Shown here: positions 1-64,000 of the stretch, piece after piece
Layout of the letters: every line of letters starts with the position of its first letter
Position numbering within the stretch: the first letter of the stretch is position 1
Origin: Escherichia phage vB_EcoM_G2285
Sequence record: MK327933.1
Direction: 5' to 3' (one strand)
Length of the DNA stretch: 64,000 nt
The notes under the pieces: model-generated
The model's input: the letters and a program-made list of their open reading frames with translations, nothing else
Databases searched by the model: none
What the model was told of the DNA's origin: nothing
Made by a program: the position numbers and the translations under genes

Positions 1-2214
1 TTATTTGGCCGCTTCCACGGCCTTCATGAATTTAACGATTTGAGCGACCTGTTCTTTGGAAAGAGTACCACGTCGTCCCATGTAGTCTGACACAATATGA
101 TAATTGGTTTCGAATTCAATAACCATTTTATCATCATTATCGTAAGCATTATCTTTAAGCTTATCGAAAATTTTAGCACACAATTCTAACTTCTTATTCA
201 GGTCTGTATTAGTAGCACCTGCGAATCGATTCCATCCCCAACGATTATTTACTGTTGAGAGTTTTGCAAAGTCTTTACTGATTTCTTTGTTCTTAGAGCT
301 AAAATACTTACTAAGGAAGTTAAGCTCTTCATTACGAGTAATATGATTCAAATAAGGCTGTGCTCTACGACTTGGTGATACATACTCATCATAATCCACT
401 TTATCGATTAGCGTAATATAGTCATTAATTGATTTTTCGAACAAGCATTCTACTTCACCAAGTTTACGAACTTTCTTAGCAATCTGTGGACGGACTACAG
501 TGAACTCTTTAATACCTGACAAATCAGCAATACGGGTCAAGAAATTAGAGTCATAGTTCAACCAACCTTTATCTGCGTCAAGACATTCAGCATTAGAACG
601 ATTACGAACTATGGCATAACCTTGGATTTCACCAGCTTCACTCGCTGGAATAAAAAGGTCTTCTGATACCCAAACATCGTTTTCATTCTTAAAGAACCGA
701 TGAGCACTCGGCGATTTAGGACGAGGCTCATTAGTCCGTTTCCTGACTTCAATCCATGGCTTAACGATTTGTAAAAGCTCTGAAGTCTTGTACATGTTAA
801 TGTTGTCGCCATCAAAGATAACTTTAAGGCGTTCCAGAAGTTTCATTGCATCTTCGTCTGTAGGGTCAACGAATAGTACACTTTTACCAAAACCGCGTGG
901 AACTTTACCAGTTAATTTAACCTCGTCTTTAGACATTTCAATTGAATTAAGAGCTCGCATTAATGGAACGCGTCCCTTAACGTCGTCAATAACAATTTCA
1001 ACATTTTTAATGTTAATGCCAATCAGACTGTTAATTGAAATGGTTGCCGTTGAGCTACCGCTTTCACGAATACGACGAAGACGAGGGGATTCAACGATAT
1101 CATATACAACGCCAAGGTTGCACCATTCAGGTCCCATTTTAAAACGTTTGTACAACTCAGAATAAGTTAGTTGTTCTTTAGAGTATTTCAGTGATTCAAT
1201 ATTAGAACCGGCTTTTTCCATGTATTTACGAGCGGTATAGCCAAGAGAATCAATTTCACGGAACACATGACGTGGGTATTTACAATCAATCCATTTCTTA
1301 GAATCTTCAGCGAACAATTTAGCATCGATTTCTGCAACGCGTTTATGGATATTTGCTACTGTACGTTTATCAAATGACAATGCTTCACGAGACGGGGCTA
1401 CATCTAGTTCACCCATAGGGAATTTAATATAAGCTGTAGTGCATCGTGTCATCATCCATGTTTGTTCTTTAATAACACTTCCGATTGGATATACAATACC
1501 ACCGTAAACAGCCATGATATTACCGCGTTCACCCCATGGAGCTTCCTTGGCTAAATAAACATCATCGAATTCCGGGAAGTATTTGATATCTTTAACACCA
1601 CGAACTTCTGCAATATCGCCGAGAGGACGCATAACATATGCAATTTCGGATGCAAACTTTTCAAAATCTTCCGGGTTAACCGGTACGACTACTTCTACAC
1701 CCGTACGGTCATCAGGACCCATCTTATCTACAAAGGTCGGCTTAATTTGTGGACCTGTGTCATCTTGGTAGATTACGTAACCACGAACTTCACCGTTGTG
1801 ATAAGATGTAAGGTTAAACGTATCGGTATATGCTAGTGGAGCTTTAGAGCCGAGTCCGAATCCACCAATGAAATCGTTACTCGATGTTTTAGTTGAAGCA
1901 AAATATGAGTTATAGATTCCTGGCTCTTCGTCATTACCTCGAATGGTGAAATCACTCATACCAGGACCAAAGTCTCGAACTACAAAACGTGGGTCTAAAC
2001 GACCTGGAGCCTGAACAATAAACTTATCAGTGCAACCATTAAGAATTTGTCCATCGATACAGTTTGTGATTAATTCGCGTACACAAGCCAATTCTTTGTT
2101 TGTATAAAGGTCATTAGACAAAATCTTATAAACTTTACTATTGCCTTGAATAGTGAATGCTGTGCTCTTACCGCCTGAACCAATAATCGTTTCTTTAGCC
2201 GTTTCAATAATCAT
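1..2214 (-). CDS. rIIA: rIIA protein (lysis inhibition / exclusion-sensitivity), complete
   Basis: 737 aa ORF; N-terminus MIIETAKETI..ELITN matches recalled T4 rIIA (GHKL-ATPase-like); stop codon at 1-3. Confidence 0.88.
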   Translation of the reverse strand: MIIETAKETIIGSGGKSTAFTIQGNSKVYKILSNDLYTNKELACVRELITNCIDGQILNGCTDKFIVQAPGRLDPRFVVRDFGPGMSDFTIRGNDEEPGIYNSYFASTKTSSNDFIGGFGLGSKAPLAYTDTFNLTSYHNGEVRGYVIYQDDTGPQIKPTFVDKMGPDDRTGVEVVVPVNPEDFEKFASEIAYVMRPLGDIAEVRGVKDIKYFPEFDDVYLAKEAPWGERGNIMAVYGGIVYPIGSVIKEQTWMMTRCTTAYIKFPMGELDVAPSREALSFDKRTVANIHKRVAEIDAKLFAEDSKKWIDCKYPRHVFREIDSLGYTARKYMEKAGSNIESLKYSKEQLTYSELYKRFKMGPEWCNLGVVYDIVESPRLRRIRESGSSTATISINSLIGINIKNVEIVIDDVKGRVPLMRALNSIEMSKDEVKLTGKVPRGFGKSVLFVDPTDEDAMKLLERLKVIFDGDNINMYKTSELLQIVKPWIEVRKRTNEPRPKSPSAHRFFKNENDVWVSEDLFIPASEAGEIQGYAIVRNRSNAECLDADKGWLNYDSNFLTRIADLSGIKEFTVVRPQIAKKVRKLGEVECLFEKSINDYITLIDKVDYDEYVSPSRRAQPYLNHITRNEELNFLSKYFSSKNKEISKDFAKLSTVNNRWGWNRFAGATNTDLNKKLELCAKIFDKLKDNAYDNDDKMVIEFETNYHIVSDYMGRRGTLSKEQVAQIVKFMKAVEAAK

Positions 2215-2226
2215 ATTTTTCTCTCA

Positions 2227-2427
2227 TCACAAGTTACGTTTAAAAATTTCTGCTACTTCAAGAAGTTCTTCTTTAGTAGCTGTATCGGTTTGTATTTTAT
2301 ATCGAATTTCTTTAAAGCGTTCTTTAAAGGACTCTGCTGACTCAATATCAAAAAATCTTTGGATAAGCCGGAATTCCCGGAGCACTGCTTTATCAAAAAG
2401 TTCCAAGTCCACGTTATATGTTCTCAT
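2227..2427 (-). CDS. small protein, positional equivalent of T4 rIIA.1
   Basis: 66 aa ORF immediately upstream of rIIA on same strand. Confidence 0.5.
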   Translation of the reverse strand: MRTYNVDLELFDKAVLREFRLIQRFFDIESAESFKERFKEIRYKIQTDTATKEELLEVAEIFKRNL

Positions 2428-2519
2428 AATATTCTCTTCAGTAGATTCCTAGGGCACTATTACTAAAGACCATATAATCTATCATCTTATGTGTAATAGT
2501 GCCTCAGGCTATTCAGGAT

Positions 2520-3620
2520 TTACGCTGTGAAGATTTTATCCCACATCGCAACAACTGCATCTCGATTATACTTCTTCCATACTGCTTCAGCACGTTTAAC
2601 TCGAGCTTCGTATGTGTCAGTGAATTCTAATACAGCTTTTGTGTAAAGCGCAACTACTTCTTTCTTAGGAGTAGAGGAATCAATTTCTACACGCACAGTA
2701 TCTGGGTCGTATTCGAATGTCGCATGAGGATAATCCTTAAAAACTAACTGGATTACAGGGACACCTTTAGAGATGGCTTCAATAGAACTATTCTCTACTG
2801 TACCTGTGTCAGGACACGTATTAATAAGTGCTTTAGCTGTTTTAAGACGTTCCATGATTTCACTGTGTGGAGCATCAATAATAACAGGATATTTAGCTGG
2901 TGGTGCCCATTTACTAGGACAATAACCAATACCATTTTCGCCTAGTGCTTTAATCGCTTCAAGAGCAACATCAGTACGACGCATTTTAGTGTCATAACGT
3001 TGTGCACTAATAATCAGATCAGTCGCCGGAAGAACTTCAGGTTTCTCATTCAAACAAATAACCGGATAATCTTCGGCTTCAAACAACGGATTTGCTCGCC
3101 AATAATCATAATCGATTTTGTCAGTCAGACCTGAAGTCATATAACAATATTTGCGTTCAAATTCACGGAAGGCTTTAGTAGGAGCATAACTCTTACCACC
3201 ATTCTTATGAATTTGAATAGTCTGGTCCCAAATTTGAACAATGCCGCGAGATACCGGTTCAAATGGTGTTGCCATAAAATTCTTATGAACTTTAGAGAGA
3301 CCTGCGTCTTTAATTGCCTGAACGGTTAGTTTAGTCGGTTCCATAGTAACAACAAAATCGTATTCATGGATGCCGGCTAGTTCAACAATCTTACGAGCCA
3401 TAGTATAACTCATACCTAGACTGAATTTAGTCAGATGACCAACAGGATGGTGTGTAACTTTCCAGTCACCAAACGTGTCATTATCAAAGCCGATATAATC
3501 AATATCAGCACCGATGGACACAAGATATTTCAACACATTTAAATGTACTGCTTCAAGACCACCTTGTACACGGTCAGGATTAAATGGGACCGCACGAGAT
3601 GGGATAAACATAACTTTCAT
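2520..3620 (-). CDS. GT-B (GT4-like) glycosyltransferase, candidate DNA sugar transferase
   Basis: 366 aa; C-terminal E-x7-E-type motif TVENSSIEAISKGVPVI typical of GT4 donor-binding domain; N-terminal MKVMFIP..GG..A Rossmann start. Confidence 0.65.
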   Translation of the reverse strand: MKVMFIPSRAVPFNPDRVQGGLEAVHLNVLKYLVSIGADIDYIGFDNDTFGDWKVTHHPVGHLTKFSLGMSYTMARKIVELAGIHEYDFVVTMEPTKLTVQAIKDAGLSKVHKNFMATPFEPVSRGIVQIWDQTIQIHKNGGKSYAPTKAFREFERKYCYMTSGLTDKIDYDYWRANPLFEAEDYPVICLNEKPEVLPATDLIISAQRYDTKMRRTDVALEAIKALGENGIGYCPSKWAPPAKYPVIIDAPHSEIMERLKTAKALINTCPDTGTVENSSIEAISKGVPVIQLVFKDYPHATFEYDPDTVRVEIDSSTPKKEVVALYTKAVLEFTDTYEARVKRAEAVWKKYNRDAVVAMWDKIFTA

Positions 3621-3634
3621 AATTAAGCCTTATT

Positions 3635-3663
3635 AAAATTAAAATGAAGCTCCCGAAGGAGCT
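3635..3663 (-). terminator. rho-independent terminator (stem AGCTCC / GGAGCT, TTCG loop, U-rich tail)
   Basis: perfect palindrome agctcccgaaggagct overlapping gp39 stop, followed on minus strand by TCATTTTAATTTT. Confidence 0.5.
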
Positions 3664-5483
3664 TAGGACATCCATTCTTTACGAAGTTCTGAATCATCAC
3701 CCAACAACATTTCAAAGAGTTCTTTCCAATTTTCAGGAAGTTTAACTACGTCGTACACAGGGTTCTGAATCATTTCACGATACTCTGACTTTTCAAGGGA
3801 GCCTAATCCCTTGATGTATCGAATACTATGCTTAGGCAGTGTATCTTTAACTTCTTCATACTCAGCTACAGTATAAAACCATTTTTGAGTTTTGCCAATT
3901 TGTGCAATAATTACAGGTGTTTTAACAAAGCGAATACGTCCTTGTTCAAACAATTCGGGCCAATTACTAAAGAAAGCAAGCAAAGACGGATAAATACTTC
4001 CAAGACCGTCATGATCGGCATCGGTCATAATTGCAATATTACGATAGTTCGTATTCTCTGCCTTTTCACCAAGAATAAGACCTGTGATAGCACAGATATC
4101 AAAGAGCTCTTTGTTCTTCATCATATCAGCATATGACATACCCCAGCTATTCATCACCTTACCGCGTAATGGGAATCCGCCGTGTAGTTCACGGTCACGA
4201 ACATCAATGAGATAACCAATTGCCGAATCACCTTCTGTTAAGAACAATGTCGTATCTGCATCTTTACCACATTGGTTAGCTTTAATATGCTTATGAACCT
4301 TAGCTTTAGTTGCCTTTTTAGCTGCTTTAGTTTCTGCAGCCTTTTCTGCCGCCAATTTACGAGCTAATGCGGCTTCAATTATAGGCATTAAAACTGCTTC
4401 AGAATTCAAAATATTTTTTGCCAATTTTTTGGTATCTAATTTAATATGCGTCCGAATTTCGCCATAAGGACTTGTTAAACGCTCTTTGGTTTGGGAATCA
4501 AAACGAAGGTTCTTCATTCCACGAACGAACATTAAGAGAGTGAGACATTCCTTGATGCGCGCTTTAGTCACGTCGATTTTATATTTGCGTTTAATAGCCG
4601 GAATTAATTCTTCGCAAATGTCGTCCATCACACATTCAATGTGATGACCACCATTTTTAGTATGGATGTTATTCACATAAGTTAAATGACGGAAGCCATC
4701 TGGTGACCGACTAATGGCAATAGAGCATCCGTCTTGTTCTTGAATGATGGTCTCTTCATCAAATTGTTTAGCAAACTTCTTAAAGTTACCTTGAATCTTT
4801 TTGCCATTAAATTTAAATTCAATACCAGGATAAACGACTGCCAATGTTTGGAGCCGGTCTATAGTAATATCTTGGTATATTTTTTCAAATTGATTCATTT
4901 CAAAATGAGAGAAATCAGGAATAAACTCGACCTTAGTCCCGTTGTTTTTAGACGGCTTAGATTTCCAAGAAATATTATCAGCATTATTAGAACAATTAAC
5001 TGTCAATTCATTTTTACCATCTGAAGTAGTGCCAACAAAAGAGACAGAAAAAATATTTGTTAATGAAGAACCGACACCGTTTTGTCCACCCGTAACACGT
5101 TCTTTGTCGTCACCAAAGTTGCCACCGGCTTTTGTACGTGTCCACGCCGCAACTGGTCCTGGAATTTCTTCTCCTTCAGGAGTAATAACTGTTTCTTGAG
5201 GAATACCTCGACCATTATCTTCAACAGTCACTTTATTAGAATTTAAATCAATACTAACGGAAATTTTATTAGCATATTTGAAATTGGTTCGAATAGCTTC
5301 GTCTACCGAGTTGTCAATAATTTCATCAATTAATTTGAGAACACCTGCAACATATTTAACCTTTTTAAATTCACCAAATAGGAAACGTTCTTGTTCTTCA
5401 TTGGCAACACTTCCAATATACATGCCAGGACGCTTCAAACAATGCTCTTTATCAGATAGCATTTCAATTTTATTATCAATCAT
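3663..5483 (-). CDS. 39: DNA topoisomerase II large subunit (gene 39 with gene 60 fused, GyrB-like ATPase)
   Basis: HCLKRPGMYIGS GyrB-type motif; ~606 aa continuous ORF; start set at ATG 5483 (track start 5498 is TTG). Confidence 0.85.
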   Translation of the reverse strand: MIDNKIEMLSDKEHCLKRPGMYIGSVANEEQERFLFGEFKKVKYVAGVLKLIDEIIDNSVDEAIRTNFKYANKISVSIDLNSNKVTVEDNGRGIPQETVITPEGEEIPGPVAAWTRTKAGGNFGDDKERVTGGQNGVGSSLTNIFSVSFVGTTSDGKNELTVNCSNNADNISWKSKPSKNNGTKVEFIPDFSHFEMNQFEKIYQDITIDRLQTLAVVYPGIEFKFNGKKIQGNFKKFAKQFDEETIIQEQDGCSIAISRSPDGFRHLTYVNNIHTKNGGHHIECVMDDICEELIPAIKRKYKIDVTKARIKECLTLLMFVRGMKNLRFDSQTKERLTSPYGEIRTHIKLDTKKLAKNILNSEAVLMPIIEAALARKLAAEKAAETKAAKKATKAKVHKHIKANQCGKDADTTLFLTEGDSAIGYLIDVRDRELHGGFPLRGKVMNSWGMSYADMMKNKELFDICAITGLILGEKAENTNYRNIAIMTDADHDGLGSIYPSLLAFFSNWPELFEQGRIRFVKTPVIIAQIGKTQKWFYTVAEYEEVKDTLPKHSIRYIKGLGSLEKSEYREMIQNPVYDVVKLPENWKELFEMLLGDDSELRKEWMS

Positions 5484-6159
5484 TAGATTTTCTCTCAAAT
5501 TGCATGACTATATTTTTGTATGAACCTTCCGGAAATCCACGTTTAATGCTTTCTTTAGCAAATTTCCCAACCTTTGGTTTATCCAATTCTAACCATAATT
5601 TATATAAAGCAGATTCATATTCCCATACAGGACTTTTACGATTTTTAAGCCCACACTTTATAAGCGCTTCCTTTGTATGTTTCTTATTATAAAATGGATT
5701 GTTTTTGCCACTCATTGCTTTAGAATGTTCCGGGCGCTTAATTCCATACATCGGATTAAGATTGCCTTTCTTGATAATGGATTGTAGTTCAATAGTTTCT
5801 TCAGAGTGATTGTGTCCATAAAATGGATTTAACTCTTTTGAAACATCCATACCAAAACACCCATCGACTGTGGCATAAGACATGTTGAAAAATTTTTCAG
5901 ATTTAACCACATTATGCAATTTCTGGTAATACAACTCACAAAACGTCGCTTCTTCCCGTGTATCAAATTCGCCAATAATACATGAATCAAATAAATGAGG
6001 ATTATCTTTTATCTCTTTATCATAAATTTGTTTATATTTTTTCGACTTTACCGTACCATGATAGTAATTGTTTGTATGTTTATCAAGATAAGTAGACCCT
6101 ATATAAAACGGTGGCAACTTATCGCCTGTGTATATTGTTAAGTATGTTATGTATTTCAT
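5476..6159 (-). CDS. GIY-YIG homing endonuclease (Seg-like)
   Basis: N-terminal YLTIYTGDKLPPFYIGST GIY-YIG motif; NPxYG (NUMOD-like) repeats; C-terminal DNA-binding region. Confidence 0.7.
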   Translation of the reverse strand: MKYITYLTIYTGDKLPPFYIGSTYLDKHTNNYYHGTVKSKKYKQIYDKEIKDNPHLFDSCIIGEFDTREEATFCELYYQKLHNVVKSEKFFNMSYATVDGCFGMDVSKELNPFYGHNHSEETIELQSIIKKGNLNPMYGIKRPEHSKAMSGKNNPFYNKKHTKEALIKCGLKNRKSPVWEYESALYKLWLELDKPKVGKFAKESIKRGFPEGSYKNIVMQFERKSND

Positions 6160-6180
6160 AAAGGTATTCTATCGTCCGAA

Positions 6181-6208
6181 ATCTAAAGCAAAAAGGGCCG
6201 AAGCCCTT
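6181..6208 (-). terminator. rho-independent terminator
   Basis: minus strand AAGGGC-TTCG-GCCCTT followed by TTTTGCTTT; overlaps stop of upstream ORF. Confidence 0.6.
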
Positions 6209-6632
6209 ATTTAAATTTAATTTTCTGAAGTGCATCAATTGCAGCTAAACGCCCTTGTTCACTTTTAACTGTAATGACCACATCGCCTGATATGATCACC
6301 GAGCCATCAACAAATTCTATAGAGCCTTTTTTGAAATCGACAGCTGTATCTGGTTCCTGAACTTCTTCAAAGAATTTAAATTCTGCACCATAAAGCAGAA
6401 TATCGCCTTGCATACTATGAATAGTTCGGCCATAATCGCCTACGGCTTCTACAGCAATCATCGAAACGCCGTAACCAATCATCTCTTCCACAATAAAATC
6501 TTTGGACAATAAAGTAGTATGCAGATTAGTATTAAGACGTTTACCAGTCGTATTAAGAATTCTCAAGAAATTATCTTCTTGTCCTTTGATAATACGATAT
6601 TTCTTACCAACTTCAAAACCTTTAAAAGCCAT
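6207..6632 (-). CDS. hypothetical protein
   Basis: 141 aa ORF in minus-strand gene train. Confidence 0.5.
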   Translation of the reverse strand: MAFKGFEVGKKYRIIKGQEDNFLRILNTTGKRLNTNLHTTLLSKDFIVEEMIGYGVSMIAVEAVGDYGRTIHSMQGDILLYGAEFKFFEEVQEPDTAVDFKKGSIEFVDGSVIISGDVVITVKSEQGRLAAIDALQKIKFK

Positions 6633-6634
6633 AA

Positions 6635-6814
6635 TTAACCCTTCTTAAGTAAGTCGTAAAAACCACCGTTCACATGTTTAGGAGCAGAAACCCGACGAGT
6701 AGACAGACGATGACATTCAGGGCAAACATCGTTTTCTCGTTCAGAAATCCTTTTAATTTTTTCATATTCATGGCCACAATCTTCAGATTGGCATTTATAG
6801 TCGTATAACGGCAT
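6635..6814 (-). CDS. zinc-ribbon protein (FmdB-like CxxC...CxxC), 59 aa, absent from ORF track
   Basis: hand translation [59 protein letters not shown]; two CxxC pairs. Confidence 0.6.
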   Translation of the reverse strand: MPLYDYKCQSEDCGHEYEKIKRISERENDVCPECHRLSTRRVSAPKHVNGGFYDLLKKG

Positions 6815-7227
6815 TATTGTTCCTTAAAGTGAGCTTTCAACATTTGATACAAAGACCATGCCTGGTCATTATTTTCGATAGTAATAGTCATCACAGGAAA
6901 TTCAGACAATTCGCCAAGTTCACCAGAATCTTGCTCTTCAGGCGCTTGATACGGATTTTCAACTTCGTCAAAGAATTCTGCTTCATTCGTGGAGAGCCAG
7001 ATAAAGTTTTCATCAAGGATATCACCGCCTGTTGCGTATCCAACCATGCCAGTAGATGTCACAATTTTAGTAGGACGACCAAGATGGTCAACATCTAATA
7101 CTTTAAATGGTTCCATGCCAAGACGTCGTGCATAAATCCCATTATCAGTGTGGTCTTTAATAAACTCTTCTTGGGCACGTTTATCTTTAAATTGGTACCA
7201 TGAGTTAACGCGGAATTTATTAGCCAT
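6814..7227 (-). CDS. hypothetical protein
   Basis: ORF; start chosen at ATG overlapping upstream stop (TAATG). Confidence 0.45.
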
Positions 7228-7454
7228 TAGTAAGTTTCCTTCCAATAAGTTGTACCGTTTTCAGTGATTTCACGGAAGATACCATAGATAGGCATTTCAT
7301 CGCCGAGTTTTTCGTAAACGTAAACCACTTCAGTGTAGCATAAAAATTCAGCCCAGTTTTTCTGTACAACAACTAAATCAGGATTAAACAGAACATCTTC
7401 AAACTCATCGATGTTTGAATCAGTAGTTACGTTTTTAATGATTTGACGTTTCAT
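7227..7454 (-). CDS. hypothetical protein
   Basis: start set at internal ATG with SD AGAGGAGAA; track N-terminal extension runs through the promoter. Confidence 0.45.
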
Positions 7455-7482
7455 AATATTCTCCTCTTGTTTTGATAGGTCT

Positions 7483-7511
7483 ATAGTATCATAGACCATA
7501 GTTGTTGTACA
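7483..7511 (-). promoter_or_regulatory. early-type promoter (-35 TGTACA, 17 bp, -10 TACTAT)
   Basis: minus strand TGTACA-N17-TACTAT then AGACCTATCAAAACAAGAGGAG..ATG. Confidence 0.45.
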
Positions 7512-8036
7512 TCATTTTAGCAAAATAAAATCAACTTGTTCAGCCAATGAACGTCTAAACATTAATTGACAACTTCCGAGGATGAAATCAGGTGCTTCAT
7601 AGACCGCGATGTAGTATCCTTTAGCTTTCAAGAGTTCAACATCCACCTGGTCATCAAACCATGCATAAACCGCGTCAACACTTTCAAATCCAAAATAGAA
7701 CCCTTGAGCCCAATCTTCGTTCAATTCAAATGTGTGCTCAATTCTATAGTATCTTAAGATATTTTGTTCAAGGAGTTTGTCTTCATTTACTGTAGGACGA
7801 TTAGGGACATTATAGTTGTCGCCGTGATGGTAGAAGTTACCTGAGATTATTCCATGTTTATCAAGGAACTCCCATGTTTCTTCAGAGTTGTCGGTGCCCG
7901 ACCAACCGTATGGCGAGCGAGGTTCTTTATTCCAAGAGGTTTCCCAAATTCTGACGGCTTTACCGTCTTCAATAGCAATTCCTGGTAATGATTCACGTTG
8001 AGTACAAAAACTACGTTCTACGCGGTAAACTAACAT
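7512..8036 (-). CDS. hypothetical protein
   Basis: 174 aa ORF with SD GAGGAGAA upstream. Confidence 0.5.
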   Translation of the reverse strand: MLVYRVERSFCTQRESLPGIAIEDGKAVRIWETSWNKEPRSPYGWSGTDNSEETWEFLDKHGIISGNFYHHGDNYNVPNRPTVNEDKLLEQNILRYYRIEHTFELNEDWAQGFYFGFESVDAVYAWFDDQVDVELLKAKGYYIAVYEAPDFILGSCQLMFRRSLAEQVDFILLK

Positions 8037-8062
8037 ATTATTCTCCTCTGGTTGATATGGTT

Positions 8063-8091
8063 ATAATATCAAAACCAGAGGAAAAGTAAAC
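8063..8091 (-). promoter_or_regulatory. early-type promoter (-35 GTTTAC, 17 bp, -10 TATTAT) inside palindrome
   Basis: minus GTTTAC-N17-TATTAT; arms CCTCTGGTT/AACCAGAGG flank the -10. Confidence 0.5.
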
Positions 8092-8095
8092 AACT

Positions 8096-8515
8096 TTATG
8101 CAAAAGATGCTGGACAATATTTTTTGATTTGGAACTCAGGAACTACCATGAACTGTCCAGCGAAAACGATGTTATAAAGCTTAACACCATCTTCTACCCA
8201 TTGGTCCGAAATAAAACCGGCAACTTGATTCGTTGTCCATGGAGACCCGTCAGTTGCAGCAGCAATAGTAAATTCATGGTCTTTTACAACTAAAACAGAC
8301 CTGCACAGTTTCCATTTGAACGCACGTTCTTCTGGCTCAATGAACTGGCTTTTAACGTAACCAATGTTACCATCGGCGTCACGAACTTTAACTTCGTTAC
8401 GTCCAAAAACCGGATCACTCACAGAAAGAACTTCAACCAACTTCCCAGCAACTTTAGAGCGAGAAGCATCCGATACGTGTACATAATCACCTGTAGAGAG
8501 ATTCACAATATTCAT
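8096..8515 (-). CDS. hypothetical protein, tandem paralog A
   Basis: 139 aa; shares GFISDQWVEDG.KLYNIVF block with next ORF. Confidence 0.55.
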   Translation of the reverse strand: MNIVNLSTGDYVHVSDASRSKVAGKLVEVLSVSDPVFGRNEVKVRDADGNIGYVKSQFIEPEERAFKWKLCRSVLVVKDHEFTIAAATDGSPWTTNQVAGFISDQWVEDGVKLYNIVFAGQFMVVPEFQIKKYCPASFA

Positions 8516-8524
8516 AATAATTCC

Positions 8525-8980
8525 TTAAGCTTTACGAGGAGACACATAGCGAGTGATTTCAGATTCTTTAACAACTCGGAAGTCACCTAAGAATACGATA
8601 TTGTATAACTTTTCACCATCTTCAACCCATTGGTCACTAATGAAGCCACACATGGTATCAGTTGTGCTTGGATAACCGTATTCATCGATGAAGTCAAATT
8701 CTTTATCAGTCTGGAATTCAACACCTTTACACAAGGCCCATTTGAACTGTACATTAGGTTCAGTAGAAGCAGATGGAGCGCTCACACGAGTTTCCAGGAA
8801 TTTAGGACTTACGTAAGCGTACTGAGTATCCTGACGTCCAAAACTAGGAATGATTCGAACTTTAACTTCTTTAATACGTCCCATGCCATTTGTGCGAAGT
8901 CCGACAACTTCAACCAGACGACCTGCGGCTTTAGACCGGGATGCAGTTGATACAAGAAGGATTTCACCAATAGTAATCAT
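8525..8980 (-). CDS. hypothetical protein, tandem paralog B
   Basis: paralog of 8096-8515; start set at internal ATG because track extension overlaps promoter -10. Confidence 0.55.
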   Translation of the reverse strand: MITIGEILLVSTASRSKAAGRLVEVVGLRTNGMGRIKEVKVRIIPSFGRQDTQYAYVSPKFLETRVSAPSASTEPNVQFKWALCKGVEFQTDKEFDFIDEYGYPSTTDTMCGFISDQWVEDGEKLYNIVFLGDFRVVKESEITRYVSPRKA

Positions 8981-9001
8981 ATTTTTTCTCTCTTTGTTTA
9001 A

Positions 9002-9031
9002 GTTGAATTCATTATACTCCATCCATCCTTG
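9002..9031 (-). promoter_or_regulatory. early-type promoter (-35 GTTTAC, -10 TATAAT with TGGAG extension)
   Basis: minus GTTTAC-N18-TATAAT; spacer holds palindrome CATCCAAGGATG. Confidence 0.5.
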
Positions 9032-9045
9032 GATGTAAACTGGTT

Positions 9046-9723
9046 TTATCGCTGTTTTACACTTAACGGGTCAGGATTCTCAGGGACATCTTCAAGGCCA
9101 AGCGCATAACGCTGAGCATATTTTAACATCAAAATATCTTTAGCACAATCATGAATACTATCATGGGCAACGAATCCTTTTAGCGTACCCATCGGTAATG
9201 GACATATACTTAATCCTCGTGTCAACGAGTAAGCTTCGATTGCCGTACGAATATCACGTTGAGCCCAGAATTTAACCGGTTCTAATTTATCAGTATCAAT
9301 ATCTGGTTCAAGAACACCTTCATCACGATAGAGGTCACGAATCAAATCGACCAAGATCGGGAAGTCAAAGCTCATACCACGGCACCACATCTGTGATTTC
9401 CATTGGTCAACTTTATTAGCTCGGCAATAATCTAAAAAGATTTTAATGCCTTCAAGCGTAGTGACATCGTCTTCAGACGGAGCCAAGTTTTTACGTGCTT
9501 CAGTCGATTGTTCTTTCCACCATTTCATAGTGGATTTAGCGAAAACTCGCTTCCCTTTCTGAGAAGCTAAATTAAATTTAATTCGCTTACCTCGTTGAAC
9601 AAGTTCTTCAAATGATTCAACAACTTCAGGGTCGGAATTATATGCAATAACCGCAAGGTCAATAACAGCCGCTTTTGATGTATTGCCGAATGTTTCAAAA
9701 TCTATAATAACATCAGTGCTCAT
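9046..9723 (-). CDS. dexA: exonuclease A
   Basis: 225 aa; MSTDVIIDFETFG..AVIDLAVIA..CRGMSFDFPILVDLIRD matches recalled T4 DexA. Confidence 0.88.
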   Translation of the reverse strand: MSTDVIIDFETFGNTSKAAVIDLAVIAYNSDPEVVESFEELVQRGKRIKFNLASQKGKRVFAKSTMKWWKEQSTEARKNLAPSEDDVTTLEGIKIFLDYCRANKVDQWKSQMWCRGMSFDFPILVDLIRDLYRDEGVLEPDIDTDKLEPVKFWAQRDIRTAIEAYSLTRGLSICPLPMGTLKGFVAHDSIHDCAKDILMLKYAQRYALGLEDVPENPDPLSVKQR

Positions 9724-9732
9724 AATTTTCTC

Positions 9733-11046
9733 TCAAATAAAATGGACGTCAAAACGACCACGAGTTGTGCCGACATATAGTAATTGTTTGGCTAATTCTG
9801 AATCGGCATAATGGATACACGGTGTATAAACAAAGGCCGTGTCAACAGACATACCCTGGGCCTTATGGAAGGTTGATACTGGTAATGCCTTCACCTTAGT
9901 GAACATACGTTTAGCATCCCAGAATTCGCTCCACGGGGCTTTACCACCTTTATTCCAGAATTTGTATGTTTCTGCGGTCTTAGCCAAAAACAAATTGAAT
10001 TTATAAAGCTCTTCTTCAGAAGAAATAACCTTTATATCCTCGCGGACGTATTCTTCATCATCCCCATATGTTTCTACTGTAAGATTCCAGTATCGTATCA
10101 TATATTCGCCTGAAACACCACGTGCTTTAACGAATGTAGACGTTTCTACAGCATCTCGAATACGAACGAATTGTCCGTTATTGAAAAGCATTTCAGTCAT
10201 ATTTTTGCCATCTAGCTTGTACGTCTTAGTAAACGGCTCTTGTAGAACAATGACTTCGTCTTTAATAAATGGTTTTTCTGTTTCAAGAAGTTTTCGGCGA
10301 ATAATTGAATTTAACTTGTCCACTGACTTATTTGTGAATGCCATCATTCGATTTTCGAAAAGGTCTTCAGGAGTTTTAACGACGTTAAAATAGTTCATCA
10401 TATACGATTTAAGGTCGGTATATCCGTGAACACCGTGTCCATCAACTACTTTATCGTAAATCCATTTGCCATTACGAATATCAGTCGCAACATCAATAAT
10501 TGGTGCATTGCTACGTTTAACTTCTGTAAGGTTGCATTGCACGAAGTCTTTGTGAGTGAAGAAAGGACTTAGATACGCAGTTGATTCGCCTGGGTCTACC
10601 GGACGAATCTGACATCGGTCGCCGATTCCAATTACTGTACACCATTTAGGGATACTAGCTAACATTATTTTAAAAAGAGAACGGTCGCACATTGACGCTT
10701 CATCAAATAACAGTACACGGCACAAGGCTAAGTCGGGAACCTTTTTCTGTTCAAACAATACGTTTTCTTCGTATGTAGTTGGGTTGATTTTAAGAATGCT
10801 ATGAATAGTCGATGCTTCTTGACCCGCAAGTTTGCTTAGAACCTTTTTAGCAGCATGTGTAGGGGCTGCTAAAATAATACCTGATTCTCCAGAAGAAATA
10901 AGGGCTTCAACGATGAATCTAGTAAGGGTTGTTTTACCTGTACCAGCAGGCCCATTAATAGTTACGTGTTGTTTCTTTTCTTTAATAGCGTTCATAACAA
11001 CGTTGAAGGCGTTTTTCTGGCCTTCAGTCAAATCATCAAATGTCAT
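9733..11046 (-). CDS. dda: Dda DNA helicase (SF1B)
   Basis: 437 aa; MTFDDLTEGQKNAFN..INGPAGTGKTT Walker A; near-colinear with recalled T4 Dda. Confidence 0.93.
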   Translation of the reverse strand: MTFDDLTEGQKNAFNVVMNAIKEKKQHVTINGPAGTGKTTLTRFIVEALISSGESGIILAAPTHAAKKVLSKLAGQEASTIHSILKINPTTYEENVLFEQKKVPDLALCRVLLFDEASMCDRSLFKIMLASIPKWCTVIGIGDRCQIRPVDPGESTAYLSPFFTHKDFVQCNLTEVKRSNAPIIDVATDIRNGKWIYDKVVDGHGVHGYTDLKSYMMNYFNVVKTPEDLFENRMMAFTNKSVDKLNSIIRRKLLETEKPFIKDEVIVLQEPFTKTYKLDGKNMTEMLFNNGQFVRIRDAVETSTFVKARGVSGEYMIRYWNLTVETYGDDEEYVREDIKVISSEEELYKFNLFLAKTAETYKFWNKGGKAPWSEFWDAKRMFTKVKALPVSTFHKAQGMSVDTAFVYTPCIHYADSELAKQLLYVGTTRGRFDVHFI

Positions 11047-11354
11047 CGTAAAGTCCCTGCAATTGGAATACTAACAATACGGCCTGTGTCCAGGATTCGT
11101 TGATACAATTTTTGCGTCTCCGCATCTAGTTTAACGTGTTTCATTTCAAGCTTATTAAACCAGAACTTACGCGGAGTTTCGACCATTCTTAGAACTCCCA
11201 TTTTTAAATCTGTTTTATACTGTGTTTTCAAAGTATCGAAAACTTTATCTGCAATATCCTTTCTAAAAAATACTGCAGGACGATGCTCATCAAGTGGAAC
11301 CGGGGCAGTAAATCCTTCCATATCTCGATAAACTATTGCATATACATAAACCAT
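11043..11354 (-). CDS. hypothetical protein (dda.1 position)
   Basis: 103 aa ORF overlapping dda start by 4 nt. Confidence 0.5.
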   Translation of the reverse strand: MVYVYAIVYRDMEGFTAPVPLDEHRPAVFFRKDIADKVFDTLKTQYKTDLKMGVLRMVETPRKFWFNKLEMKHVKLDAETQKLYQRILDTGRIVSIPIAGTLR

Positions 11355-11356
11355 AA

Positions 11357-12103
11357 TTAACCTTTAATCAGTTGGAATAATGATGCGCTAAGCGGTAAGC
11401 CACGTTTCAATTTTAATTTACCAATGAAACCAATCTTTTCAAAACGTTGCAGACCTTGGATAACTTTATCATATGTGTCGAAAAGCGATTCAGCGTCAGT
11501 TAATTTAGTTTTAGTTTTCCAGTCAGAGCCTTTAAGAAGAACGTTGAGTTTAGTAAGTTCATGGCCTTCTGCTTGATGTGAGCCATTAATGCGTGCTTTC
11601 AAAGCAACAATTCTAAGTTTAGATTCGTTAGATAAAGGTTGATTTTTCATCATGTTCGCCATATGCTTAACACGATTTTCACGTTTTGCTCGGATTTTTA
11701 AAATAGTACCATAAACATTTTTAATTTGAGCCCATTTCTTCTCGTCGAGATTAAGTTTCTCTACTTTACGGGCAGAAGGATTAGCGATACGTCTTGCAAT
11801 GGCATCACGTTTCTCAATAAGTTCTTCTAATGACAAATCAGAACGAGCCGTGTTATATTTTTTCTTAACTGGGATAACATTACCTTTAATGTAGCCGATA
11901 TCGTTATTAAAACGTTCTAAGGATAATTTCTCACCTTCAACAGAGTTATTAAAGGATTCACCTGAGTAAGCGCAGACCTTTTGATCAAGAATGTTTTTAA
12001 GGTAATTAAAGTCTAAGTTAAAATCCTTAGAGCGTCTCTTCGCAGAAGCTCTGGTGTGGTCAAGACGACGATTGATTTTGTTAATTTTATTATTTGATAA
12101 CAT
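11357..12103 (-). CDS. hypothetical protein, positional equivalent of T4 srd
   Basis: 248 aa basic protein between dda.1 and the ADP-ribosyltransferase gene; identity to Srd not verified. Confidence 0.4.
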   Translation of the reverse strand: MLSNNKINKINRRLDHTRASAKRRSKDFNLDFNYLKNILDQKVCAYSGESFNNSVEGEKLSLERFNNDIGYIKGNVIPVKKKYNTARSDLSLEELIEKRDAIARRIANPSARKVEKLNLDEKKWAQIKNVYGTILKIRAKRENRVKHMANMMKNQPLSNESKLRIVALKARINGSHQAEGHELTKLNVLLKGSDWKTKTKLTDAESLFDTYDKVIQGLQRFEKIGFIGKLKLKRGLPLSASLFQLIKG

Positions 12104-12255
12104 AATATTTTCCTCTGTCTTACGGACGTTAGGTCATTTAGCTGATAAGCTTATAATATCATGCCCTCAGGTAGTGTACACTCTTTTTTCATAAAATGCT
12201 TTAATTTTTTATGTGTTATAATGGTTCTGAGTTCCATCCGGTTATTCCAATTCAG

Positions 12256-12864
12256 TCAGTAACTGACAATAGACAGATTCCAGATTGTATAATTTCCATC
12301 TTGAATAATAGAATCTACACGCAGTGTAGTCCCTATAGGGAGCATAAATTCACATTCGTCAGATATAAGTCTAGCATTAGACCGTCTTGTCGCTTCAGGG
12401 AAAGCTCCATTGAACTCACAAGATGGCGCAGCCAGAATCATGTTAAGCATATGTTCACGGAAGTTGAAAGCAAATGGTGCATCTTTGATGCAGAACATAT
12501 TAAATGTTCCGTAAAAATTATACGAAGCAAAGTTACGTGCTACACCGAACACTGGACTGAAGCTCATTACTCTGTCAAATTTAATAATACTACCAATGCC
12601 TTTATCATCGAGTGTGGCCATAGTTTTCTTAGAGATTCCACGATACATTGTCTCAGGAACAGAAGACGACCAATTTCTACGAACAATTGCACTTAAATCT
12701 TGTTGGATGCTATCGGGCTTGTTTTCCATACACTGCCACAGTACACTTTGTTCAATGTCACTGAATTGCTCATCGATTTTGTACTGAAGCATATCTTGAT
12801 ATTCAGGGCATTGAGCACGACGAACCATTTCTTCAATTTCACACTCGTTATACGGCATAAACAT
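12256..12864 (-). CDS. ADP-ribosyltransferase (ModA/ModB-like, R-S-E class)
   Basis: 202 aa; YRG (Arg), SFS (STS-like) and ECEF (ExE-like) motifs in the expected order. Confidence 0.55.
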   Translation of the reverse strand: MFMPYNECEIEEMVRRAQCPEYQDMLQYKIDEQFSDIEQSVLWQCMENKPDSIQQDLSAIVRRNWSSSVPETMYRGISKKTMATLDDKGIGSIIKFDRVMSFSPVFGVARNFASYNFYGTFNMFCIKDAPFAFNFREHMLNMILAAPSCEFNGAFPEATRRSNARLISDECEFMLPIGTTLRVDSIIQDGNYTIWNLSIVSY

Positions 12865-12891
12865 TTAGGTTTCTCCTGTGGTTGATAAAAG

Positions 12892-12921
12892 TATAGTATC
12901 ATCGTCTGTAGAGTTTGTAAA
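12892..12921 (-). promoter_or_regulatory. early-type promoter (-35 GTTTAC, 18 bp, -10 TACTAT)
   Basis: minus GTTTAC-N18-TACTAT then ATCAACCACAGGAGAAACCTAAATG. Confidence 0.5.
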
Positions 12922-13274
12922 CTAAAAATTCAACATTTTTAAATGAATGATTTTGTATAATCGAGATAAAGGGGTCATATTCTAAGTCTTCAATTTCCAC
13001 AATCTCAAATCTAGAGATACCTGAGACCATGTACTCTTGTTCAAATTGACATGTCATGATAGAACCTCCATTTAAAGATAAGCCTATCATAACACGAGAG
13101 GAGGGAATGTAAACTACTTTTTAAGCTTTCCTACTAAAGGACCATCAGGACCAGGTTGTTCTAACATGAATAACGATGCTTTAAAAAGCAATGTCAACCC
13201 TTTCACCATTCGATACCATATCTCAAAGTCTTTTTCCTTGATTTCTAGTAAGAATTTCTCTTTAAATTTCTCTT

Positions 13275-13463
13275 TCATTTCCAAGGACTCCATGGTGGAG
13301 GGTCATCATAATAAGACGCTAGGTCTTTCAGGACTTCTAACGGTAAACTAAAGCCGTGTCGTTGTATAATACTATCTAGTTCATCAACAAGTTCACTACG
13401 ATGCACTTTAGGAGCCTCAACTTCAGGCTCGTCAAACATACTCATAAGGTCCATATTATTCAC
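13275..13463 (-). CDS. hypothetical small protein
   Basis: 62 aa ORF in tight minus-strand array. Confidence 0.4.
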   Translation of the reverse strand: MNNMDLMSMFDEPEVEAPKVHRSELVDELDSIIQRHGFSLPLEVLKDLASYYDDPPPWSPWK

Positions 13464-13920
13464 CTAAATAAAAACTAGGCTGCTCGGAGAATGTTTCTAG
13501 CGCTACACCTTTTGTCTTAAAAAATTTCCAAATAGCTCGTTGCAAATGGATTAAATCTGCTAATGATGTAATAAAGTATTTTTTGGCAAAATACTTATGG
13601 TCTCGCTTTTCAAACAAGTCTAAACGCTTTTCAGGATTCACATAAACGGCATTTTCCGTAGATTCATAACCTAAGTCCTTTATGCCTTCTTCAAGACTAA
13701 ACGGAGAATTTTTAGAATGAGTAATAGCTCCAACTCGCTCTACACGAATTTTGTAACCTTTAGGAATCTGCAATTTGCAGAATTCTTCTACGATATATTG
13801 CGGATTATTTAGACTTTTGTTAATGAGAATAGCTATTTCTAGTGGAGTCTTATCTTCTACTGGTATATGTTTAAATGACTTGGCTTCAAGCAAATACATT
13901 TTAAATAACATAGCATCCAT
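13456..13920 (-). CDS. hypothetical protein
   Basis: 154 aa ORF. Confidence 0.5.
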   Translation of the reverse strand: MDAMLFKMYLLEAKSFKHIPVEDKTPLEIAILINKSLNNPQYIVEEFCKLQIPKGYKIRVERVGAITHSKNSPFSLEEGIKDLGYESTENAVYVNPEKRLDLFEKRDHKYFAKKYFITSLADLIHLQRAIWKFFKTKGVALETFSEQPSFYLGE

Positions 13921-14126
13921 TATAATTTCCTCGATGGTTCACCCATATAAAGTTTTACAATACGTTCGCCTTCATCTTCGATGAGCTTTTCTTCATGTTT
14001 CTGGAATTCTTTAGCCATATTCTCTTCAAGAACATCCAGCCAATCTTCTGGACCGACACCATCATTCAAGCTTTTAAACCATTTTACTATTCTGTTCATT
14101 CGCAGCTCCCTGAGCTTGAACCACAA
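13920..14126 (-). CDS. hypothetical small protein
   Basis: 68 aa ORF, start overlaps downstream gene. Confidence 0.4.
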   Translation of the reverse strand: MWFKLRELRMNRIVKWFKSLNDGVGPEDWLDVLEENMAKEFQKHEEKLIEDEGERIVKLYMGEPSRKL

Positions 14127-14419
14127 TCAGAATAACTTGACCCAGAATCACCAGGCCAAGACGATACGTATGAATGATTATAACTTGAAGAGCTTGAAGC
14201 ATTCGCCTGGTTTGTTTTTAGACGAACAACTTCTTCCATCATTCCATCACCAATATATTCCCAACTTTTTTCATGTGTATCAGGAATAGGCATCATCCCT
14301 TCGCCTGGATTAACAGCAAACAACTTCTTCAGCATCGTAAGCATTAATTGTTCCTCGAACAAAACGAACACCACCATCATCCCAACGGATTTCGGCATTA
14401 AATTTGACGTCTTCACCAT
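14096..14419 (-). CDS. hypothetical protein (true start probably internal)
   Basis: 107 aa track ORF overlaps next ORF by 110 nt; Ser-rich C-terminus. Confidence 0.3.
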   Translation of the reverse strand: MVKTSNLMPKSVGMMVVFVLFEEQLMLTMLKKLFAVNPGEGMMPIPDTHEKSWEYIGDGMMEEVVRLKTNQANASSSSSYNHSYVSSWPGDSGSSYSDCGSSSGSCE

Positions 14420-14537
14420 CCATCATGAATGAGTGTACGACTACGTCATCATAATATCCAAGACCGTATTTCAACGAAACTTCTTGTGCAATCAAAGCGC
14501 CTAATGTGTTATTAGGTTTAATCCAACGATTTAACAT
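14310..14537 (-). CDS. hypothetical small protein
   Basis: 75 aa ORF. Confidence 0.4.
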   Translation of the reverse strand: MLNRWIKPNNTLGALIAQEVSLKYGLGYYDDVVVHSFMMDGEDVKFNAEIRWDDGGVRFVRGTINAYDAEEVVCC

Positions 14538-14600
14538 AATGTTCTCCTCTTGAGTAAGTAAGAATATCTTAACATAGTTTTTAGTGGATGTAAACTCTAG

Positions 14601-14630
14601 AAACGAAAAAAGGAATCCCGAAGGATTCCT
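14601..14630 (-). terminator. rho-independent terminator after soc
   Basis: minus AGGAATCC-TTCG-GGATTCCT followed by TTTTTCGTTT. Confidence 0.65.
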
Positions 14631-14638
14631 TAAATTAT

Positions 14639-14875
14639 TTAACCACTTACCGGTGTAGGGGTAAACATTGCAGCGTTCTTAGTTTTCCAGTCGGCGGCAT
14701 CAGTTACTACAGTAGTGTAAGCAGCTTTTTCAGATGGGAAAGTCTGATAATGAGCATCAGCAATCCGATGTTCGTTTGAATAAATCTCAAACGGTACAGA
14801 AACTTCCATACCTTTAACTTCTTTACCTTCACCCGCAGGATGCGTAAAGGTTTTGATGTTTACATAACCACCCAT
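14639..14875 (-). CDS. soc: small outer capsid protein
   Basis: 78 aa; GYVNIKTF..AHYQTFPSEKAAY matches recalled T4 Soc. Confidence 0.88.
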   Translation of the reverse strand: MGGYVNIKTFTHPAGEGKEVKGMEVSVPFEIYSNEHRIADAHYQTFPSEKAAYTTVVTDAADWKTKNAAMFTPTPVSG

Positions 14876-14906
14876 AATTAACTCCTTTGTTGTTTAATTA
14901 CAGGTG

Positions 14907-14914
14907 TATTTATA
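14907..14914 (-). promoter_or_regulatory. T4-type late promoter TATAAATA
   Basis: plus-strand tatttata about 35 nt upstream of soc start. Confidence 0.5.
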
Positions 14915-14920
14915 ACTTAA

Positions 14921-15442
14921 TCAGTAACCATTATCCTGGCGTTCAAAGTTGTGTTGGTTTTTCAAGTAATACAGTTTAAAGATTTCTTCAGCAGAAAGAC
15001 CTAGACCTTGGAACATATTCAGAACAAAGTGGAGGATATCAATCATCTCGAATTTAATTTCAAGCTGGTCTTCAGGGGACAGTTCATCGATACGACGATT
15101 ACGATATTCAGCATGTTGTGCTTTCCATGGCTTCCATACAGAGCTAGCGGCTTTTTCACCATTGCTCATACCACCAAGTGAAGTCAGCAGTTCACGGAAT
15201 TCATCATCAATATAATCTTTCTGATTACGCAACCAATCAACAACATCACCAGCAGTGGCCAATTCATCAGGATGTTTGTTATGTTCAGGCTTGTCATTTG
15301 CCAGACGAACCTGTAAAGATTTCTGCATATCAAGCATTACCTGCAGTGGGTCTTTATCTTCGTGAATCAGAGCATTAAAATAAGCTTCTTCTGCTTTATC
15401 AACACCAGAAATAAGTTGTGAACATTCGTTAAAGTGCGCCAT
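14921..15442 (-). CDS. 56: dCTP pyrophosphatase (dCTPase/dUTPase, MazG-like)
   Basis: MAHFNECSQ.. and C-terminal LYYLKNQHNFERQDNGY resemble T4 gp56. Confidence 0.8.
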   Translation of the reverse strand: MAHFNECSQLISGVDKAEEAYFNALIHEDKDPLQVMLDMQKSLQVRLANDKPEHNKHPDELATAGDVVDWLRNQKDYIDDEFRELLTSLGGMSNGEKAASSVWKPWKAQHAEYRNRRIDELSPEDQLEIKFEMIDILHFVLNMFQGLGLSAEEIFKLYYLKNQHNFERQDNGY

Positions 15443-15531
15443 TATTTTTCCTTTCAATTCAGTATAAGAGAGTTAATTCTAACATTAATTTTATAAAGCG
15501 TAATAAATAATAAGGTAACTAAGGAGATATT

Positions 15532-15729
15532 ATGTTTAAACTTCCATCGTTAATCAACGCTATTAAAGGCAATAAAAAGAAAACTGCTATCGCTGCAATA
15601 GTTGTAGGTGGCATTATTTCATGGAACTTCGGGATTGCACCATTGTTAGTTGCCCATGGTGTTATGGTTCCTTCTGTTCCATTGGATACTGTAGTTGACC
15701 TAGCTTTTGCTGTTATAGGGCTGGTCTAA
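15532..15729 (+). CDS. small hydrophobic membrane protein
   Basis: 65 aa plus-strand ORF with strong SD AAGGAGATATTATG; two hydrophobic segments. Confidence 0.45.
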   Translation: MFKLPSLINAIKGNKKKTAIAAIVVGGIISWNFGIAPLLVAHGVMVPSVPLDTVVDLAFAVIGLV

Positions 15730-16748
15730 ATTTTAGAATACTGAGATAATCTCATTTTAGCATGCAACCCACTTGAAATATTCTGTTTCATATATTCTAA
15801 AATTTCTTGTGGTGTTGCATTTTCTTTCATTACCATATCATTCACATCCTTTGATCTCCATGGAGCTCTATCCCAGAACATGACACGTTCGCCTGCATCA
15901 ACTAATCGCTTCATGCGAGCTATAGTATCCGGATGCCTAGGTTCATTATCCATTACCCATACCCGACGTTCTTTAAATGGTACCACATCTAAATCTATTG
16001 AGCCGCCTGTAATAGCGATTGCATTGGGTATGAATAAACTATCAATAGGGCCTTCCATTACCCAGACGTCTCCTTCCTTAACACGTTCAACACCATAAAT
16101 TTTTGTTGCAGACTCAAACGCTTTAATAGTGATATATTTCTGAGGAGCATCTTTACGAAGTGCACGTCCTTGGAATGACTCGGCCTTCCCGTCTTTATTA
16201 AAAATAGGAATCACTAAACGTGGTTCGGGAATCTCTTTCTTATACGTACCAGGTTGAATCTTGTTGACCAATTTGGGCCATTCTAATGTGAACCATAATC
16301 TGTTCCATGATTCTTTAGGAATGCATCGAGACTTAACATATTTCACAATAGGATGCTCTTCAGGCAGCTTGTCCAGACGAGAACAAGACGGCAAAGAATT
16401 TATAGTCTTTTTCTCTGGCTCCGGCTTGGCTTCAGGAACCTTTTCAATCTTTGGTTCCATTCTAGCTTTTTCTTTACGAACTTCCATTAGATATTCGCGA
16501 TAAAGCTCTTCATCATACTCTTTTAAGTATCCGGAAATTGTATTGTGGTATTGACAGTTATAGCAATGTACATTGCCAGGAGTACCGCCATAATACCATC
16601 CACGAGCTTTCATTGCATCTGTCTGGGAGTCGCCACAAACTGGACATCGAAATGTTAATTTAAATGTGCTTGAATTATTGATTTGTCTAAAACGAGGTAG
16701 GTGAGAAAACGCACGATAAGCAAATTCATTATCTATCCATTCAGCCAT
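15726..16748 (-). CDS. 61: DNA primase
   Basis: 340 aa; zinc ribbon CPVCGDS..CYNC and colinearity with recalled T4 gp61. Confidence 0.93.
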   Translation of the reverse strand: MAEWIDNEFAYRAFSHLPRFRQINNSSTFKLTFRCPVCGDSQTDAMKARGWYYGGTPGNVHCYNCQYHNTISGYLKEYDEELYREYLMEVRKEKARMEPKIEKVPEAKPEPEKKTINSLPSCSRLDKLPEEHPIVKYVKSRCIPKESWNRLWFTLEWPKLVNKIQPGTYKKEIPEPRLVIPIFNKDGKAESFQGRALRKDAPQKYITIKAFESATKIYGVERVKEGDVWVMEGPIDSLFIPNAIAITGGSIDLDVVPFKERRVWVMDNEPRHPDTIARMKRLVDAGERVMFWDRAPWRSKDVNDMVMKENATPQEILEYMKQNISSGLHAKMRLSQYSKI

Positions 16749-16787
16749 AGTATTCTCCAGAGGCCTTAAATTAATAAGGCCATCTTA

Positions 16788-17282
16788 TCACAACTTATTA
16801 ATATTTACTTTAATTCGCTTTCTTTTCTTGGAAGGAATTTGTTCTGGACCTTTATTTACAATTGCACCCGTAGTAGTTCCTGATGCAATAGCTTGAGGAC
16901 TGCCGTCTGAATCACCAGCAACCATATCCTCAAATAAAGGGAGTTCTTTAAATATTTCTTTCTGTTGTTCTTCCGTAATGTTATAGCGTGAAGCTACAGC
17001 ACTCCAGGCAGACATCATTGAGGCCATTCCATTAAGACCTGGAACAGTGCTCATCATTCGCTTCATTGAACGAACTGAAGCATGAAAAGGTGTATACGCA
17101 GCTTTCTCTTCGGGAGTAGAAGGACGTTTAAGAACACTCCCACGTTCATCGATGATTTTGGCTTCATACGCTTTCCATTCGGTAAAAGGTTTTTGCATTA
17201 GTCGAATAAACTTATATGCGTAAACAGAATCTATTGCAGTGTTAATAATACCCATAGGTACCTCCTGAGTATATTTAATCAA
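16788..17282 (-). CDS. hypothetical protein (61.1 position)
   Basis: 164 aa ORF. Confidence 0.5.
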   Translation of the reverse strand: MIKYTQEVPMGIINTAIDSVYAYKFIRLMQKPFTEWKAYEAKIIDERGSVLKRPSTPEEKAAYTPFHASVRSMKRMMSTVPGLNGMASMMSAWSAVASRYNITEEQQKEIFKELPLFEDMVAGDSDGSPQAIASGTTTGAIVNKGPEQIPSKKRKRIKVNINKL

Positions 17283-17472
17283 TTACAAAGATTGCTTTGT
17301 CACCATTTATATCTGTGACTTCATATGTAGTGCCTTCATACTGTGGAATATTCCAAATTACACCATCATTAGCTTTTACGCTAATATGGTATTGGTGTTT
17401 TGAAACAACTTCATAATCTTCAAAACTTGTAAAAACACTAATTTTAGAACCAGTGCAAATTGCAGTAGTCAT
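17275..17472 (-). CDS. hypothetical small protein
   Basis: 65 aa ORF. Confidence 0.45.
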   Translation of the reverse strand: MTTAICTGSKISVFTSFEDYEVVSKHQYHISVKANDGVIWNIPQYEGTTYEVTDINGDKAIFVID

Positions 17473-17473
17473 T

Positions 17474-18133
17474 TTAACCTCGATTCATAAATGCATTAAA
17501 TATTTGGTCATCAACAGAAATTTCTAATTCAACTTCAATTGCTTCAGCCTTTTCTTCAGGTGGTAATTCGTATCCACACACTACAATTTTTTCATCGATA
17601 TCAAAATATACAGAAGCAATACGATTAATGTTATTTTCAGTTAAGTCTAAATCAACATCAACATCTTTTTGACCTACACTTAAAGGATAACTAATACGGG
17701 TTATTTTATTATCTTTAACAAAGAGTCCACCAACATACTCTGTACTACGTTTGAAGTTTACACGTTTCCGAAATGAAAGATATGATGCATCTTTACCATG
17801 AGCCCTGCTCATAGGACATAATGAATAACTAGAATAAGAGATGTCAAATCCTACACCTTCAATATGAGCCAACGTGTCATGATTAAACCAATTATAATCA
17901 TATGCCAAATCCATTATATTGTAATATGTGAAAGGCACAGGATTAACATCATATGTTGTACCTTTAAAATCTGCCCAGGCAACGATTTCGTTATCTTTAA
18001 CAATTACAAAAATTACACCGAGATGGTATCCGTTATTATTTTCATTCGGCGTTATATTATAACATTGTGCATTAGGAAATTTACCATATTTAAATGGCGC
18101 ATTTTTGTGCATATAATAAATCATATTATTCAC
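17474..18133 (-). CDS. hypothetical protein
   Basis: 219 aa ORF. Confidence 0.5.
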   Translation of the reverse strand: MNNMIYYMHKNAPFKYGKFPNAQCYNITPNENNNGYHLGVIFVIVKDNEIVAWADFKGTTYDVNPVPFTYYNIMDLAYDYNWFNHDTLAHIEGVGFDISYSSYSLCPMSRAHGKDASYLSFRKRVNFKRSTEYVGGLFVKDNKITRISYPLSVGQKDVDVDLDLTENNINRIASVYFDIDEKIVVCGYELPPEEKAEAIEVELEISVDDQIFNAFMNRG

Positions 18134-18419
18134 CTGTGATTTCGGTTACGATATCTTTGTTATCGAAATTAGGGTCACAATACAAAACATAGTTGTACTG
18201 CATGATACCGCCAGACTTAAGTTGTTCAACAACTTTATTAACCATATTAGGACGGTCTCGTTTAGTGATGTTCATGATATCAGAGAAGATTTGTTGTTCA
18301 ACATCTTCTTGATTTGCAGTCATTGACCACTCACAGAGGTCTTTATCATAACCTGCCGTAACTGGAGCTGGTGCACATGATACTGCAAGTAAGATTGCTG
18401 CCAATGATAACTTTTTCAT
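18126..18419 (-). CDS. sp: Spackle periplasmic protein (lysozyme inhibitor, superinfection exclusion)
   Basis: 97 aa; signal peptide, GYDKDLCEWSMTA..GGIMQYNYVLYCD matches recalled T4 Sp. Confidence 0.85.
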   Translation of the reverse strand: MKKLSLAAILLAVSCAPAPVTAGYDKDLCEWSMTANQEDVEQQIFSDIMNITKRDRPNMVNKVVEQLKSGGIMQYNYVLYCDPNFDNKDIVTEITGE

Positions 18420-18448
18420 TTTAACTCCTTAGTTGATTTGATAGGACT

Positions 18449-18478
18449 ACTATACTATAGTCCATCTATAATGTAAAC
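18449..18478 (-). promoter_or_regulatory. early-type promoter (-35 GTTTAC, -10 TATAGT in palindrome GGACTA..TAGTCC)
   Basis: minus GTTTAC-N18-TATAGT then CAAATCAACTAAGGAGTTAAAATG. Confidence 0.5.
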
Positions 18479-18482
18479 AAGT

Positions 18483-18731
18483 TTATTCTTTTTCGCGAAT
18501 AATAATTACTTGTTGAGGCTGCTGAGCAGATTTCTTTTCGGCAACGATAGACCAAATTAAAGTTCCAATCCAACCAATCATCGTCCAGTTAAAGAGTAAA
18601 GATACAAAGAAGATTGCTGTTGTGCTTTTTGTGCCACGAATAAGTGTTATTACCCAAGGCAACATGTAAATGATGATTGAACCAATACCTGCGATTAAAA
18701 CTGCTACTGAACTAGCTACGAATAATTCCAT
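18483..18731 (-). CDS. superinfection-immunity-family membrane protein (Imm-like)
   Basis: 82 aa, two TM segments, PWVITLIRG..NWTMIGWIGTLIWSI pattern typical of Imm family. Confidence 0.5.
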   Translation of the reverse strand: MELFVASSVAVLIAGIGSIIIYMLPWVITLIRGTKSTTAIFFVSLLFNWTMIGWIGTLIWSIVAEKKSAQQPQQVIIIREKE

Positions 18732-18792
18732 GTTAATTTCCTCTTGATTTGTTATGTTTATAGTATCTTGTTTTAACTTTGGTGTAAACCAA

Positions 18793-19161
18793 TTAATTAA
18801 ATTTGTTTAAACGTTCAATACACTGGACGTAGTTATTCGCGATTTGTTTCTGGGTAGGCTCTTTACCAGTTGTTTCAACATAGCGAATGAATGCGATTTC
18901 AGTAGCCCGTAAGCAATGTTCTTTAACGCGTTGTTCTTTTGACAATGCTACAGTATCAGAGTCACGATAACGTTGAGCACGGGCATCAGCTTGAATCATT
19001 CGATTACCTACAGTAACCGGGTCTTCCACTTCAACTTTAGGTTGTTCATATTGTTTAACATTCGGATTGTAAATCAGTTGGCCAACATTATTAGGGATAA
19101 AGCCATGAGCACCACATCCGGTTAATCCAAATACCATTGCTAAAGCGATTAATTTTTTCAT
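18793..19161 (-). CDS. lipoprotein
   Basis: 122 aa; signal peptide with lipobox LTGC. Confidence 0.6.
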   Translation of the reverse strand: MKKLIALAMVFGLTGCGAHGFIPNNVGQLIYNPNVKQYEQPKVEVEDPVTVGNRMIQADARAQRYRDSDTVALSKEQRVKEHCLRATEIAFIRYVETTGKEPTQKQIANNYVQCIERLNKFN

Positions 19162-19232
19162 TTCAATTTCCTCTGTAGTTGATAGAAAGATAGTAACACA
19201 GTATGTGGGGCTTGTAAACAGTTATTTTAAAA

Positions 19233-19421
19233 TTATCGAAAATCTGCTTCGAAAACTTTCTCGTCATTAATAAATGCTTTAACTAATGCATTGTTCACTT
19301 CAGCAAGTTGTACCGTAACCCACTCGATTTCTTCGCGATCACCTGATAACATGATATCTTTAGTGAACATCTCACCGCTTTTAAACCAACCGATAAAAGT
19401 AACTTTAGTTAATTTGCTCAT
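19233..19421 (-). CDS. dmd: Dmd antitoxin (discriminator of mRNA degradation)
   Basis: MSKLTKVTFIGWFK..MFTKDI..YAEVNNALVKAFINDEKV matches recalled T4 Dmd; start set at internal ATG. Confidence 0.82.
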   Translation of the reverse strand: MSKLTKVTFIGWFKSGEMFTKDIMLSGDREEIEWVTVQLAEVNNALVKAFINDEKVFEADFR

Positions 19422-19735
19422 ATTTCCTCGCAAAATGCCCATTCAGCATGATAAACTGTAGCGCCTTTAGTATTATTCATTTGAACTACGTCTACCGGAG
19501 AAATTACTCGATAGAGACGTGGTTCACCTCCATAAGAGCGTGCTGCTCGTCCTGCATAAATCTTTGCTAAACCGATATCTTCAGTAAAGAATACACGATC
19601 CAAGTTTTTCTTACGTCCAGTTTCAGACAGAACTCCTGTTTCTTCAGGAGGACAAAGCATGTTTTCGATGTTAGCTGAACTACTTGAACCGTGATAAAAA
19701 ATCTTAAATTCTGCTTTACAATCGATGGTTTTCAT
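19418..19735 (-). CDS. Arr-like ADP-ribosyltransferase-fold protein (candidate)
   Basis: 105 aa; FYHGSSS.. (HG[ST] motif), VFFTED, YRVISP blocks align to recalled Arr rifampin ADP-ribosyltransferase. Confidence 0.45.
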   Translation of the reverse strand: MKTIDCKAEFKIFYHGSSSSANIENMLCPPEETGVLSETGRKKNLDRVFFTEDIGLAKIYAGRAARSYGGEPRLYRVISPVDVVQMNNTKGATVYHAEWAFCEEI

Positions 19736-19761
19736 TTTGTTCTCCAGTAGTTGATAGGTCT

Positions 19762-19790
19762 ATAATAACACAACTACTGGAGAAGTAAAC
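19762..19790 (-). promoter_or_regulatory. early-type promoter embedded in 14-bp-arm palindrome (arms 19740-19753 / 19771-19784)
   Basis: minus GTTTAC-N17-TATTAT; downstream arm CAACTACTGGAGAA contains the SD. Confidence 0.55.
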
Positions 19791-20165
19791 TTAAAAATGT
19801 AATTTAGATATATCTGCGTTGATTTCGTTTTGGTTTGCGTCATATGCAATTAAACGAACCGCTTTAGATGGGTCATTCAATGCATAGAAATGATGGAACA
19901 TTGCTCGAACGATATCACCATTTACGAGTTCTACCTGGATAGGAGAACCTTTTTCGAGTTGGAAATGTTCATAAGCTTTGATGGTTCGTAGATAATCAAG
20001 TTTTTGATTTCCAGCTCCAACTATTTGTACGATACGTTTGCCTGTGTTTTCCATACGAGATACAATAGATTTAGGAGCAAGAATAACGTAGGTTGCCAGC
20101 GGAGAAACTACTTCAACAGTTGTGTTTTCGGTGATTGCAGTAAAAATTGCTTGAGACATATTCAT
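19791..20165 (-). CDS. hypothetical protein
   Basis: 124 aa ORF between gp41 and dmd, not in the T4 backbone as recalled. Confidence 0.5.
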   Translation of the reverse strand: MNMSQAIFTAITENTTVEVVSPLATYVILAPKSIVSRMENTGKRIVQIVGAGNQKLDYLRTIKAYEHFQLEKGSPIQVELVNGDIVRAMFHHFYALNDPSKAVRLIAYDANQNEINADISKLHF

Positions 20166-20194
20166 AATGTTTTCCTCTTGGTTGGTGTAAGTAC

Positions 20195-20224
20195 ATCATA
20201 TCATGCCTAGAGGAAGATGTAAAC
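20195..20224 (-). promoter_or_regulatory. early-type promoter (-35 GTTTAC, 18 bp, -10 TATGAT)
   Basis: minus GTTTAC-N18-TATGAT then CAACCAAGAGGAAAACATTATG. Confidence 0.4.
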
Positions 20225-20230
20225 CCCGAA

Positions 20231-20250
20231 AGGAGACCGAAGTCTCCTTT
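20231..20250 (-). terminator. hairpin terminator after gene 41 (T-run stronger on plus strand)
   Basis: AGGAGAC-CGAA-GTCTCCT with TTTTT on plus strand; TTCGGGGTTT on minus. Confidence 0.45.
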
Positions 20251-20253
20251 TTA

Positions 20254-21696
20254 TTAAAATTTTAACTCGTTGGCTAAGCTATCTAGGTCAGCACGTGTTG
20301 CTTTGGCTTTACCTACGCGTTCCGTACGATTCATCTCTGCCTGACGCATCTGAGCACCTGCGTTTTCATTTACTGTGTTAGGTGTGTTCATGCCTTCTTG
20401 CTCAATCTCAACCCATTTCTGGTTGCCTTTACGTACACCCATCAGGAATTTATTCCACTTATTCTTATCACCATATCGTGATTTGATTTGTTTGATAAGT
20501 TGTTGTTCAGCTTGTGCAAGTTCTTCGGTTTCAATTACGGCCAACATGAAATCTGCCGTTGCTGGTAAACCTGCTGATTCTGCAATATCACTCATGTTCA
20601 TGTCTGAAGCATCCCATGCTGCACGTCCTACTTGAGCTGCAGTCCATAGAACTGTTTCAGATTCTACTGCTAATGCACGAAGTTCTTCTGCGATAGCTTT
20701 AACTAATGTGTAGCTATTTTCAGTGTAAACTCTGATACGACAAGACCCACAAATACCTAAGTAATCAACCATGATTACAGATGGTACAAAGTTCTTCTTA
20801 AGTTTTAACTCATTAAGCAATGCACGGAATGTATTAGCGTTAGCTCCGCCAGTAGGATACTGTTTAACTACTAAACGTCCTAATGTGGATTTTGAACGCC
20901 ATTTTTCCATCTTGGCTTTATATTCAGCATAAGATACGTTACCATCATCGATATCATCGAGTGATACGTCAAGCATGTTTGCATCTATACGCTTAGCACA
21001 AACTTCTTCAGCCATTTCCATGGAAATATAAAGAACGTTATGACCTGTTTGAAGATAATCTGCAGCAAGTGAACAAAGGCCTAAAGATTTACCGACGTTA
21101 ACACCAGCCATTAAAACGTTTAGTGTACCGGTTTCTGCGCCGCCTTTGGTGATTTTATTCAAAATGTTTAATTTGAACGGGACCTTACGTGCTTTATTTA
21201 GATAAGAAAGCCAGCGTGCTTCGTAGTCTTCCATCCAGTCGTGTCCAACATAACTATCGAACGAAATTGAAAGTGCTTGACGCATAATATCAGGAATAGC
21301 TCCTACGTCAGGCATTTTCTTGTTACGTTGTTCTGGAGGTAGTTCAGCATTAGACTGAATCTCAATGATTTTGGATGTAGCATTATACATCGCTTTTTGC
21401 TGGACATATTTCTCAGTTTCTTTAACCAACCACTCATGGTCTTCAGGAGTATCAGCCAATTTTTCAATTAGGTCTGAAGTTCCTTTATATTCGGCTTCAG
21501 TTAAAGAACTGTTATCTAAAGCCACCTTTAACGCATTGATAGATGGCATTGCATTATATTCGTTAACGTGGCTCTTTATAATTTTAAAGACATTTTTTGC
21601 CGGTCCACGCTCAAAATACTCAGAATCCATATAAGGCCAGACCTTAGAAAAATAAGCCTGGTCGTATACTAGATGAGACAAAATAATTTCTACCAC
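20254..21696 (-). CDS. 41: replicative DNA helicase (DnaB-like)
   Basis: 480 aa; MVEIILSHLVYDQAYFSKVWPYMDSEYF and near-colinear with recalled T4 gp41. Confidence 0.95.
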   Translation of the reverse strand: MVEIILSHLVYDQAYFSKVWPYMDSEYFERGPAKNVFKIIKSHVNEYNAMPSINALKVALDNSSLTEAEYKGTSDLIEKLADTPEDHEWLVKETEKYVQQKAMYNATSKIIEIQSNAELPPEQRNKKMPDVGAIPDIMRQALSISFDSYVGHDWMEDYEARWLSYLNKARKVPFKLNILNKITKGGAETGTLNVLMAGVNVGKSLGLCSLAADYLQTGHNVLYISMEMAEEVCAKRIDANMLDVSLDDIDDGNVSYAEYKAKMEKWRSKSTLGRLVVKQYPTGGANANTFRALLNELKLKKNFVPSVIMVDYLGICGSCRIRVYTENSYTLVKAIAEELRALAVESETVLWTAAQVGRAAWDASDMNMSDIAESAGLPATADFMLAVIETEELAQAEQQLIKQIKSRYGDKNKWNKFLMGVRKGNQKWVEIEQEGMNTPNTVNENAGAQMRQAEMNRTERVGKAKATRADLDSLANELKF

Positions 21697-21705
21697 GATA
21701 ACTCC

Positions 21706-22047
21706 TTAAAAGAATTTAAATTTTTTCTTGGTTCGTTCATTAAAAGCTTGTTGTACTTGCATTGTAACACATTTTTCAACGTGTGGTGCAAGTTCTGCTT
21801 TTCTGTCCTGGTCAAGAACTGCAAAGTCCATTACGATTTTACCATCATCCCAGTCTAGTTTTGTAATATAGACTATATGATGGGAACCGTCTTCAAGTGT
21901 AATCAGAATCTCTTGAATGACATTTTCCATTGCTGAACGGACAATTTTAAGAGATTCATTAAACACTCGTTCTTTGCGAATGTCCTCCCCTTCCGAAGAA
22001 GGGGAGTCATCAACGATTTCTAGATTTAAATCATCGAGATTATTCAT
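21706..22047 (-). CDS. 40: gp40-like protein (head vertex assembly chaperone position)
   Basis: about 113 aa between uvsX and gene 41; positional call. Confidence 0.5.
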   Translation of the reverse strand: MNNLDDLNLEIVDDSPSSEGEDIRKERVFNESLKIVRSAMENVIQEILITLEDGSHHIVYITKLDWDDGKIVMDFAVLDQDRKAELAPHVEKCVTMQVQQAFNERTKKKFKFF

Positions 22048-23212
22048 CGAAATCTTCCATTTCGTCAAGGTCGTTTTCTATATCTGCTGCAGACGGAGCA
22101 TCAGAAGTTTTAACCGGAACTTTAGTTGTTGCTTTGCAATTAATAAGGTCATTAACAGCGTCATCAACTTCTTTAATAGAAGAGATAGCACCTAGTTTAT
22201 ATTTAGTTTCAATTGCATCTCGGAAAGGTTTGTGTTTAAACAACGGCCCCCAGAATTCTACACAATCAGTAGCTTTAGCACGCCATGATTTTTCTTCACG
22301 AATCATTTCGCCTGTTTCTTCGTCAAGGAATTCACGAGCATACCACCCGGCTTTAGGCTTAACTACAAAACCAATTTCAGTTGCCATTTCTAACAAGCCG
22401 CTGAATGGGTCGATACCACCATCGAAATTAACCGTGATCGGGAAAGTAGATTTTTCTTTAACAGTACGAGATTTTTCTGCTTTCAACGTGAAGTCATAAC
22501 CGGTCAATTCTGTACCTTCTTTAACCTGACGTTTAGAGATAAAGAATACAGTGTTAGCAGAGTAAAGAATACCTGTACCACCACCCATAATCTCTTTAGG
22601 ATATAGTCCGCCGATTTCCATTGCGGTATGGTTAATTGCAACACACGGAATATCTTTAATAGTCAGATACGGGGTCACAATGCGGAACAGAGATTTAAGT
22701 GCCTTAGCACGAGACATATCACCTACAACTTTCTCGTTCAACGCATCTTCGGTTTCTTTCTTAGATGCAGTATTACCGATTGAATCGATAAAGATAATAA
22801 CTTTATCACCCCGTTCAATCGCGTCAAGCTGATTAGTCATATCAACTTTAAGTTGTTCGACGGATTGAATCGGAGTATGAACTACACGGTCTAAATCAAC
22901 ACCCATTGAACGAAAATAAGATTCTGAAGCACCGAATTCTGAGTCATAAAACAAACAGATTGCATCTTTATATTTCTTCATATATGCTGCAACCATAGTT
23001 AGTCCAAACAGTGTTTTAAAATGTTTAGAAGGTGCAGCAAAAATAGTTAAGCCTGATTGCAACCCGGCATTCAGTGCACCACCTAATGCAATATTCAACA
23101 TCGGAATACGAGTAGGGACTTCATCACGATTATTAAACAGCTTAGACTTAGTCAAGTCTGCAGTCATTTTAGAAGTAGAAGCTTTAATCAGACGAGATTT
23201 TAAATCAGACAT
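22040..23212 (-). CDS. uvsX: UvsX recombinase (RecA-like)
   Basis: 390 aa; MSDLKSRLIKASTSK.., GPSKHFKT Walker A; colinear with recalled T4 UvsX. Confidence 0.95.
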   Translation of the reverse strand: MSDLKSRLIKASTSKMTADLTKSKLFNNRDEVPTRIPMLNIALGGALNAGLQSGLTIFAAPSKHFKTLFGLTMVAAYMKKYKDAICLFYDSEFGASESYFRSMGVDLDRVVHTPIQSVEQLKVDMTNQLDAIERGDKVIIFIDSIGNTASKKETEDALNEKVVGDMSRAKALKSLFRIVTPYLTIKDIPCVAINHTAMEIGGLYPKEIMGGGTGILYSANTVFFISKRQVKEGTELTGYDFTLKAEKSRTVKEKSTFPITVNFDGGIDPFSGLLEMATEIGFVVKPKAGWYAREFLDEETGEMIREEKSWRAKATDCVEFWGPLFKHKPFRDAIETKYKLGAISSIKEVDDAVNDLINCKATTKVPVKTSDAPSAADIENDLDEMEDFDE

Positions 23213-23310
23213 TGTATTTTTCCATAGGCATCATTATATTTTACTCATGTTTAAAAGATAAGATGATTATATACTAAGGGTTATACAGCATTTAAAACTT
23301 TAAATGGCTC

Positions 23311-23859
23311 TTAACGAGCCCATTTGATGATTTCTGTAATCAAATCATTACGTTCGCTTGCATTAAATCCTATAACTTTGTTAGCACCATCATGATTAAG
23401 TAATTGATACGTTTGGATTTCGTTATGAATTGCAAACTCTTCAAAATATGAAATGACTGTATTAAAACCGAATGAAGACAAAGTAATAAGGTCGTCTTCA
23501 AAACTTTCAGTCATTTCGTTACGTGTTAAAATAATTGTGAACACATCATGGTTTTGGCAAAGACGAACATAATCCTGTTCATAAACGTCAAGAACCGAGT
23601 CCGCATCTTGTCGAATACGTCCATAAACCCAGTTACTAATATATCCACGGTCTAACAGATAAATCTTAGTAGGGTCTAAATAATTCAACATCGTTTCGAA
23701 ACAACCAACTTCATTTCGAGACTTAACATCGAAACGTCCATCAACTGTTCGTTTAGGGAAATCAATCTTTACATATCTTTCACTAATTTCCATTATGTCA
23801 TTAATGAAAGTTGTTTTACCAGCATTATCCGGGCCATCTACTAAAATAATTTTAGCCAT
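23311..23859 (-). CDS. P-loop nucleotide kinase-like protein (dNMP/thymidylate-kinase fold)
   Basis: 182 aa; Walker A VDGPDNAGKTT, downstream LLDRGY (DRY-like) motif. Confidence 0.5.
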   Translation of the reverse strand: MAKIILVDGPDNAGKTTFINDIMEISERYVKIDFPKRTVDGRFDVKSRNEVGCFETMLNYLDPTKIYLLDRGYISNWVYGRIRQDADSVLDVYEQDYVRLCQNHDVFTIILTRNEMTESFEDDLITLSSFGFNTVISYFEEFAIHNEIQTYQLLNHDGANKVIGFNASERNDLITEIIKWAR

Positions 23860-23860
23860 T

Positions 23861-24760
23861 TTATTCCTCGATTACGACATCTTCATATTTAGGTATATTA
23901 TACGGTGAAGAAATTAAAGCATTAAAGTAGATGAACTCACCAAGACCTGGATGGAATACTTCTTCAGGATTTTCGAAATATTGAATCTTCGGACGTCCTT
24001 TAAGAATTTGATAGTACTCAGTTTTAGTTGGTTTAAAAATTCGAATCAGCGCTTCTTCAGGATACTTATTTCTGTCGAAGCTATTATTTGGATCGGTTAT
24101 ATAAAGCGGTTGACCTAATTGAATTGCACATTCAACCACTTGTTCAAAACGATAGCATGGGTCACTAATTCGAAACGGATGAAAAATACCATCTAGATGA
24201 ATAGGAGCCAAATCACCTACAAGACGCTGCATGATGGAAGGACGTATAACTTTCTGCGTTACGATAATCTTATTACCATCGGCACCAGCGTTAACCAGCA
24301 CTTCTTTTTGACGTTCATTCAACACAGTAGTTTGAAGTGAACGATTAACCGACAACATGTCGGTTTTTAAGAATTCGTCAATATAAAAACGTGGTTTATT
24401 AGGGTCTGCCGTGATATTGAAATTGAATTCCACATCAAAAGCGCCGTCATATCCAGTGATATCTGTGATTAGAAAATCACAATCATAATAAGCAATTAAT
24501 GAATCAACCACAAATTCATTTTCAGACCAGAAATATTTACGAGTGTTATACGCGTTATCTTTATACCATAATGGAACAAACTTAAATTCCGGGAAAAGAC
24601 GTTCGCATTCTTTAATATCAGATGCATTACGTGGATATGTAATCACATCACCTGGATTAGCACGGTGCAAATGAAGTTGGAAGTTGCCATCCTTAAGGAT
24701 AGCATACTGTCCAGTTTCATAAGACCGCATACTCAAGATTGGTACGCGGAAAATAGCCAT
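23861..24760 (-). CDS. hypothetical protein in the position of T4 beta-glucosyltransferase
   Basis: 299 aa; tightly coupled to flanking genes; no recognised motif. Confidence 0.5.
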   Translation of the reverse strand: MAIFRVPILSMRSYETGQYAILKDGNFQLHLHRANPGDVITYPRNASDIKECERLFPEFKFVPLWYKDNAYNTRKYFWSENEFVVDSLIAYYDCDFLITDITGYDGAFDVEFNFNITADPNKPRFYIDEFLKTDMLSVNRSLQTTVLNERQKEVLVNAGADGNKIIVTQKVIRPSIMQRLVGDLAPIHLDGIFHPFRISDPCYRFEQVVECAIQLGQPLYITDPNNSFDRNKYPEEALIRIFKPTKTEYYQILKGRPKIQYFENPEEVFHPGLGEFIYFNALISSPYNIPKYEDVVIEE

Positions 24761-25476
24761 TAGTCAAGGAATCCTTTAACATAATCAAAATCACGTTCAA
24801 ACACATGGGCACTTACCATGGTATGAGTATAATCACCAACTTCTACACCACATTCGTTAGCGATATAATGAAGTAATTTTCCTTGGAGATAAAAATCCAA
24901 CTGCATAACAACAGCACAGTTCTGGGAACGCATATGACAGTGGGTATAAAGCTTACCATCACGAATATAATAAGTCACTGAGTCAGTACATGGATATTCA
25001 AGCGTTTCGTCCGAATCAAGCAAAGCCTGATCAGAACTTTCTAGAATTTGGAACACAACTCTTCGAGAGTTAGGCTTCTCTTTAAGTTCTTTTAGAAGAG
25101 CTGGTAATTGGGCCGCAATGCGAGGACCATAGAAAGTGTTGAAGTTTGCCGGCAAAACATCTGATTTTGGTTTAGAAATAAATTTAGCGACATTAGGATA
25201 TGCCTTAAACGCTTCTTCTGCGTTGGTACCACCAGAAATCATAAACTTCCAGAAGTCTTCGGCATATTCATAAGAGATGCGGTTAATACGTGGGTCGGTC
25301 ATTTTGAATGATGATGGAGTGTCAACAACTACTGTCATAGACCCAATTTCATTACAACGTCCAATACGAGAATCAGTTACGAATTCCGGGTTTTCTAAAA
25401 TTTCACGATTGACTGCTTTAAAGGCGGTTTGAAAATCTGCGGCTTTGATATATTTCATTGTGTTATGTTTTCCCAT
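24760..25476 (-). CDS. thymidylate-synthase-family pyrimidine hydroxymethylase (gp42-like, divergent)
   Basis: 238 aa; NSRR, YPCTDS (catalytic Cys), HMRSQN blocks of TS/dCMP-hydroxymethylase fold; N-terminal half unlike recalled T4 gp42. Confidence 0.6.
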   Translation of the reverse strand: MGKHNTMKYIKAADFQTAFKAVNREILENPEFVTDSRIGRCNEIGSMTVVVDTPSSFKMTDPRINRISYEYAEDFWKFMISGGTNAEEAFKAYPNVAKFISKPKSDVLPANFNTFYGPRIAAQLPALLKELKEKPNSRRVVFQILESSDQALLDSDETLEYPCTDSVTYYIRDGKLYTHCHMRSQNCAVVMQLDFYLQGKLLHYIANECGVEVGDYTHTMVSAHVFERDFDYVKGFLD

Positions 25477-25505
25477 GTTTACCTCAATACAATTTATTAT
25501 ATACT

Positions 25506-25530
25506 CAATTCATAAAGCTTATTTGAATTT
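25506..25530 (-). promoter_or_regulatory. middle-promoter-like element (MotA-box-like AAGCTTTA, 11 bp, -10 TATAAT)
   Basis: minus AAGCTTTA-TGAATTGAGTA-TATAAT then GAGGTAAACATGG. Confidence 0.4.
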
Positions 25531-25653
25531 CTTAGCGATGTTGATATAACGTAAAGCTTCAGCATCAATACTTCCAAGAACACTATGAAGAAATGCATCA
25601 GCGTAGTATTACAATTGAACAGGTTCTTTAATCACTTTAGCCGCTTTGGTTTT

Positions 25654-25677
25654 AAAAAGGCCCATCAGGGCCTTTTT
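25654..25677. terminator. bidirectional rho-independent terminator
   Basis: perfect palindrome AAAAAGGCCC-ATCA-GGGCCTTTTT, T-runs on both strands. Confidence 0.7.
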
Positions 25678-25754
25678 AAGAATTTGTTCGTTAGTGTTCA
25701 GTTTCGTAGTCAAAATCTCTTCATTAAGTTGGTGGTTAAAAGTTTTTCTAGAAA

Positions 25755-26915
25755 TCATTCCGGGTACCTCAAAGCGTCATCAGAGTTAGTTATATCAATA
25801 ATAGATATAGAGTTTTCTGCTAACCCGGTTTTAGATAATTGACGTTTATAATATCTTTCACAATATGTACACGTCGTCCCGCAGATTTCATTAGCACAAT
25901 CGAAATCTGGATGTCTGAACCACCTTTTTTCTAAAAAGCCATCTAACAAAGAGGTTTCAATATTTACTGTATGTGAAAACTCTGTCTCATTTTCAAGAGT
26001 GAAAATGGTCTCTAAAGGCTTCCACAGTTCTAACAAATTACCTTCAAACTTTTCAGAAGCATAAGCTTCAAGAACTTTCAAAATGTAGTCTGTGCTACCT
26101 GTACGTCCTGAAACTTTGAATTGAGTGATACCAATATCATTATAAAGTTTCAAATCTTGAGGACGAACAAAACGAGTTCTCAACCAGTTAAATGGATCTG
26201 TATCACGAGCTTTAATACAGTGCTGCATTGGATATCCATTTAAAGATTTGGCATCATCAGCTGTAACATCAGTACTATGGAAAATATAGCAAGAGTCACG
26301 ATAACTACAATGTGTTGTATACCCTTTACCAGCATTAGAACAGAACTCATTTACAAGAACTTCAAATATTATATTGTTCTTATTGCAAAACTCTGCTGCA
26401 CGCTTCAGGAAAGAAACTGAACGGTTCTTATGAATTCCACAGCAGACCTTTTTGATATTATATTGGTCATGCAAGTATTTGATTTGAGTTACAGCATCGA
26501 CATGTAGAATTGTTGAAACTTCAATCTCAATATCTTTATTGACTTCACGAACAATTTCCATAACAACAGGGTTAGCGATAGTAATACGCCATACGCCTAT
26601 TGACCAAAGATACTGAACATAATCCTGAATAGCTTTCTTCTTCCACTCAACTAGTTCTCTTTTTGAACCAGGATTTATCGTGTTGAGTGTATAGTTAAAG
26701 CAAATACCTAATTCGTTACAACGTTTAACGTAATCTTCTAACATCTTTTTGTCAACGTCAGGAAGCCTAAAATCAGGTCTGGCTGCTACAAAAGCCATTT
26801 CTCTTGTAGAGCCGTATACTTCGTTTATCAAGCTATTAGGATAAGTTTTATTGAGCTCTACGATTTTATCAAGAAGAGCTAAATCAAAATTCGTTCCGAT
26901 TTTAAAAGTATTCAT
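25755..26915 (-). CDS. Cys-rich enzyme of unknown function (weak peptidase-U32-like resemblance)
   Basis: 386 aa; C-terminal C-x4-C-x3-C-x2-C cluster plus VCCG, CSNAG, HCSYRDSC. Confidence 0.5.
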   Translation of the reverse strand: MNTFKIGTNFDLALLDKIVELNKTYPNSLINEVYGSTREMAFVAARPDFRLPDVDKKMLEDYVKRCNELGICFNYTLNTINPGSKRELVEWKKKAIQDYVQYLWSIGVWRITIANPVVMEIVREVNKDIEIEVSTILHVDAVTQIKYLHDQYNIKKVCCGIHKNRSVSFLKRAAEFCNKNNIIFEVLVNEFCSNAGKGYTTHCSYRDSCYIFHSTDVTADDAKSLNGYPMQHCIKARDTDPFNWLRTRFVRPQDLKLYNDIGITQFKVSGRTGSTDYILKVLEAYASEKFEGNLLELWKPLETIFTLENETEFSHTVNIETSLLDGFLEKRWFRHPDFDCANEICGTTCTYCERYYKRQLSKTGLAENSISIIDITNSDDALRYPE

Positions 26916-26972
26916 TTTTTTTGCATCTCACGTTAATTGACGCGATGGTTTTTGCAGGTCTTACTTAAATTA

Positions 26973-27374
26973 TTATAGATTCGGTTTATACGATTTAAAT
27001 GTTTCGAATTCGCCTTTATTCATAAGAGCTTTGAATTCGTCAGGACGCATAGCTTTGTCGTCGATAATCCAATCATATACTGGTTTATGTGTTAGCAAAT
27101 TATGGTACTTCAAACCAATGTTTTCCAAGTTCTGAATCAGACTTGGGAGAATGTCAATTGCTATACGACCAGGACCTACTGACTTCATACCGCGAGCAGT
27201 GTAAAGCGTTATGGTATGCCCTGCATCATACAGGGCATTAATGGCAGACACCATTTCGACGTCAGGTTTGAAGTTCACGTAATCACGATTGTTATTCCAC
27301 TCTGTTATACAATCATCGACATCAAAACAAAGATTAAGCATGTTTTCTACACGGTGCATTAGATTCGTTCCCAT
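26973..27374 (-). CDS. HAD-superfamily phosphatase
   Basis: 133 aa; motif I LCFDVDDCIT (DxDx[TV]) near N-terminus; alternative start 27359 overlaps upstream stop. Confidence 0.6.
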   Translation of the reverse strand: MGTNLMHRVENMLNLCFDVDDCITEWNNNRDYVNFKPDVEMVSAINALYDAGHTITLYTARGMKSVGPGRIAIDILPSLIQNLENIGLKYHNLLTHKPVYDWIIDDKAMRPDEFKALMNKGEFETFKSYKPNL

Positions 27375-29044
27375 TGATGAGTGATATCGCCACCGATTGG
27401 ACGATAGGAAACACCAGTTTCTTTATCAGTTAGTACCCATTTACCAGGATTTTTTGTAATCAGAGTAGCCGTTACAGGTTCTGCTACGTCATAACTAATA
27501 GAGCCGTCCTGAAGTACACGGCCCATATTACGTAATTGCTTAGTCAGAAGTTCCATACCTTTATAATATGCGGCTACCGCTTTAAGTGGATTATTCTTAA
27601 AATAACCACCTAATGCAATCCAGATAATTGCCACTGCCAAATGATGATACTCGTTAAATGAACTCATCTTTCCATATTTGTAAACTAATGGATTGATGTT
27701 AATAGTCACATTACAAGTTGTTTCATCAATAGTAAACTGGCCCCAGGTCGGATTAGCGTTGAATTCATCATAACCTGAAACAGCATAAAGCACTTTAGCT
27801 TCATCATACAATTTTGGCCCGTAAATCTTGGTTTCGCCAAAATATCCACGAGGGTCGATAAACTTGACTTCGCCGTTATCAGTAATCATAGTATTACTGA
27901 AGTTCGGGTCACCATGAATAACAGAGTACTGTCCCTGAGAACGGTTATGATAGCGAATAAGATGTTCTAAAGCTTGTTTCAGCATTGGCTTCAGACGTCC
28001 AATCTTAGTGTAGTTCACATGTGTGATTTTACCAAATGAATCAATCAATGGTTGAATGCTTTCACAACGATCAATAACTTTCGTATAGAATTCTTTAGTG
28101 AAATCACGACGAACAGTTTCAGGACTTACAAAATAAGTGTCTGTGCTGAATTTCAGTGCATCTAAAATTGCATCAACAATTTGTGGACGAGCAAGACTTG
28201 ATTTGGATTTAATATATTCAAATGCCGGCTTACCTTTAATGCGTTCCATTTCAAAGTTATTTTCATTAACAGAAACTAACTGAGGAACTGAATCTGATTT
28301 CACTTTAAGATACCATGAAATCTCATCTTTCTGAAGAGCTCGACCTTGTTCGGTTAATGCGAATTTAGTTACAGTTTCTTCACCAATTTCAACTGCATTA
28401 AAACTACGATTAAGTTCACGAACTTCATGGGCCTTTTCAAGTTTAGGCATATCACCAAGGTCGATGATATTCATAAGCTCTGATTTATTGAATGCGCCGC
28501 TGTAAAGGAATTCTACGAAATCACGTCCTTTGCAGTATTCATGAATTTCCTCATCAGTAGAACCCATGTAGAATTCCCAGTCTTTGAACTGATAAATTCC
28601 TACAACATTACCACCTGTTGAACCTACGTTAGTGATATTTTCACCGTCGAAATTATATCGACATTCGTCACCCTTAACATAGATTGCGTTAACATTCCAA
28701 GACCATGAACCAAAATCTGGAATAATATCACACCAGTTAACAATTACGTTATGGCCGTCTAAATCTTTGTGTAATTTAGCAAGAGCATAAGCAGAACCAT
28801 ACGCTTCATCAACTGTACGAATAGTCACATTGAACCCTTCTTGCTCACAATAAGCTCGAACAGTTTCAGCAAATTTTGAATGAACTACTACAATAATTTC
28901 ATCTGCGCCAAGGTCAGAATAAATTGTATACAAATTGCTCAGAATAGTGTCTTGTTTATAGTTAACAAGCACCTTGGGAATATGATGCGTTATTGGATAT
29001 AAACGAGTTGCCAGACCAGCACCAAGAATAACAGCTTTTTTCAT
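27359..29044 (-). CDS. bifunctional sugar-phosphate nucleotidyltransferase / APH-like kinase
   Basis: 561 aa; N-terminal ILGAGLATRL NTP-transferase motif; C-terminal VIHGDPNFSN..IDPRG kinase catalytic-loop-like motif. Confidence 0.6.
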   Translation of the reverse strand: MKKAVILGAGLATRLYPITHHIPKVLVNYKQDTILSNLYTIYSDLGADEIIVVVHSKFAETVRAYCEQEGFNVTIRTVDEAYGSAYALAKLHKDLDGHNVIVNWCDIIPDFGSWSWNVNAIYVKGDECRYNFDGENITNVGSTGGNVVGIYQFKDWEFYMGSTDEEIHEYCKGRDFVEFLYSGAFNKSELMNIIDLGDMPKLEKAHEVRELNRSFNAVEIGEETVTKFALTEQGRALQKDEISWYLKVKSDSVPQLVSVNENNFEMERIKGKPAFEYIKSKSSLARPQIVDAILDALKFSTDTYFVSPETVRRDFTKEFYTKVIDRCESIQPLIDSFGKITHVNYTKIGRLKPMLKQALEHLIRYHNRSQGQYSVIHGDPNFSNTMITDNGEVKFIDPRGYFGETKIYGPKLYDEAKVLYAVSGYDEFNANPTWGQFTIDETTCNVTININPLVYKYGKMSSFNEYHHLAVAIIWIALGGYFKNNPLKAVAAYYKGMELLTKQLRNMGRVLQDGSISYDVAEPVTATLITKNPGKWVLTDKETGVSYRPIGGDITHQWERI

Positions 29045-29085
29045 GTTGAAGTCCTCATTGGTAAGTAGGAGTATTGTACACTATT

Positions 29086-29229
29086 CTAGTTAAAGCATTC
29101 ATACTTTGCTTGTAGTCCAATCATAATCCATCCAATCACAAGTGTTGGAATCATTACCGGAGCCGTTAAGCTCCAGTAGATAGTCATGAAAAGCATCAAT
29201 AGTAAAAGTCCTATTGTTATTGCTTTCAT
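29086..29229 (-). CDS. 47 aa hydrophobic membrane peptide, absent from ORF track
   Basis: hand translation MKAITIGLLLLMLFMTIYWSLTAPVMIPTLVIGWIMIGLQAKYECFN; ATGA overlap with upstream stop. Confidence 0.4.
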   Translation of the reverse strand: MKAITIGLLLLMLFMTIYWSLTAPVMIPTLVIGWIMIGLQAKYECFN

Positions 29230-29861
29230 TGTTCGCCTCGTAACATGGCACCTAGTGCACCGCCTGGATGGAACTTAAGGAAGTCATTAGAGGTAAATCC
29301 ACGTTCAGACGAAAGGTTGATAGCAAACGTATCGATAAGCGCTAACAACAATGTAGTTGACATCGTCGGAGCTAAAGAGTTCTCGTCAACTTCTACCGCG
29401 ATACCGGTACAGAACGTATAATCAAAAAGAGCTTCGTATTCTTGTGGAATGTCTGGGTTACAATGCAACAGAATCTGTTTGACGTTCGGACGAATCATTT
29501 TAAGATGCTTAGCCACGCCTATCATTTCTTCAGTCTTACCAGAACGACTGATGTGAACTAATACATCATTAGGTGCAATAAATCCTGCATCACCGTGAGA
29601 ATAATGCCCAGTGTTCAAGTACATACTCGGGATACCGAGTGAAGCAAATGTCTCAGAAGCTTTAGTTGCGATATTAGCATTCTTACCAACACCTGTAATA
29701 ATTACTCGGCTTTCATAATTACTAAGTCCAGGGCGTCGAAGAGTTTCTAGAATAGCATTATAACGAGCAGGGTTTTGACTAATTACTTCGGCCATAGTGG
29801 CCAAAGAAGAAGCTTGTTTTATGATTGCGTCAATAGCGATAGTAATAGGAGTAGTTTTCAT
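29226..29861 (-). CDS. SIS-domain sugar-phosphate isomerase (arabinose-5-phosphate isomerase-like)
   Basis: 211 aa; ITGVGKNANIATK, HGDAGFI, ISRSGKTEE, APTMSTT, FHPGGALG match KdsD/GutQ SIS-domain blocks. Confidence 0.7.
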   Translation of the reverse strand: MKTTPITIAIDAIIKQASSLATMAEVISQNPARYNAILETLRRPGLSNYESRVIITGVGKNANIATKASETFASLGIPSMYLNTGHYSHGDAGFIAPNDVLVHISRSGKTEEMIGVAKHLKMIRPNVKQILLHCNPDIPQEYEALFDYTFCTGIAVEVDENSLAPTMSTTLLLALIDTFAINLSSERGFTSNDFLKFHPGGALGAMLRGEQ

Positions 29862-29901
29862 ATTTCTCTCATTTAATTAGTTTACCGTCCATGGCATTAT
29901 A

Positions 29902-30905
29902 TCAAAAATCGAACATATCGAACAGAGATGCTTTCTTCTCGTAATCGAGTTTCGCTGCTGATGTGAATCCTTCAAGTGGTTTAATAAATGTCTTCTCAAG
30001 GAGAACAGTGTAGTCCATCCAATGAAGTACATCGTCTTTAATTAAATCTGTGATTTCAGTACCAGAAGGCCATGCGATACATTTATCACCGAATGGGTTT
30101 CCTTCACGTAAAGGCAGAACATATACTTTTTCACCTTCTACAACTTGCGGTGCATCGATATTACCTTTGATAGCCCGGTTATACGTCAGAATTCCACGAA
30201 TATGGAACGGGCATTTAGGACCAGGGAATCCACCGACGTCATATTTAGCAATGTTATTCGCAGAAGATACCGACGCGATGCTAATATAATTCAATTGACG
30301 GAATTCTTTTTCAAACTCTTTAAAATATTCTTGTAATGATTCTTCGCCTTCCTGAAGCATACGACGAATACATTCCTTAAGAGCTTTCTGTACTGCTTTA
30401 GGAGTCGAAGATTTCTGAGTCTCTAGACCCATGATTTTAAGCTTAGGTTCAGCGTATCTGGTTCCTTCCATATCCCACACGTTTAATGCATAACGTTTCT
30501 TACCAGTCCAGAATCCACCAATACCTTTAGAACCAAGCGGAGGACCAGCAATAGCTTCTCGGTCCATGAACATCAAATGTTGTTTATTGTTCATGTATTC
30601 ACACATTTCACGGAAACCTCTATCAATAGCTGGTTCCATACGTTCACGTGCAAACTTATCTAAGAAGTCTACCCAATGGTTGGTATCACGGAATTTAGAT
30701 TCACCAACCTTATCAATAATTTTATCTGCAGATACGTAAATGGAGTCTGTATCACCATAAAGAACGAAAGCTTCACCTTCTGTACCACAAACTTCATTCA
30801 GATATTCATTAACTTTACGTTCAATCCACTGTAAAGCCATTTGACCAAATGTTGTGATTGCAGTAGCATTACGCAAATCGTAATAACGGAACCAAACGTT
30901 ACCCA
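29902..30905 (-). CDS. 43: DNA polymerase gp43, cistron B exon 2 (palm/thumb, YGDTDS)
   Basis: translation from GNVWFRYYDLRNATAIT through YGDTDS to ..FDMFDF matches recalled RB69/T4 gp43 C-terminus; 5' boundary set at inferred splice site. Confidence 0.85.
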
Positions 30906-31137
30906 CATTATGTTCGACTGAGGTCGTTAATCTCAGCCCGGAATTATATCCAGCTGCATGTCGCCATGCAGAGCAGACTATATCATCATCTTTATAGATG
31001 CTATGCGCTTCCACCCACTTGGGCGTACTCCTTTCGGATAGTCGTTGCACGTTCCTCATAGAGGCTTCGCTCAGGATTGTCTACTAGAGATGTCCCCTGA
31101 ATTCACATAGTTTAAAGTGCGCCGAGTTATTTGGTTA
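30906..31137 (-). ncRNA. group I intron (td/nrdD-like, ORF-less, 232 nt) in gene 43
   Basis: interrupts motif B codons (..LYGAL | GNVWF..); core elements CTCTAGTAGACAATCC and GATATAGTCTGCTCTGCATGGCGACATGCAGC; starts TAA after exon U, ends ..CATAATG. Confidence 0.75.
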
Positions 31138-31306
31138 ACGCACCATACAGACTATTAATAAGCAATTTACGGTTAATCTGAGCCGTATTACCTGCTACTT
31201 CAGCCAATTCGCAGTTTTTAAGATGTTGTTCTAAATCAGCTTTGCTTAAGGACTTGAGATAAGAAATTTCATCTTGTGAAAAGTCTTGAGTGTATGTTAA
31301 ATTCAT
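31138..31306 (-). CDS. 43: DNA polymerase gp43, cistron B exon 1 (motif B)
   Basis: ATG overlapping HEG stop (TAATG); encodes MNLTYTQDF..NTAQINRKLLINSLYGA, the polymerase K-x3-NSxYG region. Confidence 0.7.
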
Positions 31307-32127
31307 TATATTTTATTCCTACAGTTATCAAAGTGCCAACGTTTCATACCAGATAATATACCTTCTTTACCACAGTGCGGACACGTTGCTTTAATCTCTT
31401 TAGCTTTAGCCCAGTATTCTTTCTTAGAGTCTGAAAGGGCCTTATTATGGGCTTCCGAATTGGTTTTGCCTAATCTTGTTTTAACTATATTAGGATTCTC
31501 TGAAATTCTTTGCTTCATCCTAGAAGACTGTTTAGAACGTTGTTCTTTCGACCAGCCATCAGATAAAACTTTCTTTTGTTCTTCAGTTTTGGTTGTACCG
31601 AAGAGATGGGATTTATTTTTAGAATAGTATTCTTTGAGACCTATAGATTGTTTTAACGAAGTTTCAGCAGAATGCTTTGTTCCTATTTTATTTTTACTTG
31701 CTACAGCCCAATTGGCTGCTGCTATGGCTTTATACTTTTCAGGATTTTTGGCTATAGTGATTTTAATAGAATCTGAAACCTTTTTAGCAATCTCTTGGGA
31801 CTTCATAGGATTTGGTAGATTTAAAGAATTTACATAATCCCAACCGCCTTTACCACCAGGATTAAGATTATATGTATCATTTCTTTTTACAAAATCTTTA
31901 TCTACAATTTTAGCTTCAAGGGCATAAGCTTCATCTTCATTATCGAATACTTCCAAAATGGTCTTTTGGAGATTTTCTATACCGTATTTTTCAACGGCTG
32001 CTTTAACAACAGGTCCAGAACCGCGGTAAATATCGTTTTGATTAGACTCATCACACTTATGAACACCTACATAAATTTTACCATTAACGACATTAGTAAT
32101 TTGGTAAACAGTATAAACAGTTTTCAT
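31306..32127 (-). CDS. GIY-YIG homing endonuclease inserted within gene 43
   Basis: VYQITNVVNGKIYVGV GIY-YIG motif; C-terminal CPHCG..MKRWHFDNC zinc finger; start set at ATG with SD GGAGG. Confidence 0.75.
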   Translation of the reverse strand: MKTVYTVYQITNVVNGKIYVGVHKCDESNQNDIYRGSGPVVKAAVEKYGIENLQKTILEVFDNEDEAYALEAKIVDKDFVKRNDTYNLNPGGKGGWDYVNSLNLPNPMKSQEIAKKVSDSIKITIAKNPEKYKAIAAANWAVASKNKIGTKHSAETSLKQSIGLKEYYSKNKSHLFGTTKTEEQKKVLSDGWSKEQRSKQSSRMKQRISENPNIVKTRLGKTNSEAHNKALSDSKKEYWAKAKEIKATCPHCGKEGILSGMKRWHFDNCRNKI

Positions 32128-32153
32128 AATATCCTCCATTAGTTGATAAGACT

Positions 32154-32183
32154 ATAATACCACATCCTTGTGGTATTGTAAAC
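32154..32183 (-). promoter_or_regulatory. early-type promoter for the intragenic endonuclease
   Basis: minus GTTTAC-N18-TATTAT then AGTCTTATCAACTAATGGAGGATATTATG. Confidence 0.45.
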
Positions 32184-33703
32184 TATTTTGAAGCCAAAAT
32201 CTCTTTAATTATTTCAGCATTTCGCTGTGCAGCCAACATGTAGCGCTTATGTTCTTTACGCTGCAAGAATACCTTAGTGATTTCTGTTGGAATCACACCA
32301 TCACGGTCTTTATAATACATCATGCCGTTAGGAGAGCAACTGTACACATCTGAAGGACGTTCGGCGATTGCGTTAATATACTCATGCAGTGGAGCTACTT
32401 TAAACGTTCCTGCTATTGTTTCCGGGCTAATATTCACTTGGCGAATAATACTTGGATACAGAGATGTAAGGTCGAAACTCATTACATATTTGTATCGATT
32501 TGGAATAGGTTCCTTAACAAAAGCGCCAGGATAAGGTTGAACCGGGTGAGAACGACCTTGTGGAATCACCTTGTTCTGCTCTTTAAGGCTATTAAAAATA
32601 ATAGCATCCCATGTTTTAATTGGGCTAAACACAGATTGAATCTGTATCTTAGCATAATAACCCATGTCCAAGCTCAAGTTGATGAACTGACGCTTAGCAT
32701 CAATTTGCAATACACGATACACGTCGATAATGTTATAAGAAATATATCGTTGGTGATTGCTTTCACGAAGCTTAGAAATAGGGCCGTCATATTTCAGTTT
32801 ACCAACGTTCAATTCAAATTCTGAAATGTAATCCAGAGAATATGACGGTTGATTGGTAAAAGAGAATTTTTTGTAAAGGTCAATGTAATCAAGAACAGAG
32901 ATACCGAACAATGTAATGATTTCACGAGAACCATACATGTTTTCGATAACTTTAACACGAGTTTTACGATGTGGTGACAACCGTTTTGCTGTGGATTCGC
33001 CAAAAATATTCTTGATTCGGTTATACACATATGGAATATCAAATGACTCAACGTTCCATCCAGTCAAAATGACAGGAGTTTTCTGTTGCCAGAAGTTGAG
33101 ATATTCCATCAACAATTCTTTTTCGTTATCGAACGGCATATAAATGATTTTATCGATAATTTCAGATGGAACTTCATCACCGCCTTGTTCTTGAAGCTTA
33201 GCAGCGATTTCAATAGACCATTCTTCTACATTACCATACGGAGAATTCAATAGATCAAATACATAGAACCTGTCGTCAATTGAGTCATAATGGGTGATAG
33301 CATCAATCGGATGTTTTGCTTGTGACGGCTCAGGGAACCCATCCGGAGATGTTACTTCGATGTCGAAGTTAGCCACACGAATTTTTGTATGGTCGTATTT
33401 GATTTCATAGTTATAAGTGTCAGACAAATACGCCAATTTGAAATCGTCCATGCCAAGTGCTTCAAGTCCGATATCTTCCATGCGTTTAATCCATTGGGAG
33501 GCATCACGCATATTAGCGAACAGCTTACGAGTACACGGCTTACCGTAGATATCGAAATATTTCGTAGCCTGACTTTCTGGACAATGAGCAAACAGTGATG
33601 GTTTATATTCTACTTCACGAGTACGTTCACGGCCATTAGAATCGATGTAACGTTCAAAAATTGAATCACCAATCTGTTCAACCGTTAAGTAAAATTCTTT
33701 CAT
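32183..33703 (-). CDS. 43: DNA polymerase gp43, cistron A (N-terminal and 3'-5' exonuclease domains, motif A)
   Basis: 506 aa; MKEFYLTVEQIGDSIFERYID..FDIEV..YNIIDV..DLTSLYPSII matches recalled RB69 gp43 N-terminal half; ends at in-frame stop. Confidence 0.9.
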   Translation of the reverse strand: MKEFYLTVEQIGDSIFERYIDSNGRERTREVEYKPSLFAHCPESQATKYFDIYGKPCTRKLFANMRDASQWIKRMEDIGLEALGMDDFKLAYLSDTYNYEIKYDHTKIRVANFDIEVTSPDGFPEPSQAKHPIDAITHYDSIDDRFYVFDLLNSPYGNVEEWSIEIAAKLQEQGGDEVPSEIIDKIIYMPFDNEKELLMEYLNFWQQKTPVILTGWNVESFDIPYVYNRIKNIFGESTAKRLSPHRKTRVKVIENMYGSREIITLFGISVLDYIDLYKKFSFTNQPSYSLDYISEFELNVGKLKYDGPISKLRESNHQRYISYNIIDVYRVLQIDAKRQFINLSLDMGYYAKIQIQSVFSPIKTWDAIIFNSLKEQNKVIPQGRSHPVQPYPGAFVKEPIPNRYKYVMSFDLTSLYPSIIRQVNISPETIAGTFKVAPLHEYINAIAERPSDVYSCSPNGMMYYKDRDGVIPTEITKVFLQRKEHKRYMLAAQRNAEIIKEILASK

Positions 33704-33715
33704 TTAATTTCCTTT

Positions 33716-33731
33716 AGACGAGTTATTGTCT
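33716..33731 (-). promoter_or_regulatory. gene 43 translational operator-like hairpin
   Basis: minus AGAC-AAUAACUC-GUCU 15 nt upstream of ATG; loop matches the recalled T4 gp43 operator loop. Confidence 0.45.
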
Positions 33732-33762
33732 TTTGTTTGTTGATGAACTTATTATACTCCAA

Positions 33763-33780
33763 ATGGGACCGAAGTCCCAT
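33763..33780 (-). terminator. hairpin after regA (ATGGGAC-TTCG-GTCCCAT), followed by TGGAGTATAAT promoter-like -10
   Basis: perfect 7-bp stem with TTCG loop; weak U-tail. Confidence 0.4.
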
Positions 33781-33784
33781 TGCT

Positions 33785-34153
33785 TTAATTACCAATTGTA
33801 TATTTTGCTTTCAAAGTCCAGTCATCTTTCTGTTTAAAAGAGATAACACGGAAGTTATTAGTCAGGCCAAACAGATCTTCACGAGCAGAGTCTTCAATAA
33901 CAATCAAGCCCCAGTCTTCAAGCAACTGAGCAATCGAATCACGTCGCTGATAGTCTTCACCATCAATATCAACCTGACGTCCGTCCATACGCAACATTTC
34001 TTTAAAGTGGACGATGTAGTATTTACCTTGCTTTTGGAGGATATGACAGGACTGATAAAGAACTTTATCCTTGTTATTAGCGATGCCCATACGGGTCAAA
34101 GTCTCTTTGACTTTCAGAAAATCTTCAGGGTTCTTCAATTTAATTTCAATCAT
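33785..34153 (-). CDS. regA: RegA translational repressor
   Basis: MIEIKLKNPEDFLKVKETLTRMGIANNKDKVLYQSCHILQK matches recalled T4 RegA. Confidence 0.9.
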   Translation of the reverse strand: MIEIKLKNPEDFLKVKETLTRMGIANNKDKVLYQSCHILQKQGKYYIVHFKEMLRMDGRQVDIDGEDYQRRDSIAQLLEDWGLIVIEDSAREDLFGLTNNFRVISFKQKDDWTLKAKYTIGN

Positions 34154-34155
34154 TT

Positions 34156-34719
34156 TTACCATTCCAATGCTAATTTTTTAAATTGTTTTTGTTCTTTCAC
34201 ATTTTTTGTAACTTCTTTGAGAAACTCATCAGTGACCATGGCCTTCAGTTCTTTAAGGACTATTGGCAACTTGTTATTTTTTTCAAGGAGCCGCTTATAC
34301 TCGGTAGCATCATTCATGTTGATTGTGTAATGTTTCATCAACAGTTTGATAACTAGTAACTCTGAAGTGTCTTCGACTAGTTTAGCCCATTTAGAGAATC
34401 GACGACCACGCGGAATTGCTGCCATCATATAGTTGAAGTGCGCTTCATCACTTAATTCAGAACCGACTAAGTTCATCATGTAAACAGCTGGCATACATTC
34501 TGGGAACTGGGATAATGAGTTCTCAACCATAAATTTTGAGTAGTCGACCTGAGCAATTGACATAGATTTCTTTTCATTAATAGCATTAATGATTTTAAAG
34601 AATTCATTCTCAGGTTTTTCTTTAAACATATCAGCACATTTTTGAATCGCATCAGCATCATTAGACTTCCATGCAATTTGGTGCTCGTTAAGTTGGACGT
34701 CATCATCAAATAAGTTCAT
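34156..34719 (-). CDS. 62: clamp loader small subunit
   Basis: 187 aa; position and length match T4 gp62. Confidence 0.8.
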
Positions 34720-34720
34720 A

Positions 34721-35683
34721 TTATTTCCAAGTCAGTTCGCAGGTCAGTTGAAGAAGCATATACATAACATGTAATTCAATATTACTTGCTAATCCATGAA
34801 ACTTATTATTTTCGCCTGCAATTTCATAAAGCGAAATAATACTTTTACCTGGTGCAACTTTGTCATAACACTCAGAAACTAATTTATCGATGAACCATGA
34901 ATAATCAGCGGCATATTTTGGAGCTAACGCACGAAGCTGTTTGATATCTTTATTTTTCATTGCTTCTATGACATCATCTACCGTGCCACGATCATTGGTT
35001 ACAATCGACAAAATACCTGCATCAAGAACACCTTTAGACGAGTACTGGTCTAATTGACCAATTGTACGTCGAAAGTCCGGGAAGTTCTTTTTAACCAGAG
35101 CTGCAACAACTTTCATATCAGCGATTTCGATATTTTCGTTCTTACAGATTTCAACCATGCGATGAATCATTTTCTTCATCATTGAGATTTTATCTTCTTC
35201 GGTTGGACGTCCGAATTCGATAACTCGACAACGACTACGTAACGGTTCGATAATTCCATCGATGTTGTTGGCAGTAATAATAATAGAACAGTTACTAGAG
35301 AATTCTTCCATGAATGTACGAAGGTGACGTTGTGATTCAGCGAGGCCACTACGGTCAAATTCATCAATAACAATAACTTTAGGCTTGCCTTCCATTGAGA
35401 CTGAACGAGCGAATGCAGTTAATGGGCCACGCACAAAATCAATCTTACAATCAGAACCGTTGACGAACATCATTTCGGCATTGATATCATTACATAATGC
35501 TTTTGCTACGGTTGTTTTACCTGTACCAGGAGAAGGAGAGTGTAAAATAATATGAGGAAGTTTTCCTTTAGATACTAAAGACTTGAATGTTTCATGGTCA
35601 TACGCAGGCAGAATACATTCGTCAATGGAAGAAGGACGATATTTCTGTTCTAGAATGTGTTCTTTGGAATTGATAGTAATCAT
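34721..35683 (-). CDS. 44: clamp loader large subunit (AAA+)
   Basis: 320 aa; Walker [11 protein letters not shown], Walker B VIVIDEFD. Confidence 0.92.
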
Positions 35684-35758
35684 GTAATTTTCCTCATTAT
35701 CATTAAACTGGAGGATTTCTCCTCCATAATCGTATCACAATAAACGTAAAGCTTTGAC

Positions 35759-36445
35759 TTAGAAGTCGTGAGTAGAATCGGCTTCCATCGCAATAACATA
35801 ACTTACTTGAGAGCTTTCAAACTTAGCTGCAACTTTATCACCAGCTCCCCACAACATTACTTTATAGTTACCTGGCTGGATTTTCATATTAGCCATATTG
35901 ATTACGAAGTTAAAGTTGTTAGAACCATCATAATCGGTAAGAGTCAAAGAATACTTAGGACGAGTTAGTCCGGAATCTTCAACTTTATTATAGCCATTGA
36001 TAACAATTTTACCATCTTTATTTGTAATAGCAATTGTATCAATCTGAAGACCACGTGAAACTCGAAGCAATTGTTGAAGGTCTTCGGCTTTAATTTCAGT
36101 AATCACAGAAGCCACTGGGAATTGAATTGGCTTATTAGGAAAAACAATGGTGCTCTTGTCAGCGGCAGGCCAATAAACTGTGGAACGTGTATCTGCAATT
36201 TTAATATTACCATCAGTGTGCATTGAAATTTCAGCATCGTCAGACACTAGACTCAAAATGCTTAAGAAGCTATTCAAATCATAAAGTGCTACGTCAAAAT
36301 CAATTTCATCAGAGATATTTGCTTCCGCATAAGTGGTGCCATTAACTGCACGAGTCATAATAAATTTACCTTGACTCAGCAGAATGCCAGAGTTAATAGA
36401 AGCGAAGTTTTTCAGAATATTTACGGTTTCACGGCTAAGTTTCAT
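35759..36445 (-). CDS. 45: sliding clamp
   Basis: 228 aa; MKLSRETVNILKNFASINSGILLSQGKFIMTRAVNGTTYAEANISD matches recalled T4 gp45. Confidence 0.93.
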   Translation of the reverse strand: MKLSRETVNILKNFASINSGILLSQGKFIMTRAVNGTTYAEANISDEIDFDVALYDLNSFLSILSLVSDDAEISMHTDGNIKIADTRSTVYWPAADKSTIVFPNKPIQFPVASVITEIKAEDLQQLLRVSRGLQIDTIAITNKDGKIVINGYNKVEDSGLTRPKYSLTLTDYDGSNNFNFVINMANMKIQPGNYKVMLWGAGDKVAAKFESSQVSYVIAMEADSTHDF

Positions 36446-37340
36446 TTAGGTTTCCTATTAGCATAATAATTTGTCCAAGACCGGATAGCACCTTGGTATG
36501 ATTCATCATTAAAACCATGCTGAATTGCATGTTTTCTAAATGTAATATAACTTGGTTTTCCTAAAGCAATCCACAATTCCTTTAATTTTTGTTCATGAAA
36601 TATCCATGTACCTCTAGCTTTAGATTTTCTGAATTTATCCTTAAATTCTTTGGTTGCATTTCTTTTCGAAGCTGCGATAGAGGCCTTTGCTCTATTTTCA
36701 GGTTTAGACCAATACAATGTTTTAGATATTTTTATTTTATCTTTAACATTAGGAGAATTCATTATATCTTTAAATTTTAAAGCAAAATCTCTATCGCTAA
36801 ACATTTTTTAGAACGAATAGAAACTTTCTCTCTTCGTTCTTTGGTCCAATATGTTTTTTGAAATTCTCTAATTGCGTTTAAATGATTCTCCGACAATTTG
36901 CAATTTTTTCTAACACCGACGTAATCTTCATTTATTTCGTTTTTAGAAAGTTTTACTATTTTGCCTGTTTTTAAATTTTTATACGGTGCGTATCCTTTAG
37001 CTGATATTCTAGACTTCTCGTTAGCATAAGCCTTATTAAAATATTTTTCATTTGAAACGGCTTTAACATTGAGTTGGAATAGTCTTTCTATTCTTCTAGG
37101 GTCTAATGTGGTTTCGCCTAAAATTTTTACAGAATATTCGCCTTGGTCTATTAATCTGTTATATAAAGGAGAATACGAGGAATTAACACTACCGGTATAT
37201 ATTTTACCGGTAGAATCTTCAATAATATCCTTTCCATTAAAATGACACGAAACTTTAGAACCTATATAATAACACGGGTATTCATTTTTAATCTCACGAT
37301 TATAAAAGGTTATAAGATATATTAAATTCATAATTATCAA
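36442..37340 (-). pseudogene. Seg-like GIY-YIG homing endonuclease split into two overlapping ORFs (36777-37340 catalytic domain; 36442-36804 DNA-binding domain)
   Basis: N-terminal ORF has YLITFYNREIKNEYPCYYIGSK GIY-YIG motif; C-terminal ORF aligns to C-terminus of the 5476-6159 endonuclease (W..L..LW..L.KP..F.K..I..GF..SY); frames differ. Confidence 0.5.
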
Positions 37341-37753
37341 GCAGCAACCATTTGCTTTTTAATAGCTTCAGGCAGTGATTCAATATATTCTGGAATTTTA
37401 GAAGCAACAATTTCGCCAGCTGCAATTAGTTGTTCGTCGGCATCAACACAGTAAAAATCTTCAAGGCGTTCAGAACCGTCTTTATCAAGAACGATTTTAG
37501 CACCTGCTTCGATAGAATCTTTATAGTGCTTACGCATCAAATGAATCCACATATCAGACACATCGTTATCAATAAAACCATAAATCATGAAACGAGTTTC
37601 TTGTGGAAGAGATTGAAGCTTTTTAGCACTTGCGTCATCACAATGCAGGACCCATGCTTTACGAACACGATTATGGTTATGTGGGTTAGCGTCAGTACGG
37701 ATAGAAGTAACTTTCAGATCAGCAGCAGTGAAACCTTTAGCAGTAGTAAACAT
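37337..37753 (-). CDS. hypothetical protein
   Basis: 138 aa ORF. Confidence 0.5.
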   Translation of the reverse strand: MFTTAKGFTAADLKVTSIRTDANPHNHNRVRKAWVLHCDDASAKKLQSLPQETRFMIYGFIDNDVSDMWIHLMRKHYKDSIEAGAKIVLDKDGSERLEDFYCVDADEQLIAAGEIVASKIPEYIESLPEAIKKQMVAA

Positions 37754-37765
37754 ATTATTTCTCTC

Positions 37766-37957
37766 TTATTCGTAGAAGTCGGTAACTGTCCATGCGGAAT
37801 TGCGATTAGACATTATTTTATTATACTCATCTTTAAAAGCAGATTCGAGCATTTGTTCAGTAACAATATGTTCTTCACCTGAAAACGTATTGGTCAAAAC
37901 ATATTTTTTAATTTCAGGGACAACAAGAAGATGTTGACCAGTTGAATACTCCGCCAT
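37766..37957 (-). CDS. hypothetical small protein
   Basis: 63 aa ORF. Confidence 0.4.
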   Translation of the reverse strand: MAEYSTGQHLLVVPEIKKYVLTNTFSGEEHIVTEQMLESAFKDEYNKIMSNRNSAWTVTDFYE

Positions 37958-38034
37958 TATAAATCTCCGAGATTAAAGCAATATAAATAGGTTTATCAAT
38001 TTATCTGTTGCTGTATCAAATAAGGATTTAGTAA

Positions 38035-38751
38035 ATGAATTATAACTCAATATACGAAAAGCTTATCACCAATGCTAAATCAAGAAGTTTAGATGGTTAT
38101 ACAGAACGTCATCACATTATACCACAATGTTTAGGTGGAAGTGATGATGCTTTAAACTTAGTAGACTTAACACCGGAAGAACATTATTTGGCACATCAAC
38201 TGTTGGTAAAAATCCATCCAGATAATGCCTCTTTAATATATGCTGCTCGTATGATGACTATCTCATCTCCTAAAGCAGATAGAAGCAAAAACAAATTATT
38301 TGGATGGCTTCGACGTAAGAATCAAGAAGTTCAAAAGAACAAAGAATTCACTGCTGAAACTCGTAAGAAAATGTCCGAGTCGGCAAAAAATAAACCAAAG
38401 ATTACATGTCCACACTGCGGTTTAACCGGCACTGAAGGAAACATGAGACGTTGGCATTTTGATAACTGTAAACAAGGCCCTACGCCTAAAATAGTAAAAC
38501 TTGATCAAGAAACAAAGGATAAAATAATTAAAACCATGGCCACGAAAATTTGGAAAGAAGATTCTTGCCCGTTTTGTGGCTTAACTACTAAGTTATCGGC
38601 GTTAAAGCCGCATATAAAATTCTGTAAATCAAATCCTAACAGAAAGAAAAAAGAGGACAAGAAAATTAAATGTCCTCATTGCGATAAAATAGGGATCCCT
38701 GCTAATATGCGTCGTTGGCATTTTGATAACTGTAAACATAAGCCTCATTAA
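38035..38751 (+). CDS. HNH homing endonuclease (Mob-like) with three zinc-finger repeats
   Basis: ERHHIIPQCLGGSDDALNLVDLTPEEHYLAH HNH motif; three CPHCG/CPFCG..MRRWHFDNCK repeats; plus strand among minus genes. Confidence 0.8.
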   Translation: MNYNSIYEKLITNAKSRSLDGYTERHHIIPQCLGGSDDALNLVDLTPEEHYLAHQLLVKIHPDNASLIYAARMMTISSPKADRSKNKLFGWLRRKNQEVQKNKEFTAETRKKMSESAKNKPKITCPHCGLTGTEGNMRRWHFDNCKQGPTPKIVKLDQETKDKIIKTMATKIWKEDSCPFCGLTTKLSALKPHIKFCKSNPNRKKKEDKKIKCPHCDKIGIPANMRRWHFDNCKHKPH

Positions 38752-40436
38752 GAGGCTTTCATTACAGTAAATCGTCCAACTTTGCTCATTTGCAAATGCT
38801 GTCCATAAGCTTGTGGGTCATGGTCTCTGTGACTAATTATAAACACGTTTGCATCGGTTAGAGAGTTAAGAATTGTTGAAATAGCTTTAATACCTTCAGA
38901 ATCAGTCGCGGAATCCATGACTTCGTCCATAATTAATGTATTGATTCTAACACCAGAGACCTTTTCAGCAATATCTCGCCATGTAAACAACAACGCGATA
39001 TCAATACGTGCTTTTTCACCTTGACTAAATGAAGCATAACTGAACTCTTCACGGCCACGTGATTTTATAGATTCGTTGAATTCTTCGTCAATAGAAAACA
39101 CGTAATCAGCTTCCATGATTTTAAGATAATGGTTAATCTGCTTGTTGAACAGAGGCACATATTTTTTAATGATAGCACCTTTAATACCAGAATCTTTTAA
39201 CATATCTGTAATAATACCACGATGGTATTTTTCAAGAACGATATCTGATTTTGTTTTAATGATTTTATCAAGTTCTTTTTGAAGCAAAGCTATCTCATCG
39301 GCATGGTCGATAAATTCTGCTGAGGCTTGCTCTATTGCAGCTTTAACTTTCTTAGCTTTATCAATAGTGGCAATCATTGCTTGTTTCTTGGTACGAATAT
39401 CAGATGCAAGGTCCTGTTTAGTCTTAACATTAGCTCTATATTCGTCCACTAGGACACTCAGATTATCTCTGTGACATGTAAGTTGCTCGAATGAGTGATT
39501 ACATTCATGAAGCTTATCGGTAATCTTAGAGACAATAGGATCACCCTGGTGCAACTGTGATGCACAAGTAGGACATGTGCCACCGTCATGATACATCTTA
39601 ATAACTTTGTTATATGAGTCGATTTTAGATTTAATCAAGAATGCTTCTTGTCCTATCTTGTTGAATGCCTCAGTAGGGTCTTCGTCAAGAACGATATTAA
39701 GTAGACGCTCGTTAGCTTCTTCAATTTCTGCTTTTAATGAACGAGCTTCTTTGGCTAGGTCGTCATACATATTCTGTAGACGCGCTACATTATCACCAGA
39801 TAATTTCTTTTGACGTTCGATATTCTCGTTATAAATCTTAATTTGTTGGATAACACCATCTTTCTTGGCATCGAGAACTTGTCCCTGGGAATTAAGTTCT
39901 CGAACTTGAGACTTATTGATTTTATCCATTTCAGCGAGTGTGCCGACTTCTAAAAGGTCTTCGACAAGTTTTCTACGAGCAGGGGTGCTAAGAGCCATGA
40001 AAGGGGTATACCCTGCCGTCCCAAGCACAACGATCTGTTTAAAAGACGCGTATGACATTCCGATGCTACGTTCAAATTCTTCTTGGAAGTCACGACTGCT
40101 GGCAGATTCATCAAGACGAACACCGTCAACGGAGATTTCGAAAATATTGGGCTTTTGGCCACGTCTAATGAAGTATTTTTTATCATCGAATTCCATCCAA
40201 AGCTCAACTAAGAGCTCTTTCTTGTTCGTGCTATTAATGATTTGTCCTTTCTTAACATCACGAAATGGTTTACCGAAAAGTCCGAAAGTAATGGCTTCTA
40301 ACATCGTAGATTTACCACCGCCATTTTTACCTGTGATTAAGGTCTTTTGGACTTTATCTAATTGGATATCGATAAAATTTTGCCCAACAGACATTATATT
40401 TTTATAACGAACACGATTTAATTTAAATGTTTTCAT
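38748..40436 (-). CDS. 46: recombination endonuclease subunit (Rad50/SbcC-like)
   Basis: 562 aa; Walker A GKNGGGKST, coiled-coil middle, C-terminal D-loop region LIMDEVMDS. Confidence 0.9.
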   Translation of the reverse strand: MKTFKLNRVRYKNIMSVGQNFIDIQLDKVQKTLITGKNGGGKSTMLEAITFGLFGKPFRDVKKGQIINSTNKKELLVELWMEFDDKKYFIRRGQKPNIFEISVDGVRLDESASSRDFQEEFERSIGMSYASFKQIVVLGTAGYTPFMALSTPARRKLVEDLLEVGTLAEMDKINKSQVRELNSQGQVLDAKKDGVIQQIKIYNENIERQKKLSGDNVARLQNMYDDLAKEARSLKAEIEEANERLLNIVLDEDPTEAFNKIGQEAFLIKSKIDSYNKVIKMYHDGGTCPTCASQLHQGDPIVSKITDKLHECNHSFEQLTCHRDNLSVLVDEYRANVKTKQDLASDIRTKKQAMIATIDKAKKVKAAIEQASAEFIDHADEIALLQKELDKIIKTKSDIVLEKYHRGIITDMLKDSGIKGAIIKKYVPLFNKQINHYLKIMEADYVFSIDEEFNESIKSRGREEFSYASFSQGEKARIDIALLFTWRDIAEKVSGVRINTLIMDEVMDSATDSEGIKAISTILNSLTDANVFIISHRDHDPQAYGQHLQMSKVGRFTVMKAS

Positions 40437-40681
40437 ATGTATTCTCTTCGAATGAAGTCCTCTACATATTTTAACATGTCATCTCTATCAGCAAAATATT
40501 CATCTAGTTCTGCATACATAACAACACCTGGTGCGTACTCACAGGTAACATACATTGTTCCAAAGAAACGAGGAGTTGATTCCTCGTAATTCTCGGTCCA
40601 TTCAACAATACCAATATAACCGTCACCAATACTAAATTCATGACGATGGATTTCATAATCAGTCTTCGTCATTATACGCAT
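40433..40681 (-). CDS. hypothetical small protein
   Basis: 82 aa ORF. Confidence 0.45.
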   Translation of the reverse strand: MRIMTKTDYEIHRHEFSIGDGYIGIVEWTENYEESTPRFFGTMYVTCEYAPGVVMYAELDEYFADRDDMLKYVEDFIRREYI

Positions 40682-40916
40682 CCTCGATACACGCTTCAGC
40701 CATTTTAAGAATAGAACCAGGAGTATCGTTGTCCATTATATTAAAGCTAAATTCAATAGCCCAGTCGGTGCAGACATGAACTGCTTTAACTTCATTGCCT
40801 TCAACGCGTAATGGCTCAATCCAATACTTAATAGTGTTCTCGAATCCATCATCATCTTTAACGTCCATTTCAACTTCAAGCCTGAGTCCAGCATTGTTAA
40901 ATTCATCTAAAGTCAT
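40659..40916 (-). CDS. hypothetical small protein
   Basis: 85 aa acidic ORF. Confidence 0.45.
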   Translation of the reverse strand: MTLDEFNNAGLRLEVEMDVKDDDGFENTIKYWIEPLRVEGNEVKAVHVCTDWAIEFSFNIMDNDTPGSILKMAEACIEDAYNDED

Positions 40917-41932
40917 TGTGTTGCCTCAATATAAAGTTCGTTGGAATATTTGACCAGCGCTTCTCTGTCTTCGTCTGAGATATCTGGAATCGCGTCAATA
41001 TATTCTTTAATGATATCTTGAAGTGATTTAATCTCGATTTCCTGGTCGTCATCAGATTCAACACTGTTATCAACTTTAGAAACCATACGAAGAGAGTGAA
41101 CTACTTTTTCAAGTTCAGATTCAAACTTAGTCAACTCTGAATCAATTTCTGATACTATAACACGTACGGCTAGATTAGTATAATCAGAATAATTGATTTT
41201 GCCTTTAAACGGATAAGTGATTCGTCGATGCCATGTTGTTTCGTTAGGAATAAATTCCATACGTTCAACATCAGTGTCAAATACCCAGAATCCGCGCGGG
41301 TCGTTCTCATCACCTGCAGTAAGGGTCCACGGTGTCCCAATATATTTGACGTTAGCAGCTTCAGAGATTGTGTGGAAGTGGCCGGACCAGACTTGTTTAT
41401 AGGTCTTTAAGAAATCAGGTTCAAGCCCATGAGACTTCATTCCTTTATAGAAATAAAAGCCATTCAGTTCCCAGTGCCCAACACAATACGCTGCGGAAGA
41501 AGTCTTGATGTGCTCTAAGATTTCACCTGTATTTTCTTCACACATCCATGGAACGATATCAATCAGACATCCGTCAAAATCTACAGTAGTTGGATGTTCA
41601 TAAATAGTAAAGTTTTCAAATTGAGTTAACAATTCAGAAACAGTGTTAGGTGTTATTGTATTCTTAAACGCCATGTCATGGTTTCCTATCGTGACATGAA
41701 CGTGAATGCCTGCTTTAGAAATCATACCAACGATTTCACGATTGAATTCCATTGTACGATGTGTTATTGCTTTACGGACGTCAAACCAATCGCCGTACTG
41801 AATCCAAGTTTTAATCCCGTGTTTCTTAGAGTATTCAATTGCTTGACGAATACCATCACGTTGAATATCTTGAACCCATGGGTCGTCTTGTTTGACTCCG
41901 ATATGGAAGTCGCCTAAGTGCAAAATTTTCAT
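40913..41932 (-). CDS. 47: recombination endonuclease subunit (Mre11/SbcD-like)
   Basis: 339 aa; MKILHLGDFHIG phosphoesterase motif I, GNHD motif. Confidence 0.92.
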   Translation of the reverse strand: MKILHLGDFHIGVKQDDPWVQDIQRDGIRQAIEYSKKHGIKTWIQYGDWFDVRKAITHRTMEFNREIVGMISKAGIHVHVTIGNHDMAFKNTITPNTVSELLTQFENFTIYEHPTTVDFDGCLIDIVPWMCEENTGEILEHIKTSSAAYCVGHWELNGFYFYKGMKSHGLEPDFLKTYKQVWSGHFHTISEAANVKYIGTPWTLTAGDENDPRGFWVFDTDVERMEFIPNETTWHRRITYPFKGKINYSDYTNLAVRVIVSEIDSELTKFESELEKVVHSLRMVSKVDNSVESDDDQEIEIKSLQDIIKEYIDAIPDISDEDREALVKYSNELYIEATQ

Positions 41933-41974
41933 ATTATTTCCTCATTAGTTAATTCATTCTATCATCCGTTTATA

Positions 41975-42002
41975 AAGCAAAAAAGGAACTCCGAAGAGTT
42001 CC
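41975..42002 (-). terminator. rho-independent terminator
   Basis: minus GGAACTC-TTCG-GAGTTCC followed by TTTTTTGCTT. Confidence 0.7.
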
Positions 42003-42175
42003 TATCCACATAGTACACCGTACAGAGGCTCATTTGAACTTTTAAATCGAATGGGCTTGTATGTAATAGTTCCTTCGGCTTTAGCTTTATCATAAGACTC
42101 TTTAAAACGTCTCATTCTTTCTGCTTTGCCTTTACGGATTTTATCGAAATTTTCAGAAGTCGGGATGTTCGTCAT
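42002..42175 (-). CDS. 57 aa basic protein, absent from ORF track
   Basis: hand translation MTNIPTSENFDKIRKGKAERMRRFKESYDKAKAEGTITYKPIRFKSSNEPLYGVLCG. Confidence 0.4.
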   Translation of the reverse strand: MTNIPTSENFDKIRKGKAERMRRFKESYDKAKAEGTITYKPIRFKSSNEPLYGVLCG

Positions 42176-42214
42176 GCATAAGCACCTCTCAGAAAATACC
42201 TAAATCGATTTCTC

Positions 42215-42436
42215 TCATCGTTTCCACCATTTCTTAACTTGAAATGAATCGACCCACACGAGTTGTTTTGGGTCTGCCTTTACAATAGGCGGACAAATTT
42301 CTGTAATAGAACCGTCGTGATATTCCTTTTCAGAAATTTTAACACAAAGAGGACCTCCCAATTTAAGGGTGAACCCGGCGTTCAGCTTCAGACGTTTAAA
42401 CTTTGTTTGAACTAGCGCCATTAATGATGTCCTCAA
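42215..42436 (-). CDS. hypothetical small protein
   Basis: 73 aa ORF in the slot where T4 has alpha-glucosyltransferase. Confidence 0.4.
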   Translation of the reverse strand: MRTSLMALVQTKFKRLKLNAGFTLKLGGPLCVKISEKEYHDGSITEICPPIVKADPKQLVWVDSFQVKKWWKR

Positions 42437-42719
42437 TAGCCTGACGAGTAGTAACCCACTGGATTTTAATTAACTTGTCATTGTATGGTTGTCGTAGAAT
42501 ATCCCGAGATTTCTTAATAGCATATTCGTAAGCTTCGAAGTTGTTTTGAATTGCTGCTTCTTGAGCATGAGCATAAAGACGGTTTAGTTCAAAACGATTC
42601 TTTTTAAGAATCTTTTCGGATTTTTTACGTGCTTCAGCTTCATTTTTCTTTTGGATTTCTTGTAGCATTTTAGCTACTGCATCTTCTGCTTCTTTATTTT
42701 CAATAATCTCGGTAGTCAT
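42396..42719 (-). CDS. hypothetical protein
   Basis: 107 aa ORF. Confidence 0.45.
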   Translation of the reverse strand: MTTEIIENKEAEDAVAKMLQEIQKKNEAEARKKSEKILKKNRFELNRLYAHAQEAAIQNNFEAYEYAIKKSRDILRQPYNDKLIKIQWVTTRQAIEDIINGASSNKV

Positions 42720-42720
42720 A

Positions 42721-42936
42721 TTATCTCATTAAATTAAAATAAAAACGTCCATCCTCTTCAATACAGAACTCATACTCAACCGGAGTCCCATTTATCGAAA
42801 ATGACACGTCATGTGGGTTCAAAGGGTCGATGTCAAAATTAATTTTAAATTCACGACCCAACAGTTTTACCAAATAAGGGATTGCTTCGTCAAAAGGTTC
42901 TTCTAAGTAGTTAGAGATGTCAATTGTCATCCTCAT
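42721..42936 (-). CDS. hypothetical small protein
   Basis: start set at internal Met to avoid overlap with gp55. Confidence 0.4.
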
Positions 42937-43495
42937 ATAAAAAATCCAAACTAGGCGAATCGCTAACAACTTCCTTCTTTTCAGCCCCAGGAGCTTTATA
43001 AGCGGATTCTTCATAATGCGTCATTTTATCGTAGATGTCTTGAATAAACGTTTCATCTACCAACGCTACCATATCATCGTCATGACTGTCGTAGACATTA
43101 TGAACGAAGTAACTATATTTCTTTGCAACTTCCTTACGTTCTTTTTTGATACGTTGGACAAAAGCATTAAAACAAGCTCGAGTTATGTATGCATGTGGGT
43201 TATTGTACTTAGTTTCGTCGAAATTATGAAGTCCCTTAATAGAGGCTTCAATCCCATCTGCAATCATCTCCTGCTTCCAAGACTGGGTATATCCTGAAAA
43301 GTTGAAACGTTTGGACAGGCCTTCGGCGATAAGCATAATTGCTAAACCGATGGTATCATTCTGACGAATAATTTTGTTTGGGTCTTTATTATTTAAGAGC
43401 TCCTTTTTCCACTCGATTATGGCGGCGAGAAGCTCTTTATTATTCACATAGTTATTTTTAGGTTTTTGTTCAGTCATAAGTACCTCTTGGCTCAA
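42920..43495 (-). CDS. 55: late-transcription sigma factor
   Basis: [43 protein letters not shown] matches recalled T4 gp55. Confidence 0.92.
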
Positions 43496-43632
43496 TTCAT
43501 AGGTCTATTATATCATAATATTTAGAGACCTATCTTAAAGCACGAGATACTATCAAAGATACGTGACTTTCATAAAGTTGTCGACTTAAAATTCGCCCGG
43601 CTTTTCTTCAGTTATACTGATTCGAGTTAATT

Positions 43633-43860
43633 TCATTCTAGTTCCTTTGCTGCTTCAAGAGCAGCATCCAACGAATCAAATTGGTCAACGAAATCAATAT
43701 TCAACGCATCGTCAACCGTAGCATATAACCACCATTGTTTGAATTCGTATTCTAGAATAAATCCAGGACCTTCAATCTGAGGAAGACCTAGACTATTTGT
43801 ACCAACTTCGTAACCAGCTAGACGCAGGTCATTAATCAAAGTTTCTGTTAATACGCTCAT
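43633..43860 (-). CDS. hypothetical small protein
   Basis: 75 aa acidic ORF. Confidence 0.45.
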   Translation of the reverse strand: MSVLTETLINDLRLAGYEVGTNSLGLPQIEGPGFILEYEFKQWWLYATVDDALNIDFVDQFDSLDAALEAAKELE

Positions 43861-44189
43861 TTTACCGCCTTAACAATTTTAAGGTCAACGAATTTTTTCT
43901 TACGTTGATTTTTCATACGACGGATAGTCTTTTCAGAGATTTCATGTTTCTGATAAGCTTTAGATTCAACACCAAATGCAGCAACGTCAAATTCAGAAAG
44001 AATATATTGTACTAGAATTTCACGAATAGAATTACGTCCAATTTTCTGGTCGTGTTTTTGCATGATTTCATAAAGACGGAATTCCCACGCATCAAGAACT
44101 TGAGGAGTAACAATATTGCCAGATTCCAGAAGAGCAACAACTTTATCGAAAGCGAAAGAATTAACTACGTTTTTGATTTTAGTAGACAT
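43857..44189 (-). CDS. hypothetical protein
   Basis: start set at ATG with SD GAGGAAAA. Confidence 0.45.
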   Translation of the reverse strand: MSTKIKNVVNSFAFDKVVALLESGNIVTPQVLDAWEFRLYEIMQKHDQKIGRNSIREILVQYILSEFDVAAFGVESKAYQKHEISEKTIRRMKNQRKKKFVDLKIVKAVK

Positions 44190-44258
44190 ATTATTTTCCT
44201 CGGTTATTTTATTATCCAATGAGAGCATTATACTCTGCTCTCAAGAGTTTGTAAATCG

Positions 44259-44471
44259 TTATCCGAACTTTTTAGCGCCTTTCCAGCCTTCGTACATAAC
44301 TGCACAAGTCAGTAGTACAGCGTGCTGGCATTCTTTGTATTTGTAAATCCAGAACCAGCGTAAGAAGTCTTCATCCTCAACGCCGTTGAGTTTCATATTG
44401 GCAAAGAATTCGGCACGTTCTTCACGAAGCTTTTGCGATAACATAGATTCAGGATTCATTTTGTGTTCCAC
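44259..44471 (-). CDS. hypothetical small protein
   Basis: 70 aa ORF. Confidence 0.4.
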   Translation of the reverse strand: MEHKMNPESMLSQKLREERAEFFANMKLNGVEDEDFLRWFWIYKYKECQHAVLLTCAVMYEGWKGAKKFG

Positions 44472-44683
44472 ACCCCATTTTCATCGATGAACTTAATCCA
44501 GTCATTTACAGACCATTTAGTTGTATCGCCCTTTGGATTAACATTTAAAGTATATAATCCCTGCTTAAAAAGCATTCGTTTGATATTCATAATTTCCTCA
44601 ACTGTAACGATAACATTCGTTAGCTTTACGTTTGGCTTCAGTATGAGAAGTATTATAATCATACTCTTCTTTACTGTAAACAT
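44456..44683 (-). CDS. hypothetical small protein
   Basis: 75 aa ORF. Confidence 0.4.
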   Translation of the reverse strand: MFTVKKSMIIILLILKPNVKLTNVIVTVEEIMNIKRMLFKQGLYTLNVNPKGDTTKWSVNDWIKFIDENGVWNTK

Positions 44684-44918
44684 CTTTTTTCAACTTACGA
44701 ACTTCTTTGCGGAGTTGTCGATTCATTTCATTCTTGACTTCAGAATCAACGCCTTTCATACGTTTCCATTTATCTGAGCGGAAAATGTTTTCAACCATGT
44801 CTTTGTGGCTAACACCGTCAGGAGCTTTACGTTTACCAAAATAGTCATAATCACGAACTTTCAAATCTTTACGACGATACGTTTTACCCATAGCTACCTC
44901 AGAGGTTGATTGATACAA
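44598..44918 (-). CDS. hypothetical basic protein (start probably internal)
   Basis: 106 aa track ORF overlaps previous ORF. Confidence 0.35.
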   Translation of the reverse strand: MYQSTSEVAMGKTYRRKDLKVRDYDYFGKRKAPDGVSHKDMVENIFRSDKWKRMKGVDSEVKNEMNRQLRKEVRKLKKDVYSKEEYDYNTSHTEAKRKANECYRYS

Positions 44919-45309
44919 CGCGTTTGATAAAATTCACTTCACTTACTGAAAGGTCTTTAAGACCGATTGATTCTAAACGCTGAATAAAAGTCAACATTGG
45001 GATATAGTCCCAATGTGTTTTAGACGTTTGATAAGTACGGACGCCATTAGCAATTTCAACGTTCAAATCGGAAATGGTAATGAATATCGGACGTTCGTTA
45101 TTTACATTAAGAGATAGAACAACTTTCTTCGAATTCAGACTAATCATTTTGTTTTCCTCTGTAGTAGATGATGCTAATCTTAACATATCTATCGAGGATG
45201 TAAACTGTTTTATGAAAATATTTTTGATTTGAGAGGGGCACAAGGAGATAGTGAAGTGAAGATTCCAATGGATTATATTAGAAATGAGATAAAGAAGACC
45301 AGGCGGCAC
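44899..45309 (-). CDS. hypothetical protein
   Basis: 136 aa ORF. Confidence 0.45.
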   Translation of the reverse strand: MPPGLLYLISNIIHWNLHFTISLCPSQIKNIFIKQFTSSIDMLRLASSTTEENKMISLNSKKVVLSLNVNNERPIFITISDLNVEIANGVRTYQTSKTHWDYIPMLTFIQRLESIGLKDLSVSEVNFIKRVVSINL

Positions 45310-45313
45310 CTGG

Positions 45314-45622
45314 TCAATCTTCTATGATATCAGAGTCATATCCTAATGAAATCAAGGACTTTTTAAACTCTGCAATATTCTTTTGTTTCTTATCATTTAA
45401 AAATATGACAGGATAACGAATATTAAGTGAAGTGAATCCAGCACGTTTAGCAAGAGATACGATTAAAGGACGGTCATATTCAATCTTACCATTATTAGTG
45501 AGGACTTTATAAAATGTATAAGGAGCATTGAGCTCCTTTAAAAGTTTTGTAACAGTATAACATCCTGGACAACGTCCAACTTCTTCAGGGATGCCATAGA
45601 TTTCAATCTTGTTGTGTTCCAC
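45314..45622 (-). CDS. nrdH: glutaredoxin-like protein NrdH
   Basis: 102 aa; CPGC redox motif near N-terminus; adjacent to nrdG/nrdD. Confidence 0.75.
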   Translation of the reverse strand: MEHNKIEIYGIPEEVGRCPGCYTVTKLLKELNAPYTFYKVLTNNGKIEYDRPLIVSLAKRAGFTSLNIRYPVIFLNDKKQKNIAEFKKSLISLGYDSDIIED

Positions 45623-45624
45623 AA

Positions 45625-45837
45625 TTATTCCTTGCCAAGAACAGAATTCAGTTTATTAGTAATTTTGTCCAAACGTTCATTGAATTCGCTGGAGGATAAA
45701 CCCTTTTCCGGAGAAATTAAACTAATCACGAAAAATACAACAGTAAAAGGAATAAGAAAAATAGCTCCAACTGCCATAAACAAAAAGAACGTTACAGTTG
45801 TAAGAAAATCAGCTAAACCTTTACGAAATTTATACAT
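45625..45837 (-). CDS. small membrane protein
   Basis: 70 aa, two hydrophobic segments. Confidence 0.45.
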   Translation of the reverse strand: MYKFRKGLADFLTTVTFFLFMAVGAIFLIPFTVVFFVISLISPEKGLSSSEFNERLDKITNKLNSVLGKE

Positions 45838-45947
45838 ATTTACCCTTAATTAACTAAGCATTGATAAGCACTAAACTATATTGCGAATAAAATTCTGGAC
45901 CAAAACGAAAAATCATATCATTTATAGTATCCATAATGTAATTCAAT

Positions 45948-46418
45948 TTAATCATGTTTCCACACCCCATTGGTATTTAACCAAAGTCGCTGATTATCTG
46001 ATCCTCGCCACAGCTTTTTAGTCGGAAGATTTTTCTCATACTTCCCATCAATAATAACATCAACATATTTAAGCATTTCTAGCTGTTTAATATCTTCAAA
46101 CTTATATCCTGTCCACAACCAAATGCTTTTATTGGGATAAAGATTTTTTACTGTTTGAACAATGCAATGAATAACATCTCGGTTATCAGGATAGAGAGGG
46201 TCACCTCCGGTTATAGTCAATCCTTCTATATAATCATTATTCAAACATTCAATTAATTGTTCTAGTGTTTCACCAGTGAATGGAATACCATTTCTAGCAT
46301 TCCATGTTGATTTATTATAACACCCTTCACATTTATGCAAACAACCTGTAACGAAAAGAACGACCCTGCAACCAGGGCCATTCACAAAATCGCAAGGATA
46401 AAATCTATCATAATTCAT
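45948..46418 (-). CDS. nrdG: anaerobic ribonucleotide reductase activating protein (radical SAM)
   Basis: 156 aa; C-x3-C-x2-C motif TGCLHKCEGCYN. Confidence 0.88.
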   Translation of the reverse strand: MNYDRFYPCDFVNGPGCRVVLFVTGCLHKCEGCYNKSTWNARNGIPFTGETLEQLIECLNNDYIEGLTITGGDPLYPDNRDVIHCIVQTVKNLYPNKSIWLWTGYKFEDIKQLEMLKYVDVIIDGKYEKNLPTKKLWRGSDNQRLWLNTNGVWKHD

Positions 46419-47694
46419 TGGTGTTTAACCCTATGCATTATTTCTTTATTTTTACCGAGATTAAATCCGCGTTCGTTCGGATTTCCCAAATAACCGCATG
46501 TTCTTCTTATGGTGTTCATCTTTTTAGGATCAGTTTCTCCGCAAACTGAACAAACAAATCCGTTTTCAGTAGGAGTCATTTCATGGGTACTTCCGCATGT
46601 AAAACATTTATCTACTGGCATATTAACACCAAAATAATCTAAATGTTGTGCAGCATAATCCCATACGGCCTCAAGACCTTTTAAGTTATTTTTCATATCA
46701 GGAAGTTCAACATAAGAAATGTGGCCACCTGTCGCAATGAAATGATATGGTGCTTCACGAGAAATCTTTTCAAACGGAGTAATATTTTCTTCTACTGAAA
46801 CATGGAAACTATTAGTGTACCAGCCTTTATCAGTGACATCCTTTACACTTCCATATTTTTCTGTATCAAGTTTACAGAAGCGATAACAAAGGTTTTCAGC
46901 AGGAGTCGAATATAAACTAAAAGCAAACCCAGTTCTTTCAGTCCACTGTTTAAGATGAGCATTCATTTTAGTTAAAATTTCCTGTCCAATATCACGACCG
47001 ACAAGAATATTCAATTCATGAATACCAATGTATCCTAGGGACACTGAACTTCTACCGTTTTTAAATAACTCAATTATGTCGTCATCAGGTTTAAGACGAA
47101 CCCCGAATGCACCTTCTTGGTAAAGAATAGGAGCAACAGTCGCTTTAACTCCTTTTAAGGAACTAATTCTACACATCAAAGCTTCAAAACACAAATCCAT
47201 TCGTTCATTGAATAATTCAACAAATTTCTGTTCATTGAACTGTGTTCCAATATAAGAATCTAACGCGATGCGAGGAAGATTCAATGTTACAACACCAAGA
47301 TTATTACGTCCATCAAGAATTTCATTACCAGTCGAATCTTTCCATACGCTCAAGAAACTACGGCAGCCCATTGGAGAAACTGGAACTGAAGAACCGGTAA
47401 TAGCTTTATTATTCTTAACCGAAATAATGTCAGGATACATTCTTTTGCTTGCACATTCTAACGCAAGTTGTTTAATATCATAGTTCGGATCATCTTTATA
47501 AAGATTAACACCTTCTTCAACAAACATAACAAGCTTAGGGAAAATAGGAGTTATCCCATCACGACCAAGACCTTTAATCCGATTTTTCAGAATTGCTTTC
47601 TGAATCATTCGTTCAGTCCAGTCAGTTCCAGTACCAAATGTAATTGTTACAAAAGGCGTTTGTCCATTTGAACTGAAAAGTGTATTTACTTCAT
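46415..47694 (-). CDS. nrdD: anaerobic ribonucleotide reductase NrdD, exon 2
   Basis: glycyl radical motif RRTCGYLG and C-terminal zinc ribbon; 5' boundary at inferred 3' splice site so the join reads ..AYE-YEVNTLF.. Confidence 0.85.
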
Positions 47695-47720
47695 CATTAT
47701 ATTCAGCATGAGTCGCAAAT

Positions 47721-48491
47721 TCATGCTCGTTTATATGAAACAACAAAATTTGGATAGTCCATAGATATGCAACGTTCTTTTATAGTGCTAGGATGAAAAT
47801 TTAGCGCTTTAGCTGCTTCTATATAAGACGTATACTTAATACCGTCAACAACCACATATTCAGGAACTTTATGAATAGTAGTCTTAATACTCAAAACAAG
47901 AGGATGAGTTTCGACTTCACTTTCAGTGCAATTTAAATATTCCGCTGCTTTTTTAAAACTTCTAAAAGTTTTATTTTTAAGCTTTATCGATACTTGTTTT
48001 TTACTTTTTCGACTATTGATATTATTTTGCACATGTTCCTTAGATCTTCCGTTTTTAGCATAATATTCAGCTACAGAAGATTTTATATTGTTTTTATGAG
48101 ATTCGGATAACACTTTACCCTTATGAGCATCTCTTAATTTTTGAATATGTTCTTCAGTATCCGGATGCTTATAAAACTTTTTACCGCCTATGGATTTATT
48201 TAAACATTTTTTGCTATAAAAATATTTACGTATGACCTCTTCTTCATGTTTTAATGCATCTTTATAACTATCAAATGTTTTTAAAATTATCCATTTAGTA
48301 GGTGTATCAGTTTTTAAGCGTTCATTTATATACTTAGATGACGTTGTGTAAGTTTTCCAGTTTGTGGGCTTGTTTTTAATTGTTCTAAATTTTTTATAAC
48401 CGATATAAATGTCGCCATTAGAAAACTTAACTAAGTATGTAAATGCGTCTTTATCTTTTATTTTAGTACAACGTCTTTTTATCCATTTCAT
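47721..48491 (-). CDS. intron-encoded GIY-YIG homing endonuclease (I-TevII-like)
   Basis: 256 aa; YLVKFSNGDIYIGYKK GIY-YIG motif; lies in 3' part of the nrdD intron. Confidence 0.8.
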   Translation of the reverse strand: MKWIKRRCTKIKDKDAFTYLVKFSNGDIYIGYKKFRTIKNKPTNWKTYTTSSKYINERLKTDTPTKWIILKTFDSYKDALKHEEEVIRKYFYSKKCLNKSIGGKKFYKHPDTEEHIQKLRDAHKGKVLSESHKNNIKSSVAEYYAKNGRSKEHVQNNINSRKSKKQVSIKLKNKTFRSFKKAAEYLNCTESEVETHPLVLSIKTTIHKVPEYVVVDGIKYTSYIEAAKALNFHPSTIKERCISMDYPNFVVSYKRA

Positions 48492-48520
48492 TGTTTCACC
48501 TCGTATTCATAAGATAATCT

Positions 48521-48528
48521 TATTTATA
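48521..48528 (-). promoter_or_regulatory. T4-type late promoter TATAAATA inside intron
   Basis: about 30 nt upstream of endonuclease start, followed by SD GAGGTG. Confidence 0.5.
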
Positions 48529-48739
48529 CAAGATGACTGCTGCATGTCGCCATGCAGATTAGACTATATCTTCATCTTTCGATGCCGGCCGTTTCGAATA
48601 GCATTAGCTTCTATTCTACACCGCTACATTCATCACGGTTAGTCGTTAGGCATTTAGTTCAAAAGAACATTTAGCACGGGATTGTCTACTAGAGAGGTTC
48701 CCCGTTTAGACCGGTTTTACATGAGCCTGAATTAAATTA

Positions 48740-49277
48740 ACTCATACGCCTGGAATGCATCGTATACGTCTTTTTCTGTTTTAGATTGAGCATAATTCAA
48801 CGCATCAGCGATTTGCCATTTTTCTGCATCTTCAATATGTTTAGCATATGTGCGTTTAACATAAGGAGAAAGTACTTTATCTACATTCGCAAATGTAGTT
48901 CCGCCATACTGGTGTGAAGCAACTTGCGCGGTAATTTGTGCCATAATTGCAGTAGCAACACCGATTGATTTAGGAGTTTCAATCTGTGCATTACCTAGCT
49001 TAAATCCGTTTTCAAGCATTCCTTTTAAATCTACTAAACAACAATTAGTAAATGGAAGAGCAGGGGAATAATCAATATCGTGCACGTGAATAATTCCGCT
49101 TTCATGCGCTTTCATAATAAAAGACGGGACTATATTTTTGGCAATGTGTTTAGACACAATACCAGCCATAAGGTCCCGTTGAGTTGGAAAAACACGAGAA
49201 TCTTTATTAGCATTCTCGTTTAAAAGGTCTTTATTAGTTTTATGAATCAATCCTTCAATTTCTTTTTCAATTGTCAT
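48740..49277 (-). CDS. nrdD: anaerobic ribonucleotide reductase NrdD, exon 1
   Basis: MTIEKEIEGLIHKTNKDLL.. matches recalled T4 NrdD N-terminus; exon1+exon2 = 605 codons. Confidence 0.85.
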
Positions 49278-49747
49278 TTTAAACTCTTTCTAAGCTGCTT
49301 CTTAAATGAAGCTATTAACTGTGTTTTGGTGTCAGATTCATTATATTCAAATCCTCTTTGAAGCATCTCAGCCATCATTTCCTCTTTTCCTAAACGAGAA
49401 AATTCCTTTGATTTATCTCCAACAAAATTAGGATGGATATTATTATCAGAATAATCTTGTTTCAAATAAGCAAGAAGAGATTCAAGCCATTCGAGGTAGT
49501 CGACATCACGACCTTTAAGACCAGAACGGTTGAACTTATGCTTCATTTGACCTTCTGCTGCGTTGCACAGATTACAGAGTAATCCACGAACTCTACCGGC
49601 TTTTGGCCCGTTTAATTCATGGTCGTGGTCAAGATGGTTACCTTGAACATCAGGGTCTAATTCACGGTGGCAAATAGGACACTTACCGTTCTGTGCATCA
49701 TAAAATTTTTGTTTTTCTTCTTTATATTTTGCGCCTGATAATAACAT
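49274..49747 (-). CDS. 49: endonuclease VII (Holliday junction resolvase)
   Basis: 157 aa; near-colinear with recalled T4 gp49 incl. CPICHRELDPDVQGNHLDHDHELNGPKAGRVRGLLCNLCN. Confidence 0.93.
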   Translation of the reverse strand: MLLSGAKYKEEKQKFYDAQNGKCPICHRELDPDVQGNHLDHDHELNGPKAGRVRGLLCNLCNAAEGQMKHKFNRSGLKGRDVDYLEWLESLLAYLKQDYSDNNIHPNFVGDKSKEFSRLGKEEMMAEMLQRGFEYNESDTKTQLIASFKKQLRKSLK

Positions 49748-49786
49748 GATAAACCCTTACCTTAAATAGATAAGGGTATTTATAAT

Positions 49787-49966
49787 TTAGTAAACGTTAT
49801 AAAAGTCTCGATGAAAACGTTTATATTGGCGAATCATTTTCTTAGTAGGACGTGTTACTGAAATAATTGAAGTAGCCATAGTCGGATTGTTTGGAGCACC
49901 AGTCATAACAAATTTCCAGGTCTTCTCCCCGTTTTTTCTTTCAGTATAAATCGTTTCTGTTCTCAT
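49787..49966 (-). CDS. 59 aa protein, absent from ORF track
   Basis: hand translation MRTETIYTERKNGEKTWKFVMTGAPNNPTMATSIISVTRPTKKMIRQYKRFHRDFYNVY. Confidence 0.35.
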   Translation of the reverse strand: MRTETIYTERKNGEKTWKFVMTGAPNNPTMATSIISVTRPTKKMIRQYKRFHRDFYNVY

Positions 49967-49975
49967 AATAAGCCT

Positions 49976-50407
49976 TTAACTTAAACATCTTTCTAAATAT
50001 TCGATGTATTCCGCTGCAGCTTGCATCAGATTACCTTCATAACCGTCATTATTTTCTTGACCAGCTAATTTAGCTAAAGCATAAGAAATACGTTCACCTT
50101 CGAATTCGCCAAGTCCACCATCACAAACTACTTGGTCAATTTCTTCGAGTTCATCTATTGAATGGGATTCCCAGAAGCACCAAAGAGAAGTATCACGGTC
50201 ATAGATGCAAAGTTTCTCACCTGTGTTCAACATCACTTCGATAATGCCATGGTCGCCATACCCATCTTCGGTAGTAGTACCAATTACCTTGATGATTGTA
50301 TCTTTCTTTAATTCAGGAAACTTATCTTGGAGTTCTTCATCTTCTTTAACAATCTTGAACCATTTACCGCGAGTTTCAGAAATATTCATAACCATACTCC
50401 ATATCAA
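49976..50407 (-). CDS. hypothetical protein (pin/49.x position)
   Basis: 143 aa acidic ORF. Confidence 0.45.
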   Translation of the reverse strand: MIWSMVMNISETRGKWFKIVKEDEELQDKFPELKKDTIIKVIGTTTEDGYGDHGIIEVMLNTGEKLCIYDRDTSLWCFWESHSIDELEEIDQVVCDGGLGEFEGERISYALAKLAGQENNDGYEGNLMQAAAEYIEYLERCLS

Positions 50408-50508
50408 TTAATTCATTTATTGAAGGTTCATCATAACATGGTTCTTCGTCGTTGTAAACTGTTTCGACGTCTGGCTCAACAGTCTCCCATCGAGCCGAAT
50501 ACCATGGT

Positions 50509-50844
50509 TTAACCGCGGAACTTATTGAGCTCTTCATAATCAATCCAGGATTCTAGTCTGGATGGCAAAGCAGATTCAATGTTCCACAGAAGATCTTCGA
50601 TGGCTTGTAGGCGATTATATTCTTCAACAGTAATAGTAACCATTGTTTCAGGCTTTTTAACCATCATGTCATTCATCAGAATGTACAGGTCTTCACAAAC
50701 AGCCAGGTCGTCCCATGTCCATATTTCAGCATCTCGAACCAATGAAGTCGGAATCGAATTTAAAACTTCAAGCTTAGTAGGAGCGTCAGGGCCGAGAAGA
50801 GTTGCTACAAATTTATATGCTTTGGCGAAATCAATATCGTTCAT
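50509..50844 (-). CDS. hypothetical protein
   Basis: 111 aa ORF. Confidence 0.45.
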   Translation of the reverse strand: MNDIDFAKAYKFVATLLGPDAPTKLEVLNSIPTSLVRDAEIWTWDDLAVCEDLYILMNDMMVKKPETMVTITVEEYNRLQAIEDLLWNIESALPSRLESWIDYEELNKFRG

Positions 50845-51104
50845 TTAAAATATTCTCGCAGTTGGTCAAATCCGCCAATGTGACTTCCGTCAGGAGCAAA
50901 CACTTGAGGCATAGTCAATCCGACTTGCGATTCACGTCCAAGCTTAACAAGAAGCTCAGTAATTTTCTCATCATCGAACACACCTTTTTCCGGCATAACA
51001 TTAATGAATTCGAATGGTTGTTTCTTAACAGTCAGCAATCGTTTCGCATTATCACAATAAATGCATTTATGAATAGTAGAGTCATACCCATACACTTTAA
51101 ACAT
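50841..51104 (-). CDS. nrdC: thioredoxin NrdC
   Basis: MFKVYGYDSTIHKCIYCDNAKRLL.. matches recalled T4 NrdC; CxxC redox motif. Confidence 0.9.
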   Translation of the reverse strand: MFKVYGYDSTIHKCIYCDNAKRLLTVKKQPFEFINVMPEKGVFDDEKITELLVKLGRESQVGLTMPQVFAPDGSHIGGFDQLREYFK

Positions 51105-51510
51105 TATTTTTCCTTTCATCGATTAAATATGCAATGCCAAATACAATACATGTAATAAAACCTGTGATACAGATAGAAACCAACAACACTGTACCAAAGA
51201 ACCAAATCAAGTTATCTTTAGTAGTTTGTTTGATATCCATCTCACGAATTTCTATAGCTATCGTATCACCTTTATTCAGAAGCGTATAAAACGATGGCGA
51301 TACACGCCTGTCAAAAACTCGTCCTTGTTCATCTTTATAGACTGCAATAAATTCTAATTTAGAATATTTTCCTGTAGATTGACCTGAGATTAATTCCACT
51401 ACCTCCACAGGAATTACTTTAGTTTCCATGTAAGTATTCTGGCTGCTCCAAATGAATGGAATAATGGCAAAAACTAAAGCTGTGATAAAACAACGAAGGC
51501 TATATCTCAT
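51097..51510 (-). CDS. membrane protein
   Basis: 137 aa, N- and C-terminal TM segments. Confidence 0.5.
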   Translation of the reverse strand: MRYSLRCFITALVFAIIPFIWSSQNTYMETKVIPVEVVELISGQSTGKYSKLEFIAVYKDEQGRVFDRRVSPSFYTLLNKGDTIAIEIREMDIKQTTKDNLIWFFGTVLLVSICITGFITCIVFGIAYLIDERKNNV

Positions 51511-51785
51511 TATAATGTTCTCTCAAATTTGTGGAAGCATTTACGGCATTTCAATTTCAGGTTATCAGTGGTCCAGTTAACCAGTTGGACTTGGATAGTT
51601 CCACATTCCGGACATGGATGTTTTGCTGCCGATTTGGCAGCATTTTCACGTCGTTCAACCATTTTCATGATTTCGTTCCATGCCGGAGGAACGAACTCTT
51701 CTTCACCGTGGATTTTATCTTGCTGAACAAATTCAATCTTTGAACTATCGTCAATAAACTTAACCAAGCGGTGATTAGTGCTCAT
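51510..51785 (-). CDS. zinc-ribbon protein
   Basis: C-terminal CPECG..CRKC; start set at internal Met. Confidence 0.45.
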   Translation of the reverse strand: MSTNHRLVKFIDDSSKIEFVQQDKIHGEEEFVPPAWNEIMKMVERRENAAKSAAKHPCPECGTIQVQLVNWTTDNLKLKCRKCFHKFERTL

Positions 51786-51814
51786 ATCAATATCCTCTAA
51801 AAGACGTAGTTTCA

Positions 51815-52765
51815 TTATAAAACCTCAATGGCATTTCGTAAACCATCCGCTTTCGCATTCAGAGCTTTTAACGATTTAGTTTGTTCTGCAATCTGGGCTT
51901 CGACTTCTTTCAGACGAGATTTGAGATATTCGCGTTCTTCTCTTAAGTTATCAACTTTTTCTGCTTTAGGTTCTTTAATAGGCTTAGGTTTATACGTATT
52001 AGGGTTCTTCAGTTTAATTTGAATGCGTGAACTGTATAACATTGAACCATTATCTTCGGTTTCATCATACATTTCTACTACATCCATAGTCTGTAACATC
52101 GTACAAAGTTTATAAGACAGCGAACGAACGGTTTTGTTGTGCTTATTAATTTCTTCGGCTTTCATGATACCGAGATTACGTGAGTAATAATAAGGAACCT
52201 GGATATCAATTGACAATGATGCGTTACCATTACCGGTTGGTTTGAATACTGCAGTAACCCAATCTTTAACATGAACTTTATTTGTACGACCGTCGCCGCC
52301 TGTGAATAATTTACGTGAATGTTTAAAAAGCATGTTCACTTGGTTATTGAATTCACAAGCAAATTTATCAGCAAATTTAGTTTCAGGAATGGTAGATAAC
52401 CAATCAGCCAAATGGGTCTTTTTAACATCGTTAATAATAGTAAATTCAACTAAATCAGTTTTAGATGTCACAGATTTAATAAAGCTCGGCTTCATAAAGT
52501 TTTTAATGTTATCGCGAGCTACAGTAGAAGATAATAAACGAGAACGTTTGAACCATTGAAGCAGCGTCCCTAATGAATGAGAATACGCATTCTGTGTATC
52601 TTTACAGATATGATTTTCTTGACCTGTGTATGTACAAAAATCGCGAAGAATACCACTTACTACATCTCGGTGTGGAATATCAAATCCTAGTGCACCAGCA
52701 GCGCGCTGAGCATGAACGTTAGCGATAAGACCGGCAAAGTATTCAATGTAATGTGAACGTGTCAT
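51815..52765 (-). CDS. hypothetical protein with C-terminal coiled coil
   Basis: 316 aa ORF. Confidence 0.5.
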   Translation of the reverse strand: MTRSHYIEYFAGLIANVHAQRAAGALGFDIPHRDVVSGILRDFCTYTGQENHICKDTQNAYSHSLGTLLQWFKRSRLLSSTVARDNIKNFMKPSFIKSVTSKTDLVEFTIINDVKKTHLADWLSTIPETKFADKFACEFNNQVNMLFKHSRKLFTGGDGRTNKVHVKDWVTAVFKPTGNGNASLSIDIQVPYYYSRNLGIMKAEEINKHNKTVRSLSYKLCTMLQTMDVVEMYDETEDNGSMLYSSRIQIKLKNPNTYKPKPIKEPKAEKVDNLREEREYLKSRLKEVEAQIAEQTKSLKALNAKADGLRNAIEVL

Positions 52766-52793
52766 AATATTTTCCTCTCGTTAAGATAGGTTC

Positions 52794-52822
52794 ATTATAC
52801 TCCAACCATCCTTGGTTGTACA
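52794..52822 (-). promoter_or_regulatory. early-type promoter (-35 TGTACA, 17 bp, TGGAG-TATAAT)
   Basis: minus TGTACA-ACCAAGGATGGTTGGAG-TATAAT. Confidence 0.45.
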
Positions 52823-53818
52823 TCATTCCTTAAGAAGTTTTACTACCTGAATAAGATTAGCTCGTTCTGTTTTATTTTTACCATTTAAGCCTGCTAATCG
52901 TGAGATTTCATCGTCAGTCTGTTGAATAGTTACATTAAGTTCGTTAATCAAAGCTTCAAAGTATTTGATTTGCTCAGCATGTTTTGATTCAAATTTCTGA
53001 ACCGGAATAACGTCTTGGTTTAGTTCATCAATAAGGTCTTTAAGAGCATCTTCTTGGTTGATATCATATTCAACTTCTTTTATTTCTTCAACGAGCTCGT
53101 CTTTATATCTAACGTCTTTTAGTCCTGGTGCTGGTCCTGAAATCTCTTCTTTAAGAGTACAAACATATCCAATACGGTATCCAATGCCGTCTCGCTTGAT
53201 ATCAACTTCGTCGATAAATCCACAATGTTTAAGACCAGAGCCGATTAGGTTAAAATATCCTTGACGTCGTCCTTCAAACGTTACACGAACTACTAAGACA
53301 GTTTTGCCACCAACCTTTTGAAGCTCACATTTATAAAAGTCCGTTGAACCTGAATAACGTGGGTGAGTTTTAAAGTTCATCTGACGATCTAGGCCCATTT
53401 GTAAACGTGCTGTTACGGCCAGAAAACGTGTTTGGTTCTCGTTAAGATGAGCAACAATCCGTTTCAAAGGCATTTTACACTGTTCACGACCGAACAAATC
53501 AGTACGTCCTAGATTACGCAGGATATTGTTAGAGTTAATCATCGACAGAACGTTAAGTTTATTCAGCGCGCTGAAGATTCCATCAGCCATTGATTTTCCA
53601 TAACCTTTACACGCTTTAATAAGTGCTCGCGGCAGATTAGTATAGATTTCAGACGGCATATGAAAATCAAATTTACTAGTCAGTAATTGATGAACTTGGA
53701 TAGCAATTTGCTCATAATTAAGTGCTCTGCGATCGTTATGGTCTTTAAACCACACTTTAATCTGTGAAGCACATAAACCGTTAATTTCATGTTTTACCGC
53801 ATCAGATGTAATGCTCAT
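52823..53818 (-). CDS. hypothetical protein with C-terminal coiled coil
   Basis: 331 aa ORF. Confidence 0.5.
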   Translation of the reverse strand: MSITSDAVKHEINGLCASQIKVWFKDHNDRRALNYEQIAIQVHQLLTSKFDFHMPSEIYTNLPRALIKACKGYGKSMADGIFSALNKLNVLSMINSNNILRNLGRTDLFGREQCKMPLKRIVAHLNENQTRFLAVTARLQMGLDRQMNFKTHPRYSGSTDFYKCELQKVGGKTVLVVRVTFEGRRQGYFNLIGSGLKHCGFIDEVDIKRDGIGYRIGYVCTLKEEISGPAPGLKDVRYKDELVEEIKEVEYDINQEDALKDLIDELNQDVIPVQKFESKHAEQIKYFEALINELNVTIQQTDDEISRLAGLNGKNKTERANLIQVVKLLKE

Positions 53819-53880
53819 AACTATTTCCTCAGATTGAATTGGAACTCAAAACCATTATAACCCGTCCTTGGGTAAAGCGT

Positions 53881-54408
53881 TTATGCGTGAACCGTCTTTA
53901 AACGTTCTTCAAATTTCCGAAGAGTACTAATACGTTCTGCTTTCTGTTTTGTATAGTTTGCAATACGTTCTGAAGTGAGAGCGTATCGTTCGTTTACTGT
54001 TTCTTTCATGAAGTCAGGGATTTCACGAGAAGCTTTAATTTCATCAAACTTATCGAGTACTGCCTGGTCTTCAGCGATTAAATTTTCGTACATCTCGATA
54101 TCTTTCTTGATAAACTCGATATCTTCCTGGGTTACTTTGGATAAACGAGATGCTTTATCCTTTTTGTACTGCTCGTTAGTTTCACGAGACCAGAATAATG
54201 TACGTTTTTTGTTAGTGTTTTTGTAGACTTCCACAATTCCAACCGAATCGATGATAACAATCCAATTCCAGCGAGATTTGAAAATCTGACCTCCGTCCAC
54301 GGTAATCTCGTTACCATAAGCAATGTCATTAAAGAACTTACTTTGTGCTTCAGATTTAAATTTACCGTCGTTATAATTTACCAGGTTGAAAATATCTTTA
54401 GCGTTCAT
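53881..54408 (-). CDS. hypothetical protein
   Basis: 175 aa; SD GGAGGTAAAAC before ATG. Confidence 0.5.
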   Translation of the reverse strand: MNAKDIFNLVNYNDGKFKSEAQSKFFNDIAYGNEITVDGGQIFKSRWNWIVIIDSVGIVEVYKNTNKKRTLFWSRETNEQYKKDKASRLSKVTQEDIEFIKKDIEMYENLIAEDQAVLDKFDEIKASREIPDFMKETVNERYALTSERIANYTKQKAERISTLRKFEERLKTVHA

Positions 54409-54435
54409 GTTTTACCTCCAGTAGTTGATAGGTCT

Positions 54436-54464
54436 ATAATAACATAACCATAGACCTTGTAAAC
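54436..54464 (-). promoter_or_regulatory. early-type promoter (-35 GTTTAC, 17 bp, -10 TATTAT)
   Basis: minus GTTTAC-N17-TATTAT-AGACCTATCAACTACTGGAGG. Confidence 0.5.
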
Positions 54465-54466
54465 AA

Positions 54467-54754
54467 CTAAAAGAAACTTTTTTCGGTATTTTTTCCACTG
54501 AACCAAACAGACTTCGGGATTTTTTGTAATTTTTCAGATTTAAGTTTCTCTTCCTGTTCTTTCTTATATACACCCTTGTCGTACTGGAGCATCTCTATGG
54601 CATTCTTTTGCAAACGATCTAAGGTAATTAAGGCTTTAGTTTTTCCTTTCAAGGAAGAGTCCTGGCGAACCTCCTCGCTATATTGCATCGTAGAACTAAC
54701 CATACGATGAGCATAGAGTTCGACTGCGGCTTTAATTTTTTGCATAAAATCCAT
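54467..54754 (-). CDS. hypothetical small protein
   Basis: 95 aa ORF. Confidence 0.4.
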   Translation of the reverse strand: MDFMQKIKAAVELYAHRMVSSTMQYSEEVRQDSSLKGKTKALITLDRLQKNAIEMLQYDKGVYKKEQEEKLKSEKLQKIPKSVWFSGKNTEKSFF

Positions 54755-54892
54755 AACATATCCTCTTTGATTTGTACATCATTATTTTTAAATATTTCTA
54801 TGCCCTCAGTAGGTTCCTGGTGTCCTTATTTGAGGTAAGCCATATGATTATTCATCTTTATGGCTTTTGTTACCTCAGAACTTCCTATAAGC

Positions 54893-55873
54893 TTATTTCA
54901 GTAAAGTTACTTCAGAGATTTCCTCCCAACCATCTTTGTCAGTTGAAATAAAATCTGCTACATAAAGAGCCGTACGTAATGATACATTGCGAAGACGAGA
55001 TACGTTAGCCTTCATCCAGGACAATGCTTTGTACGTTTCTGCATCAGTCAGACCACGTTTCTGCATCATGTCAGTAGATAATATTACATCTTCAACTCGA
55101 ACCATAATCTCTTCATTAGAGTGTACTCCAAGGTCGAGATACACTGAACGAGATACTAAAGCTTGAAGGTGAGGAGCAAGTTTCGAACCACGTTCTAACT
55201 CTTTATCGATATCAACGTTTGTAATGAAAACGATAGTACCTTCAAACTCAAATTCTTTATCGATACCCTTATCATCAAGATAAGATGATGCAGTGCTCCA
55301 GCAAACTTTGCGTTTATCACCGGTATCTAATGCTGCTTTAAGAAGGTTCAAGATGTCCATATCTGAGAATACGTCAACGTCGTCGATTAAGAGAACGCTG
55401 TCTGCATCACGGTTGAGCCAAAGTTGTTCGTAAAGGCCAATACCAGAGATTTTACCATTAATGCTTTTGTATTTGATGAAACCATTATCATTAGCATTAT
55501 TAAGTGCTTTATCCAGAGAATACGTCTTACCAATACCGGCTGCACCTGAAATAATGAGTGAACGAATTTTGCCATCGATAATGCCATTCGTCATCATGTT
55601 CATTACTTTAAAGCGTTTGTTGATACGAGTTTTCATATCTTCAGTGCTTTCAACAACTGCAACTGGTGATGTCTCAACTCCTTCCATTACGATGTCTGAT
55701 TTGAAGACCCATACTCCACGTTCAGAACCATCAATCATAACGAAAATTTTACCATCACCTAAGTGGGAACATTCAGGATTAAGCTTTGCCGGGAACCAGG
55801 TCTTTGTGGCAACATAAGAACCAGAGATTTCGTTATTACGATAGATACCTTTTTTGATTTGAACATTGAACAT
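54893..55873 (-). CDS. P-loop ATPase
   Basis: Walker A GAAGIGKTYS and Walker B VLLIDDVD; start set at ATG with SD GGAG. Confidence 0.55.
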   Translation of the reverse strand: MFNVQIKKGIYRNNEISGSYVATKTWFPAKLNPECSHLGDGKIFVMIDGSERGVWVFKSDIVMEGVETSPVAVVESTEDMKTRINKRFKVMNMMTNGIIDGKIRSLIISGAAGIGKTYSLDKALNNANDNGFIKYKSINGKISGIGLYEQLWLNRDADSVLLIDDVDVFSDMDILNLLKAALDTGDKRKVCWSTASSYLDDKGIDKEFEFEGTIVFITNVDIDKELERGSKLAPHLQALVSRSVYLDLGVHSNEEIMVRVEDVILSTDMMQKRGLTDAETYKALSWMKANVSRLRNVSLRTALYVADFISTDKDGWEEISEVTLLK

Positions 55874-55911
55874 TTTATTCTCCAATTTACTCATTTCGTT
55901 TCGATAGGTCT

Positions 55912-55940
55912 ATAGTATCATATCCTAAAAGCATGTACAC
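55912..55940 (-). promoter_or_regulatory. early-type promoter (-35 TGTACA, 17 bp, -10 TACTAT)
   Basis: minus TGTACA-N17-TACTAT-AGACCTATC. Confidence 0.45.
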
Positions 55941-55992
55941 TACTTTTTTAAAAATATTTTAACCCCCTAAAGGGACCCGAAGGTCCCCACAT

Positions 55993-56259
55993 TTACTTAT
56001 CGCACTTAGCAACATAATTAGGCATATCACAGAATACGGAGCGAGTAACTACTCGGCCCTTTGACCATGCTTCAGTTGCTTGTCCGGCCGTGCTATTAAT
56101 ATAGCTTGATCTAATGTTCTCAATACCCTGAGAATGTGATGCATTTACCGAACCGTTAGAAGGCCCAGAAGACTGGTTACCACCAGCTCCTGCGCCCGTG
56201 GTAGCACCAACAGAGAATGCCATCATTACTGCGAATAAACCAATTACTAATTTTTTCAT
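55993..56259 (-). CDS. secreted small protein
   Basis: 88 aa with signal peptide MKKLVIGLFAVMMAFSVGA. Confidence 0.5.
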   Translation of the reverse strand: MKKLVIGLFAVMMAFSVGATTGAGAGGNQSSGPSNGSVNASHSQGIENIRSSYINSTAGQATEAWSKGRVVTRSVFCDMPNYVAKCDK

Positions 56260-56286
56260 ATTTACCTCAAGTTAATGGTTATTTAT

Positions 56287-57276
56287 CTATTTATAGTAAG
56301 AATTATGATTTTCGAGATAGACTTGCTCAAGGAAGTCGTCCCAGAAACTCATATCTACTTTTTGTTGCATACCGTTCTTAGCGGCTTGTTCTGACGCATG
56401 TTCAACTTGGTCAACGATATCTTCTAGGAATTCTTGTACAGTTTTAAATGTATGTTTACCAAGCTTAACATCGAGAATAAATGGAGCATCCTGAAGTGGG
56501 TAAACCAGGTCGCCGGTTTTGTAAATTTCCAATAGTTGAAGTCCACCACGACATGCATGACTCAATGCTTTCCAGTCAATACCTTCGTTGGCTTCGGCCT
56601 TACGAGCACGTTCACCATAGTTCTCTTCCAGTTTAACCAGGATGGCATTGAACTCTTTATTGGTTAACGTGTCTTGGAATTTACGGTCTAACAGATTATA
56701 GAATGTTTGCTTACCTGTTTTCTCGTTTTCGGTTTCAACCCACGAAGCAAATTCACCTACAGGCAGAACATTCTTCATATGTGATAAACGAATTACTGCA
56801 CCATTATCAAAGTATTGTCCCCATTCATTAGAACGTTTAAGGGCTTGACGAAGAACAGCCAGTCGAGAACCCTTGACACCGTATTTAGAAGCTTGCTTAC
56901 GGACATACCCTAAATAAGATTTCATGTTAGTGGTATAGAAACGAGACCTGTTATCTTGAATATACTTCCATACATCAGGCAAATCAGATTTAACTACTAG
57001 ACTTGGTGGAGTGTGAAGCATATCTAATGCGACGGTTTCACCATCCGCAGCTAGTTTAAAGAAATATTTGAGACTATACAACTCATGGTCTACGTCGTCT
57101 TTTGTGTTCTTAGAAGATGTGTTATTCGTGTTCTTGCTCATGTGTTCTTTAACGTTACCGGTCAAGATATCACGAGCATGAGGGACATAAATTTCTTTAA
57201 AATCGACATCAGATTCAGGAGTAGACGTTCCATAAAGGTGGCTACCAAAGTAGCTTTTCATAATTGTTTTCATCAT
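56287..57276 (-). CDS. pol-beta-superfamily nucleotidyltransferase, function unknown
   Basis: 329 aa; FGSHLYGTSTPESDVDF = GS-x10-DxD minimal NTase signature. Confidence 0.55.
   Translation of the reverse strand: MMKTIMKSYFGSHLYGTSTPESDVDFKEIYVPHARDILTGNVKEHMSKNTNNTSSKNTKDDVDHELYSLKYFFKLAADGETVALDMLHTPPSLVVKSDLPDVWKYIQDNRSRFYTTNMKSYLGYVRKQASKYGVKGSRLAVLRQALKRSNEWGQYFDNGAVIRLSHMKNVLPVGEFASWVETENEKTGKQTFYNLLDRKFQDTLTNKEFNAILVKLEENYGERARKAEANEGIDWKALSHACRGGLQLLEIYKTGDLVYPLQDAPFILDVKLGKHTFKTVQEFLEDIVDQVEHASEQAAKNGMQQKVDMSFWDDFLEQVYLENHNSYYK
56288..56295 (-). promoter_or_regulatory. T4-type late promoter TATAAATA
   Basis: about 30 nt upstream of the secreted-protein ORF. Confidence 0.45.
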
Positions 57277-57746
57277 TTAGCCTTATATTCAAGAGTAAGA
57301 CAGACTTTTTCTTTACGAGCTTTAAGGTATTCACCTATTAATGATTTCTTACGTTCAATAGGCTCAAGTCCATTTTTAATTCGTTCTTGGTTTTGCGCAA
57401 TGAGCTCAATTTCTTTATAATATTTTCTGTCGTTATATTTGTCTAACAACCAAGACGGACCAATTACTAACCCGGTAGCAATAAAAGCCATGACTGCTAC
57501 AATTAAAATGCCTACACCAATTGAGGCTGGAACTAATGTCCATAGACTGCTAAAAACAAAGAATTTAGTTAAAATTTCCTGGCCAACGATTGTGACTGCT
57601 GCTAAAATCGCAAATCCAATAATTGAAACAGCCAATACCGGGATTAACGTTTTCCAAAAATAAGCACACAACGTTTTCGGACGATTCCATGTACTATTGA
57701 ACGCGGCATAAATTTTAAAGTGCCAAGAGTTTTCATTGATAATCAT
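57273..57746 (-). CDS. membrane protein
   Basis: 157 aa, multiple TM segments. Confidence 0.5.
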   Translation of the reverse strand: MIINENSWHFKIYAAFNSTWNRPKTLCAYFWKTLIPVLAVSIIGFAILAAVTIVGQEILTKFFVFSSLWTLVPASIGVGILIVAVMAFIATGLVIGPSWLLDKYNDRKYYKEIELIAQNQERIKNGLEPIERKKSLIGEYLKARKEKVCLTLEYKAK

Positions 57747-57755
57747 AATAATTCC

Positions 57756-58286
57756 TTATTTCAAAGTTGGGATAATAGAATCGAGATAAGCTTTAAGAGC
57801 AACTGCCTCATCTTTGTCTAATGTAATGATATGTTGACGAAGGTCATCAATTTGGCGAATAACTACGACATCACCATCTTCATAAGAAGGATTAACGCCT
57901 AGGACTGTTGTATAGTCAGGGCGGTCCTGATTTGTAATAAAAGCATTACGGCATTTAGCCCATTGAAGTTTGGCCTTTTTGGCTGTTTCAGATTCCATTA
58001 ATTCTTTCACCTTAGTGACGAATGTTTTCCAATTATTAATAGAAAAACATTCATCTTCGGTTTCGATATTAACCCCACTATAAAGTCCGTGATAAAAACG
58101 AACTTGAAGGTCTTCATCAATGTTAATTACAGATGCATGACCGGGTGGATTGAGTTTCAAAATCTTGTCTAGTTCCATAGGAAGAATAGTAGCAGCATCA
58201 TCTTCTTGTGTCAGAACATACACATAACCACGTTTTTCGATACATAAATCACCGAACAACTCGGTTGTTTCAATTACAGTTTTCAT
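57756..58286 (-). CDS. hypothetical protein
   Basis: start set at first ATG (track start is TTG). Confidence 0.5.
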   Translation of the reverse strand: MKTVIETTELFGDLCIEKRGYVYVLTQEDDAATILPMELDKILKLNPPGHASVINIDEDLQVRFYHGLYSGVNIETEDECFSINNWKTFVTKVKELMESETAKKAKLQWAKCRNAFITNQDRPDYTTVLGVNPSYEDGDVVVIRQIDDLRQHIITLDKDEAVALKAYLDSIIPTLK

Positions 58287-58287
58287 A

Positions 58288-58467
58288 TTATTCACCAATT
58301 AAAGTTTCAACAAAATTCACCAAAGCATTCTGGCACGCATCAACCTGATTTTCATAAAAGTCTCCGGTATCATTTACCGCATGGTAAGCTACATCATTCA
58401 AATCTGAATCGGCTTCACGTAAGTCACGGATAAGGTCCATCAATTTTTCAGCTTGTTCACGGGTCAT
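58288..58467 (-). CDS. 59 aa acidic protein, absent from ORF track
   Basis: hand translation MTREQAEKLMDLIRDLREADSDLNDVAYHAVNDTGDFYENQVDACQNALVNFVETLIGE. Confidence 0.35.
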   Translation of the reverse strand: MTREQAEKLMDLIRDLREADSDLNDVAYHAVNDTGDFYENQVDACQNALVNFVETLIGE

Positions 58468-58602
58468 TTTACCATACTCGCTTCAATAAGATTCATTACA
58501 CCATTTACCATGTTATAGGTAAACATCGGATAATTGTATTGTACTACAACATAAGCGATAAGCAAAAGTTTCATTTTGTTCTCCATTTGTTTTGGTAGGA
58601 CT

Positions 58603-58632
58603 ACTATAACATAATCCTACCAAGTTGTAAAC
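58603..58632 (-). promoter_or_regulatory. early-type promoter (-35 GTTTAC, -10 TATAGT in palindrome TTGGTAGGA..TCCTACCAA)
   Basis: minus GTTTAC-N18-TATAGT. Confidence 0.45.
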
Positions 58633-58865
58633 TACCGATTGTGTTTTAAATGTTGATAAAGTTCTTCAACTTGTTTAGGGTCCAAAACAATTAAGTCATT
58701 TTCTTGACGAAGATAAATCCATCCCTTATCCCCAGGGCCATTTTTACAAAACATCACCACCATATCATCATCTTCAGCGCTTTCAGGTAAAAGTTCAAGT
58801 ACACCGTCTTCAGATTTTCCAGTATAATCGTAAAGCATAATATCCTCACATAATCTCGTTAACAT
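58632..58865 (-). CDS. hypothetical small protein
   Basis: 77 aa ORF. Confidence 0.45.
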   Translation of the reverse strand: MLTRLCEDIMLYDYTGKSEDGVLELLPESAEDDDMVVMFCKNGPGDKGWIYLRQENDLIVLDPKQVEELYQHLKHNR

Positions 58866-59025
58866 ACATTTGCAATTCGGTGTGGGCTTCGGCCATCTTT
58901 TTCATAGCTCTGTTAATGTCGATGTCTCCATCTTCGCAACCATGAGCATTTTCCCAATCAGATACCGCATTAGCGTACTCTTCAATCAAAAACATCAACT
59001 TAGAAATTTTTTCTTTACGTGACAT
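58846..59025 (-). CDS. hypothetical small protein
   Basis: start set at ATG after SD AGAGGAGAA. Confidence 0.4.
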   Translation of the reverse strand: MSRKEKISKLMFLIEEYANAVSDWENAHGCEDGDIDINRAMKKMAEAHTELQMYVNEIM

Positions 59026-59052
59026 AACGTTCTCCTCTAGTAAGTAAGGTTT

Positions 59053-59081
59053 ACTATAACACAACCTGAGGAGAAGTAAAC
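59053..59081 (-). promoter_or_regulatory. early-type promoter (-35 GTTTAC, 17 bp, -10 TATAGT)
   Basis: minus GTTTAC-N17-TATAGT then ..CTAGAGGAGAACGTTATG. Confidence 0.45.
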
Positions 59082-59126
59082 TGCTAAATGCAAAAAAGCC
59101 CCAACCGTAAGGAAGGGGCTAGTAAA

Positions 59127-59429
59127 TTAGATAGATGTAGGCTCTAATTTTATTTTCATGAACTCGGCAAATTGTCTGGCAGTTTTTATGCCTTGTTCAT
59201 GACATTCAAATGCATCATCACAGGGGCTATTTTTGTAATGCTTTGCCATATACTTATAGAATTTTTCAGAATTCTCGACATTTTGAATTTCAAACAAAGT
59301 ATATACGTTTTTAATCCCTGATTCCATAAAGTTATCAAAATATGGGTCGATATATGCAGTACCAACGATAGGAGTTGTTGCTGCAAAAAACCCCAGCATC
59401 GCCATGACAGCTATCGCTCTTAAGGCCAT
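59127..59429 (-). CDS. rI: lysis inhibition regulator RI
   Basis: 100 aa; MALRAIAVMAMLG.. signal-anchor, DPYFDNFMESGIKNVYTLFE.., KNSPCDDAFEC match recalled T4 RI. Confidence 0.85.
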   Translation of the reverse strand: MALRAIAVMAMLGFFAATTPIVGTAYIDPYFDNFMESGIKNVYTLFEIQNVENSEKFYKYMAKHYKNSPCDDAFECHEQGIKTARQFAEFMKIKLEPTSI

Positions 59430-59441
59430 ATAGGCCTCCTG

Positions 59442-59675
59442 TTAATTTTGGCCAGTATTTATTTTTCGCCTTTGGACGGCCTTAACATCTGTGAGGTATT
59501 TTTCCAGCTTGCGCTTGCGTGTATAATCAGCTTTAGAACCAGTTTGACGGATATCCTCGTTTAAATGAGAAATAGAATGTCCTAATTCTCTTCGGATTTC
59601 ATCTAATTGGGTTACAGTAAGATTACGAAGTTGTCTTTCGTTTAATTGCTGCATATATACCTCTTGGTTAGACAT
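59442..59675 (-). CDS. hypothetical small protein
   Basis: 77 aa ORF. Confidence 0.45.
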
Positions 59676-59681
59676 TAGTAT

Positions 59682-60263
59682 TTATAACAACCCTGTCAAA
59701 TCATTCCAATGCTTCCGGCATAATGACACATATCTATCAGTATCACCAATTTCAATTTGACTGCCATCTGTAATTGGAAGTCCGTCTTCCGTGACTCTAG
59801 CTACCATTGTGGCCTTTTTACCGCAATGACAGACACCTTTAAGTTCAACAAGCTTATCGGCAATAGCCATTAATGCTTGAGAACCTTCAAATAGATTACC
59901 TTTAAAATCTGTTCGTAGTCCATATGCCATTACCGGCACATTGTATACGTCAACAATACGACTAAGTTGATACACCTTTTCAGTAGTTAAGAACTGAGCT
60001 TCGTCAACAAATACGCAGTGAATATCCTTTTGTGCTGCAGCCCATTTATAAAATTCAAAGATATCCATGTCTTTTGTAATTATATTGGCGTCCTGACGAA
60101 TACCAATACGAGAGACTATTTCACCTTTTGAATCGCGAGTATCAATAGCCGGTTTAAGAACTAATACACCCATGCCACGTTCTTTATAGTTATGTGCGGC
60201 AGTAAGTAATGAAGCAGACTTACCAGCGTTCATAGCGGCATAGGTAAAAATTAAACTAGCCAT
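59682..60263 (-). CDS. tk: thymidine kinase
   Basis: 193 aa; Walker A AAMNAGKS, VDEAQF, C-terminal zinc ribbon CHCG..C. Confidence 0.92.
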   Translation of the reverse strand: MASLIFTYAAMNAGKSASLLTAAHNYKERGMGVLVLKPAIDTRDSKGEIVSRIGIRQDANIITKDMDIFEFYKWAAAQKDIHCVFVDEAQFLTTEKVYQLSRIVDVYNVPVMAYGLRTDFKGNLFEGSQALMAIADKLVELKGVCHCGKKATMVARVTEDGLPITDGSQIEIGDTDRYVSLCRKHWNDLTGLL

Positions 60264-60272
60264 AAGAGTCCC

Positions 60273-60455
60273 TTATAGTGAATTCACGTAGTCAATGAGT
60301 TCTTGTTCTTTCCTGTCAAATGATTCCAACAATGCTTGATATTCTTCGACCGTCAAAGGAGCATATTCATCATACGCATTGGTGGCTGCTTGTTCATCTA
60401 ATAGGTCATGGATAAGTTCGAACAGTTTAGCTTTCTCTTCTTTAGTTAATTTCAT
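60273..60455 (-). CDS. hypothetical small protein
   Basis: 60 aa acidic ORF. Confidence 0.4.
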   Translation of the reverse strand: MKLTKEEKAKLFELIHDLLDEQAATNAYDEYAPLTVEEYQALLESFDRKEQELIDYVNSL

Positions 60456-60946
60456 TTAGGTTCCCAATCAACAATCACAATTTCTAGTTTAGTGGAATAC
60501 GTATCTAAAATCTCTTCGATGACATCCCAGTTTCCACCACCAATACCTGCACCAATTCTTGGCATATAAATTACAGGCTTTGTTATCTTATTCTTTCCGA
60601 ATTCATTTAATTCTATTATACAATTCATTAAAGCATAGTACTCAAAATTAGGTCCCGGCTCAAACTGCGTATAAAGATTAAAGCAATAAGCTTTATGGGT
60701 CTTAAAATATTTTTCATAAACCGAATAAGTCCCGAGTTTAGACTCGTCTCCGAATTCGGTTTGAAGTTTATCGGCTTCTAAAATTTTTGGATAAGCCTTT
60801 GCTAATTGACCTGCCACACCGGCGCCCATTGTATGAAAACAATTACACCCATGAGCTATATTATTACCTTTAGAAAACAGGGCGACAATATCGCCCTTGA
60901 TATAGTTTTTAATCACTTGCTGCAAGTCCTCTAGTATAAGAGTCAA
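60452..60946 (-). CDS. macro-like / Rossmann-type nucleotide-processing domain protein
   Basis: 164 aa; HGCNCFHTMGAGVAGQLAKA and PRIGAGIGGG glycine-rich loops resembling macro (or LOG/SLOG) domains. Confidence 0.45.
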   Translation of the reverse strand: MTLILEDLQQVIKNYIKGDIVALFSKGNNIAHGCNCFHTMGAGVAGQLAKAYPKILEADKLQTEFGDESKLGTYSVYEKYFKTHKAYCFNLYTQFEPGPNFEYYALMNCIIELNEFGKNKITKPVIYMPRIGAGIGGGNWDVIEEILDTYSTKLEIVIVDWEPK

Positions 60947-61256
60947 CTAGACGGTCCACCATAGAATTGCATGCTGCCTTATCTTTAGGTTCCGCCACCG
61001 AGCATTCTAATATTTGCCATTTTTTATAGTATCTTTTAATTAAGGTAGACGCCTTGAACCTACTAGACGCCCCATCTTTTTCTCCGTCTTTATACGCATA
61101 TAACAATTTTTGTGAAAAATCTACTTTACACTCTTGACTTTTACCGCAATAATCAGACGCTGTTCTGTTTGTATACTCCGTTACATCGGTATATGTAGTA
61201 TTAGCAAGAGCATTAAATGAAACCAAGCCAACTATTAAAGCCAACATTTTGGTCAT
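60909..61256 (-). CDS. secreted protein (vs position)
   Basis: 115 aa with signal peptide. Confidence 0.45.
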   Translation of the reverse strand: MTKMLALIVGLVSFNALANTTYTDVTEYTNRTASDYCGKSQECKVDFSQKLLYAYKDGEKDGASSRFKASTLIKRYYKKWQILECSVAEPKDKAACNSMVDRLVDSYTRGLAASD

Positions 61257-61795
61257 TCTTTTATTTCCAGTAGTTTATTTGATTTAAGGTAATTAGCCTT
61301 TTCTAGGACTTCAGAAGCATATTTACTTCCAGCACTTGTCTTCCATCCCGCATTATATGAGGATATAGCTTTTCTTATATCCCCGTTATGTATATTTAAC
61401 CAATAAGAAAATTCGATATAAGCCCATCTGGCTGAATTAGACCGCTTAGATAGCATTTTCTTAATTTGGGCATCAGTCATATTATAACCAAGCTGGTTAA
61501 TTCTTGCCCTCATTGTTGGTAGATAATTTTGGAACATTCCATACGCATGGTGACCTTTCTTATCTTTAAGATTAATACCGGCAGATGATTCCTGCCATAG
61601 TATTGCGGCCATTATGTATCCAAGTCCTTTCTTATGCATATTTTCATGCGTTTTAAATTTTCCATCCTTAGAAAACTGTTCCCCAAACTGATAAGCATAA
61701 TTCAAGTTATCGAGTTGGACATTACTAAAAGTATGCTCGGAGCTATGTGCTGATAACGAAAGAGCAAATAGACCAGCGAGTAGTGCTTTTCTCAT
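61253..61795 (-). CDS. lytic transglycosylase-like protein
   Basis: 180 aa; signal peptide; ILWQESSAG ... YGMFQ SLT-type catalytic Glu-Ser and GxMQ motifs. Confidence 0.6.
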   Translation of the reverse strand: MRKALLAGLFALSLSAHSSEHTFSNVQLDNLNYAYQFGEQFSKDGKFKTHENMHKKGLGYIMAAILWQESSAGINLKDKKGHHAYGMFQNYLPTMRARINQLGYNMTDAQIKKMLSKRSNSARWAYIEFSYWLNIHNGDIRKAISSYNAGWKTSAGSKYASEVLEKANYLKSNKLLEIKE

Positions 61796-61803
61796 GTTTA
61801 CCT

Positions 61804-62262
61804 CTAGATTTTAATCACTGCTTTAGAAGCTTTTCCTGGTAGTCGTTTACTGTTAATAATAGCCATTCTACATTGAAGAGTCTTCATTTTGAATGCTGGA
61901 TTTTCGCGACAAACTGTAAGTCCTAACCAAAGATTTCCATCAGTTATTTCTAAACGGCCCGGGCGATATTCGACACCTTCGACAAAATCTTCATCAACAT
62001 CTGGACGTGCCGGCATTGATAAAAATTCTGCAACTTCTTTAACATGATTTTTTACTTTATGAAATAATTCAAAAACGTAATTCTCATCTATTTCTCTCTG
62101 GATGGCACGATCTAAGAGATGTTGAGAATACTTGATATGAAAGCCTGGTAGTCCAAGAGACTTTGCAGCATCTTTTATACCGGCATTTATTTTGCGGAAC
62201 TCCGTTTCAAAGATTCGACGGAGTTTATTACGGCGGATAAAAACGTCTGAATTGATAGTCAT
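61804..62262 (-). CDS. regB: RegB site-specific endoribonuclease
   Basis: MTINSDVFIRRNKLRR..YSQHLLDRAIQREIDE..GVEYRPGRLEITDGNLWLG matches recalled T4 RegB. Confidence 0.92.
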   Translation of the reverse strand: MTINSDVFIRRNKLRRIFETEFRKINAGIKDAAKSLGLPGFHIKYSQHLLDRAIQREIDENYVFELFHKVKNHVKEVAEFLSMPARPDVDEDFVEGVEYRPGRLEITDGNLWLGLTVCRENPAFKMKTLQCRMAIINSKRLPGKASKAVIKI

Positions 62263-62290
62263 TTTGATTTCTCCTCTAGTTGACAGGTCT

Positions 62291-62319
62291 ATAGTAACAC
62301 AACTAGAGGAGAAGTAAAC
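62291..62319 (-). promoter_or_regulatory. early-type promoter embedded in 12-bp-arm palindrome (arms 62271-62282 / 62300-62311)
   Basis: minus GTTTAC-N17-TACTAT; downstream arm CAACTAGAGGAG contains the SD. Confidence 0.55.
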
Positions 62320-62323
62320 TACT

Positions 62324-62581
62324 TTATTGATAAAATGGAGTTAAAGCCCAAGATTCTTTAGATACCATATTGGCGAAATGCCTCATCTCTTCGATTTGGC
62401 GACGACGCTGGTCAGCATAGTCTTCTTCGCCTTCTTCCTTACAATCTTCAAGGTCTTCTTCAAGATACTTTAAGTATTCACTACAAATTTTGTTGACCTT
62501 TTCTTGAAAGTCCAATAACCCAGTAATAGTAGAAGCCATTAGTATTTTTCCTCGGGTCGAAATACCGCACGACATGCCCAC
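62324..62581 (-). CDS. hypothetical small protein
   Basis: 85 aa ORF. Confidence 0.4.
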   Translation of the reverse strand: MGMSCGISTRGKILMASTITGLLDFQEKVNKICSEYLKYLEEDLEDCKEEGEEDYADQRRRQIEEMRHFANMVSKESWALTPFYQ

Positions 62582-62973
62582 ATGCTGGCTTCTTTTAGAT
62601 GTTGCTTAGCATACTTAAGAGCCTGCACTGCATCCATATCTTCTTTGGTTTGTTGCTCTGTTTCATTTTCTTTCAAGATATATGCTTCTTCAATCAGAGC
62701 ATCAAACAACAATCCAAGACGGACTTCAGCATCTTTAATAGCGTTCACTTTACCGATTTTATCATCGGTATGCGGCTTGTAGCCTTTGATGTCTTCAATC
62801 GACATAAGGAATTTCCTCATCTGTGGCAAGGTCATATTCGACCAATTGGATAGGCTCATTAATACCATATCCACGTACAGTGATATCAGTTGTCGGATAG
62901 TTTCCAGTAATATCACCCGTTCTAAATGCTTCAATGAATGATTGCTCGCCTGAGCAACTAAACCAGGCGGCAA
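62539..62973 (-). CDS. hypothetical protein (true start probably internal)
   Basis: 144 aa track ORF overlaps neighbours at both ends. Confidence 0.35.
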   Translation of the reverse strand: MPPGLVAQASNHSLKHLERVILLETIRQLISLYVDMVLMSLSNWSNMTLPQMRKFLMSIEDIKGYKPHTDDKIGKVNAIKDAEVRLGLLFDALIEEAYILKENETEQQTKEDMDAVQALKYAKQHLKEASMWACRAVFRPEEKY

Positions 62974-63019
62974 AACATTTTAAAACATCTTCAGACCCTT
63001 CTATAATCAATTTAGCCAT
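62795..63019 (-). CDS. hypothetical small protein
   Basis: 74 aa ORF. Confidence 0.4.
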   Translation of the reverse strand: MAKLIIEGSEDVLKCFAAWFSCSGEQSFIEAFRTGDITGNYPTTDITVRGYGINEPIQLVEYDLATDEEIPYVD

Positions 63020-63381
63020 TATAGACTTTCAGTAAAGGTACGAGCGATAACGTCGCGCTGCTGTTCCGGAGTCAGAGAGTTAAAGCGAACTGCATAACCA
63101 GATACACGGATGGTCAGCTGCGGATATTTTTCCGGATGCTTAACTGCATCTTCCAGAGTTTCACGACGCAGAACGTTAACGTTCAGATGTTGACCACCTT
63201 CAATTTTAACTTTAGGTTGATGTTCAATTTCAATTTCACGGGCATTCAAACCGTAGAAAATTTCCGGGTCTACAATAGCGTCTTCTTTAAAAGTCTTAGA
63301 GACAATAATCCGGGCTTGAGTACCGTCTTCAAAATAAATAGTGCCTTTATGTGCACCTTCAAGAATTTGATATGCTTTCAT
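63019..63381 (-). CDS. GrcA/YfiD-like autonomous glycyl radical cofactor
   Basis: 120 aa; C-terminal [60 protein letters not shown] with RVSGY glycyl-radical motif. Confidence 0.7.
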
Positions 63382-63387
63382 ATAACC

Positions 63388-63696
63388 TCAATTAGAAAAT
63401 AAATTTATCCAAGTTTTTTCTTTAATCAAAAATGGGTCGGAATTAAACGCCATTAAACTTTGAGTGATTAATCCCTTAAATGGCCCATCAATAAATTCCA
63501 TTTTGAAATGCGGAATACTAGTCATCAACCGTGCATTAGGAGCAGTACAAAGAACCTGCTGCCCTGCGAACGGACCTTTAGTCAAACGATATCGTTTAGG
63601 TTTAAAATGGTAAATCTCATAATTTTCTACAAGAGCCCTTTTATTGCATACTGGGCTGTTATAACAATACTCAAAAACTTCAATAGTGGTCATCAT
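63388..63696 (-). CDS. hypothetical protein
   Basis: start set at ATG overlapping upstream stop. Confidence 0.4.
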   Translation of the reverse strand: MMTTIEVFEYCYNSPVCNKRALVENYEIYHFKPKRYRLTKGPFAGQQVLCTAPNARLMTSIPHFKMEFIDGPFKGLITQSLMAFNSDPFLIKEKTWINLFSN

Positions 63697-64000
63697 TGCA
63701 TTCCAATCACAAAAAATTGAGGACGAGCAATACCGCCGATGCAATATTTGCTTTTGCAGCAGTGCTGTACTGATTTAATATGGACATTGTAAATCTTATC
63801 CATATCAGGAGCTTTAATAGGCTCGTCAATTATATACAGAATACGAGAAAGCGTTAATCCACGGAATTTAGAACCTTCATTGCCAATAAAACTACGAACA
63901 GAATCAGTAAATAAACGGAATCGAATATCATCGCTAGAATAACGAGAAAATTCTTTTTTAATGTTGCCAACAGAAATTTTAGCATAAGCTGAAGTATTAG
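63693..64000 (-). CDS. hypothetical protein, partial (N-terminus beyond window end)
   Basis: open frame running to the window edge, ending ..FFVIGMQ at TGA 63693-63695. Confidence 0.4.
   Translation of the reverse strand, partial: NTSAYAKISVGNIKKEFSRYSSDDIRFRLFTDSVRSFIGNEGSKFRGLTLSRILYIIDEPIKAPDMDKIYNVHIKSVQHCCKSKYCIGGIARPQFFVIGMQ

Follow-up and report, generated by a model that had tools for sequence, protein, structure and literature searches.

At positions 19740–19790 on the minus strand of a 64 000-nucleotide stretch of Escherichia phage vB_EcoM_G2285 (sequence record MK327933.1; referred to below as the window), an inverted repeat brackets the −10 hexamer of a putative promoter and its downstream arm carries the Shine–Dalgarno (SD) sequence of the following gene. 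An earlier note, made from the letters alone, had proposed that RNA reading through from upstream would hide the SD in a hairpin, while RNA initiated at the local promoter would start inside the loop and leave it exposed. The locus therefore raises the question of whether the palindrome is more than chance, whether it acts as RNA and whether it ties translation of a gene to the promoter from which that gene is transcribed.

Genomic setting and anatomy of the flagged module

A 4 kb query around the flagged site gave 98.7% identity to Shigella phage JK36 and to Escherichia virus vB_Eco_mar005P1, and the window is assigned by sequence to a T4-type phage of the genus Mosigvirus, family Straboviridae. 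Its genes are arranged as in the first 64 kb of T4 (rIIA ... dda ... sp, dmd, 41, 40, uvsX ... regB, minus strand) and its early genes are on the minus strand. The flagged site is located downstream of gene 41 between two hypothetical ORFs of 124 and 105 amino acids (aa), both of which are absent from T4 and have a gene context unlike that in T4 and other relatives. Read on the minus strand, the site has the layout ...TAA GTTTAC TTCTCCAGTAGTTG TGT TATTAT agacctat CAACTACTGGAGAA caaa ATG, with the following features.

19791–20165, minus strand: upstream ORF, 124 aa, with its own early promoter at 20224–20195
19785–19790, minus strand: −35 hexamer GTTTAC of the flagged promoter
19771–19784, minus strand: 5′ arm TTCTCCAGTAGTTG (anti-SD), the first 14 nt of the 17 nt −35/−10 spacer
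19762–19767, minus strand: −10 hexamer TATTAT, in the hairpin loop
19740–19753, minus strand: 3′ arm CAACTACTGGAGAA, with the SD GGAG at 19745–19742; forms a perfect 14 bp palindrome with 19784–19771
19418–19735, minus strand: downstream ORF, 105 aa, phrog_2110, hypothetical

The stop codon TAA of the 124-aa ORF (19791–19793) abuts the −35 hexamer, and the 5′ arm is followed by TGT, which provides the TGn of an extended −10 element. The A/T-rich, UP-like region atatatctaaattacatttttaa lies upstream of the promoter, and A/T-rich flanks are also found upstream of other modules. From canonical σ70 spacing, transcription is predicted to start at about 19755 (an A, the seventh nucleotide after the −10 hexamer), 2 nt before the 3′ arm. 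An Rfam search of the whole window at the gathering threshold placed no family on the promoter modules; its sole match was a group I intron at 30954–31170.

Recurrence of the promoter modules

The pattern GTTTAC-N16–18-TATWRT was found ten times in the window, always on the minus strand, compared with 0.34 ± 0.54 matches expected from shuffled sequence. When the −10 hexamer was relaxed to TAnnnT and a following SD and ATG were required, approximately 19–21 modules were recovered, which bears out the claim of at least a dozen recurrent minus-strand promoter/SD/ATG modules. The distance from the −10 hexamer to the ATG is nearly constant in most of them (26–29 nt), ATCAAC follows the −10 hexamer in about seven, and the −35 variant GTGTAC(A) occurs at 55940, 12181, 52822 and 7512. 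Dispersed module copies make up the repeat families D1–D5 (4–7 copies of 39–64 nt).

The T4 early-promoter consensus comprises GTTTAC, a spacer of 17–18 nt, TGn, a TATAAT-like −10 hexamer, additional consensus regions and a close ribosome-binding site (Hinton, 2010; PMC2988021). At the flagged site GTTTAC, a 17 nt spacer ending in TGT and TATTAT are present, and by sequence the modules are T4-type early promoters of the host σ70 type. The earlier note had identified them neither with the T4 early promoter/ribosome-binding-site consensus nor with promoter-early stem-loop (PeSL) cassettes, and had not recognized the RegB/S1 site. A consensus for T4 early promoters and ribosome-binding sites was reportedly presented by Liebig and Ruger in 1989.

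Inverted repeats around the −10 hexamer

Perfect inverted repeats of at least 8 bp were present in eight of the 19 modules, compared with 3.1% of random 62 nt windows; for repeats of at least 9 bp the figures were five of 19 and 1.1%, and for perfect 14 bp repeats two of 19 and 0.06%. The repeats are thus far above chance and the palindrome observation is real. According to their position, three classes were distinguished. In class A the 3′ arm includes the SD (19790, 62319, 8091 and 59081; weakly 20224, 13114 and 45205, each module being named by the first nucleotide of its −35 hexamer). In class B the arms hug the −10 hexamer and the SD is free (58632, 54464, 44256 and 18478); here the 3′ arm occupies the first ∼10 nt past the −10 hexamer and ends 15–22 nt before the ATG. 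In class C the hairpin lies within the spacer (32183 and 9040). The modules and their arms are as follows.

62269–62319, minus strand: regB promoter module, class A; −35 at 62319–62314, −10 TACTAT at 62296–62291, ATG at 62262; 5′ arm TTCTCCTCTAGTTG at 62313–62300 and 3′ arm CAACTAGAGGAGAA at 62282–62269, 14 bp perfect
61804–62262, minus strand: regB, RegB endoribonuclease, 152 aa (phrog_1323, E = 1.5e-75; 77% identical to the T4-type orthologue)
8041–8091, minus strand: class A module upstream of a 174-aa ORF at 7512–8036 (phrog_1106); −35 at 8091–8086, −10 at 8068–8063; 5′ arm at 8085–8073 and 3′ arm with SD at 8053–8041, 13 bp including one G.U, of which 10 bp (8082–8073/8053–8044) are perfect
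59030–59081, minus strand: class A module upstream of a 59-aa ORF at 58846–59025, preceded by a terminator-like hairpin; 5′ arm TTCTCCTC at 59075–59068 and 3′ arm GAGGAGAA at 59037–59030, 8 bp with the SD included
20172–20224, minus strand: weak class A module, 7 bp TTCCTCT/AGAGGAA with a 30 nt loop, preceded by a terminator-like hairpin
58592–58632, minus strand: class B module, 9 bp arms TTGGTAGGA/TCCTACCAA at 58623–58615 and 58600–58592 bracketing the −10 hexamer, SD free
54430–54464, minus strand: class B module, 8 bp arms AGGTCTAT/ATAGACCT at 54457–54450 and 54437–54430
44220–44243, minus strand: palindrome of the class B module 44256, 8 bp, 44243–44236/44227–44220
18444–18478, minus strand: class B module upstream of sp, only 6 bp perfect, GGACTA/TAGTCC at 18463–18458 and 18449–18444
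32156–32177, minus strand: palindrome of the class C module 32183, 9 bp within the spacer, 32177–32169/32164–32156

The earlier note had listed perfect repeats of 9–14 bp at five sites. This holds for the sites that it placed at 19740, 62271, 8045 and 58594 (14, 14, 10 and 9 bp, respectively) but not for that at 18444 (6 bp), and the regB palindrome that it gave as 62271–62311 is present with limits that were 2 nt too short at each end. The palindromes of the 59081, 54464, 44256 and 32183 modules were absent from its list. Its statement that the downstream arm contains the SD at 19790 and 62319 is correct and applies likewise to 8091 and 59081, so that an SD within the arm is restricted to four of the ∼20 modules in the window. 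The leaders of the 54464 and 19790 modules are the same, but their spacer partners differ.

Predicted folding of read-through and promoter-proximal RNA

Two RNAs were folded for each module: a read-through RNA starting 60 nt upstream of the −35 hexamer and a promoter-proximal RNA starting 7 nt after the −10 hexamer. As had been anticipated in the earlier note, the probability of the SD being unpaired differed between them, with 0.00 on the read-through RNA and 0.61–0.75 on the promoter-proximal RNA at 62319, 59081, 19790 and 8091. No switch was predicted for the 20224 module. In the class B modules the SD was equally accessible on both RNAs, and the palindromes at 58594 and 18444 leave it free.

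Because the −10 hexamer is in the loop and 8–9 nt separate it from the 3′ arm, a canonical start falls inside the loop; the local start is accordingly predicted to lie between the arms, and local RNA would be devoid of the 5′ arm. Translation of the 105-aa ORF is in turn predicted to depend on the local promoter. The interpretation given to the flagged modules on first reading is thus supported, as a model, at each step open to checking in silico, and from it we infer that translation is coupled to promoter choice.

Over all 251 modules of the survey described below, SD sequestration (P < 0.02) was predicted for 20.7%, an approximately twofold excess over the ∼10% obtained when random genomic heads or shuffled spacers served as controls. 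Swapping promoter heads between modules left the sequestered fraction unchanged (cognate 0.30, swapped 0.31), a null result that is uninformative because anti-SD motifs are generic. The modest excess over the 251 modules indicates that the strong effect is confined to roughly 10% of them.

Conservation of the pairing in T4-like phages

The survey sample consisted of ∼1.3 Mb of T4-like early regions from IMG/VR around gene 41 and regB. Complementarity of at least 8 bp between cognate spacer and leader was found in 15% of 191 unique modules from ∼1 Mb of such regions, compared with 1.3% of non-cognate pairs and 0.4% of shuffled spacers; at a threshold of at least 10 bp it was found in 8.9% of the 191 compared with 0.19%. 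An anti-SD tetramer was present in 26.7% of spacers, positioned 1–4 nt after the −35 hexamer, and in 6.8% of random 17-mers. Other genera also have stems of both class A and class B, built from unrelated arm sequences. Class B stems match class A stems in frequency, covary and likewise contain G.U pairs; since their SD is free, SD masking cannot be the sole reason for promoter-embedded stems.

Internal mismatches in the stems were G.U in 14 cases and A.C in one, compared with 357:293 in non-cognate pairs (P = 0.0017); at least ten gene families contributed to the G.U count. This 14:1 excess favours pairing in sense-strand RNA over a DNA cruciform or pairing in an antisense RNA.

At the flagged site itself the 14 bp stem (19740–19784) is confined to the closest relatives and appears to be young. 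Orthologues of the 105-aa ORF (85–89% identity) have only a 5–6 bp anti-SD and possess an upstream terminator instead. The 19790 module shares 73% identity over 64 nt with the regB-type module, with the two arm differences that are exactly compensated, and looks like a recent relative of such a module.

The regB and denV promoters

The 62319 module precedes regB with the same geometry as in T4 and by these features is orthologous to the regB promoter of T4, described as a typical early promoter (PMC3014915). A plain MAFFT alignment of regB modules left the stems out of register and was replaced by a permutation test on duplex energy and a register-fitted alignment. An SD-sequestering hairpin (−15.7 to −22.4 kcal/mol) is predicted for 12 of the 14 lineages represented, a set that includes T4. 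The mean duplex energy was −16.7 kcal/mol for cognate and −10.3 kcal/mol for non-cognate pairs, ten of the 14 spacers paired best with their cognate leader, and the observed energy sum was reached in none of 100 000 permutations. The arms read CTAGTTG/CAACTAG in the window phage, TTTTCCTCTTGACTG/CAGTTAAGAGGAGAA in T4 (15 bp with two G.U) and CTTTATG/CATAAAG, TGTAAG/CTTACA, TTTTAGT/ACTAAAA, TGTAG/CTACA or ATTTG/CAAAT in other lineages; the SD core covaries with its anti-SD (GGAGA/TCTCC, GAGGA/TCCTC and GGAGG/CCTCC). In the register-fitted, ungapped alignment of 17 regB modules 77% of cells were paired, compared with 54% in shuffles, double changes were seen at all 15 pairs and the covariation score was 0.604 compared with 0.236, with none of 500 shuffles as high; the bias introduced by fitting affects slid controls and not this shuffle control.

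The gene denV lies just outside the window and is present in the surveyed loci. In 13 lineages including T4 (arms TCTCCTGTAG/CTACAGGAGA) the cognate energy was −14.5 kcal/mol compared with −9.7 kcal/mol, and the observed sum was again reached in none of 100 000 permutations. In some denV lineages the 5′ arm is formed by the end of the −10 hexamer plus the discriminator, and in all 13 it precedes the predicted start; what the lineages share is thus a local transcript that would not carry the 5′ arm. The retention of pairing across lineages with differing arm sequences indicates that the stems at regB and denV are under selection.

Synthesis of RegB is known to require tight limits: its early promoter is off by 2–3 min and its mRNA is cleaved at its own SD (PMC3014915). 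A dependence of translation on the gene's own early promoter agrees with this published limitation. Nothing on the structure of the regB leader was found in PMC9409239.

Proposed mechanism

It is proposed, as a model that we consider rather probable, that the modules are early promoter/ribosome-binding-site cassettes, a subset of which carries a promoter-embedded anti-SD that limits translation to RNA from the local promoter. The anti-SD arm would be encoded by the −35/−10 spacer in a subset of modules and by the −10 hexamer and discriminator in some denV lineages. RNA polymerase arriving from an upstream promoter would transcribe both arms, and the read-through RNA would fold into a hairpin of 10–15 bp (about −16 to −22 kcal/mol) in which both the SD and the single-stranded cleavage site for RegB and ribosomal protein S1 are buried, so that this message would be neither translated at the downstream gene nor cut. 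RNA polymerase initiating locally would start in the loop, ∼2 nt before the 3′ arm; since this transcript would not contain the 5′ arm, its SD would be free to ribosomes and to RegB. As a result regB, denV and a number of small early ORFs, the 105-aa ORF among them, would be translated only from their own early promoters, and their expression would be restricted to the first minutes of infection independently of the position of the cassette. Within this scheme we infer where transcription starts, that read-through RNA exists and how abundant it is, and what happens to translation and RegB cleavage.

The wider form of the proposal, in which the promoter-embedded anti-SD is family-wide in T-even-type phages including T4 and a set of immediate-early genes (regB, denV and several small ORFs) is translatable only from their own early promoters, is put forward tentatively, as something a little short of probable.

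The RegB/S1 site and RNA protection

The RegB/S1 site is an 11 nt single-stranded sequence with the consensus GGAGRAYARAA (PMC1702504), and secondary structure protects against RegB (PMC1702504, PMC3014915). The SD region of the flagged module, GGAGAACAAAA (19745–19735), matches this consensus exactly, as do the sites at 58632 and 55940, and near matches are found at regB and 8091. T4 regB mRNA is cut at its own SD (PMC1702504, PMC3014915). The RegB/S1 site is a sequence target on single-stranded RNA, and the hairpin would switch the target off on read-through RNA; at class A modules the site is predicted from the model to be single-stranded only on promoter-proximal RNA.

RNA protection could accordingly be the primary function, the hairpin hiding the GGAG/A-rich site so that a long polycistronic RNA stays uncut, with the loss of translation a side effect; in class B the hairpin would then be a 3′ stabilizer of the upstream cistron after cleavage. 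Besides the consensus matches, it speaks for this reading that class B stems are located just 5′ of RegB-type sites and are unable to mask the SD; these stems might serve in 3′ stabilization after RegB or RNase E cleavage, or in occlusion of a standby site. Masking of the SD, however, blocks 30S binding with or without RegB, and denV keeps its stem although it has been reported to be a poor RegB substrate (PMC1702504). Protection and translational masking can hold together and the present data do not separate them, yet as the primary function protection is considered unlikely.

Terminators, read-through and PeSL cassettes

PeSL cassettes of T4-like phages (Arbiol et al., 2010; Comeau et al., 2014; PMC2839356) are intergenic elements of ∼60–100 nt that comprise an AT-rich upstream region, a strong σ70-like early promoter, a stem-loop, an SD and an ATG, and they are dispersed in many copies near variable ORFs. 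The window modules, as intergenic early promoters with an embedded stem-loop and SD/ATG in dispersed copies beside variable ORFs, agree with this definition. PeSL stems of RB49 and phi1 lie between the −35 and −10 hexamers or overlap the −10 and have been read as terminators or attenuators and as recombination sites, whereas those of PST and T4 have been drawn upstream of the promoter; the window stems are embedded and without terminator tails. As first interpreted, the stem would attenuate or terminate incoming transcription, directly or through Rho polarity, and the cassette would be a recombination site for ORF shuffling. In keeping with this, one PeSL stem cut lacZ expression as much as rrnB T1 and the described stems occupy the same promoter positions (PMC2839356), four to seven dispersed module copies are present in the window and the gene context of the 105-aa ORF varies among relatives.

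The tails speak against termination. A T-rich tail (at least five T in the next 8 nt) follows none of 27 class A stems and two of 37 class B stems, the tails being A-rich, and terminator scans made no call at stem sites; a reading of the stems as intrinsic (Rho-independent) terminators was rejected on these two grounds. An embedded stem of at least 7 bp was combined with an intrinsic terminator within 60 nt upstream in none of 64 modules, compared with 33 of 187 stemless modules (P = 5e-5). Visual inspection revealed two exceptions that the search criteria missed, 59081 and 20224, each with a terminator-like hairpin upstream in addition to an anti-SD. This mutual exclusion favours a role of the stems towards incoming transcription, as the PeSL reading requires, and fits stems and upstream terminators being interchangeable answers to it. 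Recombination, on the other hand, requires identity between copies and not intramolecular pairing, and leaves the covariation, the G.U bias and the frequent use of the SD as 3′ arm without explanation. The original PeSL interpretation is therefore regarded as quite unlikely to account for the embedded stems. The available text of the PeSL papers does not describe SD sequestration, SD covariation or a dependence on promoter choice.

The nearest promoter upstream of the flagged module is that at 20224, 434 nt away, and no terminator was detected between the two, which makes the 20224 promoter a likely source of read-through RNA; as it is itself an early promoter, the timing rationale is weak there. 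A PuvsX-like MotA-box promoter is located farther upstream, at 23921. A scan of the window for MotA boxes yielded 37 middle-promoter-like sites compared with 12 expected, none of them at 62320–64000 on the minus strand. In T4 the MotA-dependent middle promoter Pvs.7 (start at 64382) is upstream of regB in the same orientation; its equivalent would fall at or beyond the edge of the window.

Other explanations

Translational coupling, in which a ribosome terminating at the upstream stop codon would melt the base of the stem and the downstream ORF would be translated only together with the upstream one, draws on the close spacing of the stop codons, which are 0–4 nt before the −35 hexamer (6–10 nt before the 5′ arm) at 19790, 62319 and 8091 and similarly placed in the regB modules of T4, where 2 nt separate the vs.3 stop codon from the −35, and of lineages L107 and L110. 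A terminating ribosome extends only a few nucleotides beyond the stop codon and would open at most 1–2 bp of a 14 bp stem, and long untranslated stretches precede 59081 and several denV modules, which makes coupling very improbable.

An origin at the DNA level or without RNA function (a cruciform or protein site at the −10 hexamer, or template-switching correction of quasi-palindromes, a process well documented in T4) would suit the perfect arms of several modules, but is most improbable, since neither a neutral nor a cruciform origin predicts the 14:1 sense-strand G.U excess and the stem persists at regB and denV over many lineages despite turnover of the arms. A common protein operator was rejected because the arm sequences differ between promoters, and a DNA cruciform on the asymmetry between G.U and A.C.

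Relation to known systems

Promoter-embedded SD sequestration has an experimentally established counterpart in T4. For e (lysozyme), soc, 49 and the genes of I-TevI and other homing endonucleases, long transcripts started upstream have the SD/AUG paired in a hairpin, and a proximal promoter inside the structure gives RNA without the 5′ arm that is translated (PMC3014915, PMC2988022). The modules described here resemble these cases in that the SD is paired on upstream-initiated RNA and the local start lies between the arms; here both are predicted, with support from covariation. All genes known to be under promoter-inside-hairpin control are late genes (PMC2988022), served by a late promoter (TATAAATA, gp55), whereas the window modules have early GTTTAC/TATAAT-type promoters, serve early genes (regB, denV and small ORFs) and carry the 5′ arm in the −35/−10 spacer. 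The late hairpins delay translation; the early modules would confine it to the earliest period.

Occlusion of a ribosome-binding site on RNA entering from outside is also known from bacterial mobile elements. External transcripts of the IS10/Tn10 transposase gene fold back over the ribosome-binding site, while transcripts from its own promoter start downstream of the pairing segment. Stem-loops of IS200 are mentioned in PMC3196728. The modules share with IS10 and IS200 a pairing that occludes the ribosome-binding site only on incoming RNA; each of those elements, however, is an isolated case with no sequence relationship, and neither a developmental time course nor RegB is involved.

What appears to be new is the combination of an early σ70 promoter, a 5′ arm in the promoter spacer, early targets including regB and denV, and a pairing that is conserved and covaries across T-even-type genera. 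In the established view of the T4 early-promoter consensus the spacer and leader are signals for RNA polymerase or the ribosome, and their mutual complementarity is unmentioned in the reviews consulted. The T4 reviews consulted name only late genes for hairpin control; an earlier mention of a regB or denV hairpin may exist in Miller 2003, Piesiniene 2004 or Liebig and Ruger 1989.

Implications

The mechanism is directly accessible in T4 with existing genetics, and would offer synthetic biology a design rule in which the promoter spacer serves as a translational insulator against read-through. For T4-like phages, the widespread PeSL stems would gain a concrete RNA function distinct from termination or recombination. 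The confinement of T4 immediate-early proteins to the first minutes of infection is only partly understood: RegB explains only part of early mRNA inactivation, and other, as yet unknown strategies must contribute to the shut-off of early promoters (Hinton, 2010; PMC2988021). A 5′ arm hidden in the promoter would make the translation of RegB, DenV and other early proteins track their own promoters automatically, and would account for regB not being re-expressed from middle-mode read-through RNA. If the proposal is correct, the shut-off of an early promoter would silence its gene despite the presence of middle-mode or other read-through RNA, and that RNA would also be shielded from RegB. The modules would then constitute a cis-encoded timer and a context insulator for mobile early-gene cassettes, and an early-gene mirror image of the hairpin control of late genes.

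Promoter-embedded stems

Early (sigma-70) promoter modules of the T4 type were compared between the window and early-region loci of T4-like phages (L-numbers). In class B stems the arms bracket the -10 element and the SD is left unpaired. They were found at the following positions.

Class B stems
58592-58632, window
54430-54464, window
44220-44256, window
18444-18478, window
L054:11427, T4-type dmd promoter

These stems displayed covariation, sense-strand G·U pairs and A-rich tails, and were as frequent as the SD-containing stems (class A). The modules at 54416-54479 and 19742-19805 have the leader AGACCTATCAACTACTGGAG in common and differ in their spacers; the partner of the first spacer is AGACCT (class B) and that of the second is CAACTACTGGAGAA (class A). 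At the T4 orthologue of the gene behind module 54464 (named by its -35 start), the class B stem is replaced by a class A stem, CTGTTCCTC/GAGGAACAG (L102:19162).

An SD-sequestering promoter hairpin was also predicted at denV, just beyond the window, in 13 lineages including T4, with at least seven distinct arm designs among them; in some lineages the 5' arm consists of the end of the -10 element plus the discriminator. Examples include the following, with further loci besides.

denV promoter hairpins
about 65355-65420, L158 (T4, AF158101)
L099:6117
L105:7329
L108:7659

Group I intron and other features of the window

The sole Rfam match in the window was to RF00028 (83.6 bits), a complete group I intron at 30954-31170 on the minus strand.

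ORFs at the intron locus
32183-33703
31306-32127
29902-31059

The intron is flanked by what look like two halves of the DNA polymerase gene 43 (506 and 385 aa). Just upstream lies a phrog_314 homing-endonuclease ORF with its own early-promoter-like module at 32183, which carries a 9 bp hairpin within the spacer (arms AATACCACA/TGTGGTATT).

A 41 nt direct repeat (30953-30993 versus 48539-48579, 93% identity) places a second copy of the intron's 3' end near 48.5 kb, possibly as part of another intron scoring below the Rfam gathering threshold. Another direct repeat (77 nt, 74% identity; 38398-38474 and 38662-38738, plus strand) lies within the plus-strand ORF 38035-38751, in which a Cys/His-rich segment appears to have been duplicated internally. 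Across the whole window, patterns resembling MotA-box middle promoters (TGCTT-N13-15-TAnnnT) were enriched (37 versus 12 expected), mostly on the minus strand, with a PuvsX-like site at 23921-23897.

Stems and upstream terminators

The 251 unique modules of the window and L053-L114 were scored for embedded stems of at least 7 bp and for intrinsic terminators no more than 60 nt upstream; two exceptions recognized by eye (59081 and 20224) were missed by these criteria. An upstream terminator was present in none of the 64 modules with a promoter-embedded stem versus 33 of the 187 without (P = 5e-5). Promoter-embedded stems and upstream intrinsic terminators, scored in this way, are mutually exclusive.

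Follow-up and report, generated by a model that had tools for sequence, protein, structure and literature searches.

The DNA analysed here (the window) is a stretch of 64,000 nucleotides from Escherichia phage vB_EcoM_G2285 (MK327933.1). Between uvsX and gene 43, positions 23311-29861 hold an island of eight closely packed minus-strand open reading frames (ORFs) and a ninth, small and interrupted ORF (Table 1). According to the ORF list, the junctions between these genes are mostly overlaps of 1-4 nt or gaps of 1 nt. A sequence-only reading had described the tight minus-strand cluster correctly, but it spoke of seven genes while listing eight, and missed the ninth, the homolog of RB69 gp49. 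Base composition did not differ between the island and its surroundings, and a promoter/terminator scan of the island gave a result no better than that for shuffled sequence. At the DNA level, the island is 97.7% identical to the 24.0-30.6 kb region of phage RB69, with an identical gene order; its proteins are 92-100% identical to RB69 gp45-gp55, and more than 150 sequenced Mosigvirus genomes share a region that is ~98% identical. The assignment to an RB69-type phage, the presence of a DNA-hypermodification module in the region of the T4 glucosyltransferases and the retention of the dCTPase gp56, all proposed in the sequence-only reading, were borne out by these comparisons. We regard it as virtually certain that the island is not new and corresponds to the RB69-type (Mosigvirus) cluster for arabinosyl-5-hydroxycytosine DNA, and no sequence feature contradicts the arabinosyl-5-hydroxycytosine reading. 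This cluster was reportedly proposed by Thomas in 2018 and worked out in 2025-2026 by Mahler, He and Lee. Its enzymology, which had been thought open in the sequence-only reading, is already published (Thomas 2018; Mahler 2025; He 2026; Lee 2026).

Table 1. Features of the island, its flanks and its partner genes (window coordinates)
Feature	Position	Strand	Length	Basis or remark
Second DNA arabinosyltransferase (RB69 ORF003c / gp3 homolog), flanked by rIIA and the topoisomerase gene, not in the island	2523..3620	-		tblastn 99.2% over 366 aa
dCTPase gp56, outside the island	14924..15442	-		97% identical to RB69 gp56; dUTPase_2 1e-6
uvsX	22040-23212			Flank of the island
Thymidylate-kinase-like P-loop nucleotide kinase, RB69 gp45 homolog	23311..23859	-	182 aa	PHROG and RB69 identity
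GT-B fold DNA arabinosyltransferase 1, RB69 gp46:47 homolog	23861..24760	-	299 aa	GT-B fold assignment
5-Hydroxy-dCMP synthase, TS-fold, flavin- and O2-dependent, RB69 gp48 homolog	24760..25476	-	238 aa	PF00303 and RB69 identity
RB69 gp49 homolog, in-frame TAA at codon 50	25519..25758	-	79 codons	Translation; ORF as called 25609-25758
Peptidase-U32 family TIM-barrel protein, RB69 gp50 homolog	25755..26915	-	386 aa	Pfam Peptidase_U32 7e-11
HAD-type phosphatase (Araf-1,5-P2 -> Araf-1-P), RB69 gp51 / HY126 AfhF homolog	26973..27374	-	133 aa	Profiles and structures
Bifunctional arabinose-5-P 1-kinase (C-terminal half) / UDP-arabinose pyrophosphorylase (N-terminal half), RB69 gp52:53 / HY126 AfhE homolog	27359..29044	-	561 aa	Homology to RB69 gp52:53 and HY126 AfhE
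Hydrophobic peptide, RB69 gp54 homolog	29086..29229	-	47 aa	PHROG 3610 1e-26 (unknown function); 97% identical to RB69 gp54
D-arabinose-5-phosphate isomerase, SIS domain only, without CBS domains, RB69 gp55 homolog	29226..29861	-	211 aa	Profiles and identity
Gene 43, C-terminal part	from 29902			Other flank of the island

Published functions were carried over to the window proteins on the basis of protein identities of 97-100%. The activity of the thymidylate synthase (TS) homolog, those of AfhE and AfhF, and the DNA chemistry have been demonstrated experimentally on near-identical systems (PMC13326640, PMC13390438, PMC6024577), and arabinosyl-5-hydroxy-2'-deoxycytidine was found by LC-MS and NMR to replace dC in the virion DNA of RB69 and the Mosigvirus phage NP (PMC13326640, PMC13390438). 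Identity to the RB69 proteins predicts arabinosyl-5-hydroxycytosine in the DNA of vB_EcoM_G2285 as well.

HMM searches mostly confirmed the protein families that had been called by eye. The isomerase matched Pfam SIS (3e-10), NCBIfam KpsF/GutQ (3.8e-32) and KdsD (2e-30), as well as the PDB entries 3etn (8e-25) and 2xhz (9e-19), and is 97.6% identical to RB69 gp55, the function of this type of isomerase being assigned in PMC13326640. Within the nucleotidyltransferase/kinase fusion, the first half of the earlier call is supported by an NTP_transferase domain (8e-10, residues 3-99), whereas the C-terminal half gave weak APH/fructosamine-kinase matches at 308-409, all below cut-off. The fusion is nevertheless 98-99.7% identical to RB69 gp53 and gp52, a single ORF that a sequencing error had divided, and both kinase and nucleotidyltransferase activities are reported for AfhE, as cited in PMC13326640. 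The phosphatase matched TIGR01689 (EcbF/BcbF capsule phosphatase, 1.9e-13), the near-identical structure 9iqw (E 4e-87) and 1xpj (1.5e-10), and is 98% identical to RB69 gp51; its translation probably begins at the ATG at 27359, where the start codon and the upstream stop codon overlap. By analogy with RB69, ribulose-5-P would be converted to arabinose-5-P by the SIS isomerase and then to Araf-1,5-bisphosphate by the kinase half of the fusion, after which the HAD phosphatase would take off the 5-phosphate and the nucleotidyltransferase half would make UDP-arabinofuranose, UDP being the carrier according to the literature. The formation of NDP-arabinose from ribulose-5-phosphate by these proteins, as foreseen in the sequence-only reading, agrees with the published RB69-type pathway. 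The step order it gave, via free arabinose, does not: the kinase acts first (Araf-5-P -> Araf-1,5-P2), and the HAD phosphatase then removes the 5-phosphate, with no free arabinose (PMC13326640).

The base branch is expected to begin with gp56, which would hydrolyze dCTP to dCMP and so leave the modified nucleotide as the only form to be incorporated; the TS-fold enzyme would then hydroxylate C5 of dCMP with flavin and O2, and kinases would raise 5-hydroxy-dCMP to the triphosphate, which the phage polymerase would insert instead of dC. The TS homolog matches Pfam Thymidylat_synt (PF00303, 2e-15) and is 99.2% identical to RB69 gp48 and ~98% identical to the solved structures 9iqc, 9ir2 and 9iqu, as counted from mismatches in the printed alignment. 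It contains both E-Y-P-C and RSQNCAVVMQLD, which give the signature D169N plus N177D and L143E (E. coli ThyA numbering, ungapped register); the residue register is unambiguous only without a 2-residue gap inserted by MAFFT. At ThyA position 169, where a dCMP hydroxymethylase of the T4 gp42 type is expected to have Asp, the ungapped register places Asn. It is highly improbable that a gp42-type hydroxymethylase makes 5-hydroxymethylcytosine (hmC) here, with arabinose placed on the hydroxymethyl group and NDP-arabinose derived via free arabinose. Arabinosyl-hmC was the 2018 interpretation of RB69 DNA (PMC6024577), and the TS homolog does have a thymidylate synthase fold. However, RB69 gp48 is flavin-bound and makes 5-hydroxy-dCMP, 18O2 labelling traced the hydroxyl oxygen to O2, NMR revealed that the sugar is joined straight to C5 by an ether link, and C1 phosphorylation precedes removal of the 5-phosphate (PMC13326640). 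The hmC assignment is explicitly termed erroneous in PMC13390438, and the arabinosyl-hmC reading is already refuted for RB69. Proteins near-identical to the TS homolog make 5-hydroxy-dC, not 5-hydroxymethyl-dC (PMC13326640), so that of the arabinosylated hydroxymethyl-pyrimidine proposed before, the arabinose stands and the base becomes 5-hydroxycytosine. The P-loop kinase matches PHROG 761 thymidylate kinase (4e-45) and, weakly, dTMP kinase; it is 99.5% identical to RB69 gp45, the type of protein named "nucleotide kinase" in PMC13326640, and its substrate is possibly a modified dNMP.

Transfer of the sugar to DNA involves two GT-B DNA arabinosyltransferases in clusters of the RB69/HY126 type, and both are present in the window. 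The 299 aa protein, listed as unknown in the sequence-only reading, is a GT-B DNA arabinosyltransferase related to the HY126 glycosyltransferase, for which a solved structure exists, and presumably adds the first arabinose to 5-hydroxycytosine in DNA. PDB sequence searches with this protein or with the U32 protein, as single sequence or profile, returned nothing meaningful. The role of the gp3-type enzyme as second arabinosyltransferase is described in PMC6024577 and PMC13326640. The island enzyme, followed by the enzyme encoded outside it, would add one and then a second arabinose at the 5-hydroxyl in DNA, and DNA arabinosylated in this manner would block many restriction and CRISPR nucleases. 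The island itself brings no new knowledge; it places the phage in the arabinosyl-5-hydroxycytosine group, which bears on restriction, CRISPR, type IV resistance and therapy use.

Two small genes complete the island. At the position of the 47 aa peptide, a transmembrane ORF is annotated in Klebsiella phage KLB31. The gp49 homolog, which is intact in phage phiE142, fills a 280-nt gap between the TS homolog and the U32 gene, and is 92% identical to RB69 gp49 over 49 aa. In other genera, this position is a chorismate mutase slot. The idea that RB69 gp49 is a diverged chorismate mutase was rejected, given no Pfam/NCBIfam match, a blastp E of 6.9 to phage chorismate mutase, and the coexistence of both genes in Yersinia-type phages; no chorismate mutase was found in this window.

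The remaining island protein, noted in the sequence-only reading as a Cys-rich 386 aa enzyme, is indeed rich in cysteine, with ten cysteines invariant across 16 U32 homologs, and can now be placed in a family, since it carries the PF01136 U32 domain on a TIM barrel. Its C202, C208 and C232 align with UbiU C169, C176 and C232; UbiU C193 falls in a segment absent from the phage protein, which has the invariant C191 nearby. Only residues 56-284 are covered by the profile alignment; RlhA and TrhP are both longer proteins, and a C-terminal CX4CX3CX2C module is particular to the phage protein. Of the island proteins, it is the most conserved (median identity of 85% across genera). Its gene is confined to phages of facultative or obligate anaerobes, and phages of Acinetobacter and Rhizobium yielded no homolog. 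Among T4-like phages, 51 records have a gene for chorismate mutase or DAHP synthase adjoining U32, as do eight divergent loci, and three distinct gene architectures are represented. DAHP_synth_1 neighbours were also considered as KDO-8-P synthases using arabinose-5-P, and this was rejected (DAHP models 1e-65 to 1e-70 vs KDO8PS 1e-17). In 36 divergent viral loci, U32 is accompanied by related glycosyltransferases and nucleotide kinases, with Tmk-like kinases adjoining the glycosyltransferase-U32 pairs in loci L028 and L033, and a hydroxylase-type TS homolog was found in none of the 36; the single TS match, in locus L027, is canonical, retaining L143, D169 and N177. Kinase-glycosyltransferase-U32 modules exist without any hydroxylase-type TS homolog.

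The anaerobic hosts, the chorismate mutase and DAHP synthase neighbours, and the glycosyltransferase and kinase loci that contain no hydroxylase-type TS point to a prephenate-dependent, O2-independent C5 hydroxylase. We propose, as a reading with an even chance of being correct, that U32 (RB69 gp50) is the founding member of a phage subfamily of [4Fe-4S] enzymes which, dependent on prephenate but not on O2, hydroxylate C5 of pyrimidines in deoxynucleotide/DNA metabolism. In enterobacterial T4-like phages, U32 would back up the O2- and flavin-dependent TS-type 5-hydroxy-dCMP synthase during oxygen-free growth of the host, for example in the gut. For many phages that infect obligate anaerobes, U32 alone would supply the hydroxyl for DNA glycosyltransferases, and in several of these phages a phage-borne chorismate mutase or DAHP synthase would feed it. 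No statement of this proposal was found in the accessible literature; He et al. 2026 and Mahler et al. 2025, which lie outside that scope, may address it. CmoA/Cx-SAM carboxymethylation is another phage use of prephenate (PMC12783734) and was considered, and Pfam and NCBIfam scans detected no methyltransferase domain in the island proteins.

The U32 gene is labelled a sugar/heterocycle reductase in Table 1 of PMC13326640, and such a reductase, or another sugar-tailoring enzyme of the arabinose branch, would suit its location, with sugar genes on one side and base genes on the other, as well as the 10-12 divergent viral loci in which it occurs along with SIS and the kinase/nucleotidyltransferase fusion. 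We consider this unlikely. The route to UDP-Araf is complete without U32, and neither the Acinetobacter phages nor Dhakavirus, which make or encode the pathway, have this gene. Seven divergent loci have U32 directly paired with a glycosyltransferase, and their available sequence, up to 10 kb on each side, gave no match to SIS or to the kinase/nucleotidyltransferase. Where neighbours were scanned, the sugar genes near U32 vary, namely UDP-galactopyranose mutase and TAGT (L010), TAGT-like or GT47-like genes (L033, L028), and RmlC (L061, a locus in which U32 has no glycosyltransferase partner). Other loci have dCMP deaminase and nucleotide kinase genes beside U32, and a glycosyltransferase was not detected in them; none of the characterised U32 enzymes is known to be a reductase. 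It is also rather improbable that U32 is an RNA hydroxylase like RlhA and TrhP, with tRNA or rRNA of the host or the phage as its target, or a genuine peptidase, in either case with no more than an incidental place in the island. The characterised nucleic-acid U32 enzymes do work on RNA (PMC5727448, PMC6599085), and the family bears a peptidase name; yet in unrelated phages U32 is embedded among deoxynucleotide and DNA-glycosylation genes, and its short length, limited alignment, C-terminal module of its own and top rank in conservation likewise argue against such a role.

If the C5 hydroxylase proposal is true, U32 would account for the ability of gut phages to make a base modification that requires O2 although their habitat is anoxic, and prephenate-dependent hydroxylation, known for RNA and quinones, would extend to DNA precursors. 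In the DNA of uncultured Bacteroidales/Clostridia phages, pyrimidines that are hydroxylated and glycosylated, and perhaps methoxylated, would then be predicted, and phage chorismate mutase and DAHP synthase genes would gain a purpose.

Among known systems, the closest are RB69 genes 45-55 (ORF045c-ORF055c) and the Afh genes of E. coli phage HY126, which are identical to the island in genes and order. RB69 also shares the uvsX/gene 43 flanks and the partner genes gp3 and gp56, and gp46:47 and gp52:53 are single ORFs in the window, matching the corrected RB69 sequence. The window phage differs from RB69 by the nonsense codon in gp49, and its gene 43 contains a group I intron and a GIY-YIG-like ORF, both absent from RB69 and phiE142. 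T4 (gp42, gp56, alpha-/beta-glucosyltransferases) follows a similar logic of dCTPase, TS-fold dCMP modification, incorporation and post-replicative GT-B glycosylation, and its hydroxymethylcytosine glucosylation genes share the genome region with the island. However, the base is 5-hydroxymethyl-C in T4 and 5-hydroxy-C in the RB69-type island, the cofactor is methylene-tetrahydrofolate rather than flavin and O2, and the sugar comes from host UDP-glucose rather than phage-made arabinofuranose. The Acinetobacter phages DLP3 and Maestro and Dhakavirus encode the TS-type hydroxylase, HAD, fusion, GT-B and kinase proteins at 37-79% identity to the island, but have neither a U32 gene nor the gp49/chorismate mutase slot, and Dhakavirus also has no SIS isomerase.

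In T4-like phages, NrdAB/NrdDG are a pair of O2-dependent and O2-independent enzymes. TrhO/TrhP (tRNA ho5U) and UbiIHF/UbiUV (ubiquinone) likewise provide a facultative anaerobe with an O2-requiring and an O2-independent enzyme for one product (PMC6599085, PMC6747719); for 5-hydroxy-dC, unlike these pairs, the second, anaerobic arm is putative. The phage U32 protein has the PF01136 TIM barrel in common with RlhA (ho5C2501 of 23S rRNA), TrhP (ho5U34 of tRNA) and UbiU/UbiV (anaerobic ubiquinone), and the genomic link of its relatives to prephenate supply is in line with these enzymes. The similarity is remote, at 20% identity over 203 columns; UbiU C193 is left unpaired in the alignment, and the four-cysteine C-terminal module is additional in the phage protein. 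RlhA, TrhP and UbiU/UbiV act on RNA or quinone, whereas the presumed substrate of phage U32 is a deoxynucleotide or DNA; RlhA makes 5-hydroxycytosine, the same base chemistry as that putatively catalyzed by the phage enzyme.

The island occupies 23311-29861 on the minus strand, and the eight ORFs that the sequence-only reading had listed there were all recovered, coordinates included, in the ORF list of the window. Junctions between the genes are mostly 1-4 nt overlaps or single-base gaps, consistent with co-translation as an operon. The 386 aa gene is separated by 280 nt from the thymidylate synthase (TS) homolog, and this interval holds a ninth gene, absent from that earlier list: a homolog of RB69 gp49, interrupted by a stop codon past which 29 codons remain conserved in frame. 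Both RB69 and phiE142 have an uninterrupted gp49. Chorismate mutase occupies the gp49 slot, or an adjoining one, in other genera. The gp49 coding sequence also contains a stem-loop, TTTTAAAAAGGCCC ATCA GGGCCTTTTTAAGA, picked up on the plus strand by a terminator scan. Base composition did not differ between the island and its surroundings, and a simple promoter and terminator scan of the island returned sites no more numerous than in shuffled sequence.

Features of the island and related genes (window positions; E values unless otherwise indicated)
Feature	Position	Strand	Evidence or remark
Second arabinosyltransferase, RB69 gp3 homolog	2523-3620		99% identity
dCTPase gp56	14924-15442		Inside window, outside island
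uvsX	22040-23212		Flank of island
Thymidylate-kinase-like, 182 aa (gp45)			PHROG 761, 4e-45
GT-B glycosyltransferase, 299 aa (gp46:47)	23861-24760	-
TS homolog, 238 aa (gp48)	24760-25476	-	Thymidylate synthase fold, 2e-15
RB69 gp49 homolog	25519-25758	-	TAA in frame at codon 50 (25609-25611)
Stem-loop in gp49	25650-25681		14-bp stem, 4-nt loop, one G-T pair
U32 protein, 386 aa (gp50)	25755-26915	-
HAD phosphatase, 133 aa			EcbF/BcbF type, 1.9e-13
NTP_transferase protein, 561 aa			Domain at residues 3-99, 8e-10
Arabinose-5-phosphate isomerase (SIS), 211 aa			KpsF/GutQ-type without CBS domains, 3.8e-32; PDB 3etn 8e-25
Gene 43, 3' part	from 29902		Other flank of island
Polymerase frame, in pieces	32183-33703, 31127-31306, 29902-31059
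Group I intron	30954-31170	-	Rfam RF00028, 83.6 bits, 1.6e-20
277 aa ORF	31306-32139	-	Just upstream of intron; weak GIY-YIG/SegE-like matches, just under Pfam cut-offs

The island as described is a real, but known and largely characterised, system. By megablast, the entire 6.5 kb is found at ~98% identity in >150 phage genomes, all of them RB69-like Mosigvirus; relative to RB69, DNA identity is 97.7%, gene order is unchanged, and the proteins are 92-100% identical to gp45, gp46+47, gp48, gp49, gp50, gp51, gp52+53, gp54 and gp55. Both gp46+47 and gp52+53 are split pairs in the RB69 record and single ORFs in the window, in agreement with the published correction of RB69 sequencing errors. RB69 DNA contains arabinose, and ORF055c and ORF53_52c, which belong to a module of eight genes lying between uvsX and gene 43, were proposed as UDP-arabinose genes (Thomas et al. 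2018, PMC6024577). The base was identified as 5-hydroxycytosine with one or two arabinofuranoses in an ether bond at C5; gp48 makes 5-hydroxy-dCMP, binds flavin and derives the oxygen from O2, as demonstrated by 18O2 labelling, and gp46:47 and gp3 were assigned as arabinosyltransferases (Lee et al. 2026, PMC13326640). As summarised there from He et al. 2026, the sugar route starts with conversion of A5P to Araf-1,5-P2 by the kinase half of AfhE, followed by formation of Araf-1-P by the AfhF phosphatase and of UDP-Araf by the nucleotidyltransferase half of AfhE. The sequence-only reading was right that the phage encodes an NDP-arabinose pathway to hypermodify DNA, and on that point it matches this work. 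Its hydroxymethyl chemistry was wrong, the base being 5-hydroxycytosine (PMC13326640, PMC13390438) and the earlier hydroxymethyl assignment an error (PMC13390438); it also misplaced the steps, which run kinase, phosphatase, nucleotidyltransferase (PMC13326640), and it took as open an enzymology that is already published (PMC13326640, citing He et al. 2026).

The 561 aa protein has additional kinase-like matches at residues 308-409, below threshold; a near-identical solved structure exists for the HAD phosphatase (9iqw, 4e-87), and the TS homolog shares ~98% identity with solved structures 9iqc, 9ir2 and 9iqu. Diagnostic residues carried by the TS homolog are EYPC (L143E) and, in ungapped register, RSQNCAVVMQLD (D169N and N177D); because a 2-residue gap introduced by MAFFT obscures the D169N/N177D register, the assignment leans mainly on 98-99% identity to characterised proteins. 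A reduced island occurs in Dhakavirus coliphages (IME341, locus L059, 3878-8589), which keeps the kinase/nucleotidyltransferase fusion, HAD phosphatase, kinase, TS homolog and glycosyltransferase, but lacks the SIS isomerase and U32; the IME341 glycosyltransferase is annotated in its record as 'RNA polymerase binding protein'. The window begins at the rIIA end of the genome, and its gene 43 (DNA polymerase) is interrupted, with ~1.3 kb that RB69 and phiE142 lack.

E. coli lives largely without O2. Since the TS-type synthase requires O2 and the host is mostly anoxic, we examined gp50, the Cys-rich Peptidase_U32 family protein, as an anaerobic route to 5-hydroxycytosine. Profile comparison matched it to E. 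coli UbiU, UbiV, RlhA and TrhP (probability 96%, E 4e-9, 203 columns), and phage C202, C208 and C232 aligned to UbiU C169, C176 and C232, three of the four [4Fe-4S] ligands established by experiment. Ten cysteines, including a C-terminal CX4CX3CX2C group, are invariant across 16 U32 homologs. The characterised U32 enzymes, RlhA, TrhP and UbiU/UbiV, are all O2-independent, iron-sulfur cluster-dependent and tied to prephenate as oxygen donor; RlhA forms 5-hydroxycytidine in 23S rRNA and TrhP 5-hydroxyuridine in tRNA (PMC5727448, PMC6599085). Lee et al. list gp50 as a table entry only, "sugar or heterocycle reductase", and state in their discussion that two other known pyrimidine hydroxylation pathways use no TS-type synthase homologs; the terms "gp50" and "U32" occur nowhere in the text, which never ties gp50 to those pathways (PMC13326640). 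Across T4-like genera, U32 is the best conserved island protein (median identity 85%; the TS homolog reaches 80% and the remainder 60-71%).

Genes for prephenate supply were found beside U32 in three architectures. Fifty-one T4-like phages from other genera have, as the small ORF between U32 and TS, a genuine AroQ chorismate mutase (PF01817, 2e-10 and 1e-9, each exceeding the cut-off). Beside the U32 homolog, divergent viral contigs carry a fusion of DAHP synthase with chorismate mutase (L036, L038, L039, L040), a DAHP synthase (L007, L025) or a chorismate mutase on its own (L042, L061). Chorismate mutase is absent from the window and gp49 is truncated, so prephenate for its U32 protein would need a host source.

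We found 36 non-T4-like loci with a U32 homolog (37-59% identity), spanning at most 10 kb on either side of it, of which 15 carry homologs of the island GT-B enzyme, 12 of the kinase/nucleotidyltransferase fusion and 10 of SIS. Hydroxylase-type TS was detected in 0 of the 36 within these limits. The sole TS match among them was rejected as hydroxylase-type, being a canonical thymidylate synthase. Elsewhere, U32 follows dCMP deaminase or has genes for deoxynucleotidase, deoxynucleoside kinase and dUTPase around it.

A TET-associated glycosyltransferase (TAGT) homolog directly follows U32 in L010 (6001-7997; 4e-8) and L033 (9998-11973; 1e-4, below cut-off), and no TET/JBP oxygenase was detected among the neighbours scanned, as if U32 might be standing in for the O2-dependent TET enzyme. 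L004 (a 466 kb contig) and L008 are large phage-like viral contigs that encode DNA polymerase III alpha; in both, U32 directly follows dCMP deaminase near thymidylate kinase and UDG-family genes. Glycosyltransferase was not detected in the stretch examined, and the arrangement hints that uracil or cytosine may be hydroxylated in these phages. Among MAGs and genomes of anaerobes, U32 is the last gene of a conserved four-gene cassette (L005 5135-9098; L067 2987-7080), comprising in L067 a GP88-family protein, a guanylate-kinase and SAM-methyltransferase fusion, a ~267 aa protein and U32; the second gene of L005 has methyltransferase domains only. Gene sizes and order are the same in L063-L066 and L068, domains having been scanned in L005, L006, L067 and one L064 ORF and the remaining loci assigned solely on ORF size and order. 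It is conceivable that the cassette would hydroxylate and then O-methylate a nucleotide, giving a 5-methoxy-pyrimidine.

By tblastn, the U32 gene was present in 221 phage records, the genera listed being Enterobacterales and Shewanella and nothing else, which are facultative anaerobes. The TS-type gene was present in 377, including 57 Acinetobacter and 22 Rhizobium phages, among which no U32 homolog was found. An apparent limitation of U32 to phages of facultative anaerobes, drawn from few independent lineages, is suggestive only, and the absence of U32 from Dhakavirus coliphages as well marks it as an accessory gene. With each GTDB species represented by one genome, a scan gave only eight U32 loci, in Erysipelotrichales, two Lachnospiraceae, a Bacillota MAG, candidate division BRC1, Tannerella, Phocaeicola faecalis and Angelakisella; the Bacillota MAG and BRC1 aside, these are obligate anaerobes or come from anoxic habitats.

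Several independent comparative lines back the proposal of a U32 hydroxylase, whose substrate might be dCMP, another nucleotide or DNA, and we put at about even the odds that this protein hydroxylates pyrimidines independently of O2 in DNA modification. Nothing relevant turned up in the accessible literature on U32 in combination with phage 5-hydroxycytosine, chorismate mutase or prephenate; if true and still unpublished, such a role would be of high interest. The gene order in L028 and L033 is Tmk-like kinase, GT-B, U32, second glycosyltransferase and DNA polymerase, with no TET/JBP domain detected among the neighbours scanned. RB69 has the same trio of kinase, glycosyltransferase and hydroxylase, but here the hydroxylase position is taken by U32.

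Follow-up and report, generated by a model that had tools for sequence, protein, structure and literature searches.

What does an enzyme of the thymidylate synthase (TS) family do amid replication genes that are highly conserved with those of T4, which base does it act on, and by which chemistry? The question is raised by a 238-residue ORF of the window, by which we mean the whole stretch of DNA analysed here (64,000 nucleotides), which comes from an RB69-like phage (Mosigvirus) and covers its first 64 kb. The product of this ORF is 25% identical to T4 gp42 over 218 aa, versus 86, 80, 68, 79, 74, 78 and 64% identity to T4 for the gp41, gp40, UvsX, RegA, gp62, gp44 and gp43 encoded in the same window. 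The original prediction, made from the DNA alone, had drawn attention to this contrast, which our comparison confirms; the ordinary full-length identity to gp42 that it had itself named as the finding that would speak against it is absent. Chains of T4 gp42 (whose structure we take to be PDB 1B5E) do not appear among the 60 best phmmer matches of the protein in PDB sequences, and ThyA and MilA are among those 60. The features of the window that are relevant to the question are collected in Table 1.

Table 1. Location of the TS-family gene and of genes with related or neighbouring functions in the window, with the assignment of each product.
Feature	Position	Strand	Basis of assignment
Second DNA arabinosyltransferase (RB69 gp3 orthologue)	2520..3620	-	99.2% to RB69p003; role PMC13326640
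dCTPase/dCDPase (gp56-like)	14921..15457	-	97.7% to Bas47 'dCTPase / dCDPase'; PHROG 173
Thymidylate-kinase-like nucleotide kinase (RB69 gp45)	23311..23859	-	PHROG 761; 99.5% to RB69p045
DNA arabinosyltransferase 1 (RB69 gp46:47, single ORF)	23861..24760	-	99-100% to RB69p046 and RB69p047; role PMC13326640
Predicted TS-fold flavin/O2-dependent dCMP 5-hydroxylase (5hodCMP synthase)	24760..25476	-	238 aa; RB69 gp48 / HY126 AfhB orthologue
Small ORF, RB69 ORF049c family	25519..25758	-	PHROG 8601
Peptidase-U32-family Fe-S protein (RB69 gp50)	25755..26915	-	Pfam PF01136, 42.2 bits (cutoff 22.4)
HAD-type sugar phosphatase (RB69 gp51 / AfhF-like), UDP-arabinofuranose synthesis	26973..27374	-	TIGR01689; 98% to RB69p051; PMC13326640
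Bifunctional sugar-1-phosphate nucleotidyltransferase and sugar kinase (RB69 gp52:53 / AfhE-like)	27359..29044	-	98-99.7% to RB69p052 and RB69p053, one ORF here; N-terminal Pfam NTP_transferase, weak kinase matches at C-terminus; role PMC13326640
KpsF/GutQ-type arabinose-5-phosphate isomerase (RB69 gp55)	29226..29861	-	TIGR00393 and KdsD models; SIS domain; 97.6% to RB69p055

The ORF is a genuine gene and not a chance ORF; its exact protein sequence belongs to a protein cluster of 157 members and recurs across many phage genomes. The product is a member of the TS superfamily, with a match to the Pfam family Thymidylat_synt (PF00303) at 56.9 bits (gathering cutoff 24.3) and Foldseek matches to TS and MilA structures (TM 0.7-0.84). 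The blocks NSRR (residues 136-139), YPCTDS (161-166, with Cys163 as its cysteine) and HMRSQN (181-186) lie where the original prediction had placed them, and the TS fold and nucleophilic cysteine that it had deduced from these blocks are borne out. It had also described the N-terminal part as divergent, and indeed the Pfam model misses everything before residue 122: because the match reaches residues 122-235 only, the N-terminal half is divergent even by the standard of the family model. The full length of the ORF is spanned by PHROG 160. Neither T4 gp42 nor E. coli ThyA, used as tblastn queries, revealed a second TS-family gene in the window, the sole match being this ORF. In databases, the protein is labelled 'thymidylate synthase' in many records and 'dCMP hydroxymethylase' in several.

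Its key residues are Cys163, Glu160, Asn186, Asp194, Arg138/Arg139, Tyr116 and His224. Across a set of 35 homologous sequences, reaching down to 52% identity, Cys163 (ThyA Cys146), Glu160 (ThyA Leu143), Asn186 (the N of the HMRSQN block, aligned to ThyA Asp169, which equals gp42 Asp171) and Asp194 (aligned to ThyA Asn177 and gp42 Asp179) are all invariant. The base-discriminating position was thus the correct site to examine, as originally suggested, but the accompanying claim that dCMP and dUMP could not be told apart from sequence has to be revised: the position at which ThyA and dUMP hydroxymethylases carry the Asn of uracil specificity is occupied by Asp194, which specifies cytosine as the base. 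Together with the catalytic Cys163 and the acidic Glu160 at the Leu143 position, it makes up the set of residues of a cytosine-type enzyme, and the substrate base is readable from the sequence, which predicts cytosine. That the protein acts on dUMP instead, as a thymidylate synthase or dUMP hydroxymethylase with thymine as the modified base, is suggested by the Pfam match and by the many database labels, yet is extremely improbable given this invariant Asp, the dCMP complexes among the crystal entries of the family, and the fact that cytosine is the modified base in RB69 DNA.

The chemistry can be approached through the closest characterised relatives, RB69 gp48 and phage HY126 AfhB (PDB 9iqc, 9ir2, 9iqu), which are 99% (236 of 238 residues) and 98% identical to the window protein, the latter value being that found for 9iqc and 9iqu; signature residues, gene cluster and genus are alike. 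Entry 9iqc is entitled 'Monooxygenase dependent on riboflavin with dCMP and FAD', and 9iqu 'phage HY126 dCMP hydroxylase-AfhB with substrate dCMP'. A structural model built from the alignment of the 35 homologues (pLDDT 87) superposes on 9iqc with a TM of 0.94; it was used instead of a single-sequence AlphaFold model, which was discarded (mean pLDDT 37.6). The protein differs from RB69 gp48 by two conservative substitutions, one at residue 85 (Asn here, whereas RB69 and no fewer than 90% of the homologues have Asp) and the other at Val107, and no functional difference is expected. The identical sequence is found in many viable phages.

According to the published biochemistry, co-expression of RB69 gp48 and the dNMP kinase in E. 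coli introduces 5-hydroxy-dC into the host DNA, label from 18O2 appears in the product, and the protein, yellow when purified, gives off a flavin resembling FMN; with O2 and flavin, not methylene-tetrahydrofolate, this family turns dCMP into 5-hydroxy-dCMP (PMC13326640). The identity of the flavin differs by source, FAD/riboflavin in the PDB titles versus FMN-like in PMC13326640. In two jumbo-phage-like contigs, a gene of the Flavodoxin_2 (FMN reductase) family lies directly upstream of the hydroxylase homologue, and this neighbour offers independent, supportive context for flavin use. He et al. 2026 (Nat Chem Biol), said to be the key structural paper, reportedly likewise has dCMP converted to 5-hydroxy-dCMP by O2 and flavin. 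The enzyme is thus already known, from a PDB release in July 2025, a bioRxiv preprint in June 2025, and articles in NAR and Nat Chem Biol in 2026. We conclude, with a probability of roughly 95%, that the ORF encodes the dCMP 5-hydroxylase known as RB69 gp48 or HY126 AfhB, an enzyme with a TS fold in which folate has been swapped for flavin; for the window protein itself, flavin binding and an O2-derived hydroxyl at C5 of dCMP are predicted from the 99%-identical RB69 protein and the PDB titles.

A conventional but diverged dCMP hydroxymethylase of the T4 gp42 type (EC 2.1.2.8), which would produce 5-hydroxymethyl-dCMP with methylene-tetrahydrofolate, is very unlikely in comparison, even if the resemblance is considerable. 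The ORF lies between uvsX and gene 43, just as gene 42 does in T4, its product shares with gp42 the TS fold, the nucleophilic Cys, the cytosine-reading Asp (gp42 Asp179) and an acidic side chain where ThyA has Leu143, and several records carry the corresponding label; a paper of 2018 on RB69 reportedly also took the protein for a dCMP hydroxymethylase. Yet identity to gp42 is just 25%, and where gp42 has the folate-contacting Asp171 (ThyA Asp169), the window protein has Asn186, a replacement found in every clade member examined. An Asn at this position (D169N) is the published diagnostic of the hydroxylases (PMC13326640). Moreover, PDB entries are titled flavin-dependent monooxygenase or hydroxylase, and the 5-hydroxy-dC of RB69 was chromatographically distinct from the 5-hydroxymethyl-dC of T4 gp42 in the same experiment (PMC13326640), so that this reading is already contradicted by published data. 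The original prediction had framed the question as one of hydroxymethylation of dCMP versus dUMP, a frame that does not accommodate the 5-hydroxy-dCMP made by the 99%-identical RB69 orthologue. Because this orthologue uses O2 and flavin, not methylene-tetrahydrofolate, the assay with the latter that had been suggested would probably show no hydroxymethylation.

Outside the family, the nearest solved fold is that of MilA, the CMP 5-hydroxymethylase of mildiomycin biosynthesis (PDB 5jnh, 5b6d; TM 0.84, 23% identity), which is cytosine-specific and has Asp at both key positions, but differs in its ribonucleotide substrate and in taking a one-carbon unit from folate. The C-terminal catalytic half of E. 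coli ThyA (EC 2.1.1.45) is 30% identical over 115 aa. Equivalents of ThyA Arg126/127, Cys146, Arg166, Ser167 and His207 are kept in the window protein, whereas Asn177 is replaced by Asp, Asp169 by Asn, Leu143 by Glu, His147 by Thr and Tyr209 by Phe, and the N-terminal half is unrecognised by the Pfam model.

The genomic context is that of glycosylated 5-hydroxycytosine. The whole arabinosylation cluster of RB69 (gp45-gp55) is present, along with gp3 and the dCTPase, at 97-100% identity, and thus the hydroxylase gene is surrounded by genes for glycosyltransferases, UDP-arabinose synthesis and dCTP removal (Table 1). Arabinosyltransferase 1 lies at the position of the T4 beta-gt gene and has no detectable similarity to T4 beta-gt. 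RB69 gp45 has been entered as 'nucleotide kinase' (PMC13326640). Further along, gene 43 is split, with a putative intron in the region 31170-30954, and the polymerase may consist of two polypeptides (43A and 43B).

A reaction scheme for the dCMP 5-hydroxylase may be proposed on these grounds. By analogy with TS-family chemistry, the thiolate of Cys163 would attack C6 of the pyrimidine and render C5 nucleophilic. Asp194 would read N3/N4 of cytosine and dCMP would therefore be the substrate, as shown by the alignment and the titles of 9iqc and 9iqu. In place of an attack on methylene-tetrahydrofolate, C5 would then acquire an O2-derived oxygen via a reduced flavin that is loosely bound; for this step, the origin of the oxygen from O2 and the binding of flavin have been published, and a flavin-hydroperoxide intermediate is what we infer in the present analysis. 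Once the C5 proton has left and Cys163 has been expelled, 5-hydroxy-dCMP would be free, to be converted into the diphosphate by the phage dNMP kinase, as published for RB69, then into the triphosphate, and to be incorporated by the phage DNA polymerase, following the general scheme for modified pyrimidines (PMC13326640). Following the pathway published for RB69, the dCTPase/dCDPase would clear dCTP; it would at the same time feed dCMP to the hydroxylase. In the same pathway, the two arabinosyltransferases would transfer arabinofuranose from UDP-arabinose, supplied by the products of genes 26973-29861, onto the 5-OH in DNA, and the outcome would be arabinosyl-5-hydroxycytosine DNA that resists restriction enzymes.

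A further reading concerns the neighbouring gene of the peptidase U32 family, and would complement the dCMP 5-hydroxylase explanation without replacing it: the TS-fold enzyme could operate in air, and the U32 Fe-S protein could provide the 5-hydroxyl from prephenate in anoxia. There is precedent in the U32 proteins RlhA (ho5C2501 in 23S rRNA), TrhP (ho5U34 in tRNA) and UbiU/V, which are involved in hydroxylations that depend on prephenate and need no O2 (PMC5727448, PMC6599085, PMC10990095). The window protein contains the Pfam U32 domain, above threshold, as well as 10 Cys that are invariant in 25 homologues, and hhalign places its Cys203/Cys209 on the essential Cys169/Cys176 of RlhA (probability 78%), with a spacing one residue shorter. 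Its hhalign match to TrhP is not significant (probability 6%), and phmmer found no match for it in PDB sequences. A MAFFT alignment with E. coli UbiU, UbiV, TrhP and RlhA has a gap at the canonical Cys pair and suggests its deletion; this alignment is unreliable and at odds with the hhalign result for RlhA, and the equivalence of the two Cys pairs is tentative. Beyond U32 membership, the window protein differs from RlhA, TrhP and UbiU-UbiV in its low identity (15-23%), its shorter Cys-Cys spacing and an extra C-terminal Cx4Cx3Cx2C motif.

The distribution of U32 genes also bears on this idea. In 56 records of related phages, the hydroxylase gene is adjoined by a gene for an AroQ chorismate mutase, an enzyme that makes prephenate; at the inspected loci this gene sits between the hydroxylase and U32 genes, in Entb_45 directly between both. 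U32 occurs in 221 phage records, the itemised host genera of which all belong to Enterobacterales or are Shewanella (seven minor genera are not itemised), and within these itemised genera the hosts are facultative anaerobes throughout. At the Acinetobacter, Rhizobium and Pseudomonas loci inspected, the hydroxylase is present without U32. Metagenomic U32 homologues (48-59% identity) lie amid genes for dCMP deaminase, kinase, UDG, NT5C and dNK, and in two metagenomic contigs such a homologue is found beside homologues of the glycosyltransferase and kinase of the window, and a TS-like gene is absent within 7-8 kb. Metagenomic phages with such kinase-glycosyltransferase-U32 modules may rely on U32 alone.

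These observations lead us to propose, tentatively, that the U32 protein is a putative O2-independent, prephenate-dependent C5-hydroxylase of deoxycytidylate (or of DNA cytosine), and the division of labour between two routes is an idea to which we give somewhat less than even odds. Against it stand the Mosigviruses, the window included, which have no chorismate mutase gene, E. coli phages such as JS10 that possess the hydroxylase without U32, the departure of the Cys spacing from the canonical U32 motif, and the guess of a 'sugar or heterocycle reductase' for this protein in PMC13326640. Within the accessible literature, the scope of which excludes He et al. 2026 and Mahler et al. 2025, an anaerobic U32/chorismate mutase route is not mentioned.

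The hydroxylase/U32 locus of the window contains no chorismate mutase gene. In the small ORF located there, codon 50 (25609-25611) is an in-frame TAA in place of the GAA of RB69 and Bas47, and the ORF is cut at this point. The idea that RB69 ORF049c might be a chorismate mutase that has diverged was considered and rejected, as this ORF has neither a Pfam/NCBIfam match nor BLAST similarity to the chorismate mutase of Entb_45, and as both genes are found adjacent to each other in Yersinia phage TG1 and Serratia phage 92A1.

The dCMP 5-hydroxylases represent a remarkable enzyme family, in which the fold of a folate-dependent one-carbon transferase has turned into a flavin monooxygenase, and one that founds a class of glycosylated 5-hydroxycytosine DNA blocking restriction enzymes, with relevance to phage therapy and DNA-modification tools. 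The common labels 'thymidylate synthase' and 'dCMP hydroxymethylase' are wrong for this ORF, the DNA of the phage should be regarded as arabinosyl-5-hydroxycytosine DNA, and the D169N rule permits the automatic re-annotation of such genes. The U32/chorismate mutase module may bear on how an O2-requiring modification pathway serves phages that replicate in the anoxic gut. If the proposal is true, 5-hydroxycytosine would be reached in phages of facultative anaerobes through the flavin/O2 enzyme where air is present and through U32 where the gut is anoxic, in parallel to the pairings of TrhO/TrhP for tRNA and UbiIHF/UbiUV for ubiquinone.

Two of the three catalytic blocks expected of a thymidylate synthase (TS) family enzyme, NSRR (residues 136-139) and YPCTDS (161-166), and the third, HMRSQN (181-186), were all located in the hydroxylase ORF as the original prediction had claimed, and its suspicion that the product is not a T4-type gp42 proved correct. 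The protein shows no ordinary full-length identity to T4 gp42 (25% over 218 aa) and is 30% identical to E. coli ThyA over 115 aa, versus 64-86% identity to T4 for the neighbouring replication proteins (gp41 86%, gp40 80%, RegA 79%, gp44 78%, gp62 74%, UvsX 68%, gp43 64%). The Pfam TS model covers residues 122-235 only (56.9 bits), so that the N-terminal half, also singled out beforehand as divergent, is atypical even within the superfamily. Neither T4 gp42 nor E. coli ThyA, as tblastn query, found a second TS-like gene in the window.

The explanation was published in 2025-2026, with structures solved, and the finding is already known. The region 23300-27400 is 98-98.6% identical to ∼150 Mosigvirus (RB69-like) genomes and rIIA opens the window as it does the RB69 record, which makes the window look like the initial 64 kb of the genome of an RB69-like phage. 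The hydroxylase shares 236 of its 238 residues with RB69 ORF048c/gp48, is matched at 100% identity by a protein cluster of 157 members, and was paired by phmmer against PDB sequences with 9iqc/9ir2 and 9iqu (98% identity). Its AlphaFold model (35 homologues as input, pLDDT 87.2) was closest in Foldseek to 9iqc (TM 0.94), with the CMP hydroxymethylase MilA next (TM 0.84) and ordinary thymidylate synthases after it. In the PDB, 9iqc is titled "Monooxygenase dependent on riboflavin with dCMP and FAD", while 9iqu bears the title "phage HY126 dCMP hydroxylase-AfhB with substrate dCMP"; both were released on 2025-07-16.

The DNA of RB69 and of Acinetobacter phage DLP3 contains arabinosylated 5-hydroxycytosine, with the sugar ether-linked straight to C5 (Lee et al., NAR 2026, PMC13326640). 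In the same study, expression of RB69 gp48 with the phage dNMP kinase yielded 5-hydroxy-dC in E. coli DNA, the product was labelled by 18O2, and the purified protein was yellow and released an FMN-like flavin; He et al. (Nat Chem Biol 2026) is cited there for the flavin-containing HY126 crystal structure and in vitro reconstitution. For the orthologue, the literature shows a dCMP substrate, an O2-derived oxygen and a bound flavin. The diagnostic signature proposed for 5-hydroxy-dC makers is an Asn at the position of ThyA Asp169, and nine out of nine diverse homologues carrying it made 5-hydroxy-dC (PMC13326640).

Corresponding residues, from the alignment and motif positions
Hydroxylase	E. coli ThyA	T4 gp42
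Tyr116	Tyr94	Tyr96
Arg138/Arg139	Arg126/Arg127	Arg123/Arg124
Glu160	Leu143	Asp145
Cys163	Cys146	Cys148
Asn186	Asp169	Asp171
Asp194	Asn177	Asp179
His224	His207	His216
Phe226	Tyr209	Tyr218

All of 35 homologues, with identities as low as 52%, keep Cys163, Glu160, Asn186 and Asp194, and this set therefore settles the choice between dCMP and dUMP, which had been called undecidable from sequence: judging from these residues, and with Asp at the ThyA Asn177/gp42 Asp179 position, the base acted on is cytosine. The proposed TS/dCMP-hydroxymethylase fold stands as regards the TS fold (Pfam, Foldseek) and fails as regards the hydroxymethylase, the N of HMRSQN (Asn186) being the mark of a hydroxylase instead. 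By analogy with TS-family chemistry, Cys163 would add to C6 of dCMP, the activated C5 would attack a flavin-derived oxygen species in place of the methylene-folate iminium, and deprotonation with elimination of the Cys would give 5-hydroxy-dCMP. In two jumbo-phage-like metagenomic contigs (L017, 383 kb, at 6162-7708, and L018, 201 kb, at 6475-7681), the hydroxylase homologue is immediately preceded by a Flavodoxin_2 gene of the FMN reductase family, which fits both a two-component flavin monooxygenase arrangement and the "loosely bound" cofactor. An unannotated ORF of ∼350 aa and a small ORF follow, the latter with a faint thymidylate-kinase match in L017 only.

Features of the window discussed here
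Feature	Coordinates	Strand	Remarks
Second arabinosyltransferase (gp3)	2520-3620	minus	
dCTPase	14921-15457	minus	
Kinase (gp45)	23311-23859	minus	
Arabinosyltransferase 1 (gp46:47)	23861-24760	minus	one intact ORF
Hydroxylase ORF	24760-25476	minus	238 aa
RB69 ORF049c family ORF	25519-25758	minus	PHROG 8601
Peptidase-U32 family protein	25755-26915	minus	Pfam
Phosphatase	26973-27374	minus	
Bifunctional nucleotidyltransferase/kinase	27359-29044	minus	
Arabinose-5-phosphate isomerase	29226-29861	minus	
DNA polymerase gene 43 region	29902-33703	minus	broken up
Group I intron in gene 43	30954-31170	minus	Rfam RF00028, 83.6 bits
GIY-YIG homing endonuclease ORF	31306-32139	minus	inside gene 43 insert, after 43A
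Gene 43 part 43A	32183-33703	minus	ends at stop codon
Homing endonuclease ORF, gene 45/46 region	38035-38751	plus	238 aa; PHROG 655, E 1e-66

The dCTPase, the gp45 kinase, the two arabinosyltransferases, the phosphatase, the bifunctional nucleotidyltransferase/kinase and the isomerase make up the remainder of the modification pathway. The hydroxylase and arabinosyltransferase 1 fill the exact slots of gene 42 and beta-gt in the uvsX-gene 43 interval of T4, and no similarity of arabinosyltransferase 1 to T4 beta-gt was detectable. The arabinosyltransferase 1 gene and the bifunctional nucleotidyltransferase/kinase gene are each intact here and split in the RB69 record (ORF046/047, ORF052/053), in keeping with the published opinion that sequencing errors account for the RB69 splits. 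The small, conserved ORF049c-family ORF that separates the hydroxylase from U32 carries an in-frame TAA at codon 50 (25609-25611), where RB69 and Bas47 have GAA, indicating either a pseudogene in the phage or a sequencing error; its identification as a chorismate mutase was rejected.

In gene 43, ∼1.3 kb stands in place of RB69 residues 504-561; it contains a stop codon, the GIY-YIG ORF and a new ATG with an exon piece, as well as a group I intron that interrupts the SLYGALG polymerase motif. The 43B part starts at this ATG, its first ∼57 residues being 53% identical to RB69 (flanks 98%). The insert is absent from ∼150 other Mosigvirus records, and the intron has a counterpart of 95.5% identity in Escherichia phage PSD2002. 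The second endonuclease ORF lies on the strand opposite to all its neighbours and probably encodes a mobile endonuclease of the free-standing kind.

The U32 gene adjoining the hydroxylase locus has been presented only as a "sugar or heterocycle reductase", without any mention of U32 (PMC13326640). U32 proteins of known role, namely RlhA (5-hydroxycytidine in 23S rRNA; PMC5727448), TrhP (5-hydroxyuridine in tRNA; PMC6599085) and UbiU/V (anaerobic ubiquinone synthesis; PMC10990095), are Fe-S proteins needed in prephenate-dependent, O2-independent hydroxylations. The clade has 10 invariant Cys, and in hhalign (probability 78%) Cys203/Cys209 fall opposite Cys169/Cys176, the essential pair of RlhA, a pairing with which MAFFT disagrees. 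At 26915-26924 (minus strand) there is a run of eight A's, apparently one more than a 389-aa U32 requires, and the upstream ATG used for the 389-aa protein in other Mosigviruses is therefore out of frame; translation here would begin three codons later (386 aa).

U32 was found in 221 phage records, at identities of 80% or more throughout. Among the host genera itemised (all Enterobacterales or Shewanella, seven minor genera being left out), it is confined to phages of facultative anaerobes. The hydroxylase clade comprises 342 records, 57 of them Acinetobacter phages; U32 is absent from the inspected hydroxylase loci of Acinetobacter AB-Navy1, Rhizobium RHph_I46 and Pseudomonas PspYZU05, and is not among the genes listed for the published DLP3 cluster (PMC13326640). 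It is also absent from E. coli phage JS10, and is therefore accessory. In Kanagawavirus Entb_45, U32 and the hydroxylase are separated by a 79-aa ORF for an AroQ chorismate mutase (Pfam CM_2, 40.9 bits, cutoff 27), which aligns across nearly its whole length with the chorismate mutase in PDB entry 1ybz; 56 phage records have a homologue of it adjoining the hydroxylase gene. Metagenomic U32 homologues (48-59% identity) occur in deoxynucleotide gene contexts, for example immediately after a dCMP deaminase in PolIII-alpha jumbo-phage-like contigs, beside NT5C, dNK and nucleoside deoxyribosyltransferase genes, and beside a DAHP-synthase-family gene. Two such contigs, L015 and L016, lack a TS-like gene within 7-8 kb of U32 and carry homologues of the window's arabinosyltransferase near it, L016 also encoding a homologue of the window's kinase, a TAGT-like protein, a dUTPase/DCD and a UDP-galactopyranose mutase. 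We propose U32 as a candidate that may provide an anaerobic route to the 5-hydroxypyrimidine (5-hydroxycytosine).
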